Below are positions 1 through 64,000 of a stretch of 64,000 nt of DNA, piece after piece. The DNA lies in assembly GCA_031255645.1 (NCBI GenBank), contig JAIRSC010000090.1, positions 10,927 to 74,926 on the forward strand, written 5' to 3'. The DNA comes from Treponema sp. (lineage in GTDB: Bacteria > Spirochaetota > Spirochaetia > Treponematales > Breznakiellaceae). Position 1 is the first letter of the stretch. The number at the start of each line of letters is the position of its first letter. The position numbers and the translations under genes are program-made. Under the pieces are notes generated by a model, which was not told the origin of the DNA, ran no database searches, and worked only from the letters and a program-made list of their open reading frames with translations.

Positions 1-333
1 CGACAAATGGCTGTCCAGCACGCTCAAAAGCCTGCGCCGTCTTTCACGGGAAAACTCGTTGGCCCCAAGCAGGGCGTCCGGGGGAAGGGAAGACGCGACG
101 ACAAGGCTTTTTCCGCCCGGCGCGGCGCAGGCGTCAAAGATCGTCCCGGTTTCGGCAAGCCGCAGGGATTCCGCGGCGCGCAGCGAGGCGGGATCCATAC
201 GGTACGGCAGCACGAGCCGGGGGCCGAGAAACGGAACGGTAGAACTTTTTTCAAGCAGCGCTTTCCGCAGATTCGTCCAGCGTCCGCCGTAAAGGGCTTT
301 ATAGTAATCCTCAAAGGCCTGGTTTGTTTTCAT
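1..333 (-). CDS. SAM-dependent RNA m5C methyltransferase (RsmB/RsmF, NOL1/NOP2/Sun family); 5' part only, gene runs off the window start
   Basis: Not in the ORF track because no stop lies in the window. Reverse-strand ATG at 331-333 gives MKTNQAFEDYYKALYGGRW...IFDACAAPGGKSLVV...; DACAAPGGK is the SAM-binding motif of this family. The frame stays open to base 1. Confidence 0.6.
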   Translation of the reverse strand, partial: MKTNQAFEDYYKALYGGRWTNLRKALLEKSSTVPFLGPRLVLPYRMDPASLRAAESLRLAETGTIFDACAAPGGKSLVVASSLPPDALLGANEFSRERRRRLLSVLDSHLS

Positions 334-367
334 TTTTCTCGTTATGGTATTCGATTTTACCGAAACA

Positions 368-1144
368 CTAATACTCTACCTGCCACAAAAAAAGCCCGTC
401 CGGCGGCAGGGTCGGCCCGGCAAGCTCCCGTTTTCCCGAAACGATAACGCGCCGGAATTCCTCCGGCGGAATTTTCCGTTCCTCGTAAAACAAAATCGTT
501 CCCGCTATCGAACGGACCATCTTCCACAAAAACGCGTTTGCCCGTATCTCGAAAACAAGCTTCTGTCCTTCCATAAAAAAATACGCGCCGTAGATATGGC
601 GGCTTCTCGATTTGGACAGATCGCGGGGCACGGCAAAAACCCTACAGTCAAACTCTCCCCGGAACAAACGGGCGTAGGCGTTAAGAAGGGCGATGTCGGG
701 CCGCCTTTTCAGGACAAGGGCACATTGTTTTTCCCGGGGCGAAACTTCCCGGGACGAAACAAAAAAATACCGGTAACTGCGCGACCGGGCGTCAAACCGG
801 GCGTGAAAATCCGGCGGAACTTCCCGCGAATCAAGAACCCGTATGCTCGCGGGAAGCAGGCCGTTCAGGGCGGGCCTGAAACGCCCGGGATCCATGCTTT
901 TTATCGAGGAATAAAAGTTGGCCGTCTGGCCCGCGGCGTGGACGCCCGAATCGGTGCGCCCCGCTCCGGTAAGCGGCGCCGGATGTCCGTGAATCTTTTC
1001 CAGAGCGGCTTCTATTTCGCCCTGAACGCTTTTCCGGTCTTTCTGGCGCTGCCAGCCGCAGTAGGAAGATCCGTCGTAGGCGACAAGCAGCTTGATGTTC
1101 CGTTCTCCGCCCTTCGCCGGTCCCGGCCGGTTTCGGTCACTCAT
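368..1144 (-). CDS. truA: tRNA pseudouridine(38-40) synthase TruA
   Basis: 258 aa. LLVAYDGSSYCGWQRQ and GAGRTDSGVHAAGQTANF match TruA signature blocks, including the catalytic Asp in RTD. Confidence 0.85.
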   Translation of the reverse strand: MSDRNRPGPAKGGERNIKLLVAYDGSSYCGWQRQKDRKSVQGEIEAALEKIHGHPAPLTGAGRTDSGVHAAGQTANFYSSIKSMDPGRFRPALNGLLPASIRVLDSREVPPDFHARFDARSRSYRYFFVSSREVSPREKQCALVLKRRPDIALLNAYARLFRGEFDCRVFAVPRDLSKSRSRHIYGAYFFMEGQKLVFEIRANAFLWKMVRSIAGTILFYEERKIPPEEFRRVIVSGKRELAGPTLPPDGLFLWQVEY

Positions 1145-1164
1145 CGGTTTTCCATTGATTTCGC

Positions 1165-2019
1165 TTACTCGTCGGTTTCGTTGATTTCTTTACCGATGCT
1201 TTCGTAAAGCGCCCGGGCGTGTTCCAAAAGCGGGCCGGGTTTGCTTTTCGACGATTTTCCCAGGCCGAAAATTTTGGCGATGGTTCGCTTCGCCATGGAA
1301 AGCGTCTCCACCCTCTGTTCCGCGTTGTCCCTGGGACCGTACTTGAGCCTGAGCAGGGCGGAAAGGTACAGGGCGCCCTCATAGGCGTAGTTCTTGTCCG
1401 TGTCCGGGCCGAAATTCTTTATCCCCGAAAGCGTTTCGCTTCCGTTCTGTTCCCTGGCTATCGCCTCGTTGTAGAGATACTGCGCCTTCTTCTTGAAAAG
1501 CAGGGCAAGCCAGTCGTAGTGATAACCGGGATATTTGCCGTTAAGCTCTTCAAGCAGCCATCCGCCCCGGACGGCCGCTATGGCCTGTTTTATCGTAGGA
1601 GAAAATTCCCTGGAATAGTAATCGTAACACAGAAGCGTCAAGTACCAGGACGCCGCGCCGTTTACCAGATCCCGGGGCCGGGTAAAATCGGCTGAGGGAA
1701 AGATGCGCCGCGTTTCCCTGAAGCGGCTGTCCCTTGTATCCAGAATCTTTTGTTTGCCCCGCGGCGGCAGGCTTGAAAAATCCTTGTCGACCGAGGCAAA
1801 CCAACATTCGGGGCATACCGTCGCCGGATACGCCAGCGGATAAATCGTCCCGTACTTTGCCGACGGCTCGTAAAGCCGGTGAAGCTCGTCGGTAATCGCG
1901 CCGGCGATAAGCCGTCCGCTCCCCGAAAGAAGTTCTTCCCTGTGAAAAACGGTTTCACAGACAGGACAGTGGTATTCTTCTTTGGAAGCGAACGATATTT
2001 TTAGTTCCCTGTCTTCCAT
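1165..2019 (-). CDS. DUF2225-like protein (N-terminal zinc ribbon plus helical repeat region)
   Basis: 284 aa. HCPVCETVF...VCPECWFAS gives a CxxC...CxxC pair followed by a helical domain; recalled resemblance to DUF2225. Confidence 0.5.
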   Translation of the reverse strand: MEDRELKISFASKEEYHCPVCETVFHREELLSGSGRLIAGAITDELHRLYEPSAKYGTIYPLAYPATVCPECWFASVDKDFSSLPPRGKQKILDTRDSRFRETRRIFPSADFTRPRDLVNGAASWYLTLLCYDYYSREFSPTIKQAIAAVRGGWLLEELNGKYPGYHYDWLALLFKKKAQYLYNEAIAREQNGSETLSGIKNFGPDTDKNYAYEGALYLSALLRLKYGPRDNAEQRVETLSMAKRTIAKIFGLGKSSKSKPGPLLEHARALYESIGKEINETDE

Positions 2020-2027
2020 CGGTTCTC

Positions 2028-2402
2028 CTAAACACTTTCCAAAATCACCGCGGCAAAGGCCATGTCCCGTTCATGACTAAGAGAGACATGGGCTTTCGCG
2101 GCGCCTTTTTTCCGCATCGCGGCAAGGGCCTTCCCGAAAAGTTCCAGAACGGGCGCTTCGCCGGAACGGTTTTTCAGCGCGACGTCTTTCAGGCCGAAAC
2201 CGGCGAGCCCCGTTCCCAGCGCCTTGCCGAACGCCTCTTTCGCGGCGAAACGGACGGCCAGAGAAGCGGACGCGCCTTTTCCCCGTTCCCCGCAGACCCG
2301 GATTTCATCGGGATGAAAAAACCGTTCCAGCAGCTTCGGATTGGCGGCCCATGTTTCAAACCTGGGGATAAAAACGGCGTCAAGGCCGAATCCTACTATC
2401 AC
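2028..2402 (-). CDS. acpS: holo-[acyl-carrier-protein] synthase
   Basis: 124 aa. MIVGFGLDAVFIPRFE start, FAAKEAFGKALGTG block and SLSHERDMAFAAVILE end are typical AcpS. Confidence 0.8.
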   Translation of the reverse strand: MIVGFGLDAVFIPRFETWAANPKLLERFFHPDEIRVCGERGKGASASLAVRFAAKEAFGKALGTGLAGFGLKDVALKNRSGEAPVLELFGKALAAMRKKGAAKAHVSLSHERDMAFAAVILESV

Positions 2403-3424
2403 CGCTCTTCTCCCCCATTGTCTTTTCCCTCATCGTCTTCTTCCGCGTCCGTTTCGGTAATTTGCAGCGTTATCTCGACCGGTTCCTGGCGGCTCAGCGT
2501 AAAAGTTTCGGGAACGGAAGCCAGTACCGGCAGCGTATAGGTTCCCGGCCCGGTAATGGCCGAAGCGTCAACGCTCAGCAGATTTTCCGGGGCTTCAAAA
2601 ACCTCAAGAAATCTCTGGGCGCCTTCAAGACGCAGGCTTCCGAAACCCGCCTCCGGGGCCGCGAAATCGCCGGAAAGCCCGGTAACGGAAATCGGGATGC
2701 CGTCGAAATTCCGTATCATTATCAATTCCCTGATAAAACCCCTGAATTCGGTCATGCCGTCGCCCCGGATCACCAGAAGGGAATTGGGGTTCATAACCCT
2801 GATGTGAAGGGCAAAATCCTCGTTTCGTCCCGTCAGGGCGATGGGGCTGGTAAACAACTCCGCCACGCCGCTTATCAGACTAACGGGGCCGTCGATAACC
2901 ACCTGGTTCGGTTCCAGCGTATAGGATACCATCTCGTAGCCGCTTTCGGGACTGCCCTCAAGGTCGGGAACGACGGGCACGTATTTGCTCAGCCTGGTAT
3001 CGAGTTCTATGGTTATTTCCATGGGATCCACGACGATCTCAAGATTTTCCGCCTCTATCGCGGTTCCCTTTTTCCGAATCCGCAGCGGCGCCCTGAAAGA
3101 ACCCGGCGTCCTGTACTCGGTTAGATCCAGATACGCCTCGACATCGTCTTCCGCCACCGGATAAATGCTGTTGGCGTCTCCCCGCAGGGTTACCCGGACA
3201 TTGCGGGGATACGGGCTTGAGGGAACAAGGTTACTGCCGATTTCAATGTGAAGGGGCACGGCAAAAAAACGTTCCTGAACATTCCCCAGGCGGTGAAACA
3301 CAAACAGAATAATCGCCGCCACGACGGAAAGCACCTTAACCGGCCACTTTTCCGTAATTTTGGCAAGAAATTGTTTGCCGTTCCGCCAATTTACCGTTTT
3401 TTTCGTATGTTCACTCAATGTCAA
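2399..3424 (-). CDS. YbbR-domain protein, probable CdaA regulator (CdaR-like)
   Basis: 341 aa with an N-terminal TM helix and repeated beta-rich YbbR-like modules. Overlaps both cdaA and acpS by a few nt, the usual cdaA-cdaR arrangement. Confidence 0.6.
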   Translation of the reverse strand: MTLSEHTKKTVNWRNGKQFLAKITEKWPVKVLSVVAAIILFVFHRLGNVQERFFAVPLHIEIGSNLVPSSPYPRNVRVTLRGDANSIYPVAEDDVEAYLDLTEYRTPGSFRAPLRIRKKGTAIEAENLEIVVDPMEITIELDTRLSKYVPVVPDLEGSPESGYEMVSYTLEPNQVVIDGPVSLISGVAELFTSPIALTGRNEDFALHIRVMNPNSLLVIRGDGMTEFRGFIRELIMIRNFDGIPISVTGLSGDFAAPEAGFGSLRLEGAQRFLEVFEAPENLLSVDASAITGPGTYTLPVLASVPETFTLSRQEPVEITLQITETDAEEDDEGKDNGGEER

Positions 3425-4223
3425 TAGCCCCGTTTTCGGTAATGTCCGTTCCGCCCCGCAGGGTTCTGTCCAAAAGCTCTTTCAGCTTGCGTTGAACCTC
3501 CAGCGGCGAAAGGTCATAGTACAGTTTCGATTCATAAGCCAGGGATATCGCCCCGGTTTCTTCCGACACGATAAGAACCACCGCGTCGCTCTGCTCGGAC
3601 ATGCCCAGGGCGGAACGGTGGCGGGTCCCGAAACTCTTCCGTATGTCCTGCTGTTCCGACAGCGGCAAAAGACAGCCGGCGGAAACAATGCGCCCGCCCT
3701 GTACCACCATCGCCCCGTCGTGCAGCGGCCCGTCGAACTGAAAGACCGCCACGATAAGGCTTGAGGAAAGATCGGCGTTAAGCCGCGTTCCGGTTTCAAG
3801 TATATGCCGCAGGCTTACCCGGCGGGGAAACACCACAAGAGCGCCCCGTTTAAGCTGGGAAAGGATCTCCGCGGCGGTGACCACGGCCTCAAGCTGTCCC
3901 AGCCTCGGCTTGTTGTCCAGCCTGAAAAACTCTCCCTGTCCAAGGCGCATGATAATCTGCCTGAGTTCCGGCTGGAATACAATCGCCACGGCCACAAAAA
4001 GCCCCGGAGCGAGTATGTTCAACAGCCATTGAAGGGTCGAAAGCTTAAACAGAAACGCTATGCCGAAAATAACCGCCAAAAACCCCGCGCCCCTCAAGAG
4101 CTGGATCGCCTGGGTCTTTAGGAGCAGATTGTAGGCCTTGTAGAGAAGAAACGCGAGAATCGCGATATCAAGCGCCGGGCGGAAAAGGTTATAAATATCA
4201 ACTATTCTTTGGTACCACAGCAT
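3411..4223 (-). CDS. cdaA: diadenylate cyclase CdaA (c-di-AMP synthase, DisA_N domain)
   Basis: 270 aa. Three N-terminal TM helices, then DGAMVV...GTRHRSALGMSEQSDAVVLIVSEETGAISLA, which contains the DGA and RHR motifs of DAC domains. Confidence 0.85.
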   Translation of the reverse strand: MLWYQRIVDIYNLFRPALDIAILAFLLYKAYNLLLKTQAIQLLRGAGFLAVIFGIAFLFKLSTLQWLLNILAPGLFVAVAIVFQPELRQIIMRLGQGEFFRLDNKPRLGQLEAVVTAAEILSQLKRGALVVFPRRVSLRHILETGTRLNADLSSSLIVAVFQFDGPLHDGAMVVQGGRIVSAGCLLPLSEQQDIRKSFGTRHRSALGMSEQSDAVVLIVSEETGAISLAYESKLYYDLSPLEVQRKLKELLDRTLRGGTDITENGAIDIE

Positions 4224-5130
4224 GTTCTTTTGTCCCCGACAAACGAAGGGAATGAATTACCTTGACCAGATCCCTGGCCGCTCCCGTATCATGAACCCTT
4301 ATAATATCCGCTCCGCCGGCAAGGGCGGCGGTTTGGGCGGCCAGGGTTCCCGCCAGGCGTTCTTCCGTCTCCCGGCCGGTTATCTCTCCGATAAAACTTT
4401 TTCGGGAAAGCCCTACTAAAATAGGATAATCCGGCGGACAAGTTTCCGCAAGCCGATTGAGCAGGATACTATTTTCTTCGAGGGTTTTGCCGAAGCCTAT
4501 TCCCGGATCCATGATGATCTTTTCCCTCCCGACGCCGGCGGCCGACGCTTTTTCGGCGGCGGCGGCCAGAAAATCACGAACCTCCGCCACTATGCCGGAA
4601 GCCTCGTATCCGGCCTTTTCTTTTTCTTCGGCAAGACGCCGCATGGTTTTCGGGGTTCCCCGCATGTGCATCAGCACAAGCGCCGCCCCCCGGCCCGCCG
4701 CGAGGGAGGCCATGTCCGGATCGGCCAGTCCCGAAATGTCGTTGATAATATCGGCGCCTTCGTCAAGAACCGCCCGCGCGACCAGGGCCCGGCGGGTGTC
4801 CACCGAAACGGGAAGTTTCGACAGGCGGCGAAAATCCCTCAATACGGGGATAAGCCGGGAAAGTTCCGTTTCCGGCGAAACATAGTCCGATCCGGGCCGG
4901 GTGGATTCGGCGCCGAAGTCGATAATATCCGCCCCCTCCTCTTCCGCCCGTAAAGCCGCCTTTACCGCGCCGCCGGGCCGGGAATTTCTGCTTTGCCGGT
5001 AAAACGAGTCGGGGGTAAGGTTGACAATCGACATGACAAGAGGACGGGAAAAATCCAAAAGCGCCCCGCCGGGCAGCGGCAAAGGCGCTTTTTGGGAGAG
5101 AAACGTAAAACTATACGCCTGATTTTTCAT
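4198..5130 (-). CDS. folP: dihydropteroate synthase
   Basis: 310 aa. MSIVNLTPDSFY, GADIIDFGAESTRPG, DTRRA..., INDISG and GIGFGKT are pterin-binding/DHPS signature blocks. Confidence 0.85.
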   Translation of the reverse strand: MKNQAYSFTFLSQKAPLPLPGGALLDFSRPLVMSIVNLTPDSFYRQSRNSRPGGAVKAALRAEEEGADIIDFGAESTRPGSDYVSPETELSRLIPVLRDFRRLSKLPVSVDTRRALVARAVLDEGADIINDISGLADPDMASLAAGRGAALVLMHMRGTPKTMRRLAEEKEKAGYEASGIVAEVRDFLAAAAEKASAAGVGREKIIMDPGIGFGKTLEENSILLNRLAETCPPDYPILVGLSRKSFIGEITGRETEERLAGTLAAQTAALAGGADIIRVHDTGAARDLVKVIHSLRLSGTKEHAVVPKNS

Positions 5131-5160
5131 AATATACCGCCCCGTGGCCTTTGGACGGAA

Positions 5161-5250
5161 TTATTTGTTTTTGTGTCTGTTCTTTCTGAGTTTTTTCTTT
5201 CGCTTGTGGGTGGCGATCTTCCTGAGTTTGCGCTTTCTTCCGCAGGGCAC
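5161..5250 (-). CDS. 29-aa highly basic protein, bS22 / AURKAIP1-COX24-like (putative small ribosomal protein)
   Basis: Below the ORF-track size cut-off. GTG at 5248-5250 is preceded by GGAGA about 8 nt upstream. Translation is MPCGRKRKLRKIATHKRKKKLRKNRHKNK with stop at 5161-5163. Sits between miaA and folP on the same strand. Confidence 0.5.
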   Translation of the reverse strand: MPCGRKRKLRKIATHKRKKKLRKNRHKNK

Positions 5251-5320
5251 TTGAATATCTCCTTAAGGTACAAATTGAGCCGAAGACCGGTTATACGCCG
5301 CTATTCCCAGGCGGCCCGGT

Positions 5321-6289
5321 TCAGCTTTGTTGAGTATGAAGCAGGGCCGACAAAAGGTCAAGTATCCTGTCAAAAGCCCCTTCCGGGGGAACTTTTACGA
5401 CCTTCGGAATGGACGCGAAAAAGGTAAGCTGCCGTTTCGCGTAGCGCCGTGAATCGCGGATTACCAGCTCCATTACCCCGTCGATGTCGCCGGACAGCCG
5501 CCATGTTTTTTCCGCCGAGGGCGGCTGATCCCCGACAAAAAATTCCCTGTAGCCGATAGCCCTCATCCCCGGATCTTCCGGGGTATAGCCTTTGCGGAAA
5601 AGCCCTTCCACCTCGTCCGCGAGACCGAGACGGAACATTTCCGCGCAGCGTTTTTCAATGCGCCCGTAGAGTTCTTCCCGCGGGCGGGAAAGCTCCACGA
5701 CAAGGAAACGGCAGGGGGGCGGCGTCCCGTGAAGGGCAAAGGAACTCAGGGGCCGTCCGCTGAGCCGCAGCACCTCAAGCGCGCGGAGCAGCCTGTAAAT
5801 GTCGTTGACGTGAATACGGGCGGCGCTTTCCCCGTCTTTTTCGGCCAGCTCTTCCATCAGGGCCTCCGCGCCCTTTTCGGCCAGCTCTTTTTTCAGGGCG
5901 TCCCTGACGGCGGGATCCGACGGGGGCGCGCCGCTGAGCCCCAGGATAAAATTTTTCAGGTAAAAGCCCGTGCCCCCGGAAACCACGGGAAGTTTTCCGC
6001 GTGAATGAATGTCCGCGCAGGCCTGGCCGGCAAGCCGGACAAAGTCGCCGGCGTTAAACTGTTCGCCGGGGTTCCGTATGTCGATAAGATGATGGGGAAA
6101 ACGCCGCCGCAGTTCCAAAGAAGGCTTGGCGGTTCCTATGTCCATTCCCCGGTATACCTGCATGGAATCGGCGGACACGATTTCCACCGAGGGGGTTTTC
6201 CGTCCCCGTTCCGAAAACAGCCCCGAAAGAAGCTCCGTTTTCCCGGAAGCCGTAGGACCGAAAAGGACAAAAACGGGCCGGCCTTCCAT
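5321..6289 (-). CDS. miaA: tRNA dimethylallyltransferase
   Basis: 322 aa. P-loop GPTASGKT, SADSMQVYRGMDIGTAKP and HHLIDI blocks are typical MiaA. Confidence 0.85.
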   Translation of the reverse strand: MEGRPVFVLFGPTASGKTELLSGLFSERGRKTPSVEIVSADSMQVYRGMDIGTAKPSLELRRRFPHHLIDIRNPGEQFNAGDFVRLAGQACADIHSRGKLPVVSGGTGFYLKNFILGLSGAPPSDPAVRDALKKELAEKGAEALMEELAEKDGESAARIHVNDIYRLLRALEVLRLSGRPLSSFALHGTPPPCRFLVVELSRPREELYGRIEKRCAEMFRLGLADEVEGLFRKGYTPEDPGMRAIGYREFFVGDQPPSAEKTWRLSGDIDGVMELVIRDSRRYAKRQLTFFASIPKVVKVPPEGAFDRILDLLSALLHTQQS

Positions 6290-6358
6290 CAGCGGCCGGC
6301 TCCCGCCGCGGCTTTCTCCGCGTTCACCGGCAATCGCCCCGCGTCGGCTTTTTCCGCG

Positions 6359-6574
6359 TTATCCGGCGCGCTCGGGAAGAGCCTGTTCGCCGCTGCGGAA
6401 TTCGACTTCGCCGGAAAAAACCTGGACGGCGGCCAGGGAAACGACTTTGCCGTCGCTCTCCTCTATCTGTTCGTCCTGAAGCATGGAAAGCTGATAAGCC
6501 CTGCGGGAAGCCGCGCAGGTTATCTCGTACATATTGCCTTCGTATCCGATAAGTTTTTCAAGGGGAAAAATCAT
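6359..6574 (-). CDS. rpoZ: DNA-directed RNA polymerase subunit omega
   Basis: 71 aa. NMYEITCAASRRAYQL matches the conserved omega helix (N-[KR]-[YF]-x-L-x(3)-A-x-x-R-A-x-Q-L). Confidence 0.65.
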   Translation of the reverse strand: MIFPLEKLIGYEGNMYEITCAASRRAYQLSMLQDEQIEESDGKVVSLAAVQVFSGEVEFRSGEQALPERAG

Positions 6575-6729
6575 GGGGAAAATATAGTCTTTTTGGGCGA
6601 AAATAACAAGCGGCGCGAAATCCTCCTCTTGCGGATAATCGTTTTCGCGGGCATACTGGGAATACGCTAAAAGCGCCGGGTTTTTCAGCCAAAAAACACA
6701 AACGCTGCTGCGGACAATAGGGCGGCAAA

Positions 6730-7794
6730 ATGGCGAAACAGATATTGGTGGTAGACGACAACATCGCGATTCTCAAACAGATAGGCGCGCAGCTTGGTTC
6801 CCATTACGATATTTCCCTCGCGAAATCCGGGGCACAGGCCCTTGAAATATGCAAACAGGAAAAGCCGGACCTTATCCTTCTTGACGTGGAAATGCCGGAA
6901 ATGGACGGATTCCGGACCATGGCCCGCTTCAGGGAAGATCCCGGCCTCAGGCCCATACCGGTTATTTTCCTTACCGCCAACCGCGACGCCGCTACCGAAG
7001 TCAGGGCCCTTAAATCGGGAGCGATGGATTTTATCACCAAACCCGTCAACAAGGACATCCTGTTTCACCGGCTGGAACTGCACCTTCAGTTCGCCGCCTA
7101 TCAATCTTCCCTTGAAAACACCGTAAAGGAGCTTGAAAACAGCATTGTCACATCCTTTGCCGAACTTGTCGAATGTAAGGACGACAACGCGGGAACCCAC
7201 GTACTGCGAACCGGCAAATACGTGGAGATACTGGGGGCCAAACTGCTTGAGGAAGGAAGCTTTGGAGAGGAGCTTAGCGAAACGGACCTCGACATGATAG
7301 TCCGGGCAGCCCCCTTTCACGACATAGGCAAGATCGGCGTCAGCGATACGCTCCTCCTCAAAAAAGGAACCCTCGGCCCGGAAGAATACGCGGAGGTGCA
7401 AAAGCATACCCTTATCGGAGCGCAGTTTCTTCAGTCGGTCTACGAGCGTACCCCGGAAGAGCGGTATCTTAAATTCGCGAAACTCATCGCCGAAAGCCAC
7501 CACGAAAAATACGACGGTACCGGGTACCCGCACGGGCTGGCGGGGAACGATATTCCCCTCTGCGCCCGGATCATGGCCGTGGCGAACGTGTACGACGGCT
7601 GCATTACGGAGCGAGTCTACCGGAAGGCCCTGAGCCACGAAGAGGCCTGCCGGATTATCCTTGAAGGAAAGGGAAGCTGGTTCGATCCCCGTATCGTGAA
7701 GACCTTTGAGGAGGTTATGGATCGCTTCGTCCGCCTTAAAGTATCCGTGGAACCGCTGGTAAAAATCCAGGGGATGGGCCCGCGCTATGGATAG
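6730..7794 (+). CDS. response regulator with HD-GYP output domain (RpfG-like c-di-GMP phosphodiesterase), copy 1
   Basis: 354 aa. Receiver region (VVDDN, DLILLDVEMPEMDG, KSGAMDFITKP) followed by APFHDIGKI and HHEKYDGTGYP (HD and GYP motifs). Confidence 0.85.
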   Translation: MAKQILVVDDNIAILKQIGAQLGSHYDISLAKSGAQALEICKQEKPDLILLDVEMPEMDGFRTMARFREDPGLRPIPVIFLTANRDAATEVRALKSGAMDFITKPVNKDILFHRLELHLQFAAYQSSLENTVKELENSIVTSFAELVECKDDNAGTHVLRTGKYVEILGAKLLEEGSFGEELSETDLDMIVRAAPFHDIGKIGVSDTLLLKKGTLGPEEYAEVQKHTLIGAQFLQSVYERTPEERYLKFAKLIAESHHEKYDGTGYPHGLAGNDIPLCARIMAVANVYDGCITERVYRKALSHEEACRIILEGKGSWFDPRIVKTFEEVMDRFVRLKVSVEPLVKIQGMGPRYG

Positions 7795-8857
7795 GGATAT
7801 GAACGGAACCGTTCCCAACATACTCGTGGTAGACGACAATCTGCCGACGCTCAAACAGATAGGCGCCCAGCTTGGGGAAAGCTACGAGGTTTCCCTCGCC
7901 AAGTCGGGCGCTCTTGCCCTGCAAATCTGTATGCGGGAAAAACCGGATCTTATCCTGCTTGACATTGAAATGCCCGGCATGGACGGCTTCGAAACCCTGA
8001 AGCGCCTCAGGCTGAACCGCTACCTTGGAAGCATCCCGGTTATCTTTCTTACCGGCAACCACGACACCGAAACCGAAGTCCGGGGGCTCGAATCGGGCGC
8101 CAGGGATTTTATCACCAAGCCGGTGGAAAAAAGCATTTTGCTGCACCGTATAGAACTGCACCTGCGCTTTTCGTCCTATCAGTCACGGCTGGAAAGAACC
8201 GTGGCGAAAATGTCGGACAGCGTCGCCCTGGCATTCGCCGAGCTTATCGAATGCCGGGATCCGAACACCGGCGAACACGTCGCCCGTACCAGCAGCTATG
8301 TGGGAATGCTGGGCCGCCGGCTTATAGACATGGGGCTTTTCACCGAAGAGCTTACCTCTACCGACCTTGATATGATGATCCGGGCCGCGCCTTTTCACGA
8401 CATAGGAAAAATCGCCATAAGCGACCGGGTACTCCTTAAGCCCGGCCAGCTTGACGACGAAGAATTCACCGTTATGAAACAGCATACCGTTATCGGCGAG
8501 GAAATCCTGAAAAACATGCTCGCCCGTACCCCGACCCAGCAGTACCTGCACTACGCCAGGATGATCGCCGCGTCCCATCACGAGCGTTTCGACGGAAAGG
8601 GCTATCCGCGCGGACTTTCGGGGGATGGGATACCCCTTTGCGGGCGCATTATGGCGGTGGCCGACGTGTACGACGCACTGGTCGACAACAGGGTATACCG
8701 CCGGGGGATGAGCCATACCGAAGCCCGCCGCATTATTCTTGACGGCGGAGGAAAAAATTTCGATCCACGGGTTATAGACGCCTTTGAAGCCGTTCATACG
8801 GAACTGGCGCGGGCGGCGAAAAAAAAACAAACGGGCCAATCCCAATCCGAAAACTGA
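7787..8857 (+). CDS. response regulator with HD-GYP output domain, copy 2 (tandem paralog)
   Basis: 356 aa, overlapping copy 1 by 8 nt and alignable over its full length. Carries DLILLDIEMPGMDG, APFHDIGKI and HHERFDGKGYP. Confidence 0.85.
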   Translation: MDRDMNGTVPNILVVDDNLPTLKQIGAQLGESYEVSLAKSGALALQICMREKPDLILLDIEMPGMDGFETLKRLRLNRYLGSIPVIFLTGNHDTETEVRGLESGARDFITKPVEKSILLHRIELHLRFSSYQSRLERTVAKMSDSVALAFAELIECRDPNTGEHVARTSSYVGMLGRRLIDMGLFTEELTSTDLDMMIRAAPFHDIGKIAISDRVLLKPGQLDDEEFTVMKQHTVIGEEILKNMLARTPTQQYLHYARMIAASHHERFDGKGYPRGLSGDGIPLCGRIMAVADVYDALVDNRVYRRGMSHTEARRIILDGGGKNFDPRVIDAFEAVHTELARAAKKKQTGQSQSEN

Positions 8858-8893
8858 GGTTTTGGGATTGCCCCATATTACAGGAGGAAAAAA

Positions 8894-10045
8894 ATGATTA
8901 AAACGCTTGTCGCTTTTACCGAAGAAATCGACGATGTGGAATCGGCCGTATCGGAACTTTTGGAACAACTGGATCTGGATCACAAACGCCTGTCCAATTC
9001 ATTGGGGATTATTCACTGTTACAGCGATTTTGTTGACAGCGGAGTCGTCAGGGCCGTTTCCGAAAAGCTTCCCTTTGACACGCTGGGTTCGACGACGATA
9101 AGAGCCTCGTCGTCGCCGGGTATAAGCGAGACGGGGCTTACGCTGACGGTGCTGACCAGCGACGACGTACAATTTGCAAGCGGCGTTTCCCAGCCCGTTA
9201 CCGATTCCGTCGACGCCCCCATTACGGAACTCTACAACAGAATCGCCGCGGGCCTGAACGAAAAACCCGTCATGCTGATGCCGTTCATTCCGTTCCTGCT
9301 CAACGCGGGGGGCGACGAATTTATCGAAAAACTCGACGAGCTTTCCGGCGGCATTCCCGCCTTCGGTACCCTGGCCATTTCCAACGAGCCGGATTACAGC
9401 AGAAGCTATACGTTTTACAATGGCGAATTTTATCCGGCATCCATGGCGCTGGCGGCCCTTGTGGGCGGCGCGTCGCCGGAATTTTTAAGCGTTTCGGTAA
9501 ACAGGGAAAACATCCTCAAGCAAAAGGCGATCATAACGGGGGTAAACCGTAACATTCTGCAAACCGTAAACAACATGCCCGCCGTAAATTACCTTGAGTC
9601 CATCGGTATTGTCAAAGGCGGCAATGTGTCGGGGCTGCAGGCCATGCCGTTTATCATTTATCTGGAGGACGGTTCCATGCTGATACGGGCCTGCATCGGC
9701 GGCGCCGGAAACGGAGACCTGATCCTTTGCGGCGCCGTCCCGCTTAATTCAACCGTCGCCCTGGCTACCATGGGATTCGAAGACGTGATAAACTCCACCG
9801 AAGCCAAAGTAATAGAAGCCCGGAACGCGGCCGGGGGGCGCGGCGTCCTGATATACTCCTGCGCGGGCCGCAACTGGTGCCTGGGCATGCAGCCCCTGGC
9901 GGAGCACGAAAAAGCCCGGGAATGTCTGGGAGACACGCCGTACCATTTTGTATATTCCGGGGGCGAGATATTTCCGTCCCGGCTCGACGACGGCAGGGTG
10001 GTAAACCATCTGCAGAACGATTCCCTGATCATCTGTATTTTGTAA
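8894..10045 (+). CDS. stand-alone FIST-domain sensor protein
   Basis: 383 aa with no TM segment and no output domain. Layout and the C-terminal ...YSGGEIFP...NHLQNDSLI resemble FIST_N/FIST_C. RBS AGGAGGA lies upstream. Confidence 0.6.
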   Translation: MIKTLVAFTEEIDDVESAVSELLEQLDLDHKRLSNSLGIIHCYSDFVDSGVVRAVSEKLPFDTLGSTTIRASSSPGISETGLTLTVLTSDDVQFASGVSQPVTDSVDAPITELYNRIAAGLNEKPVMLMPFIPFLLNAGGDEFIEKLDELSGGIPAFGTLAISNEPDYSRSYTFYNGEFYPASMALAALVGGASPEFLSVSVNRENILKQKAIITGVNRNILQTVNNMPAVNYLESIGIVKGGNVSGLQAMPFIIYLEDGSMLIRACIGGAGNGDLILCGAVPLNSTVALATMGFEDVINSTEAKVIEARNAAGGRGVLIYSCAGRNWCLGMQPLAEHEKARECLGDTPYHFVYSGGEIFPSRLDDGRVVNHLQNDSLIICIL

Positions 10046-10063
10046 TTTATATTTTCCAAGAGG

Positions 10064-12472
10064 ATGGTAATGAGCGAGGAAGAACAGACCCTGAAAGAAG
10101 AAAACGCCGCTTTGCGTCTCCAGCTGAAAAAACTCACCCGCCAGCTTGCCGTTCAGCAGGGCACGATGATGCGCTTTGAACGGGTGTCCGCCATTCGGGA
10201 CGGTCTGGCGGCCAAGCTCAAAGAGGAACAGACCAGACAGGAAAAATTCATGAACATGATGCTGGAAAACAGTTCCAACATCATCATATTACTGGACGGC
10301 GACGGAAGATTCGCCTACTGTACGGACACCTTTCTGAGAATAGCGGGGATTCAGAATTTCGGCCTTGTCAACGGCCTGCATTTTTCCGAGGTCTTCAGGC
10401 GTTTCAACAACGACGCTTTTTTGAAACACGCCGAATCCTGCGTCAGCCGGGCCATGGAAAAACAGGAAACCGTAAAATCGGAAGAAACGCTGGACATAGA
10501 CGGCAGCGGCGAAGCGCGTATCTACAATACCAATACCACCGCGATGCGGGACGAATCGGGCAGGGTCGAGGGAGTCATGATCCTCTTTCACGACGTTACC
10601 GAAACCCTGCGGGCCAAGGAAGCGGCGGAGGCGGCGTCAAGGGCAAAAAGCGCGTTCCTTGCCACCATGAGCCACGAAATCCGTACCCCGCTTAACGCAA
10701 TCCTCGGCCTTTCCGAAATTCAGCTTCAAAACAAACTGCCCGAGGACTCCCATGTCGATCTGGAAAAAATATACAATTCCGGTTCCACCCTGCTGGGGAT
10801 CATCAACGATATCCTCGATATTTCCAAGATTGAAACGGGCAACTTTGAACTTATCCCGGTGGAATACGATACCCCAAGCCTCATCAACGACACGGTACAG
10901 CTTAACATCGTCCGCATCGGTTCCAGACCCATCACGTTCCGCCTCAATGTGGACGACACCCTGCCGGCGAGGCTCTTTGGCGACGAACTGCGGGTAAAAC
11001 AGGTGCTTAACAACATCCTTACAAACGCGTTCAAATACACCAGCGAGGGAACGGTTACGCTGCGGGTCCACTGGGAAAAACGGGATCGGGACGCGTTTTT
11101 AAGCTTTGCGGTAAGCGACACGGGAAAGGGCATACGGAAAGAAGATATCGGCAAGCTTTTTTCGGAGTACAGCCAGCTTGACACAAAGGCAAACCGGGCA
11201 ATCGAAGGCACAGGGCTGGGGCTTTCCATCACCAAGCGGCTTGTCGAAATGATGAACGGCTTCATCGGCGTGGAAAGCGAATACGGAAAGGGCAGTACCT
11301 TTACCGTCCGCGTTTGTCAGAGGATCGTCGAGGAACGGCCCATAGGACGGGAAACGGCGGAAAACCTTATGTCCTTCCGGCTTATCGAACGGCGCAGCAG
11401 GAGCAAAAACCTGGTGCGTAACCGCATGCCTTACGGGAAGGTACTTGTGGTCGACGACGTGGCCACCAACCTCGACGTGGCAAAGGGACTCATGCTGCCC
11501 TACGGCCTTACGATAGACTGCGTATTAAGCGGGCCCGAAGCCATAGAAAAGATACGCGCGGAAAAAATAAGATACGACGCGGTTTTTATGGATCACATGA
11601 TGCCCGGCATGGACGGCGTTGAGGCGGTCCGGATTATCCGCGGCGAAATCGGCAGCGAATACGCGAAAACCGTGCCCATCATCGCGCTTACCGCCAACGC
11701 CCTGGCGGGCAACGAAGAGATGTTCCTTGAGGCGGGCTTCAATTCGTTTATCGCCAAACCCATCGACATTATGCGGCTGGACATGATCCTCAACCAGTGG
11801 GTACGGGACAAGCAAAGTGAAGAGACCCTTTGGAAGGCGGAAGAGGAAAACTCTCCCGAAAGCGAAAGCCCCGGAGAAACGCTGGAAAATGTGAAACTTG
11901 AAGGCATGGATTTTGCCGCCGGGCTCAAGCGTTATGGAACCGAAAACATATACCTGCGTATCCTCCGTTCCTATGTAACCCATAGTCCTGAACTGCTGCT
12001 CAGGCTCGGTTCCCTTACGCGGGAAACCCTGCCGGATTACGCGGTAACGGTACACGGCCTTAAAGGGGCAAGCTACGGTATCTGCGCCGAGGAAATCGGC
12101 AGGGACGCCGAAGAGCTTGAGTTTGCCGCAAAGGCCGGTGACTACGAAAAGGTCGAAACAAAAAACGCGGCGTTCATAGCGAAGGTCGAAGCGCGTCTTG
12201 ACGACCTGCGAAAATTGCTGGAAAACGGCGAAGAAGACGGAAGCGGAAAAACAAAGGCCTTCGCCCCCGACAGGGCCCTGCTCGAAAAACTCGTTGACGC
12301 GTCCAGGCGTTTCAAGCCCGCGATAATGGAAGAAGTCCTCGCCGAACTTGAAAAATACGACTACGAGTCGGACGGGGAGCTTATCCCCTGGCTCAGGGAA
12401 CAGATCGACAATCTGGAATACGACGCCGTAGGGGAAAAGCTCGAGGCGATGCTTTCCCCGCCGGCTTCATAA
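10064..12472 (+). CDS. soluble hybrid sensor histidine kinase (coiled coil-PAS-HisKA-HATPase-REC-Hpt)
   Basis: 802 aa. H-box FLATMSHEIRTPLNAI, G-boxes DTGKGI and GTGLGLSI, receiver VLVVDD...DHMMPGMDG...LTANA, and C-terminal Hpt HGLKGASYGI. No TM helices visible. Confidence 0.85.
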   Translation: MVMSEEEQTLKEENAALRLQLKKLTRQLAVQQGTMMRFERVSAIRDGLAAKLKEEQTRQEKFMNMMLENSSNIIILLDGDGRFAYCTDTFLRIAGIQNFGLVNGLHFSEVFRRFNNDAFLKHAESCVSRAMEKQETVKSEETLDIDGSGEARIYNTNTTAMRDESGRVEGVMILFHDVTETLRAKEAAEAASRAKSAFLATMSHEIRTPLNAILGLSEIQLQNKLPEDSHVDLEKIYNSGSTLLGIINDILDISKIETGNFELIPVEYDTPSLINDTVQLNIVRIGSRPITFRLNVDDTLPARLFGDELRVKQVLNNILTNAFKYTSEGTVTLRVHWEKRDRDAFLSFAVSDTGKGIRKEDIGKLFSEYSQLDTKANRAIEGTGLGLSITKRLVEMMNGFIGVESEYGKGSTFTVRVCQRIVEERPIGRETAENLMSFRLIERRSRSKNLVRNRMPYGKVLVVDDVATNLDVAKGLMLPYGLTIDCVLSGPEAIEKIRAEKIRYDAVFMDHMMPGMDGVEAVRIIRGEIGSEYAKTVPIIALTANALAGNEEMFLEAGFNSFIAKPIDIMRLDMILNQWVRDKQSEETLWKAEEENSPESESPGETLENVKLEGMDFAAGLKRYGTENIYLRILRSYVTHSPELLLRLGSLTRETLPDYAVTVHGLKGASYGICAEEIGRDAEELEFAAKAGDYEKVETKNAAFIAKVEARLDDLRKLLENGEEDGSGKTKAFAPDRALLEKLVDASRRFKPAIMEEVLAELEKYDYESDGELIPWLREQIDNLEYDAVGEKLEAMLSPPAS

Positions 12473-12952
12473 GCGCGGCGCGTGGGCCAGGCAGAGCGCC
12501 GCGGCCAGGGCGTCCGCCGCGTGATCCGGCGCCGGGACAACCGGAAGCCCCAGAATAAGGCGGACCATTTCCTGAACCTGTCCTTTTTCCGCCCGTGAAA
12601 CGCCGGTTACGGCCTGCTTTATCGCGTGGGGGGTAAATTCCGCCAACGGAAGGCTCCGCTCCGCCGCCGCCAGAGACAGGACGCCGCGGGCTTCGGCGAC
12701 CGCTATCGCGCTCGAAACATTTTTCCCGAAATAGAGGGTTTCCATCGCCGCCTCCGCCGGGATCCAGGTTTCAAGAACCTCGTTTATCCGCCGGTAAATA
12801 AAAAAAAGCCGCTCCGCCCTGGGCAAAGCAGCCTCCGTTTCTATACAGCCGTGGGCCAGATAGTTAAGGCGGCTCCCGGCGTACTCAATGACGCCCCAGC
12901 CGCTTGAAGCGAGCCCCGGATCAATGCCGATTATCCGCCTGGGCTTTTTCAC
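12467..12952 (-). CDS. ruvC: crossover junction endodeoxyribonuclease RuvC
   Basis: 161 aa. IIGIDPGLASSGWGVIE and the C-terminal DAADALAAALCLA are RuvC signatures. Its stop overlaps the convergent kinase stop by 6 nt. Confidence 0.85.
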   Translation of the reverse strand: MKKPRRIIGIDPGLASSGWGVIEYAGSRLNYLAHGCIETEAALPRAERLFFIYRRINEVLETWIPAEAAMETLYFGKNVSSAIAVAEARGVLSLAAAERSLPLAEFTPHAIKQAVTGVSRAEKGQVQEMVRLILGLPVVPAPDHAADALAAALCLAHAPRL

Positions 12953-13051
12953 GGGATCGATCCGGAAGTTTGCCGCGTTTTACGCATAAAACCTCCAAAA
13001 AGCGCCGATTGGACGATTTTTCGTCCCGTAAAGGCCGATCTTCGGCAAAGC

Positions 13052-13792
13052 TTATTCAGATGTGAAACCCTCCGGTACGGCCAGATTATGGTATACGTTC
13101 TGAACGTCGTCATTTTCCTCAAGTCTGTCGATCATTCTCATGGCCTTTGCCACGGCGTCGTTATCCAGGCTTACTTCCGCTTCGGCAACCATGCTGATCT
13201 CGGCGCTCATCGTTTCAAAGTTTTTGGCGGACAGAACTTCCATTACCGCCTCGAAATCCTCGGGAGAAGAGGTTACCTCGATAATGCCGTCCTGCAGGGC
13301 GACGTCTTCCGCCCCGCCGTCTATGGCGGCTTCCATAACCTGGTCTTCGGTGTACTTGTCTCCGTCCAGCGTGATAATGCCCTGACGCCTGAAAAGCCGC
13401 GACACCGACCCCGCCTTGGCAAGCTCCCCGCCGCCCCTGGTCAATATGTTCCGCACGTCCGCGGCGGCCCGGTTTTTGTTGTCGGTAAGCACTTCGATAA
13501 GAAGCCCTACCCCGCCGCCCGCATAGGCTTCGTAGGTAAGTTCTTCGTAGTTAACCCCTTCAAGTTCGCCGGTACCTTTCTTTATGGCCCTGTCTATGTT
13601 GTCTTTGGGCATATTCGCGCCCCGGGCTTTTAAAATCGCCGTTCTAAGGCGCGGATTCGCTTCCGGACTGCCTCCGCCCATACGGGCCGCGATGGAAATT
13701 TCCTTAATCAGCTTGGTAAACATTTGGCCGCGCTTCGCGTCCGCGGCGCCTTTCGCGTGTTTAATCGTCGCCCATTTACTATGGCCGGACAT
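13052..13792 (-). CDS. YebC/PmpR family DNA-binding transcriptional regulator
   Basis: 246 aa. MSGHSKWATIKHAKGAADAKRG is the invariant YebC N-terminus. The yebC-ruvC order is common. Confidence 0.9.
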   Translation of the reverse strand: MSGHSKWATIKHAKGAADAKRGQMFTKLIKEISIAARMGGGSPEANPRLRTAILKARGANMPKDNIDRAIKKGTGELEGVNYEELTYEAYAGGGVGLLIEVLTDNKNRAAADVRNILTRGGGELAKAGSVSRLFRRQGIITLDGDKYTEDQVMEAAIDGGAEDVALQDGIIEVTSSPEDFEAVMEVLSAKNFETMSAEISMVAEAEVSLDNDAVAKAMRMIDRLEENDDVQNVYHNLAVPEGFTSE

Positions 13793-13917
13793 AAAGTCTC
13801 CTTCCTGTCAAATTATAGGGATTGTGGTATTCAGGATTCGTAAAACAAGAGGAACCGTCCAGGAGCCGTGACCGGTGGTGATCCGGCCGCGGAGGTATCG
13901 GACAGTTCCTTATATCG

Positions 13918-14142
13918 CTACCATTTGCCCCTGGAGATCGCTTTTGTCAGGGAATCCCTCATAAGCCGTTCAAACCATTCGTAGTTAAAAGGCTGCTTTG
14001 TCCTGACGACAGGCTTCAACTCCAGTTCCATCTTGTCGTGGCAGTCTTCACAGACATCGATGTTGGACACATGGAAATAACCGCGTCCGTTTATTTCCGT
14101 GGTGATGTCCGCGCCGCAAACGTCACAAACCAATTTTTTCAT
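13918..14142 (-). CDS. small hypothetical zinc-ribbon protein
   Basis: Start taken at MKKLVCDVCG (ATG 14140-14142, GAGGAG 8 nt upstream) rather than the longer tracked ORF. CDVC...CEDC gives two CxxC pairs. Confidence 0.45.
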   Translation of the reverse strand: MKKLVCDVCGADITTEINGRGYFHVSNIDVCEDCHDKMELELKPVVRTKQPFNYEWFERLMRDSLTKAISRGKW

Positions 14143-14263
14143 AACAAACTCCTCGTTTTTTGAAGAATATGGGTTTTTCAACACGTCAATTGCAAAAAAC
14201 CACACACCGGATATTATTGGTTCAGTATACCCTATTTAAAAAAAAATGTAAAGTACGAACAGT

Positions 14264-15337
14264 ATGGAGAATTGTCTTATTATTGCCGAATTGGGAACCT
14301 CCCACGGCGGCGACCGGGCAAAAGCGTCCGAATTAATCGCCGCGGCGGCGGAATCGGGAGCGGACTGCGTCAAATGCCAGATTGTCTACGCCGACGAGAT
14401 TCTCCACCCGAAAACCGGTCCCGTGACCCTGCCCGGAGGCGCCGTACCGCTTTACCGGGTCTTCAAAAAGCTTGAACAAAAGCCGGAATTCTACGAATAC
14501 CTTAAAGAACAGACCGAAAACAGGGGGCTGCTCTTCCTTGCGACCCCGTTTGGGCCGAAAAGCGCCGCCCTGCTGAAAAAAATGGGGCCGAAAGCGGTTA
14601 AAATCGCCTCCCCGGAGCTGAATTACCGTTCCCTGGTCGAGGAAATCGCCTCCTGGAAGATTCCGGCCTATCTTTCCACCGGAATTTCCCTTCTTGGGGA
14701 CATTGAGCGGGCAATCGAGCCGTTTCGGGGCGGGGAAGACCGGCTCTGCCTGCTCCACTGTATTACCGCCTATCCCGCCCCGGCGGAAGAATACAATCTG
14801 CGCGTCATCCCCCTGCTAAAAGGCATTTTCGGCTGCGGGGCCGGCGTAAGCGATCACAGCGCGGATCCCGTTTTGGTTCCGGTTCTGGCCTGGGCGATGG
14901 GCGCGTCGGCGATCGAAAAACATTTTTGTCTTTCGCGGGAGGATCCGGGGCTGGACGATCCGATTGCCCTTCCGCCCAAAGACTTTGCCGTTATGGTAAA
15001 GGCCCTGCGCAGGGCTTTTACCATGGAAAAAGAAGCCGTCGCCGCCGAAATCGCGGACGCTTACGGGGCACAGCGCGGCGAAAAGGTTCTTGGAGACGGA
15101 GTCAAGCGGCTTGCGCCGTCGGAAGAGGCAAACTACGAGCGGACCCGGAGAAGCGTCCACGCCCTAAAGACGATACGACGGGGCGAAACGATAAGCGGCG
15201 GCATGATCGCCGTCCTGCGCAGCGAAAAAACGCTCCGTCCGGGCCTTTCCCCGGCGTGGACGGAACGGATCGTCGGGAAACAGGCGAAAAACACCGTTCC
15301 GTCCGGTGAAGGGATCAGATTCGAGGACGTTTTTTAA
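14264..15337 (+). CDS. NeuB-family nonulosonic acid (sialic/pseudaminic/legionaminic) synthase with SAF domain
   Basis: 357 aa. IIAELGTSHGGD, CVKCQ, KIASPEL and SDHS blocks, plus a C-terminal SAF-like region ending GEGIRFEDV. Confidence 0.8.
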   Translation: MENCLIIAELGTSHGGDRAKASELIAAAAESGADCVKCQIVYADEILHPKTGPVTLPGGAVPLYRVFKKLEQKPEFYEYLKEQTENRGLLFLATPFGPKSAALLKKMGPKAVKIASPELNYRSLVEEIASWKIPAYLSTGISLLGDIERAIEPFRGGEDRLCLLHCITAYPAPAEEYNLRVIPLLKGIFGCGAGVSDHSADPVLVPVLAWAMGASAIEKHFCLSREDPGLDDPIALPPKDFAVMVKALRRAFTMEKEAVAAEIADAYGAQRGEKVLGDGVKRLAPSEEANYERTRRSVHALKTIRRGETISGGMIAVLRSEKTLRPGLSPAWTERIVGKQAKNTVPSGEGIRFEDVF

Positions 15338-15505
15338 TTCTTGCCGGAAAAGGATCAAAACATCGATTTTATGCCTGATTTTGTCCGGATTCAATTGAAA
15401 AAAATACGAAAATAAGGGAAAATAGAACAAAGGTGTCTAATTTGATACGTTAAAGCTGTTCCAGGACTTCGGCTTTGGAAACCGGCTTGGACAGCGCCTT
15501 TTTAT

Positions 15506-15545
15506 TATAATGAAGGTTTGTCAAAATCCGGTATTTTGACAAACC
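15506..15545 (+). promoter_or_regulatory. TATAAT box followed by 12-bp-arm / 7-nt-loop inverted repeat (operator- or 5'-hairpin-like) upstream of the PilZ-like gene
   Basis: TATAAT at 15506-15511. GGTTTGTCAAAA-TCCGGTA-TTTTGACAAACC at 15515-15545, then CTCCAACGGAGAATTGAAG-ATG. Confidence 0.4.
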
Positions 15546-15563
15546 TCCAACGGAGAATTGAAG

Positions 15564-16373
15564 ATGGCAAACGCGCCGACAGGTCCGGCACAGTATTTGG
15601 CCCGTTTCAGCGAACAAAGCATCGCCTGTAGTCAGTACGCTCTGACAAAGCTTGGCGTGGACAGGAGTCATTGTTCTCTTAAAATCGACGATTATGTGAT
15701 CCTCTGTGTACCGTTTCAGTTTGGGTTTAAACGTTCCCTTTTTCTCGCCTCGCTTTCAAAAGAGGAACTTACGTTTTTCCAGCGTTACCTTAACGGCATT
15801 GTCGGTCTGTCGATCGCGTTTAATCCCGCGGGACGCAGCGAGCCGGTCAAATTTTTTATCCGCTGTACCCTTTCCACGGTCGGTCAGATGAAAGACCGGG
15901 AAAACGTCGGGCTTTTTGTCGTGGATTTCAAGTCTACCCCGGACGAATTGGTGCTTATGCTGGGATCGTTTCTCGAACAGCAGGACAGGCTCCGTTTTCA
16001 ATACAACGACTACGGTAAAACGATGATACACATAACCCCGGAAACCTCCAAAATACTCGGCTACAATATGTACGCCACAATAATGGCGCCCGGAACCCCC
16101 GCGCGGCGAATTCAGGTGGTCAATCTGAGCAGCAAAGGCGTCGAGCACCTTGAGGCCGCCGGCGCGCCGGTACGGAACAGCGGATTCAACGTAGCCTATC
16201 AGCTTTTCTTCCAAAAATACCGGATATCGGCGGCGGGCACGGTGGAAAGCGCGTCGCGGCTGCCCCAGGGAATCGTCCGCACGGTATCCAGCCTTTCCTA
16301 CAGCCCCGAACTGGTAGAAATTGTAGACGATTACTGGCTCAAAGCCCGCAGCAGACCGTCGCAGAGCCAATAA
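15564..16373 (+). CDS. hypothetical protein, possibly a two-domain PilZ-like (PlzA-like) c-di-GMP receptor with a degenerate RxxxR motif
   Basis: ATG at 15564, 7 nt after GGAGA (the tracked ORF starts at TTG 15558). VVNLSSKG resembles the PilZ (D/N)xSxxG motif, but I could not see a clean RxxxR upstream. Size is close to spirochaetal PlzA. Confidence 0.35.
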   Translation: MANAPTGPAQYLARFSEQSIACSQYALTKLGVDRSHCSLKIDDYVILCVPFQFGFKRSLFLASLSKEELTFFQRYLNGIVGLSIAFNPAGRSEPVKFFIRCTLSTVGQMKDRENVGLFVVDFKSTPDELVLMLGSFLEQQDRLRFQYNDYGKTMIHITPETSKILGYNMYATIMAPGTPARRIQVVNLSSKGVEHLEAAGAPVRNSGFNVAYQLFFQKYRISAAGTVESASRLPQGIVRTVSSLSYSPELVEIVDDYWLKARSRPSQSQ

Positions 16374-17665
16374 TGATAGAGCCCAGAGTACTCAAAGGTT
16401 TCAGGGATTTTCTTCCCGCCCAGGAAACGGCCCGCCGTCTTTTGGTGGAAAAAATCGAAGCGTCGTTCCGTTCTTTCGGCTTTGTCCCGATAGACACCCC
16501 GGCGCTGGAATACGCCGAAATATTGCTGGGAAAGGGCGGCGGGGAAACGGAACGGCAGATATACCGTTTTACCGATCACGGCGGCAGGGACGTAGCCCTC
16601 CGCTTCGACCTGACCGTCCCCTTCGCCCGTTTTGTGGCGGAGCGCCGGGGCGAACTGACGTTCCCGTTCAAGCGCTATCACATCGCCAAGGTATGGCGGG
16701 GAGAAAACACCCAGAAGGGCCGCTACCGGGAATTTACCCAGTGCGATTTTGACATTGTGGGAAGCGACTGCGCCGCCGCCGATTTCGAGATCCTGCTGAT
16801 GATGAAAAAAACCCTTGAAGCCGTCGGCGCCGGGGAAATTACCATCCGAATCAACCACAGGGGCCTTTTCAACCGGTTCCTCGAAAAAACCGGCGTAAAC
16901 GGCAAACAGGCGGAAGTTCTGCGGCAGGTGGACAAACTTTCCAAGATCGGGGAAGACGGAGTGCGGGCCGCCCTCGCGGAACTGCTCGACGATGAAAAAG
17001 CCCGGCGTATCCTGGAATTTTCCGGCTGCGGAAACGGCCGTTCGTTTGAGGAAACCCTCGCCGTCCTTTCCGGGGCGGCCGGCCCGGGACCCGACACGGA
17101 ACGGCTTCAAAGCATCCGGCGCTTTATGAACGACGCCGGCTGCGCCGAAAGTTTTGTCCTCGATCCGTCGATTACGCGGGGCCTTGATTACTACACCGGC
17201 GTGGTTTACGAGACCTTCCTCAACAAACTTCCCGGCATCGGTTCGGTCTGTTCCGGGGGGCGCTACGACAATCTTACCGGGCTGTATTCGAAAGAAACGA
17301 TTCCCGGCGTCGGATCGTCAATAGGGCTTGACCGCCTTCAGGCGGCGCTTGAGGAGCTCGGCGCCGTCTCCGAGGCGGAAGGTGCGGCGGCGGCGATAAT
17401 CTGCCGGGACGGGGAAGAGGCGGGACGTTTACAGGCCCTGGCCGAATCGTTCCGCTCGGAAGGCGTTTCCTGCGACGTTTTTCTTGAACCGAAAAAAACC
17501 GGCCAGCAGTTTGCGCTGGCCGAAAAAAAACGAATAGCCTGGGCGATCATACCCGGCGAGGACGGCCTTACCCTGCGAAACATCGCGACGCGGGAAAACA
17601 GGGAAGGCCTTTCCGCGGACCAGGCGGCGGCGGCGATTAAGGCCGCAAAAGAAGGACGAACATGA
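16373..17665 (+). CDS. hisS: histidine--tRNA ligase
   Basis: 430 aa. PRVLKGFRDFLP, motif 2 FRYERPQ-like (AKVWRGENTQKGRYREFTQCDFD) and GGRYDNL are class IIa HisRS signatures. Start overlaps the upstream stop (TAATG). Confidence 0.9.
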   Translation: MIEPRVLKGFRDFLPAQETARRLLVEKIEASFRSFGFVPIDTPALEYAEILLGKGGGETERQIYRFTDHGGRDVALRFDLTVPFARFVAERRGELTFPFKRYHIAKVWRGENTQKGRYREFTQCDFDIVGSDCAAADFEILLMMKKTLEAVGAGEITIRINHRGLFNRFLEKTGVNGKQAEVLRQVDKLSKIGEDGVRAALAELLDDEKARRILEFSGCGNGRSFEETLAVLSGAAGPGPDTERLQSIRRFMNDAGCAESFVLDPSITRGLDYYTGVVYETFLNKLPGIGSVCSGGRYDNLTGLYSKETIPGVGSSIGLDRLQAALEELGAVSEAEGAAAAIICRDGEEAGRLQALAESFRSEGVSCDVFLEPKKTGQQFALAEKKRIAWAIIPGEDGLTLRNIATRENREGLSADQAAAAIKAAKEGRT

Positions 17666-18840
17666 AAAACCGAATCTTTACCGTTTTGCTGCTGACCGCT
17701 TTTGCCGTTCAGGGTTTTTGCCAGACAGAGCCGTCTTCGATAGCCGACCTGGACAGGGAAGCGGAAATAACCGCCGCCGCCGTTCTGGAATTTGTCCGAA
17801 GCGCGGACGCCATACGCAGCATACAAAACGAACAGGCGCCGGACGCTCCGCCTCTGGTCCGTTACTGGATCGAAACGATCCTGGCCCGCCTCAGCGCGGC
17901 CGGAACGAGCGCCGGGGGAGTCACCGTTTTCGACAACCCTTCCGCCCGTTCCGGCTATATTCTGCGCTGTTCGATTCTGGAACTTGGCTCCGTGGCGCGG
18001 ATATATACCAGGCTGATACGGCGCGCCGATTCTTCCGTCGCCGCGGCCTGGACAACGGATCTCGCGAAAACCCCGTATCTGAGCTATCTGCTCTCCGGCC
18101 AGGAAAACCACTGGGACAACTTTGAACCGGACAGCAGGGAACAGCCCGTAGTTCTGGAAATAAACGGAACGGAAATCTCGCGGAGCCTTCACACGGGCGA
18201 CCAGGACTGGTTTATCGTCAGTCCCGAAGAAGACGGCTATGTCGATATAACGACCAGCGGCCGAATAGACACCGTTATGGAGCTTTATACGGATTCTTTT
18301 GAGCTTATCGCCGAAAACGACGACGGCCCGGACGACTACAACGCCCGGCTTGGTCTTATGGTCGAACGGGGAAAAAACTACATTGTATTGGTACGCGGCT
18401 ATTCGGAAGACGAAACCGGATCATACGGCGTAAAAGCGGTTTTTTCCGTTCTTCCCGACAAAGACATGGAACCGAACGACAGCATGAGCGAGGCCTTCCC
18501 GATCTCCATCGATACGCCGGTTAAAGCCTTTATCTTTTCCGAAAACGAACAGGACTGGTACAGCTTCGTTCTTCCGGGCGGCTGTTTTGTTACCATCGAC
18601 GCCGTCGGAGAAGGGAGCGTGGATATGTTCCTGGAACTTTTTGACGCGGCGGGAAGAAAACTCGACGAAGACGATGATTCGGGACATAACGTCGATGCGA
18701 AAATTTCGCTGTTCCTTGAGGCGGGAACCTATTATATCAAGGCCGGCGCCTATGGAACCGGCGAATATTCGCTTGTCTGCGCGCTGAGGGAACCGAATCA
18801 GGCCGGCGCCTACGAGCCGGACGACAGGCGCGCTTATTGA
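17662..18840 (+). CDS. secreted protein with two pre-peptidase C-terminal (PPC)-like repeats
   Basis: 392 aa with a signal peptide (MKNRIFTVLLLTAFAVQGFC). Two similar modules contain DQDWF/EQDWY, a T(V/M)(M/F)LEL(Y/F)-type segment, ENDD/EDDD and a closing GxY motif. Confidence 0.55.
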   Translation: MKNRIFTVLLLTAFAVQGFCQTEPSSIADLDREAEITAAAVLEFVRSADAIRSIQNEQAPDAPPLVRYWIETILARLSAAGTSAGGVTVFDNPSARSGYILRCSILELGSVARIYTRLIRRADSSVAAAWTTDLAKTPYLSYLLSGQENHWDNFEPDSREQPVVLEINGTEISRSLHTGDQDWFIVSPEEDGYVDITTSGRIDTVMELYTDSFELIAENDDGPDDYNARLGLMVERGKNYIVLVRGYSEDETGSYGVKAVFSVLPDKDMEPNDSMSEAFPISIDTPVKAFIFSENEQDWYSFVLPGGCFVTIDAVGEGSVDMFLELFDAAGRKLDEDDDSGHNVDAKISLFLEAGTYYIKAGAYGTGEYSLVCALREPNQAGAYEPDDRRAY

Positions 18841-18985
18841 CGAAAACGACGATTCGGACGAAAGTTACGCGGCCTTTATCTCAAGGACGCCTCCGCCGGG
18901 GTTCCACTATATTCGCGTTCAGGCGCTAATTCCCCGGCGGATCGATCCTACAGGCTCAGCGTTATACGGGAACGAGCCTTTCCCG
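18841..18985 (+). pseudogene. degenerate remnant of a third PPC-like repeat downstream of the stop
   Basis: The +1 frame across the stop reads ALIDENDDSDESYAAFISRTPPPGFHYIRVQA (compare ELIAENDDGPDDYNARLGL and RKLDEDDDSGHNVDAKISL in the intact repeats). The original frame then reads SYRLSV, the typical repeat ending. The middle of the repeat is missing. Confidence 0.35.
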
Positions 18986-20488
18986 TCAAAATTTCCAGGT
19001 AAGCACGGTTTTTACATAACTGTTGTCCCGGTACTGGCCAAGTTCCCCGCCGCGGTCGCCGCCGAAAAAGCCCGCCGAAAGTTCCAGGGAAAGATCGTTC
19101 TTTGTCCAGGTAACGGCGGGAATAATAAGGAAATCCCTGTCCTCAATGCCCCAGAGGGCGGTGGCTTTTAGCTCCAGCTCGTCCCGAAGGATTTTTTTCG
19201 CCAGGATCGCGGTAATGCGGGTTGAGGTCACAGGAGTCGCTTCAGTCTCAAGCGAAGACGGCAGCAGACCCACGTTTATTATTTTCGCTTCGACATCAAG
19301 AATACCGGGATTTGCCGGGCTTAGCGCAATCTTGTTCTGCATCAGCCGAATTCTGCCGTTCCCCTGAAGGTTAAGATTGATCCCCCAAAAAAGATCCCGG
19401 TCAAAACCCAGCGAATACACGACGGCGGGGTTTTCCACCGCCGGATCACCGCCGTCAAGGTCCGAAGTCAGGTTAATACCCAGTTCGGAACGGACGTTAA
19501 ACCCGAAAAGAACCTGGGCGTAATCGACGCCGATTTGATGATACCGGGTATAACCGAAGTTAAAGTCCAGCTGCGGCGGTAGTAAAGCAATAATAGCGCT
19601 GAAGACCGGCCGGCGAAAATGCCCCGTATAGTACTGGAAGCCCAGATCCGCCCGGCCGAGCGTCGCCGTAAAACGGATTCCGCCCTGGGCGTGATCCAGG
19701 TTCTCTACACGGTCAAAATACTCGTCATTAATGCTCTTTCCCACCGATGTGAGCAAGGGCCCCAACTCCCGTATCCGCGCGGGCGCCCAGCGTCCCCGTT
19801 CGTCAATATCAAACCGATCGGCGCGAAACCACGGGACGAACACGCCCTCGATTCTCGTAAAGTTTCCGGGCCGGAAAGAAAGATGAACCATCGGCCGGGC
19901 GATCTTCATCGCGGACTGGTTGGTAATGTCGGTCAAGTCCGAGTAGTCAAAGGGGTTGATCACGTCAAGCGGGCCCATGCTGTCCGCCCGGCCCCAGCTT
20001 AGCTTCCGCAGGCCCAGTTCCGCCTCGAAAGCCCGCGCGGCAAAGCGCGCATAGGCTTCGTCAACCAGAAGCAGCCTGTCGGTATCAAAACGTAAATTCA
20101 AAAATCCGTCCAGATAGGGGCTGAGTAACGAAACGTCAAGCCTGCCCGAAATATCCCCCAGGCTCTCAATATCAAACTCCTCGTCTCCGGTAAAAACCCT
20201 GTCGTAGAGCAAAAGCCGCCCGGAGACTTCGCCGTTTGCCTTCAGCGCGGGAAGGCCGGAACCGCCGTCAAAACCGAAATTGCTTTCATCGCCAAAACCG
20301 AAACCGCCGCCAAAGCCGCTTTCATCGTCAAAACCCTGACCGTCCGGCGCCTCTTCGCTCCAATCGTCGTCCGCCGGGCCAAAACCAAAGTCCTGGGCGG
20401 AAAGCGTCGAAAACGCGCAGGCCAGAATCAGGACGGGAACAAGACGCCGCAGCCCCGACGACGTTTTCATTCGCGTCGGGCGCTTCAT
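18986..20488 (-). CDS. predicted outer-membrane beta-barrel protein with acidic FG-rich N-terminal segment
   Basis: 500 aa. Signal peptide ...ACAFSTLSAQD, alternating beta-strand-like pattern, C-terminal ...VKTVLTWKF (terminal Phe). Overlaps the LolA-like gene by 4 nt. Confidence 0.5.
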   Translation of the reverse strand: MKRPTRMKTSSGLRRLVPVLILACAFSTLSAQDFGFGPADDDWSEEAPDGQGFDDESGFGGGFGFGDESNFGFDGGSGLPALKANGEVSGRLLLYDRVFTGDEEFDIESLGDISGRLDVSLLSPYLDGFLNLRFDTDRLLLVDEAYARFAARAFEAELGLRKLSWGRADSMGPLDVINPFDYSDLTDITNQSAMKIARPMVHLSFRPGNFTRIEGVFVPWFRADRFDIDERGRWAPARIRELGPLLTSVGKSINDEYFDRVENLDHAQGGIRFTATLGRADLGFQYYTGHFRRPVFSAIIALLPPQLDFNFGYTRYHQIGVDYAQVLFGFNVRSELGINLTSDLDGGDPAVENPAVVYSLGFDRDLFWGINLNLQGNGRIRLMQNKIALSPANPGILDVEAKIINVGLLPSSLETEATPVTSTRITAILAKKILRDELELKATALWGIEDRDFLIIPAVTWTKNDLSLELSAGFFGGDRGGELGQYRDNSYVKTVLTWKF

Positions 20489-21258
20489 CGCGCCCTCCCT
20501 TTTTCGAGGAACGAGGTGGTAAAAACCTGTTCGGGAATGGGGTCGTCGTATTTGAGAATTTCCACGTTAATCGTGGTGTTGGTTCCCGAGGCGAGCGTAG
20601 TCATCCGCGTCCGTACCGGGGAAAGCCTTCCCTGGATATCTTTCAGCTCGAGCGTTTCAAGGGTCTTCACGTGGACTCCCCTTTTGTCGAAAAGATCTAT
20701 CCGGTAATTGACCTGGTCGTTCTTTCCTATCCACTGAACCATTTTCGAATACTGATAGGATCTGTCTTTCGGCTTTGACTCGATAACATAGCACGCCTTG
20801 CCGTTAAGGTTTTCTTCCCGGAGCAGCGTATGGGTATCAAGATCCGCGTTCCTGTCCGCGGAAGAAATGTCGTCGTAGGAAAAATCCGTTCCTACAAAGC
20901 TGCCTGATCCTTCGGAAGCGGCGATACGGCGGACTTTTCCAAGCGAGGGCAGAAATATCCACTGATCGTTCGCGCCGCTTCTGTTTTCCATTGTAAGGAA
21001 GCGGGTGTTCGCCACATTGGCGGGACTCTGGAAAACAACCACCATTCTTGAGCCGTTCGGACCGTCTTTTGAATACTGATCGATGCGCCGTTCCGTGGTG
21101 GAACCGTTTTTCGCGGTAATGATCATCCTGGACCGGTTCGATGTGGTATCGGCGCCGATTCTGTCCCTGGAAGCCCGGATAATGGAAGCGGCGTCCTGGG
21201 CGGCCGCTCCGAAAACCGTGACGAGCAGGGCGGAAAAAACGAGAATAAAGCGTTTCAT
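20485..21258 (-). CDS. outer-membrane lipoprotein-sorting (LolA-like) protein
   Basis: 257 aa with a signal peptide. Size and adjacency to an MMPL exporter fit the LolA_like family usually paired with RND-type exporters. This rests on family memory and context. Confidence 0.55.
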   Translation of the reverse strand: MKRFILVFSALLVTVFGAAAQDAASIIRASRDRIGADTTSNRSRMIITAKNGSTTERRIDQYSKDGPNGSRMVVVFQSPANVANTRFLTMENRSGANDQWIFLPSLGKVRRIAASEGSGSFVGTDFSYDDISSADRNADLDTHTLLREENLNGKACYVIESKPKDRSYQYSKMVQWIGKNDQVNYRIDLFDKRGVHVKTLETLELKDIQGRLSPVRTRMTTLASGTNTTINVEILKYDDPIPEQVFTTSFLEKGRAR

Positions 21259-21293
21259 TTTACACTCCTGACATTCGGCTTTTCACAAAATTT

Positions 21294-24011
21294 CTATTTT
21301 GAAAAAGCCCCGTTTTTGTTTTTAAATACAAAGGCCGGCTTTATCGCTAAAAGCAGGGCCGGTATTACCGTAAGACTTACCAGGGCGCTTACTCCCATGG
21401 TCAGGGCGATAAGAAGCCCGAAATCGCCCAGCATATTGAAGCGCGAAAAAATGAGCACGGCGAATCCCGCTCCTACCGACACGGCGTTGATGATAATCGC
21501 CTTTCCCGAAACGGCGAAAGTCCCGTTGAGAAAGTTCTTTTTGGCGGACGGCTCCTTGTCGAAACGGGCAAGGTCTGTAACGCCCTGTTCCGCCGCTTCC
21601 CGCTTAAAGGCTTCCATATAGTGAATCATATAGTCGATGCCTATGCCCACCGCGAGGCTCGCTATCATCGAAGTACCGATATTGAGCTTTATGCCAAGAA
21701 AGCCCATAACGGCAAAGTTTATCAGTATTGAAATTGAAAGAGGCACAATGCCGATAATGCCTCCGATAACGGATTTATTCGACACGGCGAGTATTATGAA
21801 CACCAGGGCAAGGGAAAGGAAAACCGAGATAACCTGGGACTGTACCACTTCCCGGTTAAGCGAAGATTCCACCATCGCGCTTCCCCCAATCGTAACGTTG
21901 ACGTCGTCGGGAAAATTGGCTTTTATAAAGCGCCTGATTTCGTCAAGCGCCCGCCCCGTGTCGGCTTCTCCCAGGGTACGCAGCTGTACGGTACTTTTGA
22001 TGGCCGTCGGCTCCAGGGGATCGTTGGCGTAAGAGTCGATGCTGCCGGAAAGCAGGACAAGGTAATTTGAAATCAGCGCGGAAAGTTCTTCGGGTTTTGT
22101 TTTGCCGTAACGGGCCGGATCGGAGGGCACCTCGTAATAGGACGCGCCCTCGTAATTGAGAAGTTTTTTCAGCTCCCACACAAGGTCCGCGGCGCCGATT
22201 TCCCGGTTCCGCCCGGATTGGGACGCCCGGCCTAACAGTTCCGTTATTTCCTCAATCGTCCAGGCCTTTTCCCCGGAAAGCCGGGCGTCCGCCAGGGGAA
22301 CGGGCGCCGCTTCGCCGGCGGGCTCGTCGCCGAAACCGGACGCGGCGCCAAAGCCGAATGCCGGCTCATCACCGAAACCGAACGCTGGTTCGCCGGCGGT
22401 CCCGTCATCGAAACCGAACGCCGCCTCGTCCGGGGTTTCCGCACGACGAAGGCCGTCGGGACTTTCGTCAATGTTAAAGACCTGGTTAATCCGCTTGACA
22501 AGGTCCGTAAAACCCATAACCTTGCCGACTTCGGGAACCGAGCTTTCAAGATAGGCGGCCAGGGAATCCATCGCGGCAAGGTTTTCCGGGCCAAGGAGGA
22601 TTTCGCTTGAATCCGCCTCGGTTACCACGCTTACAATTTTCGATCCGCCGAATTTCTCCCTGATAAAGCGATCCGATTTTGAAATGTCGGTATCGGCCTT
22701 AAAGTATTCGATAAACACATTGTCGATGATAAGTCTGGACGCGCCCAGGATCGAAACAAGTATCAGAACGGAAGAGCAGACAAAGACGAGTCCCCTGTGC
22801 ATGGTAATGGCGGTGAAAAAACGGCCGACGTTCCGGCCAAAGAAGCCTTCCGTTGAACGCCGCGCCGCGCCGGGGCTTTTCCGTTCCGGCCCCCGCAGGA
22901 TAAGGAGGGCGGGGATCATCGTCATGGCGACGCCAAACGAAACCAGTACCCCAAAACTCGAAAAAAAGCCGAATTCCCGGATAGGCAGGACCGTGGTAAA
23001 ACAAAACGAGCAAAAACCGACAAACGTGGTAAGGGCGGCGAGAAAAACCGGCTTCAGTATCTTTTTTACCATCGCGTATACAAGCTCAAAGTGCTCTTCC
23101 CTGCTCATGATCCCGCCGGAAACTCCAATGTGGTCCCGGTAATGGGTAATAACGTGAATCCCGTAGGCGCTTCCCACGGCGACGAGTATTACCGGAAGCA
23201 CGGTAGAAATTACCGAAAGTTTTACGTCGAAAAACGGCATGGCCCCCACGGACCATACGGCGGCGACAAGAACCGTCAAAAGAGTCAGGATCACGGCGGA
23301 CAGGCGCCTGAACGAAAAGAAAAGGACGACAAACACGACAAGAATTACCAGCGGAACCAGAAGCATCAGATCAGAGACGACGGCTTCGCTGATCGTCGCG
23401 CTGATTACCGGAATCCCCGTTACATAGACCTCCGCCCGCCCGTCGAACATCTCCAGGGCGATGTCCCGTACCTGGATAAAACTGCTCACCACTTCGGGCT
23501 TGCCGGCGTCCTCGCTCGGCACGTTCAACGGCACGAGAATTTGCGTGGCGGTAAAATCGTCGGAAACAAGGGAACGCCGGTACATATCCCAGGAAAGAAG
23601 CCGCTGTTTTAATACGGCGATTTCCTCTTTGGTCCCGGAAAAATCGTCGGCCAGCAGTTTTTCCACCGTAACGGCGTCGCCCGAACCGGTAATATAGTCG
23701 GCGTTGACAATGGAACTAACCGGATCGACGATATCAATCAGTTCGATCCTGTCTATATATTCGCGTACCGCTTCAAGGAACGAGGCTTCAAATACGTCGC
23801 CGTATTGCCGTTTAAGCCCGACAAGAATAAAGAGAGAGCTTCCAAAGGTATCGTCAATATACTCGGAAACCTTGCGGGCGGGATCGTTTGGGGAAATAAA
23901 ACGGAAATTATTGTTGTCCAGTTCCACTCTGGGAAGCTGAAGCGCGAAGAAAACCGTAATTATCCCGATTACACAAAGAATGATTACAGGATGACTATAG
24001 ACTTTTCTCAT
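21294..24011 (-). CDS. MMPL/RND-superfamily exporter (12-TM, two large periplasmic loops)
   Basis: 905 aa. Two blocks of about 5-6 hydrophobic helices (residues about 200-370 and 730-880), each preceded by a large soluble loop, as in MMPL transporters. Confidence 0.8.
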   Translation of the reverse strand: MRKVYSHPVIILCVIGIITVFFALQLPRVELDNNNFRFISPNDPARKVSEYIDDTFGSSLFILVGLKRQYGDVFEASFLEAVREYIDRIELIDIVDPVSSIVNADYITGSGDAVTVEKLLADDFSGTKEEIAVLKQRLLSWDMYRRSLVSDDFTATQILVPLNVPSEDAGKPEVVSSFIQVRDIALEMFDGRAEVYVTGIPVISATISEAVVSDLMLLVPLVILVVFVVLFFSFRRLSAVILTLLTVLVAAVWSVGAMPFFDVKLSVISTVLPVILVAVGSAYGIHVITHYRDHIGVSGGIMSREEHFELVYAMVKKILKPVFLAALTTFVGFCSFCFTTVLPIREFGFFSSFGVLVSFGVAMTMIPALLILRGPERKSPGAARRSTEGFFGRNVGRFFTAITMHRGLVFVCSSVLILVSILGASRLIIDNVFIEYFKADTDISKSDRFIREKFGGSKIVSVVTEADSSEILLGPENLAAMDSLAAYLESSVPEVGKVMGFTDLVKRINQVFNIDESPDGLRRAETPDEAAFGFDDGTAGEPAFGFGDEPAFGFGAASGFGDEPAGEAAPVPLADARLSGEKAWTIEEITELLGRASQSGRNREIGAADLVWELKKLLNYEGASYYEVPSDPARYGKTKPEELSALISNYLVLLSGSIDSYANDPLEPTAIKSTVQLRTLGEADTGRALDEIRRFIKANFPDDVNVTIGGSAMVESSLNREVVQSQVISVFLSLALVFIILAVSNKSVIGGIIGIVPLSISILINFAVMGFLGIKLNIGTSMIASLAVGIGIDYMIHYMEAFKREAAEQGVTDLARFDKEPSAKKNFLNGTFAVSGKAIIINAVSVGAGFAVLIFSRFNMLGDFGLLIALTMGVSALVSLTVIPALLLAIKPAFVFKNKNGAFSK

Positions 24012-24092
24012 TTTTAAATACTCTGGGGTTTTTCGAAAACGCCGAAAAGTTCCGCCTCGTCAACGTTCCGCGGTAAAACCCCCTATACATAC

Positions 24093-24121
24093 AACATATG
24101 AAGAGCAAAGGACGCTGTCAA
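24093..24121 (-). promoter_or_regulatory. candidate sigma70 promoter for the MMPL operon
   Basis: Minus-strand reading is TTGACA-17 nt-TATGTT. It lies about 80 nt upstream of the ATG at 24011. Confidence 0.4.
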
Positions 24122-24410
24122 GAATTTACGGTAATTTTTCTTGGGCCGCAATACGGCGTTCAAATGAAGAACCCAGGAACAAGCTCCTGGGTATGAACCC
24201 CGCTTGCGAATCAACCGCGCCTACTAGCGAAAAACAGCATTAGCTGGTACTGTTTAACAGGGTTTTCAAAACGGTCGATCTTATAATGGCTCCGTGGACT
24301 TCCCCGCTTCTTCCAGAGGAGTTTTGCCGTTTTGATACCGGGCCGCGCCAAAAGCCGCCGTTAAGCAAGAAAAAAACGGCTTCAGGCGTCCTGTTACGGT
24401 TTCCCGAAAT

Positions 24411-26807
24411 ATGCGGATACAACGAAACATGAGTAAAACGAAAAGCGTCGCCGGCCCTATTACCGTCTCCACCGTTTTGGCCGTTCTTGTCTTCAGCGTC
24501 GCTCTTGTAACCCTGATGGGCGTTTTCATGAATATGCTGACAGAACAGGTACTGCGGCGGCTGTTCCTGATAACCGCGAAAACCGCCGCCAAAGACCTGG
24601 AAGGCGATCCCCACACTCTGGCGGATCGCTTTTTGCTGCTCCGTGACGACATACCGTTTGACCCCGGCGCGGGCGGCGGGGCTTTTATCATCGACCCGGA
24701 AGGAACCGTAATCGCCCATTGGGAGCCGGACAGGGCGCTCAACAGGGAACACATCGCGGACGGCCTTGGCGTAAATTCCAAAACCGCTGAAGAACTTGTC
24801 CTTATGACCACGGGCCGGACAGGATCGACGGTTCTCAACACGCCCCGCGGACGGATTTTTCTTGGTTACGCGCCGATTGAGGGAACCGGCCGGTTTCTGG
24901 GAATCCAGGCCCCCCGCGCAAACTTTAGCCTTCCGCTGCGGAACGCCGTTGTTATATGCGCGCTTATGACCGTCATTTTCCTGTTCTCTTTTACCCTTGT
25001 CTTCGCGACAACGGTGAAGCGCATACTAAGCGGGCCCCTCTCGGCAATTACCGTCAGCGCCAACAGGTTGGCCGCGGGGATCTTTGGGGAAGAACTGCCG
25101 CAAAGCATAACCGGCCGGAACGACGAAATAGGCAGGCTCGGCGAAGCCTACCTTTCGGTTTCGGCGGCCATCAGCCGGGTCATAGGAGACATCGGACAGC
25201 TTACAAAATCGGCAAGGGAAGGCTTTCTTAACGAACGGGCGGACATGGCGAATCACCAGGGGGACTACCATCTTATCATTGCCGGGATTAACGCGATGAT
25301 GGATGTTTTCTGTTCCCATTTCAACGTCATGCCCGCCGCGCTCGCCCTGTTCAACGCCGAAGCCGCCCCGCTGTACATCAACGGCAAAATGGCGGAGATT
25401 CTGAAACGCCACGGCTTCGACAGCGCCGATCCCCGACTGCTTTCCACCCTTCTGAACAAACCGGACTGGCAGGCCCTGTTCGATCCCCGGGAAGGTCTTG
25501 GCGTTTTTTATGATGAGCTTTCGCTTCCCGATCCCGGCGGAATTCCGCGAAACTACACGGTAAGCCTTCAGTGCATACTGGACGAAAAATCGGTCATTAT
25601 GATCGTCCAGGACATTACCCAGCTTACCAGGGCCCGCGTTGACGCGGAAGCGGCAAGTACGGCCAAAAGTAATTTCCTTGCCAACATGAGCCACGAAATG
25701 CGCACCCCGATGAACGCGATTATCGGCATGACAAGCCTGGCGAAGACGTCACACGACATCGCGCGGAAAGATTACTGTCTGGAAAAAATCGAAAACGCCG
25801 CCGTCCATCTTTTGGGCGTGATCAACGATGTTCTGGATATGTCGAAAATCGAGGCAAACAAGCTGGAGATTGTCTGCCGGGAATTTAACCTTGAAAGAGC
25901 GCTTCGGGAAGCCGCCGGCGTTATGGCGCCCCAAATCGAAGAAAAACGCCAAACCTTTTCTTTTGAATTCGACGAGGCGATGCCCCGCAATGTAATCGGC
26001 GACGAACAGCGGCTTTCCCAGGTCGTCGCCAGCCTGCTTTCCAACGCGGTCAAATTCACCCCGGACAGGGGCCAGATTAAACTTGAGGCGAGGCCTCTTG
26101 AGGAACAGGGGGAAATCATAACCGCCGAAATCGCGATCAGCGATACGGGTATCGGCATAAGCGAAGAACAGCAGGCAAAGCTCTTTAGTTCTTTCCAGCA
26201 GGCGGACGCGGGCATTTCCCGCCGCTTCGGGGGCACAGGTCTGGGGCTCGCGATATCAAAACGCATCGTGGAAATGCTGAACGGTTCTTTTTCCGTCCGT
26301 TCCGCCCCCGGCAAGGGTTCAACCTTTTCTTTTACGACGGAACTTAGGCGGGGAACGGATCAGGCCGGCGATCCGGAACCGGGCCCAAAAAAGGAACTTC
26401 CCGCGGCCGACTTTGCGGAACACACGATACTGCTCGCGGAAGACGTGGAAATAAACCGGGAAATTGTCCTTGCTCTGCTGGAACCGACCGGCGTTACCAT
26501 AGACTGCGCCGAAAACGGCATTGCCGCCTTTCGGCTCTACGCTGAAAACCCGGAAAAATACAGCATGATCTTTATGGATGTACACATGCCCGAAATGGAC
26601 GGCTACGAAACCACCCGCCGTATCCGCGCCTTCGAGGCCGAAAAAGCCCTCAAAGCCGTAGCAATCGTCGCGATGACCGCCAATGTGTTCCGCCAGGACA
26701 TAGAGCGCTGCCTTGCCTCGGGCATGAACGATCACATCGGCAAGCCCCTTGATTTTAACGTGGTGATTGAAAAGCTCCGTATTTACCTGGAGTCAAAGCG
26801 CGCGTAA
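24411..26807 (+). CDS. membrane-bound hybrid sensor histidine kinase (periplasmic sensor-HAMP-HisKA-HATPase-REC)
   Basis: 798 aa. Two TM helices flank a sensor loop of about 150 aa. HAMP-like region, H-box FLANMSHEMRTPMNAI, DTGIGI and GTGLGLAI, receiver ILLAEDV...DVHMPEMDG...MTANV. The start may instead be ATG 24429. Confidence 0.85.
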   Translation: MRIQRNMSKTKSVAGPITVSTVLAVLVFSVALVTLMGVFMNMLTEQVLRRLFLITAKTAAKDLEGDPHTLADRFLLLRDDIPFDPGAGGGAFIIDPEGTVIAHWEPDRALNREHIADGLGVNSKTAEELVLMTTGRTGSTVLNTPRGRIFLGYAPIEGTGRFLGIQAPRANFSLPLRNAVVICALMTVIFLFSFTLVFATTVKRILSGPLSAITVSANRLAAGIFGEELPQSITGRNDEIGRLGEAYLSVSAAISRVIGDIGQLTKSAREGFLNERADMANHQGDYHLIIAGINAMMDVFCSHFNVMPAALALFNAEAAPLYINGKMAEILKRHGFDSADPRLLSTLLNKPDWQALFDPREGLGVFYDELSLPDPGGIPRNYTVSLQCILDEKSVIMIVQDITQLTRARVDAEAASTAKSNFLANMSHEMRTPMNAIIGMTSLAKTSHDIARKDYCLEKIENAAVHLLGVINDVLDMSKIEANKLEIVCREFNLERALREAAGVMAPQIEEKRQTFSFEFDEAMPRNVIGDEQRLSQVVASLLSNAVKFTPDRGQIKLEARPLEEQGEIITAEIAISDTGIGISEEQQAKLFSSFQQADAGISRRFGGTGLGLAISKRIVEMLNGSFSVRSAPGKGSTFSFTTELRRGTDQAGDPEPGPKKELPAADFAEHTILLAEDVEINREIVLALLEPTGVTIDCAENGIAAFRLYAENPEKYSMIFMDVHMPEMDGYETTRRIRAFEAEKALKAVAIVAMTANVFRQDIERCLASGMNDHIGKPLDFNVVIEKLRIYLESKRA

Positions 26808-26912
26808 AACCCCGCAGGCCCGCTCAATTCGAATTCCCCAGCGACAACCGGCAATAAAAAAGAGCCGCCCTTTACGGACGGCCCTTTCGGTCTTTATTTC
26901 TATATCCGGCTC

Positions 26913-28955
26913 TTATATCTGGCGGATTCCGTCTTTACCGCGGCCTCCGCTTCTGCCGCGTCCACGCCCGCCCTTCTTGGGCTTGGCGTCGGCGACTTTG
27001 GCCCTGCCGCGCCCGCTTTTCGCGGGTACAAGACCAGCGCTGCTGGCCGGTTCATCCGTATTAAGCATATCCAGATAGGCCTGGGCCGGCGCTACGACAT
27101 TGGAAGCGGGAGCGGGTTCCTCCGCGTCGGCGGCAAAAGACTGGGCGATGTCTTCCCTGACGGTGCTTCTGCGGCGGCTGAACGACGCGAACGCCGCGTC
27201 CTGGAAGCCCTTGGAAACACCGTGGAGGAATTCGTTGAGTACGTTGGCCATGCCGTTAAGGGTTACTTTTTTCCGTTTTAGGGAAGTAATATCCACATCA
27301 AGCAAGAGACCGGGCTGGATATGGTAGGGATTGATCATATAGTCAAATTTGTTAAATTCCCGTTCCAGTATCGCAAGCCTGTCCTCCATAACCCGCCTTT
27401 CCACAGGATAGCGGTAGTCGTACATGGCTTTCATTTTGTTCCGCATCAGAATAATCTTCTGATGCACTTTGTTTTTCTCGTAGACATAGGTACGGTTCAT
27501 CCGCTCGACCTCAGTCTCACCGGTCTTGATAAACGTAATCTCGTCCCATACCTTGGCAATATCCTCGTACATCGGGTCGCCGGTCTTGGCCTTGATTTCC
27601 TTGCGGATACGGTTCCTCTGCTTTTTGGCGAGGTCTTTGAAATCCGTTACCTTAAAGGCCGGTTTGCCGCCTTCGTAAATAACCTCAAGAACATCCCACA
27701 GATGGGCAACTTCGTTCTCGAAACTCTTCATCTGTACGTCGTAGGCCTTCCGCTCCTCAATAAGCTGGGCGGGATCATAGTAGCGCATTTTGACCGCGTA
27801 ACGTTCGTCGGGAAGCTGGGCGGCGTCGGTATCTTCATATTCCCGAATTATAAGCTCCCTGGCGTTTTTGAAGTTTTCGATATACTGGTAACCCATTTTA
27901 GAGGTATCAAGAATCGAAGTGATGGAATTAACCGCGGTATTGAAGCCCCTGGTCCGGATATTTTCAATATCGACGATCTTTTTAAGGTTTTCACGGACAT
28001 TGAGCTGGTCATATTCGGAAGGATCGATTTCCGCCCGCAATCCAACCAGACGATCCATAACGGTTTTGGAAATCACGTCGTAACGCCTGGACTTCGCGTC
28101 TTCCATATTGTCGTCGGTATATTTTTCGATTTTACTCATCTTGGTAAAGATGATTTCACTGTCGGTAAGTTCTTCAAGCCCCTGATCGATCCGCTGATCT
28201 TTAAGTTTCTCGACTTCTTTGTCGATGTTTTCGATGATGTGCTTGGAAAGCAGCTCTTTGATGAGGTACTCGACAGTAACCTGATAATGGTAAATGGGGC
28301 TGATAAGCTCCGCGTCCAGAATGTTAACCGAAAGCTTAACATCCGTAACGGTTTTCGGCTTGAACAAGCTGTCTTTGAAAGCGCATTTTACGATGGAATA
28401 GGCGTTTTCGCCCCGGATAAACGCGCCGGTATCGGTCTTTTGCCGCAAAATACTGTTGGTAAGGTTTTCGAGGTCGTTAACCCCCCTCTGGATATGCCCC
28501 TGAAGATGACCGTACATGTTAATCATCGACTTTTCAATTTCGCCGGTATTGAACTTGTCGGCCCCGCCGACTTCGTCGAGCAGATTGGCGATTTCCTTGG
28601 GGGTATACCTGGCCAGAACCTTGGTTTCTTCCTTGTCTACAAAATTTCGGACCTTTTTGACCATTTCATCTTCAGTCGTTACCATGTAACGGTTAAACAT
28701 GTTCTGGTAGTTCTGGTTTAAATAATTGTAGAGCTTTTCTTTAAGCCCGCCCATAATGTCGAGACGTTCAAGTACGTCTTTGGGCAGCTTCGCGTTGATA
28801 TGGTGGATTATCTTGTTGGTCTCTTCCTCCAGAAGCTGATTTACTTCAGCCTGTTGATCCCGGTAATCCTGGGCAAGAGAGTTTCGCGATCCGACCGCGC
28901 TCGGTTTTTCCGGGTGAAATACGTTAGGACTTTTGGGCAGGTCAATGGCTCCCAT
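26913..28955 (-). CDS. 680-aa cytoplasmic, charged, helix-rich protein; candidate cytoplasmic filament protein CfpA homolog
   Basis: No signal peptide or TM segment, and no enzyme motif seen. The length matches what I recall for treponemal CfpA (about 678 aa, 79 kDa). Strong promoter and RBS, and noticeably lower GC than neighbours. Homology not verified. Confidence 0.45.
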
Positions 28956-29006
28956 GTTTTCCTTCCTTTTGATATAAAAATTTTGTAGACATAAATCTAG
29001 CTATAA

Positions 29007-29035
29007 ATAATATAGCCTGCCGGCAAATATGTCAA
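29007..29035 (-). promoter_or_regulatory. near-consensus sigma70 promoter of the CfpA-like gene
   Basis: Minus-strand reading is TTGACA-17 nt-TATTAT. AAGGAAGGA RBS lies before the ATG at 28955. Confidence 0.55.
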
Positions 29036-29118
29036 GACCTTATCTTGAATTTTCATTTTTTTATCGATAATATGACCCATACATGACTTATACGCGGATT
29101 TCGGCGTATTGCCGGGGC

Positions 29119-29148
29119 TTACGCTTAAAATGATAAGTTTGGTATAGT
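29119..29148 (+). promoter_or_regulatory. possible tRNA-Thr promoter
   Basis: TATAGT at 29143-29148 ends 8 nt before the tRNA 5' end. The -35 is weak (TTACGC, 18-nt spacer). Confidence 0.3.
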
Positions 29149-29156
29149 AAGATATC

Positions 29157-29229
29157 GCCAAAGTAGCTCAGTTGGCAGAGCGACACACTCGTAATGTGTA
29201 GGTCTGGAGTTCGATTCTCCACTTTGGCT
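29157..29229 (+). tRNA. tRNA-Thr (anticodon CGU)
   Basis: Hand-folded cloverleaf: acceptor GCCAAAG/CTTTGGC, D arm GCTC/GAGC, anticodon stem ACACA/TGTGT with loop CTCGTAA, T arm TGGAG-TTCGATT-CTCCA. 73 nt, CCA not encoded. Confidence 0.9.
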
Positions 29230-29302
29230 AAAAGGCTCCCAACGACGATTTTTTTGCTTTATTGACTTGAATAGTCAACTATTCTATGTTATTATATTAA
29301 GT

Positions 29303-29647
29303 ATGGAAGAAACGATTAACCAGCGAATAAAAAAGTTGAGAAAGGAACTCAAGCTTACCCAAAATGCTTTTTCCAGTATTATTACCATCTCGGCGGGGCA
29401 GCTTGCCTGTATCGAGACCGAAAAGCGTATTGTAAACGATCGTACCGTTAAGCTTATCTGCGATTCCTTTAACGCGAATGACAAGTGGCTGAAAACCGGC
29501 GAGGGCCCCATGTTTACCGAAGACAAAGACACAAAGTACACCAAACTGGTAGCCCTTTACGACATCCTCGACCCCAAGTATCAAGGGTACATCCTTAACT
29601 CGATCAACTACTTTTTAAAGCTGCAGGATGAAGAAAACGGAGCGTAA
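29303..29647 (+). CDS. XRE-family helix-turn-helix transcriptional regulator
   Basis: Start taken at MEETINQRIKKLRKELKLTQNAFS..., a typical HTH_3/XRE N-terminus. AT-rich gene immediately 3' of the tRNA. Confidence 0.7.
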   Translation: MEETINQRIKKLRKELKLTQNAFSSIITISAGQLACIETEKRIVNDRTVKLICDSFNANDKWLKTGEGPMFTEDKDTKYTKLVALYDILDPKYQGYILNSINYFLKLQDEENGA

Positions 29648-29713
29648 GGCTGTTCCGGGAATTCAGCTTGTGGAGAGACAGGTTCCGCTTGTCCGGCTTC
29701 CCTGAACATGGAT

Positions 29714-29756
29714 GTTTCATGTATCTTAAATCTGCGGGATTTAAGATACATGAAAC
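29714..29756. repeat. perfect 19-bp inverted repeat with 5-nt loop (AT-rich hairpin) between convergent genes
   Basis: GTTTCATGTATCTTAAATC-TGCGG-GATTTAAGATACATGAAAC. No flanking U-tract. Confidence 0.6.
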
Positions 29757-29909
29757 TCCGGAGCCGGCAAAACCGGCGTTTCGTTCCCGGCAGCTCCACG
29801 GCCAACAGCGCCCTGAAACCGGCTCATATTGTGTTTTTTAAAGCCGCGATGTTGTTGGGGTATTCCGAGGGTCAAAAACGGCAGGCAAAACGGTAACCCC
29901 GCCCGTGAA

Positions 29910-30116
29910 TCAGGAGGCGGCCGCTCCGCCGGAAGCCGGAAGGCTTTTTTTGCCGTGGGCCACGGCCGCTTTACATGTTTTGCAGACATTGACCTTCGTT
30001 CCGTCCGATTCCAGTTCGTAAAGCGTTTTTACGTTACCGCGTTTACAGACGGGACATTCGCCCCTGCCGTGAGAGACCAGTTCGCGTATTCCTTTTCCTC
30101 TATGAGCTTTCGACAT
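29910..30116 (-). CDS. 68-aa basic zinc-ribbon protein, last gene of the alpha operon
   Basis: MSKAHRGKGIRELVSHGRGECPVCKRG...VCKTCKAAV has two CxxC pairs. Starts 9 nt after the rplQ stop, with GGGGAAAGG upstream. Confidence 0.5.
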   Translation of the reverse strand: MSKAHRGKGIRELVSHGRGECPVCKRGNVKTLYELESDGTKVNVCKTCKAAVAHGKKSLPASGGAAAS

Positions 30117-30125
30117 GCCTTTCCC

Positions 30126-30620
30126 CTACTCCGCTTTCGCGGGTTTCTTTTTGGAATCCTTGTTCCCTTTCGAGTTTTCTTTCTTTTCTTCCGCGGCCGC
30201 TTTCTTCCTGGCGGCTTTTTCCGCTTTTTTGGCCTTTTTTTCTTCCGCCTCGCCGGTTATAAGAACATAATCCACAAGCTCCAAGATCACCATTTCCGAA
30301 GCGTCCCCGGGCCGACGGCCCAGTTTGATAATGCGGGTATAGCCGCCGGGCCTGTCTTTCATTCTGGGCGCGATGACGGTAAAGAGCTTCGCCGCCACGC
30401 CTTCGTCATAGAGGCGGCTTGAAACGATACGCCGGTTATGAACCGAATCGATCTTCGCCCGGGTAATCAGTTTTTCCGCGCTGCGCCGCACGGCCAGGGC
30501 TTTTGCCCTGGTCGTACTTATCCGTTCTTCCCTGAAAAAGGACGTAACCATGTTCCTGAGCAGGGCTTTCCTGTGGGCGGACATCCTTTCAAGGGGATTA
30601 AAGCCTCTTCTATGCTTCAT
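30126..30620 (-). CDS. rplQ: 50S ribosomal protein bL17 with K/A/E-rich C-terminal tail
   Basis: Start taken at [24 protein letters not shown] (canonical L17 N-terminus). Follows rpoA. Confidence 0.85.
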
Positions 30621-31668
30621 CTTCTTCTTCCTTTTGCTGAGGGGCGGCCCAAACGGCGTTTCTGAGAACATTGCTGTCCGTTATCCCCAGGCCCAGATTC
30701 CACTCCTTAAGCTTTTCTTTTATCTCCTGGAGGGATTTCTTTCCGAAATTCCTGGTTTTGGCGATATCGTCTTCCGTTTTCCGGGTAAGCTCCCCGATAG
30801 TCTTGATGTTCGCGTTTTTCAGGCAATTGGAGGAACGCACCGACAGTTCCAGTTCCTCTACCGGAATATTGAGTATCTGCCTGATTCTGTCGTCGTCCGG
30901 GTCGTCTTCGAGATCGGAACCAAGGCCGTTTTCGTCAAAATTGATAAACACCGAAAAATGATCCTTGGCGATTTTGGCGGCTTCCGCGAGCGCGTCGTCG
31001 GGCTTAATCGTTCCGTCCGTCCAGACCTCAAGCACAAGCTTGTCATAGTCGCTTCGCTGTCCTACCCGGGTCGATTCAACGGCGTACTTTACCTTTTTTA
31101 CCGGAGAAAAAATCGCGTCCAAAGGTATCGTACCGATTACGTCAACATAACGATCGTTTACCTCGCTGGGCACATAACCCCTGCCAAGGTCGATCTGTAC
31201 CTCAAATTCAAGCCGGGCGTTATCCATCAGCGTCATCACGTGCTGTCCCTGGCTTAAAACCTCCAGCTGGCCTTCTTTTTCAAAATCGTCGCTTTTTACT
31301 TCGCGTTTGCCGGACCATTCGTAAAAAAGCACGTTCTGTTCCGTGTCTTCGGGAAGCCGCAGGCGCATTTGCTTGAGGTGGTTAATGACCTCAAGGGTAT
31401 CTTCTACGATATTGGGAATTGTCTCAAACTCGCTTGAAACCGTATGGGCGTTCCCGTCCGCGTCATAACTGGTAATCTTGACCGCGGTAATCGCGTAACC
31501 CTGTATCGAAGAAAGCAAGACACGCCGCAAGGTATTACCCACGGTTGTGCCGAATCCGGGCTCAAAGGGAGCTGCGGTAAATCTTCCGTAATTCGGTTTA
31601 AGTTCACCGTGCTCAAAGGTAATACCCTTGGGACGTTTGAACCCTTTTAGAAGATTTTTACGGGCCAT
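30610..31668 (-). CDS. rpoA: DNA-directed RNA polymerase subunit alpha
   Basis: 352 aa. [19 protein letters not shown] and C-terminal [23 protein letters not shown] are diagnostic. Confidence 0.95.
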
Positions 31669-31677
31669 GGGGCCTCC

Positions 31678-32313
31678 TTACTTAGAATAATATTCGACGA
31701 TCATCTGTTCCTTGATATCCGCGAGATCGGTAATATCGCTCCGCCGTGGAGAGGCAAGGAACTTTCCCTTCATGGTATCCGGATCCAGATGAAGCCAGGG
31801 CATTACCCCCGATTTGCCGAATTCCTTGAGGGACTCTTTTATTACCACAAGGCCCTTGCTGCTTTCTTTTATCGTTATTTCGTCTTCGGGCCGTACCAGA
31901 TAGGACGGGATGTTCACCCGCCTGCCGTTTACCGTAACATGACCGTGAAGCACAAACTGCCGGGCCTGGCTGCGGCTCGACGCGAAGCGCAGACGGTAAA
32001 CCACATTGTCAAGCCTGCGTTCCAGAAGGATAAAAAGATTTTCGCCGGTAATGCCGGGCATGCGCAGGGCCCGTTCAAAGAAAAGGCTGAACTGCTTTTC
32101 CTGCATGCCGTAGATCCGGCGGAGTTTCTGCTTTTCCCTGAGCTGTACGCCGTAATCGCTTCTTTTGCCGGGCCTGCCCTTGGGATCTTTCCCCGGAGCG
32201 GAACGCTTCTTGTTTATCGGGCACTTGTCGCTCTTGCACCGGTCACCCTTGAGCATAAGCTTTTTCTGTTCCGCCCGGCAAAGGCGGCAGGCCGGCCCGG
32301 TATATCTTGCCAT
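31678..32313 (-). CDS. rpsD: 30S ribosomal protein uS4
   Basis: MARYTGPACRLCRAE... plus an S4 domain; operon position. Confidence 0.95.
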   Translation of the reverse strand: MARYTGPACRLCRAEQKKLMLKGDRCKSDKCPINKKRSAPGKDPKGRPGKRSDYGVQLREKQKLRRIYGMQEKQFSLFFERALRMPGITGENLFILLERRLDNVVYRLRFASSRSQARQFVLHGHVTVNGRRVNIPSYLVRPEDEITIKESSKGLVVIKESLKEFGKSGVMPWLHLDPDTMKGKFLASPRRSDITDLADIKEQMIVEYYSK

Positions 32314-32333
32314 CTTTTCTTCCCCTTATAAAG

Positions 32334-32717
32334 TTAAATACGGCGGGTCTTGCGCGGCCTGCAGCCGTTATGCGGGATGGGGGTAACATCGTTGATCGAT
32401 TTTACCTTTATGCCGAGTACGCCAAGCTGGCGAATCGCCGATTCGCGGCCTATACCCGGCCCCTTTACATACACATGAACTTCCCGCAGGCCTACCTGAA
32501 GCGCCGTTTGGGCCGCGGTTTCGGTAACCGTTTGGGCCGCGAAGGGAGTGGACTTTTTCGCTCCCCGGAACTGCAGACCGCCGGAACTCGCCCAGGATAT
32601 CGCGTTACCCATAAGATCCGTTATGGTTACAATCGTATTGTTGAACGTAGCCTGAATATAGACGTTCCCTTCATAAACCGACTTTTTTTCTTTGCGCTTC
32701 TTAGTAGTAGCAGCCAC
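32334..32717 (-). CDS. rpsK: 30S ribosomal protein uS11
   Basis: GTG start after [21 protein letters not shown] and [11 protein letters not shown] are S11 blocks. Confidence 0.95.
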
Positions 32718-32834
32718 AGCTCCTCCAAAAATTTATTCACAGGCGGCTTTACCGCCCTCCGAAATCTCCGCCGGCGGCGGAAACCGAAGTTCTATTACCA
32801 AACGGAAACGTTCCGTGTTTCCGCAAAAACAGCG

Positions 32835-33200
32835 TTATTTCTTCTTTCCGGCAACGGTCTTCTTCTTGCCCTTGCGGGTACGGGCGTTGGTTCTGGTCCT
32901 CTGCCCCCGCAGCGGAAGGCCTTTACGATGCCGAAGCCCCCGGTAACAGCCGATATCCTTAAGGCGCTTTATATTCAGGGCGATTTCGGTCCTGAGGCGG
33001 CCTTCCACTTTATAGTCGTTCTCTATAAGCTGGCGGAGAACGTTCAGTTCTTCCGTGGAAAGGTCGTTAATACGCCGCATCGGATCGATCTTTGCCTTTT
33101 GACAAATCTCGTCCGCGCTGGCCCTGCCCAGTCCAAAAACATAGGTCAGGGCTATATTTACGTGTTTGTTGGGGAGGTCAATTCCCGCTATACGCGCCAT
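32835..33200 (-). CDS. rpsM: 30S ribosomal protein uS13
   Basis: [25 protein letters not shown] is the canonical S13 start. Confidence 0.95.
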
Positions 33201-33208
33201 TTTTTCTC

Positions 33209-33322
33209 CTAACCCTGCTTCTGCTTATGCTTGGGATTCTGGCAAACGATACGGACAATGCCGTTCCGCTTGATAACCTTGCATTTGTCACAGATCGGTT
33301 TAACGCTCGTCCGGACTTTCAT
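33209..33322 (-). CDS. rpmJ: 50S ribosomal protein bL36
   Basis: [37 protein letters not shown] (37 aa) is the 3' part of tracked ORF 33209..33469. AAGGAG lies upstream of this ATG. Confidence 0.9.
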
Positions 33323-33506
33323 TCTCGTTACTCCTTTACAAATCTTTCCAAACCCGAAGATTTGAAAAATCCACACTAAAACGACGCCGAAAACGCCCGA
33401 ATGTGTTCTCAGCACGTTTTTAAAATTCCATTTAAGCGGATTTTCGCCGATACGTCTACAGGGCGGCATCCCCGGATTAACGCCCCGAATACAAAATCCG
33501 CCGTTC

Positions 33507-34838
33507 CTACAGATTCCTCCCCCTCAGGCGGCCCTTTTTCGTCAAGCCCTCGTGGTGGTGCATCTTGAGGAGGCTTTCCACCTGGCTCATCGTGTCCAGA
33601 TCCACTCCCACGAGGATCAAAAGCGACGTCCCTCCCATAAGATACGAAATGGAAGAGGGAAACTTGAAGGCCCACTGAATAAACGTGGGGATTACCGCGA
33701 TAAACGCGAGGTATATCGAACCGGGCAGTACGATACGGTTAAGTATCTTCGTAAGGTATTCCTCGATACGATCCGTCCGTATTCCCGGTATCGATCCCCC
33801 GTTTTCCCTGATATTCTTGGCTATTTCTATCGGATTAAGGCTTACCTGGGTATAAAAATACGCGAAAAACACAATCAGCAGAACATAGAGGATATTGTAA
33901 AGCCAGCCCTGGGGGCTAAGAGCCCTGGAAACCGCCGCGAGCCAGGCGACGTTCTGCCCGATGGTCTGGGCTATCTGGAGGGGAAAGGTAAGGATCGACG
34001 ACGCGAAGATTACCGGAATAACCCCCGACGGGTTTATTTTAAACGGTATATAGGTGTTTTGCGCCCCGTACATCCGCCTTCCGACAATCCGTTTCGCGTA
34101 ATGAACGGAGATCTTCCGCTGCCCCTGCTGTTCAAACACGACCAGCGCGACGACGGCCACAAACATTATAAACACGACGGCGACAAACACCGGGTTAAGC
34201 GTACCGTTGACAACCCTGCCGCCCAGTTCCCACAGGGCCTGGGGAAGCCGCGCGACAATGCCCGCGAAAATCAACAGCGATATTCCGTTCCCGATTCCCC
34301 GCCGGGTTATCTGTTCGCCCAGCCACATAAGGAACATGGTACCGGTCGTAACGGTAAGCATCGCCAAAATGGAAAAGAACAAGAAATTCTGAATCGTGAA
34401 AAAATCGGCTACTTCCCGGCTAATGCCCTGGGCATAGCGGGTAATCGCGAAGGACTGGATAAGGCAGACCACCACGGTGCCCATGCGCTGATAGCTCTGG
34501 ATTTTTTTTCTGCCGCCCTCTTCCTGTGAAATCTTTTTCAGGCTGGGAAACACGATGATAAGCAGCTGCATGATGATCGACATCGAAATGTAGGGCATAA
34601 TCCCCAGCATAAACACCGAAAAATTGGAAAACGCGCCGCCCGCGAAAAAGTCGAGATAATCTACTATCGGATTACCGGTATTTTGCTGGGAAAGGAAGTA
34701 ATCGGTAAGCGCCTGGACGTTTATCCCCGGTATGGGAAGCACCGCCCCAATGCGGAATACGAGGAGGAGAAGGATCGTGTAAACGATTCGTTCCCGCAGT
34801 TCCTTGACCCTGAAAATACCGACCAGAGAATTTGCCAT
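33507..34838 (-). CDS. secY: preprotein translocase subunit SecY
   Basis: 443 aa with 10 TM segments. [15 protein letters not shown] and [16 protein letters not shown] blocks. Confidence 0.95.
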
Positions 34839-34841
34839 CTG

Positions 34842-35405
34842 CTATTCCTGTTCCTTTTTTTCGGGAACGGCTTTTTCCGCCTTCCCGGACGATGCCGCCG
34901 GTTTTTCGGTTGTTGGTTTTCCGGTCTTCGGCTTTCCGCCTTTCGCTTTTCCCTTTTTCGGCTTTTCCGTCACCGTAACCGTTCCGCCGGCTTTTTCGAT
35001 CTTTTCCCTGGCCGCCGCGGAAATCGCGTCAACCTTAACATCAAACTTTTTGCTTATATTCCCAACGGCAAGCACCTTTACCGGGCCCCCCTTGGAAAGC
35101 CCCCTGACGGCAAGAGAAGCCGTATCGACGACTTCCCCGTCGGCAAAAGACGCCTCTATCTGTTTAAGGTTTATAACCCGGTATTCTTTCTTAAAAGGAT
35201 AATTTGAAAAGCCACGGCGGGCAAGACGCCGGTACAGGGGCATCTGGCCGCCTTCAAAACCCACATAGGTTTTTCCGCCGGAACGGGCCTGCTGTCCCTT
35301 GTTGCCTTTTCCCGCCGTCGTGCCCCTGCCGGAACCCTGACCGCGGCCGATAATACGCTTCTTTTTATTGGCGCCCGCGGGGGCGTGTAAATCATAATCC
35401 TGCAT
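34842..35405 (-). CDS. rplO: 50S ribosomal protein uL15 with K/P/G-rich C-terminal extension
   Basis: GRGQGSGRGTTAGKGNKGQQARSG is an L15 block; operon position. Confidence 0.9.
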   Translation of the reverse strand: MQDYDLHAPAGANKKKRIIGRGQGSGRGTTAGKGNKGQQARSGGKTYVGFEGGQMPLYRRLARRGFSNYPFKKEYRVINLKQIEASFADGEVVDTASLAVRGLSKGGPVKVLAVGNISKKFDVKVDAISAAAREKIEKAGGTVTVTEKPKKGKAKGGKPKTGKPTTEKPAASSGKAEKAVPEKKEQE

Positions 35406-35442
35406 TCATCTTCTCCTCAAACAAAGATGGAACTCCGCCGCC

Positions 35443-35631
35443 CTAATCCTGTATATCTTCAACGCTGACAAGATGGGAAACAACCTTAACCATCCCCAAA
35501 ACCGCCGCCGACGCTTCCTGTACCGTGCTGGAACCGATTTTCCGCAGGCCCAGGGAACGAACCGTCGCGCGCTGGTTGGGCTTGGTTCCAATGACGCTGC
35601 GGACAAGTTTTATCCGAATCTTCCGTCCCAT
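35443..35631 (-). CDS. rpmD: 50S ribosomal protein uL30
   Basis: 62 aa. [28 protein letters not shown]. Confidence 0.9.
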
Positions 35632-35634
35632 GCT

Positions 35635-36171
35635 TTAACCCCACAATTCTTTAAGGGATTTGCCCCTGCTTTTCGCCAGAGCTTTGGCGTCCAGAAGGCG
35701 GCTTATCCCTTCAAACGTAGCCTTGACCACGTTGTACTGGCTTGAAGCCCCTATGGACTTTGAAAGCACGTCGGTAACGCCGCCGGCTTCCATAATCGCC
35801 CGGACGGGGCCTCCGGCGATAATCCCCGTACCGGAACAGGCCGGTTTAAGGTGAACCCTGGAGGCCTTGAACATACCCTGGATTTCGTGGGGAATGGTCC
35901 CGTTTTTGATCGGCAGTTTTATCAGGCTGCGTTTCGCCTTGTCTATGCTTTTTCTAATCGCCTCCGACACGTCGTTCGCCTTCCCGAAACCGTAGCCGAC
36001 TCTGCCTTTCCTGTCCCCAACAACGGTAAGGGCGGAAAAGGAAAAACGCCGCCCGCCTTTAACGACCTTGGCGGTACGGTTCAGTTTTACAAGTTTTTCG
36101 ACAAATTCCTTGTCTTTTTCCTGATTCCTGTCCCGGTCTCTATCCCGGCGACCTTCCCTCGAATGTTCCAT
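35635..36171 (-). CDS. rpsE: 30S ribosomal protein uS5 (RD/E-rich N-terminal extension)
   Basis: [26 protein letters not shown] is the S5 dsRBD block. Confidence 0.95.
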
Positions 36172-36181
36172 TCAGCCCCCC

Positions 36182-36305
36182 GGGACACGACAAAAACCTG
36201 ACGTGTTTTGTCGTATCCCCGTTATTTTTCTCATTTTTCGCGGAAAAAACCGCGAAAAATCCATGTTAAAGCAAACCAATACCGAAAACGCGAGCGGGCG
36301 TTTTC
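36182..36305 (-). other. three consecutive hairpins filling the 144-nt rplR-rpsE spacer
   Basis: Hairpin 36182-36219: 14-bp stem with 1 mismatch. Hairpin 36234-36259: TTTTTCGCGG-A6-CCGCGAAAAA. Hairpin 36284-36305: GAAAACGC-GAGCGG-GCGTTTTC. Confidence 0.5.
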
Positions 36306-36315
36306 CGGCATTATC

Positions 36316-36678
36316 CTAAAACCGCAGCCCGGCTTTCCGGGCGCCGTCGGCCATTGCCTTTACCAGGCCGTGATACAAGTATCCGTTTCTGTCAAAGACT
36401 ACCGTGGTAATGTTCTTTTCAAGAAGCCGTTTCCCCATAATTTCACCGAGTTGGGCCGCGCCGGCGGCGGTCGCCTTGATTCCCCGCAGATCCTTTTCCA
36501 GCGTGGAAGCCGAGGCCAGGGTCCGGCCTTTTTCATCGTCGATGACCTGCATGTAAAGCGCCCTGTTGCTCCGCGTAACGCTGAGCCTCGGTTTTTGCGC
36601 GGTACCGCTTATGTACTTGCGGATATGAATCTTCCGTTTTTGCCGTTTCCGGTTTTTATCCAACATTTTACGCAGCAT
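36316..36678 (-). CDS. rplR: 50S ribosomal protein uL18
   Basis: 120 aa. [18 protein letters not shown] and [26 protein letters not shown]. Confidence 0.95.
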
Positions 36679-36688
36679 ATCTACTCAC

Positions 36689-37225
36689 CTATTTAACGCC
36701 GGATTTGCCGACTTTCCTTCTTATCCGCTCGTCCTCATAGCGGATACCCTTGCCTTTGTAGGGTTCCGGGGCGCGGAGCCTGCGGACCTGGGACGCGAAT
36801 TCCCCGACCTTCTGCTTGTCTATGCCGGTAATTGTTACCTTGCCGGCCTCGGCGGTTACGGCAAGACCGTCGGGAATGCCCACGTAAATGTCGTTGGAAT
36901 AGCCAAGGCTCATTACAAGGAGTTTTTCCTGTACTTCGGCCCGGTACCCTACGCCGTTTATGATCAAAACCCTGGTAAAGCCCGAAGAAACCCCCGTAAC
37001 CATGTTGTTAAGAAGATTGCGGTACAGGCCGTGAAACGCCTTTGTCTGCTTTTCCTCGTTCGCGCGGCCGACGTTAATCTCCCCGTCCTTTTCCTCAAAG
37101 CTGATAACCGGATGGTATTTTTGGCTAAGCGTTCCCTTTGGGCCTTCCACGGTAATCAGATCGTTCTGAAAATTCACCTTGACGCCCTGGGGCAGCTTGA
37201 CCGGTATTTTTCCGATACGCGACAT
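36689..37225 (-). CDS. rplF: 50S ribosomal protein uL6
   Basis: Start taken at [15 protein letters not shown] (canonical). Confidence 0.95.
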
Positions 37226-37236
37226 CTTTTCTTCCT

Positions 37237-37635
37237 TTACCAGACGGTACAAATAATCTCGCCGCCGACCTTCTTTTCGGCGGCCTTCTTCCCCGTGGTA
37301 ACACCCTTGGAAGTTGAAACGATAAGCGTTCCGTAGCCGTTGTATACCCTCGGCATGTTTTTATAACCCGCGTATACCCGGCGGCCCGGCTTGCTTACCT
37401 TTTCCAGGCCGTGAATCACCGGCCCGGTTTCATCATCGTATTTAAGGAATACCCGTATGGTATTGATTCCTTCCTGATTCACTTTCTTGAAATTCTTGAT
37501 ATACCCTTCTGTCTTTAAGATCTTGACGATCTCAAGCTTTAATTTCGAGGTAGGAATATCAACCTTTTCATGCTTTGCCATTCCGGCATTCCGGATTTTG
37601 GTCAGCATATCCGCAACGGGATCAGAAACGCTCAT
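37237..37635 (-). CDS. rpsH: 30S ribosomal protein uS8
   Basis: [17 protein letters not shown] is the canonical S8 start. Confidence 0.95.
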
Positions 37636-37644
37636 CCTTTTCTC

Positions 37645-37830
37645 CTACCAGCTGGATTTAGTGACGCCCGGAATAAGTCCTTCGCTCGCGAGTTTGCGGA
37701 AACAAAGGCGGCACATTTCAAATTTACGCAGGTAACCCCTTGCCCGGCCGCAAATCCGGCAGCGGTTAACCTTTCTTGTCTTGTACTTGGGCGCCCGCAG
37801 GGCCTTTATAATCATCGCTTTTCTTGCCAT
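37645..37830 (-). CDS. rpsN: 30S ribosomal protein uS14, short zinc-binding type Z
   Basis: 61 aa from [18 protein letters not shown]...CRLCFR gives two CxxC pairs. Confidence 0.9.
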
Positions 37831-37840
37831 GTTCACTCCT

Positions 37841-37860
37841 AAAAAGCGGCGGCGCCGCTT
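37841..37860 (-). terminator. GC-rich hairpin plus U-run immediately upstream of the rpsN SD (attenuator/terminator-like)
   Basis: The mRNA sense reads AAGCGGCGCCGCCGCTTTTT, followed directly by AGGAGTGAACATG. Confidence 0.4.
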
Positions 37861-37921
37861 AGGTTAATCGGACAGTAACACCTAGTGTTAATGATTACTC
37901 CTTGTCGTCAAGGCCCGCGGC

Positions 37922-38473
37922 CTATTTCCTGAACGGCATCCCGAATTTGGCGAGGAAGGCTTTTGCCTCCGCGTCGGTTCGGGCGGTGGTAACGATGGCT
38001 ATGTTAAGCCCCGCGACCCGTTCGATTTTATCAAAGTCGATCTCCGGGAAGATGATCTGCTCGGTAATGCCCAGCGAATAGTTCCCGTGACCGTCAAACG
38101 CGTTTTGGTTTACCCCGCGAAAGTCTTTTACGCGCGGCAGGGCGACGTTCACAAGCCTGTCGAAGAATTCGTACATCATCGCGCCCCTAAGGGTCACTTT
38201 CGCGCCGATTTCCTGACCGGCTCTGATCTTGAAATTCGCGATGCTCTTTTTGGCCTTTGTTTTGACGGCCTTTTGCCCGGTAATAAGGGTAAGATCGTCA
38301 ATGGCCGCGTCGAGAAGCTTTTTGTTTTGAAGGGCTTCCCCCACCCCCATGCTGACAATTATTTTTTCCAGCCTTGGGGTCTGCATCGGCGATTTATAGC
38401 CGAATTCCTTAAAAAGCTCACCCGCGATCTGTTCGCGGTACATTTTTTTAAGCCGCGGTTCGTTGTTCTTCAT
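37922..38473 (-). CDS. rplE: 50S ribosomal protein uL5
   Basis: Start at [12 protein letters not shown] (TAATG overlap with rplX). GMPFRK C-terminus. Confidence 0.95.
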
Positions 38474-38811
38474 TACAGAGCCTCTCCGCATTTTCTGCAA
38501 ACCCTGGTTTTGGCCGCCTTGCCCCTGTCGGACGAAAGCTTATAGCCGATCCTCGTAGGCCCGCACTTTTTGCAGACGATCATCACATTGGAAGCGTGGA
38601 TCGCCGCCTCTATTTCCGCGATACCGCCGCGGTCCTGCTGGCTTCTCCGCTTTTGGGCCTTCTTGACCATATTGGCCCCTTCAACCACGACGCGGTCTTT
38701 GCCGCGGAGTATCTTGAGGACACGCCCGCGCTTGCCTTTGTCTTTGCCGGTTATGATCTCGACGGTATCTTCTTTTCTAAGCTTGTATTTATGTTCCACG
38801 CTGACTGCCAT
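38473..38811 (-). CDS. rplX: 50S ribosomal protein uL24 (Cys4 variant)
   Basis: [10 protein letters not shown]...[11 protein letters not shown], plus CKKCG...CRKCG as in Thermus/Thermotoga-type L24. Confidence 0.9.
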
Positions 38812-38826
38812 ACCAATACCTCAACT

Positions 38827-39198
38827 CTATAACACTTCCGGGGCCAGGGATACGATTTTCATAAAACCGATCTTTTCCCGCAGTTCCCTCGCGACGGGAC
38901 CAAAAACGCGCTTTCCCTTGGGATTATGGGCCGCGTCGATAATAACGCAGGCGTTATCGTCGAAACGGATATAGGTTCCGTCGGGGCGGCGGTATTCCTT
39001 GTGGGTACGAACCACAACCGCTTTTTCCACGGAGCCCTTTTTAATCACCGAAGTCGGCAGGGCATCCTTGACGGCAACGACAATAATATCCCCGATGCCC
39101 GCGTACTTGCGCTTCGAACCGCCAAGGACCTTGATACACTGAACGATCTTGGCTCCCGAATTGTCGGCCACATTCAGGAACGTTTCTACCTGAACCAT
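38827..39198 (-). CDS. rplN: 50S ribosomal protein uL14
   Basis: [17 protein letters not shown] is the canonical L14 start. Confidence 0.95.
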
Positions 39199-39246
39199 CT
39201 CTTTCTCCTGGGGACGTACTGAAAAACCCGGAGCTTTTCAGCGCGC
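39199..39246 (-). promoter_or_regulatory. leader module copy 1 (hairpin plus conserved SD block) before rplN
   Basis: The mRNA sense is GCGCGCTGAAAAGCTCCGGGTTTTTCAGTACGTCCCCAGGAGAAAGAG-ATG. It shares GCGCTGAAAA / TTTTCAGTA / GTCCCCAGGAGAAA with 39952-40005. Confidence 0.5.
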
Positions 39247-39399
39247 CTCTCTGTATTTACCCGTTTCCGCGCAAACACGAACTTTAAAGCAGCGTTATTC
39301 CCCAACATTTTAAAAACGTCGGGGAATCCCGATTGTACTTGTTTGCCGGCCAAGGAATTAGCCTATTCCCTGCCTGACAAACCCAAATCTATGGTGTAT

Positions 39400-39421
39400 A
39401 AAAACGCTCCTCCGCGTTTTT
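39400..39421 (-). terminator. weak terminator-like hairpin overlapping the rpsQ stop (S10/spc operon boundary)
   Basis: The mRNA sense is TAAAAACGCGGAGGAGCGTTTTTAT. The stem is AAAAACGC/GCGTTTTT and is U-rich 3'. Confidence 0.3.
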
Positions 39422-39686
39422 AACGCGCCCTTTCAAGAACCGCCGCGAGTTTCCAGCATTTTTCCTTGCTGACCGGACGGCATTCCACTACCCGCACCCT
39501 GTCGCCGATTTTGGCGTCATTGGTTTCGTCATGGGCTTTAAGCCTCTTGGTCCGGGTAATGTACTTCTTGTACAGAGGATGCAAGGTCAATGTTTCCACG
39601 GCGACCACGATGGTTTTATCCATTTTGTCGCTTTTGACCACACCCACAAATTCCTTTTTCCTGCTCTTTACCTTGGTTTGTTCCAT
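39420..39686 (-). CDS. rpsQ: 30S ribosomal protein uS17
   Basis: 88 aa. [19 protein letters not shown]...[24 protein letters not shown]. Confidence 0.95.
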
Positions 39687-39687
39687 A

Positions 39688-39951
39688 CTACGCCTTCTTC
39701 TCCGCCGCTTTCCGGGCGCCGCCCGAAGGTTTCCGCGCCGCGTTGGAATTAAACTTTCCCGCTTCGTTCAGCTCATGCTGTCGTACCAGAGTGTTGAGCC
39801 TGGCAAGCTGCCGGCGCATCGTCCGTTTTTGCAAAGGGTTATCGACATGCCCGATTACCATCTGGAAACGGAGTTCCATATATTTTCTGGAAAGCTCGTC
39901 GCGTTTAACCTTGAGCTCCTGAAAAGAGAGGTTTCTGAATGAATTTTTCAT
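39688..39951 (-). CDS. rpmC: 50S ribosomal protein uL29 with basic C-terminal extension
   Basis: [23 protein letters not shown] is an L29 helix; operon position. Confidence 0.9.
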
Positions 39952-40005
39952 CCGTTTCTCCTGGGGACATACTGAAAACGCCTTACCGCGTTTTTCAGCG
40001 CTTTT
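39952..40005 (-). promoter_or_regulatory. leader module copy 2 (hairpin plus conserved SD block) before rpmC
   Basis: The mRNA sense is AAAAGCGCTGAAAAACGCGGTAAGGCGTTTTCAGTATGTCCCCAGGAGAAACGG-ATG. The stem is 10 bp with one bulge. Confidence 0.5.
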
Positions 40006-40428
40006 TTAGGCCAGCTCAAAATCGGCGCGGGCCACGACCTTGGTCTTAATGGGAAGCTTGGCCCCGGCAAGGATCATCGCTTCCTCGGCGAGCTTTTTGT
40101 CGATACCGCCAAGCTCAAACATAACCGTACCGGGTTTTACCACGGCTACCCAGTATTCCGGGGCGCCCTTTCCCTTGCCCATGCGGGTTTCCGCGGGTTT
40201 TTTGGAATAGGGCTTGTCCGGAAAAATCCGTATCCACAGTTTACCGCCGCGTTTAACATGACGGTTCATCGCGATACGGGCCGCTTCTATCTGCCGGTTG
40301 GTGATCCACATTCTGTCCAAAGCCACAAGGCCGTACTCGCCAAACACCACGGTGTTTCCCCGTGTCGCGTTGCCGGGCATATTGCCCCGCTGTACCTTGC
40401 GGTGTCTTACACGCTTGGGACTCAGCAT
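40006..40428 (-). CDS. rplP: 50S ribosomal protein uL16
   Basis: [17 protein letters not shown] is the canonical L16 start. Confidence 0.95.
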
Positions 40429-40449
40429 CTTCTCTTTCTCCCCCCGGCC

Positions 40450-41160
40450 CTAGGAACCGGCCCGCGCGGGAACCCGTTCCCGCCGCTTCCTGACAAGAGC
40501 GCCGGCGTCTTCCTTCTGCTCTTTGCCGTATTTCATGCCGTTGTAAACCCACACCTTGACGCCTATCGCGCCGAAGGTCGTATGGGCTTCGGCAAAACCG
40601 TAATCAATATCCGCCCGCAGGGTATGCAGCGGTATGCGCCCTTCCTTGGCTTCTTCGGTACGGGACATTTCCGCGCCGCCGAGCCGACCGGACAGCCGCA
40701 CCTTGATTCCCTGGGCGTTCCCTTTTTTAATCGCGTTGGAAATCGCCTGTTTCATCGTCCGGCGGAAACTGCCCCTGGCAAGAAGCTGACGCGCGATGTT
40801 CTGGGCGACAATCTGCGCGTTGTTGTCGGCGTTCCGGACTTCTTTTATCTTTATCTGTATTTTCTTCGTAACAAACTTCTGGAGTTCCGCGCCGATTTTC
40901 TCGATATTGGCGCCCTTGACCCCGATAATTACCCCGGGCCTCGCGGTGTGGATCACAATCGTAATCCGCTGCGGGTGGCGGATAATCTCCAGTTCCGCTA
41001 TGTCCGCGCCCTTTGTTTCGGGCATTGACATAATCCGCGTACGGAGCTTCAGGTCCTCGTGAAGGGTGTTCGCGTATTCCCTTGGGTCAACATACCAGCG
41101 GGAAAACCAGGTTTTGTTGATCCCTATCCGCAGTCCGACCGGGTTAACTTTCTGTCCCAT
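40450..41160 (-). CDS. rpsC: 30S ribosomal protein uS3
   Basis: [18 protein letters not shown] is the canonical S3 start; KH domain. Confidence 0.95.
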
Positions 41161-41550
41161 TTACCTTGCCGCCTTTGCCGGACTTTGCTTTTTTCCGGCC
41201 GCGCTTGTTTCGTCGATGACGACCCTGATATGGCAGAGCCGTTTAAGAAGCATATCCGCCCTGCCCCTGGCCCGGAACCAAATCCGCTTCATCCGGGGGC
41301 CTTCGTCTATCGTTACTTCCTTTATATACAGCATGTCTTCGTCAAGCTTCTTGTTCAGACTCAGGGCGTTGGAAGCCGCCGATTTAACGGTTTTCCTGAC
41401 AAGCCGCGCCCCCCGGTGAGGCATGCTTTCCAGCAGGGCCATCGCCTCGGGATAACTTTTCAGCCGCACAAGGTTTGCCACGGGCCTGATCTTGTAGGGT
41501 GAGGCGATAATAAATTTGGTCTCGGCCCTGTATCCGCTTTTAGTTTCCAT
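41161..41550 (-). CDS. rplV: 50S ribosomal protein uL22
   Basis: 129 aa. IRPVANLVR... and FRARGRADMLLKRLCHIRVVI. Confidence 0.9.
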   Translation of the reverse strand: METKSGYRAETKFIIASPYKIRPVANLVRLKSYPEAMALLESMPHRGARLVRKTVKSAASNALSLNKKLDEDMLYIKEVTIDEGPRMKRIWFRARGRADMLLKRLCHIRVVIDETSAAGKKQSPAKAAR

Positions 41551-41582
41551 AATCGTTCCCTTCGAATCGTCCTTGTTGGGCC

Positions 41583-41861
41583 CTACTTCGCGGCCTTTTT
41601 ATCGGATCCGGCGTGTCCCCTGAATATCCTCGTAGGGGCGAATTCCCCCAGCTTGTGTCCGACAAGATTTTCGGTGATATAAACCGGAACCCAAACCTTG
41701 CCGTTGTATACCGAAACCGTAGCGCCTACCATTTCGGGTATAATCGTTGAACAGCGGGAATAGGTCTTTATCATTTTCCTGTCCCCGGCCTTGCTCATTT
41801 CCAGCACCTTTTTATACAGGCTTTTCTCTATAAAAGGGCCTTTTTTTATCGAACGTGACAC
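41583..41861 (-). CDS. rpsS: 30S ribosomal protein uS19
   Basis: [15 protein letters not shown] and [28 protein letters not shown]. Confidence 0.95.
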
Positions 41862-41879
41862 CTGCCGTTTTCTCCTCTG

Positions 41880-42710
41880 CTACTTTTTCTTCGCGCGGCT
41901 CACAATAAACCGCGTAGAAGGTTTGTGCTTGTTCCGGGTCTTGTAGCCCTTGGTCGGCTGCCCCCAGGGGCTGACCGGATGAATGCCCTTGTTCTTGCCC
42001 TCGCCGCCCCCGTGGGGATGATCCACCGGATTCATCGCCATGCCGCGGACCGTGGGACGCACTCCCAGCCAGCGTTTCCGGCCGGCCTTTCCGAGGCTTA
42101 CGTTCATGTGATCCTCGTTACCGACCGTTCCGATTGTGGCGTAGCATTTTTTGAAAATCATCCGCATTTCGCCGGAGGGAAGCTTAACGGTAACATAATC
42201 GCCCTCTTTGGCGGCGACCAGAGCGCTCGCGCCGGCGGAACGGGCCATCTGCCCGCCCCTGCCCAGGCTGAGTTCTATATTGTGAACGGTAAATCCCAGC
42301 GGGATGTTTTCAAGGGGAAGGGCGTTTCCCGTCTCAATCGGCGCCGAGGGGCCGGCGGTTATTTTGGCGCCGACGGCCAGGCCCTTGGGGGCGATAATGT
42401 AGCGTTTGTCCCCGTCCGCGTAGGAAACAAGCGCGATATTGGCGCTGCGGTTGGGATCGTATTCAATGGAAACGACTTTGCCGGGAACCCCCGTCTTGTC
42501 GCGCTTAAAATCAACTTCCCGGTAACGCCGCTTGTGTCCGCCGCCCTTGTGCCGGACGCTGATCCTGCCGTTGGAATCGCGGCCCGCTTTTTCGGCCCGC
42601 CCGCTCGTAAGGGACTTTTCCGGCTTTTTCTTTTTGCTAAGCTCGGAATAATCAAGGCTTGTCCAGGCCCGCATGCCGGCGGTTATCGGCTTGTATGTCT
42701 TGATACCCAT
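41880..42710 (-). CDS. rplB: 50S ribosomal protein uL2
   Basis: Start taken at [23 protein letters not shown] and [13 protein letters not shown] blocks. Confidence 0.95.
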
Positions 42711-42711
42711 G

Positions 42712-42996
42712 TTATACGCCCTCGAAGATGCTGATTTTTTCGTCTTTGGCAAGGCGCACAATGGCCTTTTTCCAGGTCGAAGTATAGCCGGGCCTGTTCC
42801 GCAGCCGTTTCGGTTTTCCGCCCACGACCATTACGGTACAGGATACGGGATGTACGTTAAACAGCCTGCGTACCGCTTCTTTGATTTCCGGCTTGGTCGC
42901 CCGGAAATCGACCTTGAACACGTATTTGCCCTCTTCCCGGAGAATATTCGATTTTTCGGAAAGAACCGGCTCAATAAGTATTGATTCGTAGTTCAT
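42712..42996 (-). CDS. rplW: 50S ribosomal protein uL23
   Basis: 94 aa. IEPVLSEKS...[16 protein letters not shown]. Confidence 0.9.
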
Positions 42997-43631
42997 GCTC
43001 CGGTTTCCTCCCCGCCGTAAAATTCATTCAGATTTTTCGCCGCGCTTTCCAGTAAAAGCACCCGCCGCCCGTAAAAAAGGTCGTGGGCGCGGAGCCGGTT
43101 ATAGGAAAGAAACGAAAGCCAGGGAATATTGGCCCCCGCCCGCTTTGTCATTGGGTCGTTGTCCTTAAGAACGACAACCGTCCGTTCGGGACCGCCGAAA
43201 TTATTGAGGAAAGCGGCCAGATCTTTGGTCTTCCCCGACTCAATCGAAAAATCCTCTACGATTTTGAGGGTGTCGCTCTGAACCTTGAGGCTCAGAATGG
43301 TTTTCATCGCCGCCCGTTTGGCCTTTTTCGGTATCGACCAGGAAAAATCCCTGGGCTTCGGCCCGAATACCGTACCGCCGCCTACCAAAATGGGCGATTT
43401 TTTATCGCCCCGCCTGGCCCTGCCGGTGCCCTTTTGTTTATAGGGCTTGGCGTTGGAACCGTGAACTTCTCCCCTGTCTTTGGTACAGGCCGTACCGAGC
43501 CGTTTGTTGGCAAGCTCGCTGTTGATCGCGTACCAGATAAGATCCTCGTTAACGGGAAGCCCGAACACTTCTTCGTTCAGCTCCACGCTGCGCAGTTCCT
43601 TGCCGTCTTTTGAATACACCGTCCGGTTCAT
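42993..43631 (-). CDS. rplD: 50S ribosomal protein uL4
   Basis: 212 aa. KPYKQKGTGRARRGDKKSPILVGGGTVFGPKPRDF. Confidence 0.95.
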   Translation of the reverse strand: MNRTVYSKDGKELRSVELNEEVFGLPVNEDLIWYAINSELANKRLGTACTKDRGEVHGSNAKPYKQKGTGRARRGDKKSPILVGGGTVFGPKPRDFSWSIPKKAKRAAMKTILSLKVQSDTLKIVEDFSIESGKTKDLAAFLNNFGGPERTVVVLKDNDPMTKRAGANIPWLSFLSYNRLRAHDLFYGRRVLLLESAAKNLNEFYGGEETGA

Positions 43632-43641
43632 GTTCCTTCCC

Positions 43642-44292
43642 CTACTTCTTCACCGCGGAGCGTACCACGACAAGGCTCTGGTTTATTCCGGGCACGGCGC
43701 CCCGAATCATAAGAAGCTTGTTTTCAGCGTCAAGCTTGACAACCCTAAGGCTTAAAACCGTAACCTTTTCGCGGCCCATGCGGCCGGGCATTTTTACGTT
43801 TTTGAAGGTCTTGTGGGGATACGTGGACTGGCCCGTGGAACCCGGCTCGCGGTGAAACTTGGAACCGTGGGAAGCCCGGCCGCCGCCGAAACCGTAACGC
43901 CTTACAACGCCCTGAAAACCCTTGCCTTTTGAAATGCCGCTTACGTCGACATAACGGCAGCCTTCGAACAACTCCAACCCAACAGCGTCGCCGGGATTCA
44001 CGTCTTTTTCAAAATCCCTGAATTCCTTGACGTACTTTTGCGGGCCGGTTTCTTCGGGAAACTGCCCCGTATAGGGCTTGCTCGCCACGCTGCCCCGCCT
44101 TGAGCCTTTGGTTTTTTGCCAGGGCTTTTTTTCGCCCAGCCCAAGCACAACAGCCTTATAGCCGTCTTTTTCTTTTTCTTTCCGGGCTATGACCGTGTTC
44201 GGATCCACGCGTAAAACCGTAACCGGCACAAGATTACCCGTGTCGTCAAAAATCTGTGTCATTCCCACTTTTCTGGCCATAAGACCCAACAT
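43642..44292 (-). CDS. rplC: 50S ribosomal protein uL3
   Basis: Start taken at MLGLMARKVGMTQIF (canonical), GGAG 8 nt upstream. The tracked ORF is 30 codons longer. Confidence 0.95.
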   Translation of the reverse strand: MLGLMARKVGMTQIFDDTGNLVPVTVLRVDPNTVIARKEKEKDGYKAVVLGLGEKKPWQKTKGSRRGSVASKPYTGQFPEETGPQKYVKEFRDFEKDVNPGDAVGLELFEGCRYVDVSGISKGKGFQGVVRRYGFGGGRASHGSKFHREPGSTGQSTYPHKTFKNVKMPGRMGREKVTVLSLRVVKLDAENKLLMIRGAVPGINQSLVVVRSAVKK

Positions 44293-44388
44293 GGTATACT
44301 CCAAAAAACGGCGCGCCATTCCCGAAAAATTCTGCCGCGGGAACCGTCCGCCCGAAATGACCCGTCGTAAAGGACGGGGCATTAAACG

Positions 44389-44697
44389 CTACTGCTTAAT
44401 TTCAACGTCAACCCCGGCCGGAAGTTCAAGCTTCATCAAAGAATCCATAACTTCTGAAGAAGGGCTGATAATATCGATCAGGCGCTTATGAGTGCGCATT
44501 TCAAACTGCTCGCGGCTTTTCTTGTTCACATGGGGTGAACGCAGCACCGTGAACTTGTTGATCCTGGTCGGAAGGGGAATGGGACCGGTAACTTTGGCCC
44601 CGGCCTTCTGAACCGTCTGAACGATAGACTTAGAGCTCTGATCGATCAACTCCACATCGAAACCGCGCAACATGACGCGAATTCGTTCCTTCGTCAT
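44389..44697 (-). CDS. rpsJ: 30S ribosomal protein uS10
   Basis: 102 aa. IRVMLRGFD...[29 protein letters not shown]. Confidence 0.95.
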
Positions 44698-44772
44698 TAT
44701 TCCTCCACCCTTCGCTTCCGGGAAAAAGAAATGGCTGACATTTCAAAAGAAACGCCAACCATTATTTTTCCG

Positions 44773-45963
44773 TCACTCGATGATTTCAATTACCTGGCCG
44801 GAAGCAACGGTCTTGCCCCCCTCGCGGATAGCAAAGCGAAGCCCTTTCTCCATCGCGATTGGGTGAATGAGTTCGCCGAGAATCTCGGTATTGTCACCGG
44901 GCATAACCATTTCTTTCCCTTCGGGAAGTTTAACCGTACCGGTAATGTCGGTAGTTCTAAAGTAGAACTGGGGCCGGTAACCGGTAAAGAACGGGCTGTG
45001 ACGTCCGCCTTCCTCTTTGGAAAGACAATATATCTGGCCCTTGAACTTGAGATGCGGGGTTATCGAACCGGGTTTCGCGAGAACCTGACCGCGTTCGACT
45101 TCCTTTTTCTCGATGCCGCGGAGCAGCGTACCGACGTTGTCGCCGGACTGGGCCTGATCGAGCAGCTTGTTGAACATTTCAATGCCCGTAACGACGGTTT
45201 TCTTCGTGGGTTTGATCCCGACGATTTCAATTTCCTCGTTGAGCTTAAGGATACCCCGTTCCACTTTTCCGGTAACGACCGTTCCACGGCCCTGGATCGT
45301 AAACACGTCCTCAATCGGCATAATGAAGGGCTTGTCGTCGTCGCGAACCGGATCGGGGAAATAGCTGTCCATCGCGGTAAGAAGCTCTTCGACACAGGCG
45401 CAGGCTTCGGCGTTGTCCGGTTCGGACATGGCCTTAAAGGCGGAACCTTTGATGATCGGGACTTCGTTGCCCGGGAAACCGTTCGCGGTAAGAACGTCTT
45501 TGATCTCTTCCTCGACGATTTCCAGCAGATCCGGATCGTCTACGAGATCGGTTTTGTTAAGGAAAACAATGATGTTGGGAACGCCGACCTGACGCGCCAG
45601 AATGATATGCTCCCTGGTCTGGGGCATAACCGAATCGGGAGCGGAAACGACGAGAACCGCGCCGTCCATCTGCGCCGCGCCGGTGATCATGTTTTTGATA
45701 TAGTCGGCGTGTCCGGGGCAGTCGATATGCGCATAATGGCGCTTTTCGGACTGATACTCCAGGTGCCTGGTATTGATAGTGATACCCCTGGCTTTCTCTT
45801 CCGGGGCGTTATCAATATCGTCAAATTTCATGACCTTGTCACCGTACTTCGTTCCGCAGTACATCGTGATGGCGGCGGAAAGAGTCGTTTTTCCGTGATC
45901 CACATGTCCTATCGTACCGACATTCATATGTACTTTGGTACGATTAAACTTGTCTTTTGCCAT
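44773..45963 (-). CDS. tuf: elongation factor Tu
   Basis: Start at [36 protein letters not shown] and NKTD blocks. 396 aa. Confidence 0.97.
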
Positions 45964-46147
45964 TACTCTCCTCCTAAAAATTAAAAGACCTAAATAAATT
46001 CCTGTCCAGTCCATCCGGGAATCAGTTTTGTTTTGGGGGAAAAAGACAGCCGCGCGTTGTTCCTTCGGCCCAAAAGCCCTGCCAAAGAACAGTAAGCTGT
46101 CATTCCACCTATCTCATCAAAACTGATGATCGGTTTGGATCGCGTCC

Positions 46148-46173
46148 ATGCGGAAAGCGGACCGCTCCCGCAT
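46148..46173 (-). terminator. strong hairpin immediately after rpsG stop (no U-tract)
   Basis: The mRNA sense is ATGCGGGAGCGGTCCGCTTTCCGCAT, a stem of about 11 bp with a 3-nt loop, beginning 1 nt after the TAA. Confidence 0.35.
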
Positions 46174-46174
46174 T

Positions 46175-46645
46175 TTACCATCTATAGTGCGCGAAAGCCT
46201 TGTTGGCCTCGGCGTTTTTATGCGTATCTTCTTTCTTCTTGAAAGCGGTACCGGTATTATTATACGCATCCAGCAGTTCCGCCGCAAGCCTGTCGCCCAT
46301 ACCGTGGCCCGATTTGGCCCTGGCGGCGTTGATAATCCAGCGCATCCCGAGGGCTTCGCGCCGGGATTCCCGTATCTCTATCGGAACCTGGTAGGTCGCG
46401 CCGCCGACGCGGCGGGACTTTACCTCGATAACCGGTTTTACGTTGTCGATGGCCTTCAGAAACACCTCCAAAGGCTCTTTTCCCGTCTTGGACTGAAGTA
46501 CCCCCAAGGCCTCATGGACCAGGCGGAGGGCGACAGAACGCTTGCCTTCCCACATCATGCGGTTTACAAATTTGGAAACCACGACGCTGTTGTATTTCGG
46601 ATCGGGCAAAATGCCCCGATCTACGGTTTTCTTCTTTCTACCCAT
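46175..46645 (-). CDS. rpsG: 30S ribosomal protein uS7
   Basis: 156 aa. ILPDPKYNSVVVSKFVN and KAFAHYRW end are canonical. Confidence 0.95.
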   Translation of the reverse strand: MGRKKKTVDRGILPDPKYNSVVVSKFVNRMMWEGKRSVALRLVHEALGVLQSKTGKEPLEVFLKAIDNVKPVIEVKSRRVGGATYQVPIEIRESRREALGMRWIINAARAKSGHGMGDRLAAELLDAYNNTGTAFKKKEDTHKNAEANKAFAHYRW

Positions 46646-46660
46646 ATACCCCGACCTGTA

Positions 46661-47035
46661 CTACGCCTTTGGCCGCTTGGCGCCGTATTTGGAACGGCTC
46701 CGCTTGCGGTCTTCCACGCCCAATGTATCCTTGGCGCCCCGGATAATATGGTACCGCACGCCGGGAAGGTCCTTTACCCTGCCGCCCCGAACCAGCACCA
46801 CCGAATGTTCCTGTAAATTATGGCCTATTCCGGGAATATAGGCGGTAACCTCGGTCCCGTGGGAAAGGCGCACCCTGGCCACCTTACGGAGGGCCGAATT
46901 GGGCTTTTTGGGGGTAACGGTCATTACCCGCGTACACACCCCCCGTTTCTGGGGGCAGGACTGAAGAGCCGGCGATTTTGTCTTGGAGGTAACCTGCTGT
47001 CTTCCAAAACGAACCAGCTGATTGATCGTAGGCAC
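46661..47035 (-). CDS. rpsL: 30S ribosomal protein uS12
   Basis: GTG start at 47033-47035 (VPTINQLVR..., GGGGAG 8 nt upstream). [16 protein letters not shown] and the [10 protein letters not shown] block. Confidence 0.95.
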
Positions 47036-47213
47036 TAAAAACTCCCCGGCGAATTCCGCCATATCCGCCCGCCGGACGCAAAACGCCCTACGCACGGTCC
47101 AGAGACTCCAAATAAAGGTATGATATAAACCAGGAGTCAAAATATAAGTCAGCCCCGCCGCGGAGCGGACGAAAAACGGGTCTCCATGACCGAAGGATCA
47201 TGAAAAAGCCGTA

Positions 47214-47241
47214 TTTATAACAGAGAAAACCCAAAAATCAA
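47214..47241 (-). promoter_or_regulatory. candidate sigma70 promoter for rpsL operon
   Basis: Minus-strand reading is TTGATT-16 nt-TATAAA. This implies a leader of about 170 nt that contains a C(UUCG)G-type hairpin (47186-47203). Confidence 0.35.
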
Positions 47242-47453
47242 CGTTTCAGGGAACCCTGAATTAAAAAGGTATCAAAACAAAAAAAAAAGGTCAAGCCCCT
47301 TTGCGAAAAAAATTAAAATTTCGTCGAAAAAAGGGGAAAGCGCCGAAAGATTGCTGTTTCGCCATGGTTTTAAGTGTGTAGAATGTGCATAGCAGAAATA
47401 GAAGAGCGCTTTCATCGTTTCTACTCCTCTTCCGGCAGCCGGAGGGCCGTTAG

Positions 47454-47482
47454 TTGCTGAAACGGGGCTTCCCTGATATAGT
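47454..47482 (+). promoter_or_regulatory. candidate sigma70 promoter for the split transketolase genes
   Basis: TTGCTG-17 nt-TATAGT. It lies about 50 nt upstream of ATG 47538 (RBS AAGGAAGG). Confidence 0.4.
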
Positions 47483-47537
47483 ATGCGATATACGGAAAAT
47501 TCCGGCAAAAACGGTTTATTTTATAAGGAAGGTTTTT

Positions 47538-48365
47538 ATGGATAAAACGACACTGGATATGCTAAAAACCAGGGCCAGGGAAATCAGGAAGCTGACTATT
47601 GAGGAAATCGGCAATCTGGGTTCCGGCCATATCGGAGGGTCGATGTCGATTGTCGACGTACTCACCCTGCTCTATTACCACAAGATGAAGGTAGACCCTT
47701 CAAATCCCCGCTGGGAAGGCCGGGATCAACTGGTGGTTTCCAAGGGCCACGCCGGGCCCGCGGTCTACGCGGCGCTGGCTTCGAAGGGATTTTTCCCTGT
47801 AGACTGGCTTAAAACCCTGAACCAGGGGGGAACAAAGCTTCCCAGCCACTGCGACAGAACCCTGACGCCCGGCGTCGACATGACGGCCGGTTCCCTGGGG
47901 CAGGGCTTTTCCGCCGCCATCGGCATAGCGCTGGCGTTCCGTATGGACAAAAAGCCCAACGCCGTCTACGCGATTATCGGCGACGGTGAAAGCGACGAGG
48001 GCCAGATATGGGAAGGGGCGATGTTCGCCGCCGCGAAGAACATCAGCAATATCATCGCCTTTACCGACTACAACAAACAGCAGCTTGACGGATACACGAA
48101 AGACATTCTTGATCTGGGCGATCTTGCCGCCAAATGGAACGCGTTCGGCTGGTTTACCCAGCAGGTAGACGGCCACGATTTTGAGGCGCTGGACAAGGCT
48201 GTCGACGCGGCAAGGGCCCAAAACGAAAAGCCGTCGATGATTATCATGGATACGATCAAGGGCAAAGGATGCAGCTTTGCTGAGGGAATTGAAAAGAACC
48301 ACAGCATGGCGTTCAACATGGAAAAGGCCAAAGAAGCTATCGCCGCGCTGGACGCGGCGGATTAA
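47538..48365 (+). CDS. transketolase, N-terminal (TPP-binding) subunit
   Basis: Start at MDKTTLDML. SGHIGGSMS, GSLGQGFSAAIG and IIGDGESDEGQIWE are transketolase TPP-binding blocks. Confidence 0.9.
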   Translation: MDKTTLDMLKTRAREIRKLTIEEIGNLGSGHIGGSMSIVDVLTLLYYHKMKVDPSNPRWEGRDQLVVSKGHAGPAVYAALASKGFFPVDWLKTLNQGGTKLPSHCDRTLTPGVDMTAGSLGQGFSAAIGIALAFRMDKKPNAVYAIIGDGESDEGQIWEGAMFAAAKNISNIIAFTDYNKQQLDGYTKDILDLGDLAAKWNAFGWFTQQVDGHDFEALDKAVDAARAQNEKPSMIIMDTIKGKGCSFAEGIEKNHSMAFNMEKAKEAIAALDAAD

Positions 48366-48439
48366 GGGATGTCATGGAACCGCGTTTCATGTCCGGTTTT
48401 GCGCGCGGCTTTACGGCCGTTTTTATATAGAGGTTAACA

Positions 48440-49393
48440 ATGGGAAACGAAGAACTTAAAGAAATGCGGGCGGCGTATGTGGAAGCCGTGACCGCCCTGG
48501 CGGAAAAAAACAAAAATATCGTGGTTCTGGAAGCCGATCTGACAAATTGTACCAATACGGGAAGCTTTAAAAAGGCGTTTCCCGAACAGTTTGTCAACGT
48601 CGGCATTGCCGAAGCCAACATGGTCGGGATCGCTTCGGGCCTTTCGGCGGCGGGGAAAATCCCCTTCGCCTCAAGTTTCGGCTGTTTCAGTTCCCGGCGG
48701 GTTCACGACCAGTTTTTTATCTCGGCCAACTACGCGAAGCTTAACGTAAAACTTATCGGCATGGACCCCGGCGTAACGGCGGCGACGAACGGCGGCACCC
48801 ACATGCCGTTTGAGGACCTCGCCCTGATGAGGGTTATCCCTCATCTTACGATTATCGAGCCTTCCGACTATTACAGCTGCAAGGCTCTGACAAAAGAAGC
48901 CGCGGAACTCTACGGCTGTGTCTATATGCGCTGGCCCCGCAAGCCCGTTCCCGTACTCTATTCGGAAAGCGAAAGCTTCAAAATCGGGAAGGCAAAGCTT
49001 TTAAAAGAAGGCAAAGACGTCTGTTTTGTCTGTCTGGGAGGCTTTATGGTAAACGAGGCGCTTAAAGCCAGGGAAGAACTCGCGAAAGACGGCGTCGACG
49101 CGGGTATCGTCGATGTGTTGACGCTCAAGCCGATAGACAAAGAGACGATCCTCGGTCAGGCCGGCAGGGTAAAGGCCGTTATCAGCGCGGAAAACGCCCA
49201 AATAGCCTGCGGCCTTGGCAGCGCCGTCGCGGAAATTCTCGCGGAAAACGGCGCCGGCTGTAAATTTGCCCGTATCGGCATTCGGGACGAGTTCGGCGAA
49301 GTCGGCTCGCAGGATTACCTGGCAAAACGCTTCGGCCTGACCGCCGGCAAGTTTGTGGAAACGGCAAAAGAACTGCTCAAGCAGCCCGGATAA
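48440..49393 (+). CDS. transketolase, C-terminal (pyrimidine-binding) subunit
   Basis: 317 aa. FPEQFVNVGIAEANMVGIASGLS and GGTHMPFEDLALMRVIP. Confidence 0.9.
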   Translation: MGNEELKEMRAAYVEAVTALAEKNKNIVVLEADLTNCTNTGSFKKAFPEQFVNVGIAEANMVGIASGLSAAGKIPFASSFGCFSSRRVHDQFFISANYAKLNVKLIGMDPGVTAATNGGTHMPFEDLALMRVIPHLTIIEPSDYYSCKALTKEAAELYGCVYMRWPRKPVPVLYSESESFKIGKAKLLKEGKDVCFVCLGGFMVNEALKAREELAKDGVDAGIVDVLTLKPIDKETILGQAGRVKAVISAENAQIACGLGSAVAEILAENGAGCKFARIGIRDEFGEVGSQDYLAKRFGLTAGKFVETAKELLKQPG

Positions 49394-49404
49394 CCCGGAA
49401 CCGC

Positions 49405-50304
49405 CTATTGTCTTCGTCCCAGCGCGCCGGCGAACGCGACGACCTTTTTCCAGTGTTCCGTTGTCAGCCTGATGTGGCTGTCGCCGGGGCCGTTAAGGTT
49501 ACGCCATGTTTCGGGGATAAGCCGCCTGTCCGCGGGCCGGGGAACGGCGTCCGAAAGCAGAGACCGGGCCGCGCCGTGGCCGCCGCTCTGTCCGCGTACC
49601 AGGGCGGAAAAGGCCGCCGCCTCGCCGGAGGGAAGGACGGTAATGGTCTGGGCGCAGAGTCCCGCCCGGAAAAAACCCGCGTCGTCGGAAAAGGGCGCCG
49701 GAAGAAGCAGGGTTTTTTCGATTCCGGCGTTCCGGGCCGCTTCCAGCGCCTCCGCCCGCAGTTCCCGTACTTTGCCCCGGAACGCCGCGGCCCGGGAATC
49801 GCGGACATTTCGCAGCAAGGTATCCGCCGCGGTGGAAACAATCAGCGTATCTCCCGATCCGCAGGCGTCAAAAATAAAAATTCTGCCGTCGAAGCCGTTT
49901 TCCTTAAGGTAAAGCGCCAGGGCATAGGCGCCCTGATCTTCCAGGGTTTCGCCGGTTTTGAGTTCTTCGTTATCGGTAAAAAAAATAACAGGAGACGGCC
50001 CTTCGCCGCGTTCCGCCGCCCCGCGAAAACCCAGAGCGGCGTCGAGAAGCATAAATACCGCGGCGCTGTTGTCGTTGGCCCCGGAACTGCCTTCGGCCCT
50101 GTCATAGTGGGCGGTAAAAGCGACGGCGGAAAAGGCCCTTTTCCGGGGAAAAACGACGATGTGCCTGTTTTTCCCCAGGACAAGTTCCGTAAAATCAAGG
50201 CCCGATTCTTCAAGTACAGAGCACAGCAGGGAACGGCGATCCGCGTCCGGAGCGATAAATTCCATAAAGCGGGTATAGGGCGCTTTACGGAAAAGCTCGT
50301 GCAT
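49405..50304 (-). CDS. M28-family-like Zn peptidase (putative)
   Basis: 299 aa. AHYDRAEGSSGANDNSAAVFMLLDAA and FFTDNEE resemble the M28 metal-ligand blocks (HxD ... GAxDN ... EE). Recalled motif match only. Confidence 0.45.
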   Translation of the reverse strand: MHELFRKAPYTRFMEFIAPDADRRSLLCSVLEESGLDFTELVLGKNRHIVVFPRKRAFSAVAFTAHYDRAEGSSGANDNSAAVFMLLDAALGFRGAAERGEGPSPVIFFTDNEELKTGETLEDQGAYALALYLKENGFDGRIFIFDACGSGDTLIVSTAADTLLRNVRDSRAAAFRGKVRELRAEALEAARNAGIEKTLLLPAPFSDDAGFFRAGLCAQTITVLPSGEAAAFSALVRGQSGGHGAARSLLSDAVPRPADRRLIPETWRNLNGPGDSHIRLTTEHWKKVVAFAGALGRRQ

Positions 50305-50306
50305 GG

Positions 50307-51293
50307 CTAGAGTTTGTTCACTTTAAAATTTCGGGAAGGATTAACAAGTTCTTCCTGGGCGGTGACAATGCTGATTTCCCGAATCCCCGCCTTGTGGGTC
50401 GCCTCTATAATGCCGTATACCGACGCCGCGGTCAGTTCCAGCGTCCGGCGTATGTCCCCGGTTTCAAGATAGCGGGAAAGAAACACCGCCGTGGTAAGAT
50501 CGCCTGAACCCGCCATCATCGAAATATTCTCGAAGTACAGTTCGGGGGTACACACACTGTAGATATCCCTGCCGTCCGAAGCGAGCATTTCGAGGTTTCG
50601 GGAAGCCGGGCTTCCCGTGGAAGCCGAGCTTCCCGTGGAAGTCGAGCCGCCCGTGGAAGCCGAGCTTTCCGTGGAAGCCGGGTTTTCGTCCGGCGGCGGG
50701 CTTTCGGAAGCGGGATCGGCGAGGGCGCCTGAAACCTGGCCCTGCCGGTAACTGGTAACCAGCACGATTTTCGGCCCCGCTTTGTGGAGGGCCTCTATCG
50801 CCCCAACCGCGCCGTCAAGGCCCGCGGTTTCGATTCCGGTAAGGGCCTCAAGCTCAAACTGGTTCGGGGTAATAATATCCGCGAGCGGAACCACTTCGCG
50901 CCTGAACATGTCGGGAATGTCGGGGCTTACATAAAAACCCCTCCCCACGTCCCCCATTACCGGATCGCAGCAATAGAGGACCTTTGGAGCGGCGGCCCGC
51001 ACCCGCTTTACCGCGCCGAGAATGGCCCTGCCCATGGAAGCGTCTCCCAGATAACCGGACAGCACCGCCTCGCAGTTTCCCAGGACACCCCTTTCTTCCA
51101 GGCCCAGGACGATTTCCTCCACGAGCGAAGAGCCGAGCACCTTGCCGCGCCAGGCTTTGTAGCCGGTGTGGTTCGAGAATTCGACCGTATGCACCGCCCA
51201 GACCTCCCGGCCCAGGCGCTGAAGGGGAAAAACAGCGGCGCTGTTTCCGGCGTGTCCGTACGCGACGTGAGATTGTATTGAAAGTACAGCCAT
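50307..51293 (-). CDS. pdxY: pyridoxal kinase (PdxK/PdxY family) carrying a Ser/Thr-rich repeat insertion
   Basis: Start at MAVLSIQSHVAYGHAGNSAAVFPLQRLG (AAAGGTGA upstream), very close to the PdxY N-terminus. Ribokinase-fold C-terminal GSGDLTTAVFL. Confidence 0.75.
   Translation of the reverse strand: MAVLSIQSHVAYGHAGNSAAVFPLQRLGREVWAVHTVEFSNHTGYKAWRGKVLGSSLVEEIVLGLEERGVLGNCEAVLSGYLGDASMGRAILGAVKRVRAAAPKVLYCCDPVMGDVGRGFYVSPDIPDMFRREVVPLADIITPNQFELEALTGIETAGLDGAVGAIEALHKAGPKIVLVTSYRQGQVSGALADPASESPPPDENPASTESSASTGGSTSTGSSASTGSPASRNLEMLASDGRDIYSVCTPELYFENISMMAGSGDLTTAVFLSRYLETGDIRRTLELTAASVYGIIEATHKAGIREISIVTAQEELVNPSRNFKVNKL
50601..50690. repeat. 5 tandem copies of an 18-bp unit inside pdxY (in-frame; encodes repeating 6-aa Ser/Thr/Gly/Ala units such as STGSSA)
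   Basis: GGAAGCCGGGCTTCCCGT / GGAAGCCGAGCTTCCCGT / GGAAGTCGAGCCGCCCGT / GGAAGCCGAGCTTTCCGT / GGAAGCCGGGTTTTCGTC. Confidence 0.85.
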
Positions 51294-51356
51294 GGATTCA
51301 CCTTTTACCAAAGCGGCAAAACGCCGCCGTTGTTCAATCGGACATTAACAAACCTG

Positions 51357-52277
51357 TTAACGACGCCTCTTTCCAAAGATACCCTTTACAAGCGACAGAA
51401 TCAAGGCGGGAAGCTTCCGGGGAACGATGCCGTATCTGTCTCCAAAGTCCCGCGCCGCGTCGAGAATCGAATAGTGCCCATACTTTTTTTTGAGCAGATC
51501 CCAGCGCTTGACGATCCACACGTAAAGATCGCTGGGGGTTCTGCCCGGAAACTGGCCGCAGAGGTTTTCCTTGATGATGATGTCCACAATCGGCGTATAT
51601 ACATTGTTATACCAGGAAGAGAGCGCCTCGCCGAAAGGGATTTCGCCGGACTGTTCCTGGTTAAGAAAGTACTTGTGAACCAGAATGTGGTTGTAGATTA
51701 CGTCGTAGCGGCCCGGTATCGTAAAATCGAGGCTGCCGCAGCCGGTAATTTTTTCAAATTCAGTCTTTTGACAAAACTCTTTTTTCTCGTATGCGACAAG
51801 AGCCTTTCGCAGATCGTCCACGGTCATGGACGGGCTTATGCTTATCTCCGTGGAAAGGCTTATCACTTCCGCGTCGACATTCTCTATGCCCTGGGTTTTC
51901 GCGACTGATACCCGGTGGTTCCCGTCCCTGACAAAATACACTCCCCCGATTTCGTAAAGCTGTATCGGCGGCAGCGTAATGTCGCTGAGCCGGGCTTCGT
52001 CGATCCGTTCCCAGCGGGGCCGCAGATGATCCGATTTGGGAAGAAAGTACTTGTTGAAATCCCTGTAGCGGCCTTCGCTTCCCACGATAAGGCGTATCGG
52101 CACCGCCCGCATCCCCCTGTAGGTTTCGCTTTTCGGCCTGAGTATCCGTTTTACGTCGTCAAGGGAAAGCAGCGTGATTTTGTCGTGGTCCAAAAAATGC
52201 ATGATCCGCTGAAAGAATTCTCTGGCGCGGGCCCTGGAAAAATCCTCCGCCGCCTGATTTTTAATTGTTCCCGTCAT
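51357..52277 (-). CDS. ParB/Srx-fold N-terminal domain protein with uncharacterised C-terminal domain
   Basis: 306 aa. IGGVYFVRDGNHRVSVAKTQGIENVDAEV resembles the ParB/sulfiredoxin DGxHR core. The C-terminal half is unassigned. Confidence 0.45.
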   Translation of the reverse strand: MTGTIKNQAAEDFSRARAREFFQRIMHFLDHDKITLLSLDDVKRILRPKSETYRGMRAVPIRLIVGSEGRYRDFNKYFLPKSDHLRPRWERIDEARLSDITLPPIQLYEIGGVYFVRDGNHRVSVAKTQGIENVDAEVISLSTEISISPSMTVDDLRKALVAYEKKEFCQKTEFEKITGCGSLDFTIPGRYDVIYNHILVHKYFLNQEQSGEIPFGEALSSWYNNVYTPIVDIIIKENLCGQFPGRTPSDLYVWIVKRWDLLKKKYGHYSILDAARDFGDRYGIVPRKLPALILSLVKGIFGKRRR

Positions 52278-52905
52278 GGGCGTTTTCTTCCGTAGTTAAA
52301 AGATACTGACTGTAGGCGTTTATTACCAGGGTTTTCCCGCAGGCAGTGCTTCGCGCGCTCGCGAGGTCGTAAAGATGAATATGGCCGTGAACAAGATACC
52401 GGGGCCTGAAGGTTTTCATAAACCAGAGAAAGCATTTAAAACCCCGGTGGCAGGGATCTTCCCGGTCGTGTATTCCCCTCGGCGAAGCGTGGGTAAGGAG
52501 TATGTCGAGCCAGCGCCCCCGAAAGATCCGGTTGAGAATCAGCGACGGAACGAGTTTTACGATTTCGAGAAACATCATCGCTTCCGAATACTGGTTTTTG
52601 CCGCCGTTGTACCACATCGATCCGCCAAGACCGGCGACGATAAGGCCACATTCCGCTTTTACCCTGGATCCTATGTGGGTAAGGCCCGAACTGCCCGGAT
52701 GCTTCAGGTAACGTTCGTAGCCTTCGAAGTTGTGGTTGCCGTAGACAAAAAGCAGGGGCCGGTTGAGGCTTGAGACGATAAAATCAAGGTAATCCAGCGG
52801 AAGATCGCCCGCGCAGAGTACCATGTCCACATCTCCGTAACGAATCTTGATTGACGACGAATACACAAGCGGATCAATCTGGTCCGAAACGCAGAGTATT
52901 TTCAT
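52261..52905 (-). CDS. metallophosphoesterase (calcineurin-like)
   Basis: 214 aa. MKILCVSDQ, CAGDL, YGNHN, LTHASP and VHGHIH match the ordered phosphoesterase motifs. Confidence 0.7.
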   Translation of the reverse strand: MKILCVSDQIDPLVYSSSIKIRYGDVDMVLCAGDLPLDYLDFIVSSLNRPLLFVYGNHNFEGYERYLKHPGSSGLTHIGSRVKAECGLIVAGLGGSMWYNGGKNQYSEAMMFLEIVKLVPSLILNRIFRGRWLDILLTHASPRGIHDREDPCHRGFKCFLWFMKTFRPRYLVHGHIHLYDLASARSTACGKTLVINAYSQYLLTTEENAHDGNN

Positions 52906-52915
52906 TCGCGCCGGA

Positions 52916-54271
52916 TTATGTCTGCCGCAGGAGAAGCTGGAGTTTTTCTTTGTTGAACAGTTCCACGGAGCGGGATTCGGCGTATTCCAGCGCGGCGCCG
53001 GTAAAACCGGAACTTGAAATGACCGCCGCCCGGCCCATGTTCTGCGCCTTGGCGTCGTCCAGTATGGAACGTATTTTGGAATCGTCCACCGGATCCGGGA
53101 TACGGTAGATTCGTATCAGCCGGGGCATTTTACGGGTATTGCGCCATTTTGCCGAATCGTTCTCTATGGCTACAAATTCCCCGCCGTCGGGTATGGAACG
53201 GGACTGTTTGACCTGGAGGGAAAACCCGGCCTCGATAAGTTTTGTACAGATCGCCATAAAACCCTGCTGGTTCGCGCTGAGAAAATCCTTTACCGCGTCG
53301 TCGCTTCTAAGATCCTGGTACTGGGCGAGTTTCGCTTCAACGTCCCTGAAACCCTGCTTTACCGAATGAATCTTGTCCCACTGGGCAAGCGCCTTGTCCA
53401 TGTTCCTGGTTTTTTCATAGCACATCGCGAGAAAGTACCGGGCGTAGAGGCTTTCCTGGGCGTTTTCCACGGTAATGCCGCGCACCGCCCGTTCCAGATC
53501 GGGAATCGCCCTGTCCGGGGCGTTAAGCGACATATAACAGCCGCCCCGTTCCAGAAGCGCCCGCAGACGGAAGCCCTGATCCCGGGCGGCCTTTTCAAAC
53601 GTGGCTATCGCGTCCTGAAAATCCTTTCCGTCTTTTTGTATTTTTCCAAGATAGTAATAGGCCGCGGCGTCGTACTTTAACTTGAGCGAACGTTCCAGGG
53701 CGGGTTTGGCTTCGGCGACGTTCTTGCTTTTATAAAGCATCTTTCCCAGCTCAAGCTGAATTTCAGGATTCCTTGGGGAAAGTTCCGCGGCCTTTTTTAA
53801 ATAATTCACCCCCATATCGAGACGGTTTCTTTCGGTGAAGAGTTTTCCCGCTTCGTAGTAGTAATCCGCTTTTTGGGGATTCAGCCTGATAAGAAGAACG
53901 TATTCCTTGAGGGCGTCTTCGCTCTGTTTATTTTTGGCAAAAAGCCTGGCAAGTTCCCGGCGGAATTCCTCTTCCGGAATCTGTTCGCCGAGGTTTCCCG
54001 ACTCGGTAATGATTTTGAATTCGGCCAGGGCGAGATCGTCTTTTTTATCGACAAGATACGCTTTTCCAAGCATATAGCGGGCGTCGGCGTTCTTCGGTTC
54101 CCTGGCGAGCAGGGCTTTCGCGGCCTTGATCGCCGTTTGGGCCCTGCCCCGCTTGACAAGTTCGTTGATTCCCTCGACCCGCCTGGGCAGGGCTATGGAT
54201 TTAATGATAAAAAACAGCAGAAAGCCGGATCCCGTGGCGATAAAAATACTTACGACGATTACAAACGTCAT
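52916..54271 (-). CDS. membrane-anchored TPR-repeat protein with C-terminal restriction-endonuclease-like (Mrr_cat-like, probably degenerate) domain
   Basis: Start taken at MTFVIVVSIFIATGSGFLLFFII (TM helix). Multiple TPR-like A..Y..G/A..Y pairs. The C-terminus LIEAGFSL...PDGGEFVAIE...LIRIYR...AAVISSSGFTGAALEYAES...LLL parallels the Mrr catalytic-domain layout. Confidence 0.5.
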   Translation of the reverse strand: MTFVIVVSIFIATGSGFLLFFIIKSIALPRRVEGINELVKRGRAQTAIKAAKALLAREPKNADARYMLGKAYLVDKKDDLALAEFKIITESGNLGEQIPEEEFRRELARLFAKNKQSEDALKEYVLLIRLNPQKADYYYEAGKLFTERNRLDMGVNYLKKAAELSPRNPEIQLELGKMLYKSKNVAEAKPALERSLKLKYDAAAYYYLGKIQKDGKDFQDAIATFEKAARDQGFRLRALLERGGCYMSLNAPDRAIPDLERAVRGITVENAQESLYARYFLAMCYEKTRNMDKALAQWDKIHSVKQGFRDVEAKLAQYQDLRSDDAVKDFLSANQQGFMAICTKLIEAGFSLQVKQSRSIPDGGEFVAIENDSAKWRNTRKMPRLIRIYRIPDPVDDSKIRSILDDAKAQNMGRAAVISSSGFTGAALEYAESRSVELFNKEKLQLLLRQT

Positions 54272-54439
54272 CCGGCGCTCCGGGCCGGGTACGCCGGCAT
54301 GAAGAAAAAATCGGGAAAAAAGGCTTGACAACGGGGCGCGGGCCCGGCACAGGATTTTTTCATGCAAATGTAGTATCTTTACCGATATAATTATAATAGT
54401 GGTTTAAACGGTTTTATGTAAAGGTATCGGGAGGGAGCG

Positions 54440-55222
54440 TTGAGACGTTTCAATCAATGTTGTATTTTTTTTCTTATAACGGGCGTTCTTTTCGCCCAGA
54501 ATCCCGGCATTAGGGACGGATCGTCGCCGGGTGGAACCTCGCCAGGCGGATCTTCGCAGGGCGGAACTTCGCCGGGCGGATCGTCGCCGGATTTCCGGCA
54601 GGGCGAGGAGCTTTTTCTGAGGAACAGGCCCGCCGAAGCCGTCGGTTTTCTTGAAAAAGTCAACGCCGCCGAGCCGGCCAATATACCCGCGGCGCTGTAT
54701 CTGGCGATGGCCTACGAACAGCTCGGCAGGGCGGACAACGCCATCGCCGTTTACAGGCGGATTCTTCCCGCCGGCGGGGAATATACCGCCCTTATCGCGT
54801 TTAACCTTGGCAACGTGTATTATGCCAAAGGCACGGCGGCTTTCGCGGAACAGTTTTATACCCAGGCAATCGAGGCCGATCCGGGCTACGCTTCGGCCTA
54901 CCTTAACAGGGCGAACACCCGGATAAAAACCGGCGCCCTGGCGGAAGCCGTTCCCGACTACGAGCTGTACCTTGCCCTGGAGCCGGCTTCTTCCAAGCGT
55001 CCCCAGATTGAGCGGCTTATCTCGCTTGTCGAGGAAGAAGCCGCCGCCGCCGAACGGCACAGACTGGCCGTCGAAGCGGCCGCCAGGGCGGAAGAGGAAC
55101 GGCGGCGGCAGCTTATTGACGAGGTTTCGGCCTCGCTTCAGGCGGCGGCCGAGGAAACACAGGGTTTTACGGCGGGTTCCGAAGATGTAACGGGTTATGA
55201 AGGAGAATTTGAACTGGAATGA
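54440..55222 (+). CDS. secreted TPR protein with GG(S/T)SP repeat and coiled-coil tail
   Basis: 260 aa. Signal peptide, GSSPGGTSPGGSSQGGTSPGGSSPD, then TPR-like repeats (AIAVYRRIL, AEQFYTQAIEADPGYASAYLNRA). Confidence 0.7.
   Translation: MRRFNQCCIFFLITGVLFAQNPGIRDGSSPGGTSPGGSSQGGTSPGGSSPDFRQGEELFLRNRPAEAVGFLEKVNAAEPANIPAALYLAMAYEQLGRADNAIAVYRRILPAGGEYTALIAFNLGNVYYAKGTAAFAEQFYTQAIEADPGYASAYLNRANTRIKTGALAEAVPDYELYLALEPASSKRPQIERLISLVEEEAAAAERHRLAVEAAARAEEERRRQLIDEVSASLQAAAEETQGFTAGSEDVTGYEGEFELE
54518..54592. repeat. 5 tandem 15-bp units (in-frame) in the TPR gene
   Basis: GGATCGTCGCCGGGT / GGAACCTCGCCAGGC / GGATCTTCGCAGGGC / GGAACTTCGCCGGGC / GGATCGTCGCCGGAT. Confidence 0.8.
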
Positions 55223-57153
55223 ACAAAACAGCACTTTTTGCGGGCGGCGCGGCCCTGGCCCTGCTTATTGCCGCGACGGCGTTTTTTTTCCTTGCCGGAC
55301 GGGGTTCGGCCGGGGGAGATATTGCCGGGGGAAGTCTGGGCGCCGCGCGGGACAATACCCTGCGGCTCGCCGGTGAATATATCGATCAGGGAGAATACCA
55401 GCGGGCGCTGGATCTTTTGGACGGCCTTCTTATCGCCAACCCTGACGACGAGCAGGCAAGAAACCTGAGAGATGAGGCGCTGAGGGTGAAACAGGGCCTT
55501 GCCCTGACGGACGGCGCGGCGGGTACGGAAACCGCCGGAACGGGAAACGCCGGAACGGAAGAGGCCGGGCCGGGAATGGCCGCGGGCGGCCGGAACCGGG
55601 AAACCGAAAACCGGGAGGCCTCCGCGGCTTCGGCGGCCGCCGAGGCCCTGGCTGCCGAAGCCGCCTCGGCGGCAAGACGGCGGGCCGAAGCCGAAGAACT
55701 TGCCCGCGCCTCGGCGGCCGTCCAGGCCCAGATGAAAGAGGTCAACGCCCTGGTCGAACAAGGCAGGGCGGCGGTACGGCGGAACGATTTTGACGCCGCC
55801 GAAGAAAGCTTTTCCCGGGCCCTGTCGAAACTGCCCCGCGGAGAAACCCGTTTTGAGGCCCAAAAGCACGCGGAAATTTCCGACGCGTGGTACGACGGCT
55901 TTGTCAGGAACAACGGCAGCGCCCTGGGAGAAACGGCGGCGAAAAACGCCGTGTCCGGCGCGCAGGAATCGATACGGAAAGATCCGGCCCTGGCCCTTCC
56001 CCACTATACGCTGGGCAAAATAAACCGGGACCGGGGCAACTGGCTCGGCGCCGAAACGGCCTTTGCGGAGGCGGCAAAACTGGATCCGAACAACTACCTT
56101 TACGCCTTCGATCTTGGCAGGAGCAGTTTCCGTACCGGAAAATACGAGAACGCCCGTGTCGCGTTTGAAAGCGCCGTCAAACTCAACGCCGATTTTGAGC
56201 CGGCCTGGTATAACCTTGGCGGAACCTACGCCGTCCTGAGAAGGAGCGACAACGCGCTGGCCGCCTACCGCAGGGCGGTCACGATAAAAAACGATTATGC
56301 CGTCGCCCACAGGGAAATCGGGCGGATTCTTTCGGCAAAACGGGACTACAGGGGCGCGATAGATTCCTTTAACAAGGCCATCACCTATAACCCCGGTGAC
56401 ATCGCCTCGCTTCGGGATTTGGGCTACGCCCAAAACCAGGCGGGCCAGAACCAGGCCGCCGAAACCTCGTTCGCCCAGGCCCTTGTTTCCGATCCCGGCG
56501 ATCCCCAGACAAACGACAATATGGCTATCGTCAAGATTGCCCTTGAAAAATATCCCGAGGCGGTACAGTACGCGAAAAAAGCCGCCGCCGCCGCGCCGGC
56601 CGTCGCGCGGTATTCCTATACCCTCGGCCTGGCCAGTGAAAAGGCGGGCGATCTTGACGCGGCGATAAGCGCCTATAAAAACGCGGCGCGGGATCCTTCC
56701 TACACGCGGCCCAGAATCAACCTGGGGCTTCTCTACCTGGAGAACGGGTTTCTCAACGAAGCCCTTTCGTATCTTATGGAAGCCTACAGAGCCGAGCCGT
56801 CTTCGTTTGAGGTAAACAACAATCTGGGAAACGTCTATGTCCGCATGGAAAACTGGGACGCCGCGGTGGAACGCTACAGGGCGGCCCTTTCCCGGCAGAG
56901 CGCGAACGTAACGGTCAGGATGAACCTTGCCAGGGCCTATGTAAAGGCGGGGAACTTTCCCCTGGCAAAGGAAGCGTATCTTGAAGTGCTCAAACTTGCC
57001 CCGATGAACTACGACGCCCTGTTTGAGCTGGGTAAAACCTGCGCCGGTACGGGAGACACCGCGGCGGCGAAACAGTACCTTGCCAGCCTTCTTGAAAAAA
57101 ACCCCTCCTATACCGGCAGGGCCGAAGCGGAAAAGCTTCTCGCTGAACTATGA
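55219..57153 (+). CDS. large TPR-repeat protein (N-terminal anchor, Ala/Glu-rich linker, about 10 TPRs)
   Basis: 644 aa. ATGA overlap with the upstream TPR gene. Repeated A..F..A(L/V)..(D/N)P....(A/Y)..LG motifs. Confidence 0.75.
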   Translation: MNKTALFAGGAALALLIAATAFFFLAGRGSAGGDIAGGSLGAARDNTLRLAGEYIDQGEYQRALDLLDGLLIANPDDEQARNLRDEALRVKQGLALTDGAAGTETAGTGNAGTEEAGPGMAAGGRNRETENREASAASAAAEALAAEAASAARRRAEAEELARASAAVQAQMKEVNALVEQGRAAVRRNDFDAAEESFSRALSKLPRGETRFEAQKHAEISDAWYDGFVRNNGSALGETAAKNAVSGAQESIRKDPALALPHYTLGKINRDRGNWLGAETAFAEAAKLDPNNYLYAFDLGRSSFRTGKYENARVAFESAVKLNADFEPAWYNLGGTYAVLRRSDNALAAYRRAVTIKNDYAVAHREIGRILSAKRDYRGAIDSFNKAITYNPGDIASLRDLGYAQNQAGQNQAAETSFAQALVSDPGDPQTNDNMAIVKIALEKYPEAVQYAKKAAAAAPAVARYSYTLGLASEKAGDLDAAISAYKNAARDPSYTRPRINLGLLYLENGFLNEALSYLMEAYRAEPSSFEVNNNLGNVYVRMENWDAAVERYRAALSRQSANVTVRMNLARAYVKAGNFPLAKEAYLEVLKLAPMNYDALFELGKTCAGTGDTAAAKQYLASLLEKNPSYTGRAEAEKLLAEL

Positions 57154-58277
57154 TCCAGGACGGCAAAAATCCCGAAAAGCGTTTTTCGGTACAAAACATC
57201 GTATTCGGCGCGATACTCATCATCCTCTTTATTCTCGTATGCCGGCTTTTCGCCCCGTTTTTTACCGTTCTTTTGTGGTCGATCCTTTTTTACGTGCTGC
57301 TCAGCCCGCTTCACGAAAAGCTCGTGTCCTCTCTGGACCGGACAAAGCTCAAGGGAATGATCCTCCGCAGCGTATGGGCGGCCGTTTTTTCGCTGGGGAC
57401 GGTGGTCATCATACTTATCCCGCTTGTTTTTATCGGGTTTCAGTTTTTCAGGCAGGTTACGGACTTAATCTACCTTGTCAGGAATTACCTGAGCTCCCAT
57501 TCCGGGCAGGAAATGGAGGTGTCGCTCTTTGAAGAGATCGCCAAAAAGATAGCGGATATTAGTTCGGGCCAGATTGTTTTCAGCGCCGCCGAAATCCGCT
57601 CAAGGCTCTTTGCCTTCCTGAGTTCCGGCCTGCAGAACCTTTTGCAGTTTTCGCGCGATATTGTGATGAACGTGGGCTATTTTTTCACGGGGCTCGCGTT
57701 TATGGTGTTCAGCCTTTTTTTCTTTTTCCTTGACGGCGTGTACCTTTCGCGTCTTGTTCTCCACGTTGTCCCGATACGGCAGGACTACATGACGGCCCTG
57801 GTGAGAAAATTCAAGGAGATAACAAAAAACCTTGTGCTGGGCTACATTATGGTCGCCCTGGTGCAGGCGTTTATGGCGTTTATCGTATTTTCGATTTTCA
57901 AGGTTACAGGCGCCCTTGTCTTTGCCTCCCTTATTTTTTTCTGCGCCTTTATCCCGATATTCGGCGCGGGCATTGTGTGGCTTCCGCTGGGCCTGCTGCG
58001 GATTTTTTACGGGGATATCGGCGGGGGTATTCTTTTTCTTGCCGTTTCGGGTATATTTATCTCGACGCTGGACAACCTGCTTCGCCCTGTTTTTTTGAAA
58101 GACAGAATACAGCTTCATCCGCTGATAATTTTCTTTGCCATACTGGGGGGCATAAGCCTTTTTGGATTTAAGGGGATTATCCTCGGCCCCATGGTGGTGA
58201 TTCTTTTTCTTACCGTACTGGATCTTTTCCTTACGGAACACAAGATTGAACAGGGAGCCTGTCCCAAAACTAATTGA
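57150..58277 (+). CDS. AI-2E family transporter (PerM/UPF0118)
   Basis: 375 aa with about 8 TM helices. IPIFGAGIVWLP and the LRPVFL..R...HPL block are typical. ATGA overlap with the TPR gene. Confidence 0.75.
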   Translation: MIQDGKNPEKRFSVQNIVFGAILIILFILVCRLFAPFFTVLLWSILFYVLLSPLHEKLVSSLDRTKLKGMILRSVWAAVFSLGTVVIILIPLVFIGFQFFRQVTDLIYLVRNYLSSHSGQEMEVSLFEEIAKKIADISSGQIVFSAAEIRSRLFAFLSSGLQNLLQFSRDIVMNVGYFFTGLAFMVFSLFFFFLDGVYLSRLVLHVVPIRQDYMTALVRKFKEITKNLVLGYIMVALVQAFMAFIVFSIFKVTGALVFASLIFFCAFIPIFGAGIVWLPLGLLRIFYGDIGGGILFLAVSGIFISTLDNLLRPVFLKDRIQLHPLIIFFAILGGISLFGFKGIILGPMVVILFLTVLDLFLTEHKIEQGACPKTN

Positions 58278-58313
58278 CTGTGCGCTGCGCGCACGGCTTT
58301 TGGACAGGCTCTT

Positions 58314-58347
58314 GCGGTTTTTCAGGCCTTCAGCCTTGCAAAACCGC
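58314..58347 (+). other. hairpin after the AI-2E gene
   Basis: GCGGTTTT ... AAAACCGC outer stem with an inner AGGC/GCCT stem. Confidence 0.4.
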
Positions 58348-58360
58348 GAATTTCAAGGTT

Positions 58361-58391
58361 GCTTTCCCAAAAACTGAAGTTTTGGGAAAGC
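58361..58391 (+). repeat. 12-bp-arm / 7-nt-loop inverted repeat followed by CTCCAGGA, upstream of the ACT gene
   Basis: GCTTTCCCAAAA-ACTGAAG-TTTTGGGAAAGC. Same architecture and flanks as 15515-15545. Confidence 0.6.
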
Positions 58392-58433
58392 CTCCAGGAA
58401 CAGAATTAAGCGGCGTCGTCGAACGGGGGCAGC

Positions 58434-58703
58434 ATGAACGCAATTATTACCGTCGTGGGAACCGACAAGGTCGGGATCATCGCCAGGGTCAGCGCCTTTC
58501 TCGCCGACCGGAACATCAACATTGAAGATATAAGCCAGACCATACTGTCGGGAAATTTTGTCATGATGATGATGGTGGATCTTTCCAAAAGCAGCAAAGC
58601 CCTGGAAGACGTAAAGGCCGAGCTTGCCGAAATGGGAAGCGTGATGGGCGTCTCCATCAGCCTGATGCACGAAAAGGTGTTCAGCGCCATGCACCGCATT
58701 TAG
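58434..58703 (+). CDS. ACT-domain protein (UPF0237 family)
   Basis: 89 aa. [36 protein letters not shown] is the typical UPF0237 ACT start. Confidence 0.8.
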
Positions 58704-58711
58704 GAAAACCG

Positions 58712-60073
58712 ATGCTTTTTACGCCTGTGGAAATAAAAGAAACGGTGGATATGTTCCTCCGCTACAAGCTCGACATCAGGGCCATTACGCTGGGGGTTTC
58801 CCTGCTGGACTGCGCCGCCTCGGCGGGAGCCGAAACCAGGCGCAGGATACGGGAAAAACTGTTCCGTCTTGCCGGCCCCCTTGTGCGGACGGGCCGGGAA
58901 ATCGAGCTGGAATACGGCATACCGATTATCAACAAGCGCGTTTCGGTTACGCCGCTCGCCCTTGTCGCCGCCGCGTCGGACGATACGGACTACGCTCCCT
59001 ACGCCGTCCTTCTCGACGAAATCGCCGGAGAGCTGGGCGTCGACTTTGTCGGGGGCTTTTCGGCCCTGGTGCAGAAGGGTTTTTCGGAGGGAGACAGGAA
59101 GCTTATCGATTCGATTCCCCGCGCCCTTTCTTCCACGGAGCGGGTCTGCGCGTCGGTAAACGTCGCCTCGACAAAAAGCGGCGTCAACATGGACGCGGTA
59201 AGGCGCATGGGGGAAGTGATAAAGGAAACCGCCGAAAAAACCGCCGCCAGGGACGGTCTTGGCTGCGCAAAACTTGTCGTGTTCTGCAACGCCCCGGAAG
59301 ACAACCCGTTTATGGCCGGCGCTTTTCACGGCCCCGGCGAAGGGGAAAGCTGCCTTAACGTCGGCGTTTCCGGCCCCGGCGTCGTCAGGGCGGCGCTTGA
59401 GGAAAGGCCGGACGCGGACTTTGACGAAATCGCCGAGATTATCAAAAAAACCGCGTTCAAGATTACCCGCATGGGGCAGCTTGTCGGCATGGAAGCGGCG
59501 AAGCGCCTGGGGGTTCCGTTCGGCATACTCGACCTTTCCCTCGCGCCGACCCCGGAGGTGGGCGATTCCGTCGCCCGTATCCTTGAGACAATGGGTCTTG
59601 AGGCGGCGGGAACCCACGGCACGACGGCGGCGCTTGCCCTGCTGACCGATCTTGTCAAGAAGGGCGGGGTTATGGCCAGCGCCCGGGTCGGCGGATTTTC
59701 CGGGGCCTTTATCCCCGTTTCGGAGGACGAGGGCATGGCCGCCGCCGTCAGGTCGGGCGCGATTAGCCTCGACAAGCTTGAGGCGATGACCAGCGTCTGC
59801 TCGGTCGGCCTCGACATGATAGCCCTTCCCGGCGACACGAGCGCGGCTACGCTGTCGGCCATCATCGCCGACGAAATGGTTATCGGCATGGTAAACGGCA
59901 AAACCACGGCGGTCAGGGTTATTCCGGTACCGGGGAAAAAGGCCGGGGACTGGGCGGAGTTCGGCGGTCTTTTGGGCGGCGCCCCGATTATGCCGGTTCA
60001 TTCGGCAAAGAGCGACGTTTTTATCGCCCGCGGCGGCCGGATTCCCGCGCCGATTCACAGTTTCCGGAATTGA
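58712..60073 (+). CDS. UPF0210 (DUF711, PFL-like) protein
   Basis: 453 aa. [23 protein letters not shown] and the conserved pairing with UPF0237 immediately upstream. Confidence 0.8.
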
Positions 60074-60161
60074 CCCCGGCGCAAAGCCCTGTCACGGCAT
60101 AAGGTGTACGCGGTCATAAAACCACTGTTACGTTCCATGGCTATTATTTACGGGCGCTAAG

Positions 60162-61778
60162 TCATGTACCCCAATTGATGGGTGAGGAGGTACTGAGGTT
60201 AACACCCGTTCCCGCGGTAGCGTCCCGCCACTGTCCTGCAGCTGTGTATACCGCGGGGCCGCTGGTGGTAGTGCTGGCGATGTTTCTGTCGCTTCCCCCA
60301 TTACTACCATAGATAATACTGTTACCCGTTTTGTTGAAGATTCCGCCGGCGGCGACATACACCCCGCCGCCGTTATTGGAGGCCTCGTTGCCACTGATGA
60401 TTCCGCCAGTCATGGTGAAGGGTCTGTTCATATCCAAATACACGCCGCCGCCGTTGTAGGCCGTGTGCTTCTTGATAGTTCCGCCGCTCATGGTGAAGGT
60501 TCCGGTATTGGTTATATACACCCCGCCGCCCCATCTGGAGCTGGAGACTATGTTATCGCTGATGGTTCCGCCCTCCATGTTGAAGGTTCCGGCGGTAACA
60601 TACACCCCGCCTCCGCCGCTACCGGGGCCCGTGCTCGTGGACATGTTACTGCTGATCTCCGCACTGCCGCTCATGTTTAACTGTCCGCTAAATACACTCA
60701 CCCCGCCGCCGTTAGCGGCTGTGTTATCATTGATGGTTCCGCCGCTCATAGTGAAGTTTTTGGTAGTGCCAAAAAACACCCCGCCGCCGGAGCCGGTCGT
60801 GGCCTCGTTGTGGTGGATGGTTCCGCTATACATGTTGAAGTTTCCGTTGCTACTGACAAAATTCACCCCGCCGCCGCTGCTGGCCTCGTTGTCGTGGATG
60901 GTTCCGCCGTTCATATTGAAGTCTCCATTGGCTACAAACACTCCGCCGCCGGGGCTGGTGGTCTCATTGTAGCTGATCTCCGCGCCGCCGCTCATATTAA
61001 AGGTTCCGCTGTTTACATGCACCCCGCCGCCGTTGCCGTTTGGGGCAATGCCTGTGACCGTGTTGCCGCTGATCTTCGCGTTGCCGCTCATGTTAAAGGT
61101 TCCGCCGTTTACAAGCACCCCGCCGCCTGTGTTGACAGCCGTGTTGCTCTCAATGGTTCCGCCGTTCATTTTGAAGATTCCGCCGCCGGCTACAAGTACC
61201 CCGCCGCCGTCGTTGCCGTTTCCCCCAGTCAACGTAAGATTGCCTTCCAGGGTTACGTCCGCGTTCTGTACATTGAGTACCCGCAGTGTGGCCCCACCCT
61301 GGATCTCGTTGGTTCCCATTCCGTCTCCCGCCAGAATAATGGGGGGATACTCGCCGTAGAGGCCGATACCGGCGGTGTCGCTAATAATGACCCGATTGGT
61401 TCCATCGCCTCCCGTTGTAATCGTCCCTTTAATCATGATTTTGGCCGCCGCCGGGGGCCAGGCCGGGTTGGCGCTCTTCTGGTAATTCGGCCAGGAACTG
61501 TCATAGGTGTTAGATATCACTTGCAACGCCCTGCCCACTGTGGCGAAGGGATTGTCCCGGGAGCCGTCGCCGGTGGCATCGTTCCCCGCCGGAGAAGATG
61601 AGGACGAGGCCACATAAACGGTCATGTGCAAGGGGTATCCCGCATTTTCTTCGGGATAGAAGGGGGCCAGAATACTCCGCATCCAGGGGTTCCCGCAGCC
61701 CGCGAAAAGCGCAAGGGCGGCGGCGAGAAAGAGCAATCGCCGGGTTCCTCTTGCCTTTGTGTATGCGGTCGTTTTCAT
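60162..61778 (-). CDS. surface lipoprotein built of about 11 GGGV-type parallel beta-helix (Pmp-like) repeats
   Basis: 538 aa. Lipobox LALFAGC, then repeats of 24-30 aa of the form GGGV(Y/F/L)V..G.F.M.GGTI..N.A. RBS AGGAGG. Confidence 0.7.
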   Translation of the reverse strand: MKTTAYTKARGTRRLLFLAAALALFAGCGNPWMRSILAPFYPEENAGYPLHMTVYVASSSSSPAGNDATGDGSRDNPFATVGRALQVISNTYDSSWPNYQKSANPAWPPAAAKIMIKGTITTGGDGTNRVIISDTAGIGLYGEYPPIILAGDGMGTNEIQGGATLRVLNVQNADVTLEGNLTLTGGNGNDGGGVLVAGGGIFKMNGGTIESNTAVNTGGGVLVNGGTFNMSGNAKISGNTVTGIAPNGNGGGVHVNSGTFNMSGGAEISYNETTSPGGGVFVANGDFNMNGGTIHDNEASSGGGVNFVSSNGNFNMYSGTIHHNEATTGSGGGVFFGTTKNFTMSGGTINDNTAANGGGVSVFSGQLNMSGSAEISSNMSTSTGPGSGGGGVYVTAGTFNMEGGTISDNIVSSSRWGGGVYITNTGTFTMSGGTIKKHTAYNGGGVYLDMNRPFTMTGGIISGNEASNNGGGVYVAAGGIFNKTGNSIIYGSNGGSDRNIASTTTSGPAVYTAAGQWRDATAGTGVNLSTSSPINWGT

Positions 61779-61826
61779 AGCTTCCTCCTAAAACCGGTAT
61801 CCCGGCAATACAAACAAATTCCCAAA

Positions 61827-62141
61827 CAGGCCGTTTTGCCCCAAAAACGGGCCGTTTTGCCCCAAAAACAGGTCATTCGGAGGTCCGAACAGGTCATTCG
61901 GACATCCGAATAAGTCATTCGGACATCCGAATAAGTCATTTGGCGGCCCAAATAAGTCATTCGGAGGTCCGAATAAGTCATTCGGACATCCGAACAAGTC
62001 ATTCGGACATCCGAATAAGCCATTTGGCGGCCCAAATAAGCCATTTGGCGGCCCAAATAAGCCATTTGGCGGCCCGAATAAGCCATTTGAAGGCCCGAAT
62101 AAGCCATTTGAAGGCCCGAACAAGCCGGGCGGTTTTGGGGC
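61827..62141. repeat. tandem array of 14 clear (plus 1 degenerate) 21-bp units, each with an internal palindrome
   Basis: Units fall in phase every 21 nt: 2x CRGGCCGTTTTGCCCCAAAAA; YARGTCATTCGGA(CA/GG)TCCGAA; TAAG(T/C)CATTTGGCGGCCC(A/G)AA; 2x TAAGCCATTTGAAGGCCCGAA. Intergenic between 62190 and 61778. Confidence 0.9.
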
Positions 62142-62189
62142 CGGAACCGCCGGTATTCAAACGGAAATAAGGGCGGCTGTTTTGATCGT

Positions 62190-62879
62190 CTAGTCCCAGC
62201 TATAGCCAAGTTCCAGCCCGGCGCCCGGCAGTATAATGGCCGGAGCGCTGTCCCCCGCCGCGCCGCCGGAACTGTTTCCCAGCGGATCGGCGGGAACGAG
62301 GAGTTCTTCCGCCGCGTCAAAGGAACGTACCGGCGTATTGCTGGCTTCGTCCACATAACTCATTCCGCCGGCGGCTACGGATACGTTTCTCCCGCCGGTC
62401 AGGAAGTATTGAACGCGCCCCTCGTCTACCCGGAGCCGCTCCGTATCAAATTCAAATGACGTACCCCGGACCGACGCGGTGGCGTTGGGGCTCCTGACGG
62501 TAAAATCGGTTCTTCCCCCGGCGGGCGGCTTTACCTCGGCCCGGACCCTCCCCGTGTGAAGATAGAGGTTTACCTGTTCCGTGTTTTGATCCCTGATTAT
62601 TTCTTCCAGACTCAGGCGGGTTACGGGCCGCAGGGTTATAAGCGAATCTCCCAAAACAAGGACGGCGGTACTTCTAAAGCCGGTCGAGACCAGGGTGTTT
62701 TTTTCTACGCGGTCTCCTTTGGCGGCATTTGTCCAAACCGCCGAACCGGGGGCCTTGACTTCCACCGTTCCGCTTATTTCCCGGAAAAAAGCGGTTTCCT
62801 GGGCGTAAAGGCTCCGGGGAAAAAACAAAACGCCGCTCAACACAAGGGCCAATACAAAAAAATGTTTTCCGTGGTTCAT
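62190..62879 (-). CDS. FecR-domain protein (secreted)
   Basis: 229 aa. Signal peptide, then ISGTVEVKAPGSAVWTNAAKGDRVEKNTLVSTGFRSTAVLVLGDSLITLRPVTRLSL, a typical FecR/DUF4974-type beta-sandwich block. Confidence 0.55.
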   Translation of the reverse strand: MNHGKHFFVLALVLSGVLFFPRSLYAQETAFFREISGTVEVKAPGSAVWTNAAKGDRVEKNTLVSTGFRSTAVLVLGDSLITLRPVTRLSLEEIIRDQNTEQVNLYLHTGRVRAEVKPPAGGRTDFTVRSPNATASVRGTSFEFDTERLRVDEGRVQYFLTGGRNVSVAAGGMSYVDEASNTPVRSFDAAEELLVPADPLGNSSGGAAGDSAPAIILPGAGLELGYSWD

Positions 62880-62894
62880 ATATCCTGTCCTCCA

Positions 62895-64000
62895 CTAAAA
62901 AGAAAAAATCGTTTCCAGAGAAACACGCCACTTGACGGGCGCGCCCGGGCCAAAAGCTTTTCCCAGTTGGGGGAAGAACGCGCCTCCGCCCAGGGTAAAG
63001 GAAATATCCGAAACCGGCGCCCAGACAAGGCCGCCGTAAACTTCGCCCCCAAGCAGGGGGGAACGTGAGAACCTGTCCAGGTCGGGATCGTTGTAGGTGT
63101 GGGAATCGGTTCTGAAAAAATAGGCCGCCCACGCTTCCACGGAAAGGACCGTATGAAGCCGCGCGACATAGCCCAGTTCAGCCAGGGCGAGGCCGGATAT
63201 CGCCGGCCGCAGTACTTTTCCCTGGGCTATGGTGTTGAGGGGAAGAAAAGCCCTCATGGTATCGTTCCAGGACCCGGAAGACAGGCTGATATCCAGGGAC
63301 AGCCGGTCGTTCACGCCGCCCGGAGGAAGCCAGGCTAAACCGCCCGATACGGCAAAACAGAAGCCCGGCGCCCGGCCGTCTTCCTCCAGTATTCCCGCGA
63401 TCGCCCCCAGTCTGGCGTTATAATAATCCGAAAAGGGCAGGGTATATTCGGCCAGGGCGTATTGGGAATGAATTTTTCTGTCCCCGGGAATCTGATCGTC
63501 CGGTTCGTTCAAATCGAACTGTCCGGCGATTCCCAGGTTGAGCGCCGCTTCGGTACCGGCGACAGCCGGAATTTCCCAGTCCAGGGCAAAGGCCAGCCGC
63601 CGGGACGCGAAATACACGCCCCGGTCGTAATAGGCCGAATAGTCGCCGGGGCTGAGCACAATGTGGGCGGCTTTTTTGTACAAAAGCCCGGTATAAAAGG
63701 CGCCCGCGGAAAGCCGTGTTTCTCCCAGGCCGATACTCAAGCCAAGGCCGTCAAAAAGTCCGTTCATCAGCAGATTAAGCGGTTCCCGGTACGCAAGGCG
63801 TCCGGCTTTAAGGCGCGGGCCGGAAGCAAAGCGGTACTCGATTTCAAAACGGTACAGTTCGGGAACCGGCTTCCATTCCCCGCCGGCGTATTCGGCGGAG
63901 ATTCCCCCGGAAAGGTATAGATCGCCCTGTTCCCCAAGGGGGGCGGCGAACCAGGGGACGGCGCTCGCGGTATATTCCATGTTTACCGGGTCGTCCCCGC
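62895..64000 (-). CDS. predicted outer-membrane beta-barrel protein, 5' end probably outside the window
   Basis: Frame stays open upstream of Met-63980 to the window edge, and there is no signal peptide at that Met. Alternating aromatic/glycine strands, C-terminal ...VSLETIFSF. Confidence 0.45.
   Translation of the reverse strand, partial: GDDPVNMEYTASAVPWFAAPLGEQGDLYLSGGISAEYAGGEWKPVPELYRFEIEYRFASGPRLKAGRLAYREPLNLLMNGLFDGLGLSIGLGETRLSAGAFYTGLLYKKAAHIVLSPGDYSAYYDRGVYFASRRLAFALDWEIPAVAGTEAALNLGIAGQFDLNEPDDQIPGDRKIHSQYALAEYTLPFSDYYNARLGAIAGILEEDGRAPGFCFAVSGGLAWLPPGGVNDRLSLDISLSSGSWNDTMRAFLPLNTIAQGKVLRPAISGLALAELGYVARLHTVLSVEAWAAYFFRTDSHTYNDPDLDRFSRSPLLGGEVYGGLVWAPVSDISFTLGGGAFFPQLGKAFGPGAPVKWRVSLETIFSF

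Follow-up and report, generated by a model that had tools for sequence, protein, structure and literature searches.

Background

Interspersed palindromic repeats, such as REP, BOX, MIRU and ERIC, are known from few, well-studied phyla. REP elements are often transcribed within operons and their hairpins affect mRNA stability, as seen in the malEFG work. BOX elements of Streptococcus pneumoniae, intergenic and hairpin-forming, are found near genes of unrelated function and contain an internal module, boxB, in a variable number of tandem copies; MIRUs, with a unit of 46–101 bp, are used as variable-number tandem repeats (VNTRs). The plasmid centromere sopC of F is made of 12 repeats of 43 bp, each with an inverted repeat, and iterons measure 17–22 bp. 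In type III toxin-antitoxin systems, the 5.5 repeats of 36 nt forming ToxI lie upstream of toxN. Tandem, evenly spaced and orientation-consistent REP arrays, of about 12 units, have been described in Pseudomonas fluorescens (PMC3116915), and in MIRUs an open frame is connected with the start codon of the adjacent gene (PMC12548453).

In this work, we describe an array of 21-bp palindromic units found in a 64,000-nucleotide stretch of Treponema DNA, hereafter the window, and identify it as one copy of an undescribed hairpin-forming tandem-repeat family, dispersed between unrelated genes in termite-gut spirochaetes. Literature searches returned nothing comparable described for spirochaetes.

Architecture and gene context of the array

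A first-pass annotation of the window had placed about 14 tandem 21-bp units in the 411-bp gap between the stop of a FecR-like gene (62190) and the ATG of a lipoprotein gene (61778), ending 48 nt ahead of the latter. Both the gap and the end point were confirmed. The unit number also holds: 61827–62120 is occupied by 14 units, 12 core and 2 divergent, each exactly 21 bp long and joined head to tail, a count that could be an assembly estimate because the source is a metagenome-assembled genome; the adjoining 62121–62141, originally included in the array, is only a degenerate edge. In the register starting at 61827, two units CAGGCCGTTTTGCCCCAAAAA are followed by 12 units YARGYCATTYGRnnnYCCRAA, with no indels. 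A 21-bp unit preserves both reading frame and helical phase.

Table 1. Coordinates of the array and of its surroundings in the window
Feature	Position	Strand	Description
Lipoprotein gene	60162..61778	-	Signal peptide and lipobox LFAGC
48-nt spacer ahead of lipoprotein ATG	61779..61826	-	Shine-Dalgarno AGGAGG at 61784-61789
Divergent units	61827..61868	-	Two 21-bp units, gene strand TTTTTGGGGCAAAACGGCCYG; palindrome CCGTTTT/AAAACGG across unit junction
Core array	61869..62120	-	12 head-to-tail 21-bp units, gene strand TTYGGnnnnCCRAATGRCYTR; 5-6-bp palindrome each
84-bp higher-order repeat	61872..62124	.	Four-unit blocks, 3.0 copies, 84% matches
Degenerate edge unit	62121..62141	-	CAAGCCGGGCGGTTTTGGGGC on + strand
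Spacer after FecR-like stop	62142..62189	-	Local G+C-rich hairpin at ~62125-62153, no U-run
FecR-like gene	62190..62879	-	PF04773; complete, C-terminus ...GYSWD (stop)

Tandem Repeats Finder resolves a 21-bp array at 61874–62126 (12.0 copies, 87% matches, score 233) and a separate one at 61824–61872 (2.3 copies), and recovers the 84-bp higher-order repeat noticed in the first-pass annotation (score 324), which is the footprint of block duplication via unequal recombination or slippage. The palindromes TTCGGA-NN-TCCGAA, TTTGG-CGGC-CCAAA and the junction-crossing CCGTTTT-GCCCCA-AAAACGG, all proposed earlier, were found as described, as was the loss of symmetry in two units near 62100. A 12-nt inverted repeat, pairing 62130–62141 with 61838–61849, spans the array. 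Array units are absent from the rest of the 64-kb window, where shuffles expect 0 matches, and an unfiltered covariance-model search of the whole window found no match beyond the array and no solitary copies.

The genes around the array encode, besides the FecR-like protein and the lipoprotein, a DUF711/ACT protein, an AI-2E transporter and a TPR protein. The lipoprotein belongs to a fast-evolving parallel beta-helix repeat family of Treponema and has no close orthologue through which copy numbers could be compared, its best homologue being 46% identical. Two possible origins of the array from its neighbours were considered and rejected. It is not a lost C-terminal extension of the FecR-like protein, because the C-terminus of the latter matches those of its homologues, all of which end at ...G-x-x-W-[DE]; nor is it an N-terminal portion of the lipoprotein, since the ATG of the latter is followed by a signal peptide and lipobox of normal type.

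No sigma-70-like promoter was found in the spacer ahead of the lipoprotein gene, no terminator-like site in the spacer following the FecR-like gene, and no promoter-like site in or beside the array; the two terminator-like sites detected both fall within the array, a number not exceeding chance expectation.

Related arrays in other genomes

Pattern scans of genomes and metagenomes identified relatives of the array. In further contigs of termite-gut Treponema, units nearly identical to those of the window make up arrays at four non-homologous intergenic sites (L001, L002, L003 and L010), one L010 unit being identical to a window unit over 21 of 21 positions. More distant variants were found at L014, L015, L016, L017 and L018. 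The two divergent window units resemble the TTTGG...CCAAA subfamily of L014 and L017. Two arrays are located at contig ends. Many family members were collected with patterns or peptides forcing TTYGG...CCRAA, and these common features are therefore not independent evidence; in particular, homology is uncertain for L004, L006, L007 and L018, where common features were enforced by the patterns or by the peptide search. For L004, a similar array lying in frame inside the DNA polymerase III delta' gene (holB), identity is 16/21, and the search pattern accounts for much of this. Some candidates were discarded as chance matches: L005 and L008 correspond to a coiled-coil gene and L009 (GC 23%) to a zinc-finger protein, in each case read in another frame.

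Three more arrays were met by accident beside the targeted ones: a second array in L002, one at 1–94 of L014 and one at 734–922 of L017. Their sequences are different, and all of them feature a 21-bp period, which was not imposed by the searches; clear palindromes of 14–17 nt are present in two of the three.

The array had been tied, in the first-pass annotation, to the lipoprotein gene. This link fails: four related FecR loci (70–77% protein identity) are without any array, and the same 21-mer family is found at unrelated sites. The closest FecR relative is followed by a different gene than in the window, and the genes downstream of the arrays have no common function, including a lipoprotein gene, comFB, genes for a thiamine-pyrophosphate enzyme and a PilZ protein, and others. 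No common sequence was detected in the flanks of the five closest arrays (window, L001, L002, L003 and L010); a mobile element with defined ends was rejected, these five arrays having neither conserved flanks nor terminal repeats. L014 and L017b do have flank motifs in common, the same motifs being absent from the window.

Orientation with respect to neighbouring genes could be assessed at loci with co-directional flanks, with a single known flank or with an array inside a gene. The sense strand of the repeat coincides with the gene strand in 8 out of 9 such informative loci (window, L001, L004, L006, L010, L014, L017b and L018; opposite only in L016), with a one-sided binomial probability of about 0.02 in a small sample, mixing loci of unequal homology confidence. 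Arrays scattered over unrelated intergenic sites come close to the generic satellite that would have counted against the first-pass annotation, the difference being a strand link to the neighbouring genes, which is present here. At L014 and L017b a good sigma-70-like promoter is read between the array and the next gene, and these two arrays may sit upstream of the transcription start, a point against their being transcribed.

The array could, in principle, be a neutral or selfish satellite, with palindromic 21-mers expanding by slipped-strand or hairpin-mediated replication errors and by unequal recombination, persisting where harmless, and keeping their arms symmetric by intrastrand template switching rather than by selection; such a satellite would have no function at this locus. 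The dispersal of arrays over unrelated loci without common downstream functions and the array-free FecR loci fit this explanation, as do the combination of a higher-order repeat with degenerate edge units, typical of unequal crossing-over, and the in-frame location of L004 within holB, as for a tolerated insertion. Mutational growth alone, however, does not predict a strict 21-bp period in sequence-unrelated neighbouring arrays, nor the prevailing co-orientation with genes, nor the occurrence of an identical 21-mer at non-homologous loci of different genomes.

Secondary structure and strand asymmetry

The palindrome is maintained: in a set of 56 distinct units, paired cells make up 92%, and double-change cells number 28 vs 10.6 in shuffles, with 0 of 500 shuffles reaching 28. 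Within the closest subfamily, two-sided covariation is limited to 3 cells vs 3.3 expected, and its score is matched by 177 of 500 shuffles. Support in this subfamily comes from conservation and from one-sided, wobble-compatible changes, which may go back to a single ancestral unit. The C-to-T changes in the left arm, matched by G-to-A changes in the right one, had been reported for the window as covariation; this was an overstatement, since they amount effectively to one double change, spread by unit duplication. Uncompensated intermediates are also found within the array, where C stands opposite A in unit 62058 and in the two units close to 62100. Both the intermediates and the shuffle-level covariation of the closest subfamily add to the case for a satellite.

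The two strands are not equivalent. On the gene strand, G·U pairs bring the stem to 7–8 bp, vs 5–6 bp on the antisense strand. Outside the DNA palindrome, U·G, C-G or U-A pairs are found in 40 out of 41 units at one position, and G·U or A-U pairs in 39 out of 41 at another, while on the opposite strand the same outer positions are paired in only 10/41 and 12/41 units. A single unit is predicted to fold with -8.5 kcal/mol (8 bp) in the sense and -6.3 kcal/mol (6 bp) in the antisense orientation; the whole spacer reaches -192 kcal/mol (z = -8.9), and the window unit types TTTGGGCCGCCAAA and TTCGGGCCTTCAAA form weak folds when taken singly. A gene-strand-specific extension of the stem by G·U pairs is not predicted by the satellite explanation, which, taking both sides together, we regard as possible but rather unlikely.

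GGA, as GGAUGU or GGACCU, lies across the stem-loop boundary in 6 out of 14 units, and is missing from TTTGGG units, TTCGGG units and the two divergent units. An Rfam scan of 60000–64000 identified no family, and only sub-threshold microRNA-like matches, due to the hairpin potential of the array. The statement of the first-pass annotation that no described element has this unit stands, as neither an Rfam family, nor a plasmid or phage match, nor a description in full-text literature searches was found.

A string of palindromes may also act at the DNA level. A dimeric protein recognizing a 14–16-bp palindrome ATTCGGAnnTCCGAAT would find all its sites on one face of the helix, 21 bp being two helical turns, and the array would be a cooperative operator, an iteron or a centromere-like array, as first suggested. 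A period of exactly 21 bp, kept without indels over 14 units, and the perfect 7+2+7 palindromes of some units agree with this proposal; the neighbouring arrays, with other palindromes and the same period, would fit paralogous binders of different specificity, and the L014 and L017b arrays, upstream of a promoter-like site, occupy the position of an upstream-activating site. On the other hand, neither rep, parA or parB nor any other DNA-binding gene is present in the flanks examined, the context being one of chromosomal housekeeping genes, and searches of 72,556 plasmids, 50,697 phages and viral contigs gave no match. A single array mixes TTCGGA/TCCGAA, TTTGG/CCAAA and symmetry-broken units, although a sequence-specific binder should not tolerate differences in both half-sites; the diversity of downstream functions argues against a regulon, and strand asymmetry and orientation bias are unexpected for a symmetric DNA site. 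The iteron, centromere or operator reading finds no support in these results, and we consider a protein-binding array distinctly improbable.

The open frame across the array

On the gene strand, one frame, encoding the heptad F-G-x-P-N-[DG]-L, is open over the whole array. Its phase agrees with that of the FecR stop at one end and of the lipoprotein ATG at the other (414 = 3 x 138), and it is closed by a TAG at 61788–61790, which overlaps the Shine-Dalgarno sequence 9 nt ahead of the ATG. The conserved T-R ahead of the stem and T-G behind it would also be demanded by the heptad, a point against the hairpin reading.

If translated, the frame might yield a small protein, or serve as an upstream open reading frame (ORF) passing ribosomes on to the start of the lipoprotein gene; a handover of this kind has been proposed for MIRUs, whose insertion at start codons, along with a coupled ORF, has been described (PMC12548453). 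Array ORFs similarly stop 12–40 nt ahead of the next gene in L010, L015 and L018, and the array within holB in L004 is certainly translated, but its homology is, as mentioned, uncertain. Many differences between units are synonymous, 28 out of 62 events vs 22% expected unweighted; under a null model respecting mutation types, however, the excess is marginal (P = 0.03–0.10). Both "covarying" changes are themselves synonymous in the GPPNGLF frame (TTC/TTT, Phe; CCG/CCA, Pro), a fact missed by the earlier annotation, which had seen the open frame.

Other features speak against translation. Neither an ATG or GTG start nor a ribosome-binding site is available to the frame, and two in-frame stops separate it from fecR. 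Its codon usage is alien to the host: TTA occurs in 9 out of 12 units, AAT in 12 out of 12 and CCA in 4, while the corresponding shares in host genes are 2% (TTA among Leu codons), 29% (AAT among Asn codons) and 2% (CCA among Pro codons); G+C content at third positions is 0.48, vs 0.65 in host genes. No Pfam or PDB relatives were found for the heptad ORF, units of 20 and 22 nt break the frame in L014, and the related L017a units have a TAG in the frame aligned to this one. Because of the missing start codon and ribosome-binding site, and of the alien codon usage, translation of the FGxPNxL heptads is unlikely, and we give little credit to a coding role. The description of the array as non-coding in its present location, with palindromic units in phase, is supported.

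Discussion

The array is best regarded, if tentatively, as a non-coding, expansion-prone member of a dispersed 21-bp palindromic family, most likely a transcribed intergenic hairpin repeat, comparable to REP, BOX or MIRU elements. The scattering of the family between unrelated genes makes this the most likely reading, rather than that of a dedicated lipoprotein switch. Of the two alternatives originally offered for the palindromes, a string of hairpins within a transcript fits best, given the longer stem on the gene strand; what we infer here is transcription through the array, any effect on the mRNA and variation in copy number. Since neither side showed a promoter-like or terminator-like site beyond chance level, the array, which fills the spacer of two co-directional genes, would most likely be transcribed along with the fecR-like operon, as a leader or intercistronic part of the lipoprotein mRNA. 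Each gene-strand unit is predicted to fold into a 7–8-bp hairpin, UG-UUCGG-N4-CCGAA-UG, of about -8.5 kcal/mol; alternatively, pairing among units may give a long, imperfect duplex. REP/BIME and BOX elements suggest, by analogy, that the string of hairpins might act on RNA by blocking exonucleases or by drawing double-strand-specific processing, in this way uncoupling stability and translation of the cistrons upstream and downstream of it. Slippage or unequal recombination, by adding or removing units, might then alter the dose.

A bolder possibility is that UG-UUCGG-N4-CCGAA-UG is a strand-specifically maintained RNA hairpin repeat, whose arrays would offer an RNA-binding protein, e.g. a CsrA-like binder of GGA hairpins, a multivalent platform or a sponge, the number of units setting the dose. 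Such arrays would be located in leaders, intercistronic spacers and 3' regions, as well as in frame within holB (L004), and their hosts would be termite-gut Treponema, possibly along with Bacteroidota-like contigs (L004, L006, L007 and L018). Although we consider it a long shot, a sponge of this kind would, if real, be a repeat RNA of a new class, acting in cis or in trans, and not a passive satellite.

The family stands out for its unusually strict design, with abutting 21-bp hairpin units, arrays of up to 14 units and several subfamilies with the same period. If transcribed and variable in copy number, the arrays would offer uncultured gut symbionts a simple route to tune neighbouring genes, including those for surface lipoproteins, and would provide ready markers for strain typing. 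They also represent a practical hazard, as they break short-read assemblies, in line with the two found at contig ends, and spawn in public databases spurious "hypothetical proteins" with FGxPNxL heptads.

Comparison with known repeat systems

The units of the window array abut without the spacers of CRISPR arrays, and no CRISPR family was found in the Rfam scan. Differently from phase-variable simple-sequence repeats, which switch expression by copy number from within an ORF or from between the -35 and -10 elements, the array lies outside both ORFs, with no promoter-like site in or beside it. Sponge RNAs of the CsrB/RsmZ type are independently transcribed small RNAs with many GGA motifs in their hairpin loops; in the array, GGA occurs in 6 out of 14 units, at the stem-loop boundary, neither a promoter nor a terminator of its own was found, and Rfam gives no match.

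The likeness to ToxI is in the position of a tandem repeat array directly upstream of a protein gene, and co-oriented with it; ToxI also acts as RNA. However, no terminator separates the window array from the downstream gene, and neither the window lipoprotein nor the genes downstream of L003, L010, L015 and L018 have a Pfam or PADLOC match to a toxin of the ToxN/AbiQ/CptN/TenpN type, or a match to any other PADLOC model.

Phased direct repeats with an internal inverted repeat, in about a dozen units, are a feature in common with plasmid centromeres and iterons, and the 14 units, of 21 bp each, fall within the size range of the latter. In contrast with them, the array is chromosomal, has no rep/par genes within ~7 kb and no plasmid or phage matches, mixes different palindromes, and belongs to a family found at many unrelated loci.

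BOX elements feature conserved boxA and boxC ends, while the closest arrays of the window family have no conserved flanks; the boxB unit is 45 nt long, vs 21 here. REP, BIME and REPIN sequences resemble the window units in being short, extragenic, imperfect palindromes, able to form hairpins and located at many intergenic sites. The window units, however, are strict head-to-tail 21-bp direct repeats, and not inverted doublets of the REPIN form, and they abut, whereas the units of REP tandem arrays are spaced by 72–112 bp of other sequence. REPs occur as many dispersed copies, vs one array and no solitary copies in the 64-kb window; no gene for a RAYT, the IS200-like Y1 transposase with which REPs are associated, is known near the array, and the host phylum differs, REPs being proteobacterial.

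MIRUs are not simple hairpin palindromes and are larger than the 21-bp window unit; moreover, the frame across the window array has no start, ends 9 nt ahead of the ATG without overlapping it, and shows non-native codon usage. The likeness to MIRUs lies in the arrangement: in both cases, tandem repeats sit between co-directional genes and follow the direction of the operon, the sense strand of the present family coinciding with the gene strand at 8 out of 9 informative loci.

Architecture of the array and its neighborhood

The 411 bp separating the FecR-like and lipoprotein ORFs are largely occupied by 21-bp tandem units (Table), detected as three overlapping features which, read in a single register from position 61827, resolve into two units CAGGCCGTTTTGCCCCAAAAA followed by 12 units YARGYCATTYGRnnnYCCRAA, with zero indels. 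The first-pass annotation had described this gap, the 21-bp units and an 84-bp higher-order repeat, and its description matches the sequence, down to the palindromes quoted, the B',B,B,C block order and the two symmetry-broken units near 62100. Further copies of the array units were found neither in the rest of the window, where shuffled sequence also yields none, nor, as solitary units, by an unfiltered covariance-model search of the window. A 12-nt inverted repeat, complementary at 11 of 12 positions, flanks the core array; it could form a large closing stem around the array in RNA, or be a remnant of TTTGGGG-type units. Two other tandem repeats occur in the window: the 18-bp one, lying inside an ORF, is therefore probably a coding six-residue repeat, and the 15/30-bp one is overlapped by ORFs on both strands.

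Table. Genes and repeats in the window and at other loci (TRF, Tandem Repeats Finder)
Locus	Position	Feature	Details
Window	62190-62879, minus	FecR-like ORF	PF04773
Window	60162-61778, minus	Lipoprotein ORF	normal signal peptide and lipobox at start
Window	61874-62126	21-bp array	12.0 copies, 87% matches; TRF
Window	61872-62124	84-bp higher-order repeat	3.0 copies; TRF
Window	61824-61872	Short 21-bp array	2.3 copies; TRF
Window	62121-62141	Degenerate edge unit	after the 12 core units
Window	61838-61849 / 62130-62141	12-nt inverted repeat	GCCCCAAAAACG / CGGTTTTGGGGC
Window	50601-50680	18-bp repeat	4.4 copies GGAAGCCGAGCTTCCCGT; inner palindrome GGAAGC-CGA-GCTTCC; ORF 50307-51311 (minus)
Window	54517-54590	15/30-bp repeat	4.9 copies CGGATCGTCGCCGGG; ORFs 54404-55234 (minus), 54440-55222 (plus)
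L001 (Treponema sp.)		21-bp array	at least 4.6 units, at contig end
L002 (Spirochaetaceae)		21-bp array	13 units
L002	482-569	Second, sequence-unrelated adjoining array	GGCCGCTCGCGCTTGAGGAAA; 21-bp period; TRF
L003		21-bp array	14 units, one type 20/21 identical to window unit
L010		21-bp array	5 units, one 21/21 identical to window unit
L014, L017b		Array	TTTGG-N4-CCAAA units; positions in the next two rows
L014	3281-4048	TTTGG...CCAAA array
L017	3660-4500	TTTGG...CCAAA array
L014	1-94	Adjoining array	CAAGAAA-ACC-TTTCTTG; CAAGAAAACCTTTCTTGGCTA; 21-bp period; TRF
L017	734-922	Adjoining array	TTTTGCTAGCAAAA; TTATTTTGCTAGCAAAAAAAC; 21-bp period; TRF
L017	about 3800-3845	Two-unit run	TTTGGATCCAAAA; period about 21 bp by eye
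L015		Degenerate array
L016		Array	11.6 units of TTCGGATATCCGGATGCTCTG
L018		Array	lower-GC contig, homology uncertain
L004	2529-2662, minus	21-bp array	6-7 units TTCGGAGGTTCGAATGACATG; ORF 1508-2854
L015	194-223, 752-781	Heptanucleotide repeats	directly flank array
L003	3117-3186	Heptanucleotide repeats
L010	1-42	Heptanucleotide repeats
L018	977-1009	Heptanucleotide repeats
L006, L007		Heptanucleotide repeats	several

The FecR-like protein is identical to the database entry 'MAG: FecR family protein [Treponema sp.]' and has many relatives at 60-77% identity, among them proteins of Treponema primitia and a large number of unnamed metagenome sequences taken to be of termite-gut origin. Since its C-terminal motif is the chain end in all these relatives, the array is no remnant of a once longer fecR. 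No 21-bp array is present at any of the four related FecR loci read. There fecR is followed by a CHASE2-cyclase gene after 22-26 nt (L011 and L013) or by a fucose-isomerase-like gene (L012); L019, the closest relative at 77% identity, has an ABC ATPase gene beyond 250 nt of spacer free of repeats. The lipoprotein belongs to a large, fast-evolving parallel beta-helix family, and identity to its best homologue reaches just 46%, which leaves no orthologous upstream region to compare. From these comparisons, the array lies at a synteny break and is specific to this lineage. The operon order in L011 and L013 is OmpA-like, 417-aa protein, FecR-like, CHASE2-guanylate/adenylate cyclase; around window positions 62190-63980 the cyclase partner is absent, and the array and the beta-helix lipoprotein gene are found instead.

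Related arrays at other loci

A two-unit degenerate pattern search identified arrays in L001 and L002, two further metagenome-assembled genomes of spirochaetes, and metagenome and protein searches added L003, L010, L014, L015, L016, L017b and L018. Their neighbors are mutually unrelated, including trkH with a small ORF, relA/spoT, comFB, a HSDR_N/PDDEXK protein, moaC with a thiamine-pyrophosphate enzyme, proQ with thiC, and a PilZ protein; no common flank sequence was found among the five closest arrays. The tie to the lipoprotein gene initially proposed is thus not borne out, the related FecR loci being devoid of the array and the same repeat lying beside unrelated genes elsewhere. That the array is a neutral or selfish satellite seems to us unlikely, if well within the range of sensible readings.

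The search patterns imposed TTYGG...CCRAA and AATG, and these shared features were not counted as evidence. Counted as unforced were the identity that units of L001, L003 and L010 show outside the pattern, intergenic location and orientation with respect to neighboring genes, and three adjoining arrays, met by chance, which differ in sequence and all have a 21-bp period. The unit sequences of these three and of the two-unit run near L017:3800 are unrelated, most containing a 14-17-nt palindrome. Pattern matches in L005/L008 and L009 were judged to be due to chance, being coding repeats in other frames; those in L004, L006, L007 and L018, on lower-GC contigs, some with Bacteroidota-like genes, were judged to be of uncertain homology.

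The L014 and L017 contigs, which come from the same sample, share a pre-array flank (e.g. ...GAGGCGCrmAGCGCCG-ATAAT...TTATGCAGrGGCrGGACCG), a post-array one, CCGGTTTTCCTGCCGCGC, and the short dispersed motifs GGCAGCCTCCGGCTGTT and CATGAAGCGC; their array regions have the look of intergenic repeat mosaics. Of these motifs, GGCAGCCTCCGGCTGTT and AGAGGCGCAAAGCGCCGATAAT were tested and are not found in the window. Several contigs carrying 21-bp arrays also feature heptanucleotide tandem repeats (TCTTAAT, ATCAAAA, AAAAGAG, CGCGAGC, AACTCCC, CAATTGA, TCATAAC and others), reminiscent of the cyanobacterial STRR heptamers.

Coding capacity

On the gene strand the units spell heptads F-G-x-P-N-[DG]-L, and the C-to-T and G-to-A changes described in the first-pass annotation as covarying correspond in this frame to TTC/TTT (Phe) and CCG/CCA (Pro). 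Any F-G-x-P-N motif is a TT.GG....CC.AA palindrome, and vice versa, so that the coding and palindrome readings are confounded. The heptad frame is open throughout the array, in phase with both neighboring genes (414 = 3 x 138), and closes 9 nt before the lipoprotein ATG, at a TAG that lies over the Shine-Dalgarno sequence; a first count of substitutions gave 28 synonymous events out of 62, against 22% expected. This excess is, however, only marginal under a mutation-type-preserving null (P = 0.03-0.10), and the frame has neither an ATG or GTG start nor a ribosome-binding site, is separated from fecR by two stops, and has no Pfam or PDB relatives. Its codon use is foreign to the host: 12 units contain 9 TTA, 12 AAT and 4 CCA, while in the long genes of the window TTA accounts for 2% of Leu, CCA for 2% of Pro and AAT for 29% of Asn codons; third-position G+C is 0.48, versus 0.65 in host genes. 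Elsewhere, some units of L014 are 20 or 22 nt long, and those of L017a have a TAG in the frame that aligns with FG. Translation of the heptads is accordingly improbable, and in the window, we conclude, the array does not constitute a native translated gene. An upstream ORF coupled in the manner of MIRUs (PMC12548453) is kept as a minor rival.

The FecR stop, the open frame of the array and the lipoprotein ATG (61778-62192) share one reading frame, an arrangement with a chance probability of about 1 in 9; the stops along it are a TAG, a TGA ten codons on and the TAG over the Shine-Dalgarno sequence. A similar array, encoding FGGSNDM heptads, lies in frame within the DNA polymerase III delta' (PF13177) gene of L004, between a '...RLLC' segment and the CGKCKSC zinc motif, a point in favor of translation; it is either a distant family member, accommodated within a coding loop, or a match to the pattern by chance. 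Many small 'hypothetical proteins' in public collections consist of FGxPNxx or xxFGxPN heptads between nonsense flanks (P0125, P0131, P0157, P0174, P0178, P0188, P0204, P0209). The three whose DNA was read, P0157, P0188 and P0209, are conceptual translations of 21-bp arrays lying between genes, from either strand, and are annotation artefacts of this type of repeat.

Secondary structure and transcription

For 56 distinct units, taken from eleven arrays, pairing in the six-pair palindrome stands at 92%, changes occur on both sides in three of the six pairs, and double-change cells number 28, where shuffles give 10.6 and 0 of 500 attain 28, a result leaning largely on the distant subfamilies TTTGG/CCAAA and TTTTGC/GCAAAA. 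The palindromic arms are thus kept, as first proposed, whereas the accompanying claim of covariation is weaker than stated, because two-sided covariation within the closest subfamily is not above shuffles.

Strand asymmetry is more informative on whether the palindrome acts in RNA or DNA. At the two positions outside the DNA palindrome, the gene strand pairs almost throughout, as U·G, C-G or U-A at one (40 of 41 units) and as G·U or A-U at the other (39 of 41); on the opposite strand the same positions are paired in only 10 and 12 of 41. The sense unit alone is predicted to fold into an 8-bp hairpin (-8.5 kcal/mol), the antisense one into 6 bp (-6.3 kcal/mol), and the whole spacer folds at -192 kcal/mol (z = -8.9). 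Orientation, counted only where flanks are co-directional, only a single flank is known or the array lies within a gene, agrees with the gene strand in 8 of 9 informative loci (window, L001, L004, L006, L010, L014, L017b and L018; L016 is contrary; one-sided binomial about 0.02).

A symmetric DNA-binding site predicts neither the asymmetry nor the orientation bias, and a single array mixes palindromes with both half-sites different. A caveat to the RNA reading is that a good sigma-70-like promoter can be read between array and next gene in L014 and L017b, as would suit binding at the DNA level. No rep, par or DNA-binding genes lie near the window array, and searches of plasmids, phages and viral contigs gave no match; the iteron, centromere or operator role suggested in the first-pass annotation finds no support here, and we regard a DNA-level binding array as quite unlikely. 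Scanning the array region of the window revealed no promoter-like site, and two terminator-like sites fall inside the array, a count not above chance. As a second caveat, descent from a single ancestral unit, as opposed to selection, could account for the conserved T-R...T-G letters.

Our preferred reading, held tentatively and at a little under even chances, is that of a hairpin repeat array that is non-coding and prone to expansion, belongs to a dispersed family and would here be transcribed together with the fecR-like operon. In the lipoprotein mRNA it would make up the leader or an intercistronic segment, and any effect would come from its hairpins, acting on the processing, stability or translation of the RNA, as for REP/BIME and BOX elements. 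Slippage or unequal recombination, of which the 84-bp higher-order repeat is a footprint, would alter unit number. GGAUGU or GGACCU motifs are present in 6 of the 14 units; a strand-specific repeat-RNA platform or protein sponge is, in our view, a long shot.

Comparison with known families

The array qualifies neither as an iteron, centromere or type III antitoxin array nor as a CRISPR, and a targeted literature search found no spirochaete equivalent. By analogy, it would work most like REP/BIME, BOX and MIRU elements, yet it misses defining features of each: inverted doublets and a known RAYT gene for REP/REPIN, conserved end modules for BOX and, for MIRU, an ORF overlapping the start codon, its unit also being too short. 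The nearest published architecture is that of the Pseudomonas fluorescens REP tandem arrays, evenly spaced, orientation-consistent and of about 12 units (PMC3116915), but with REP units 72-112 bp apart.
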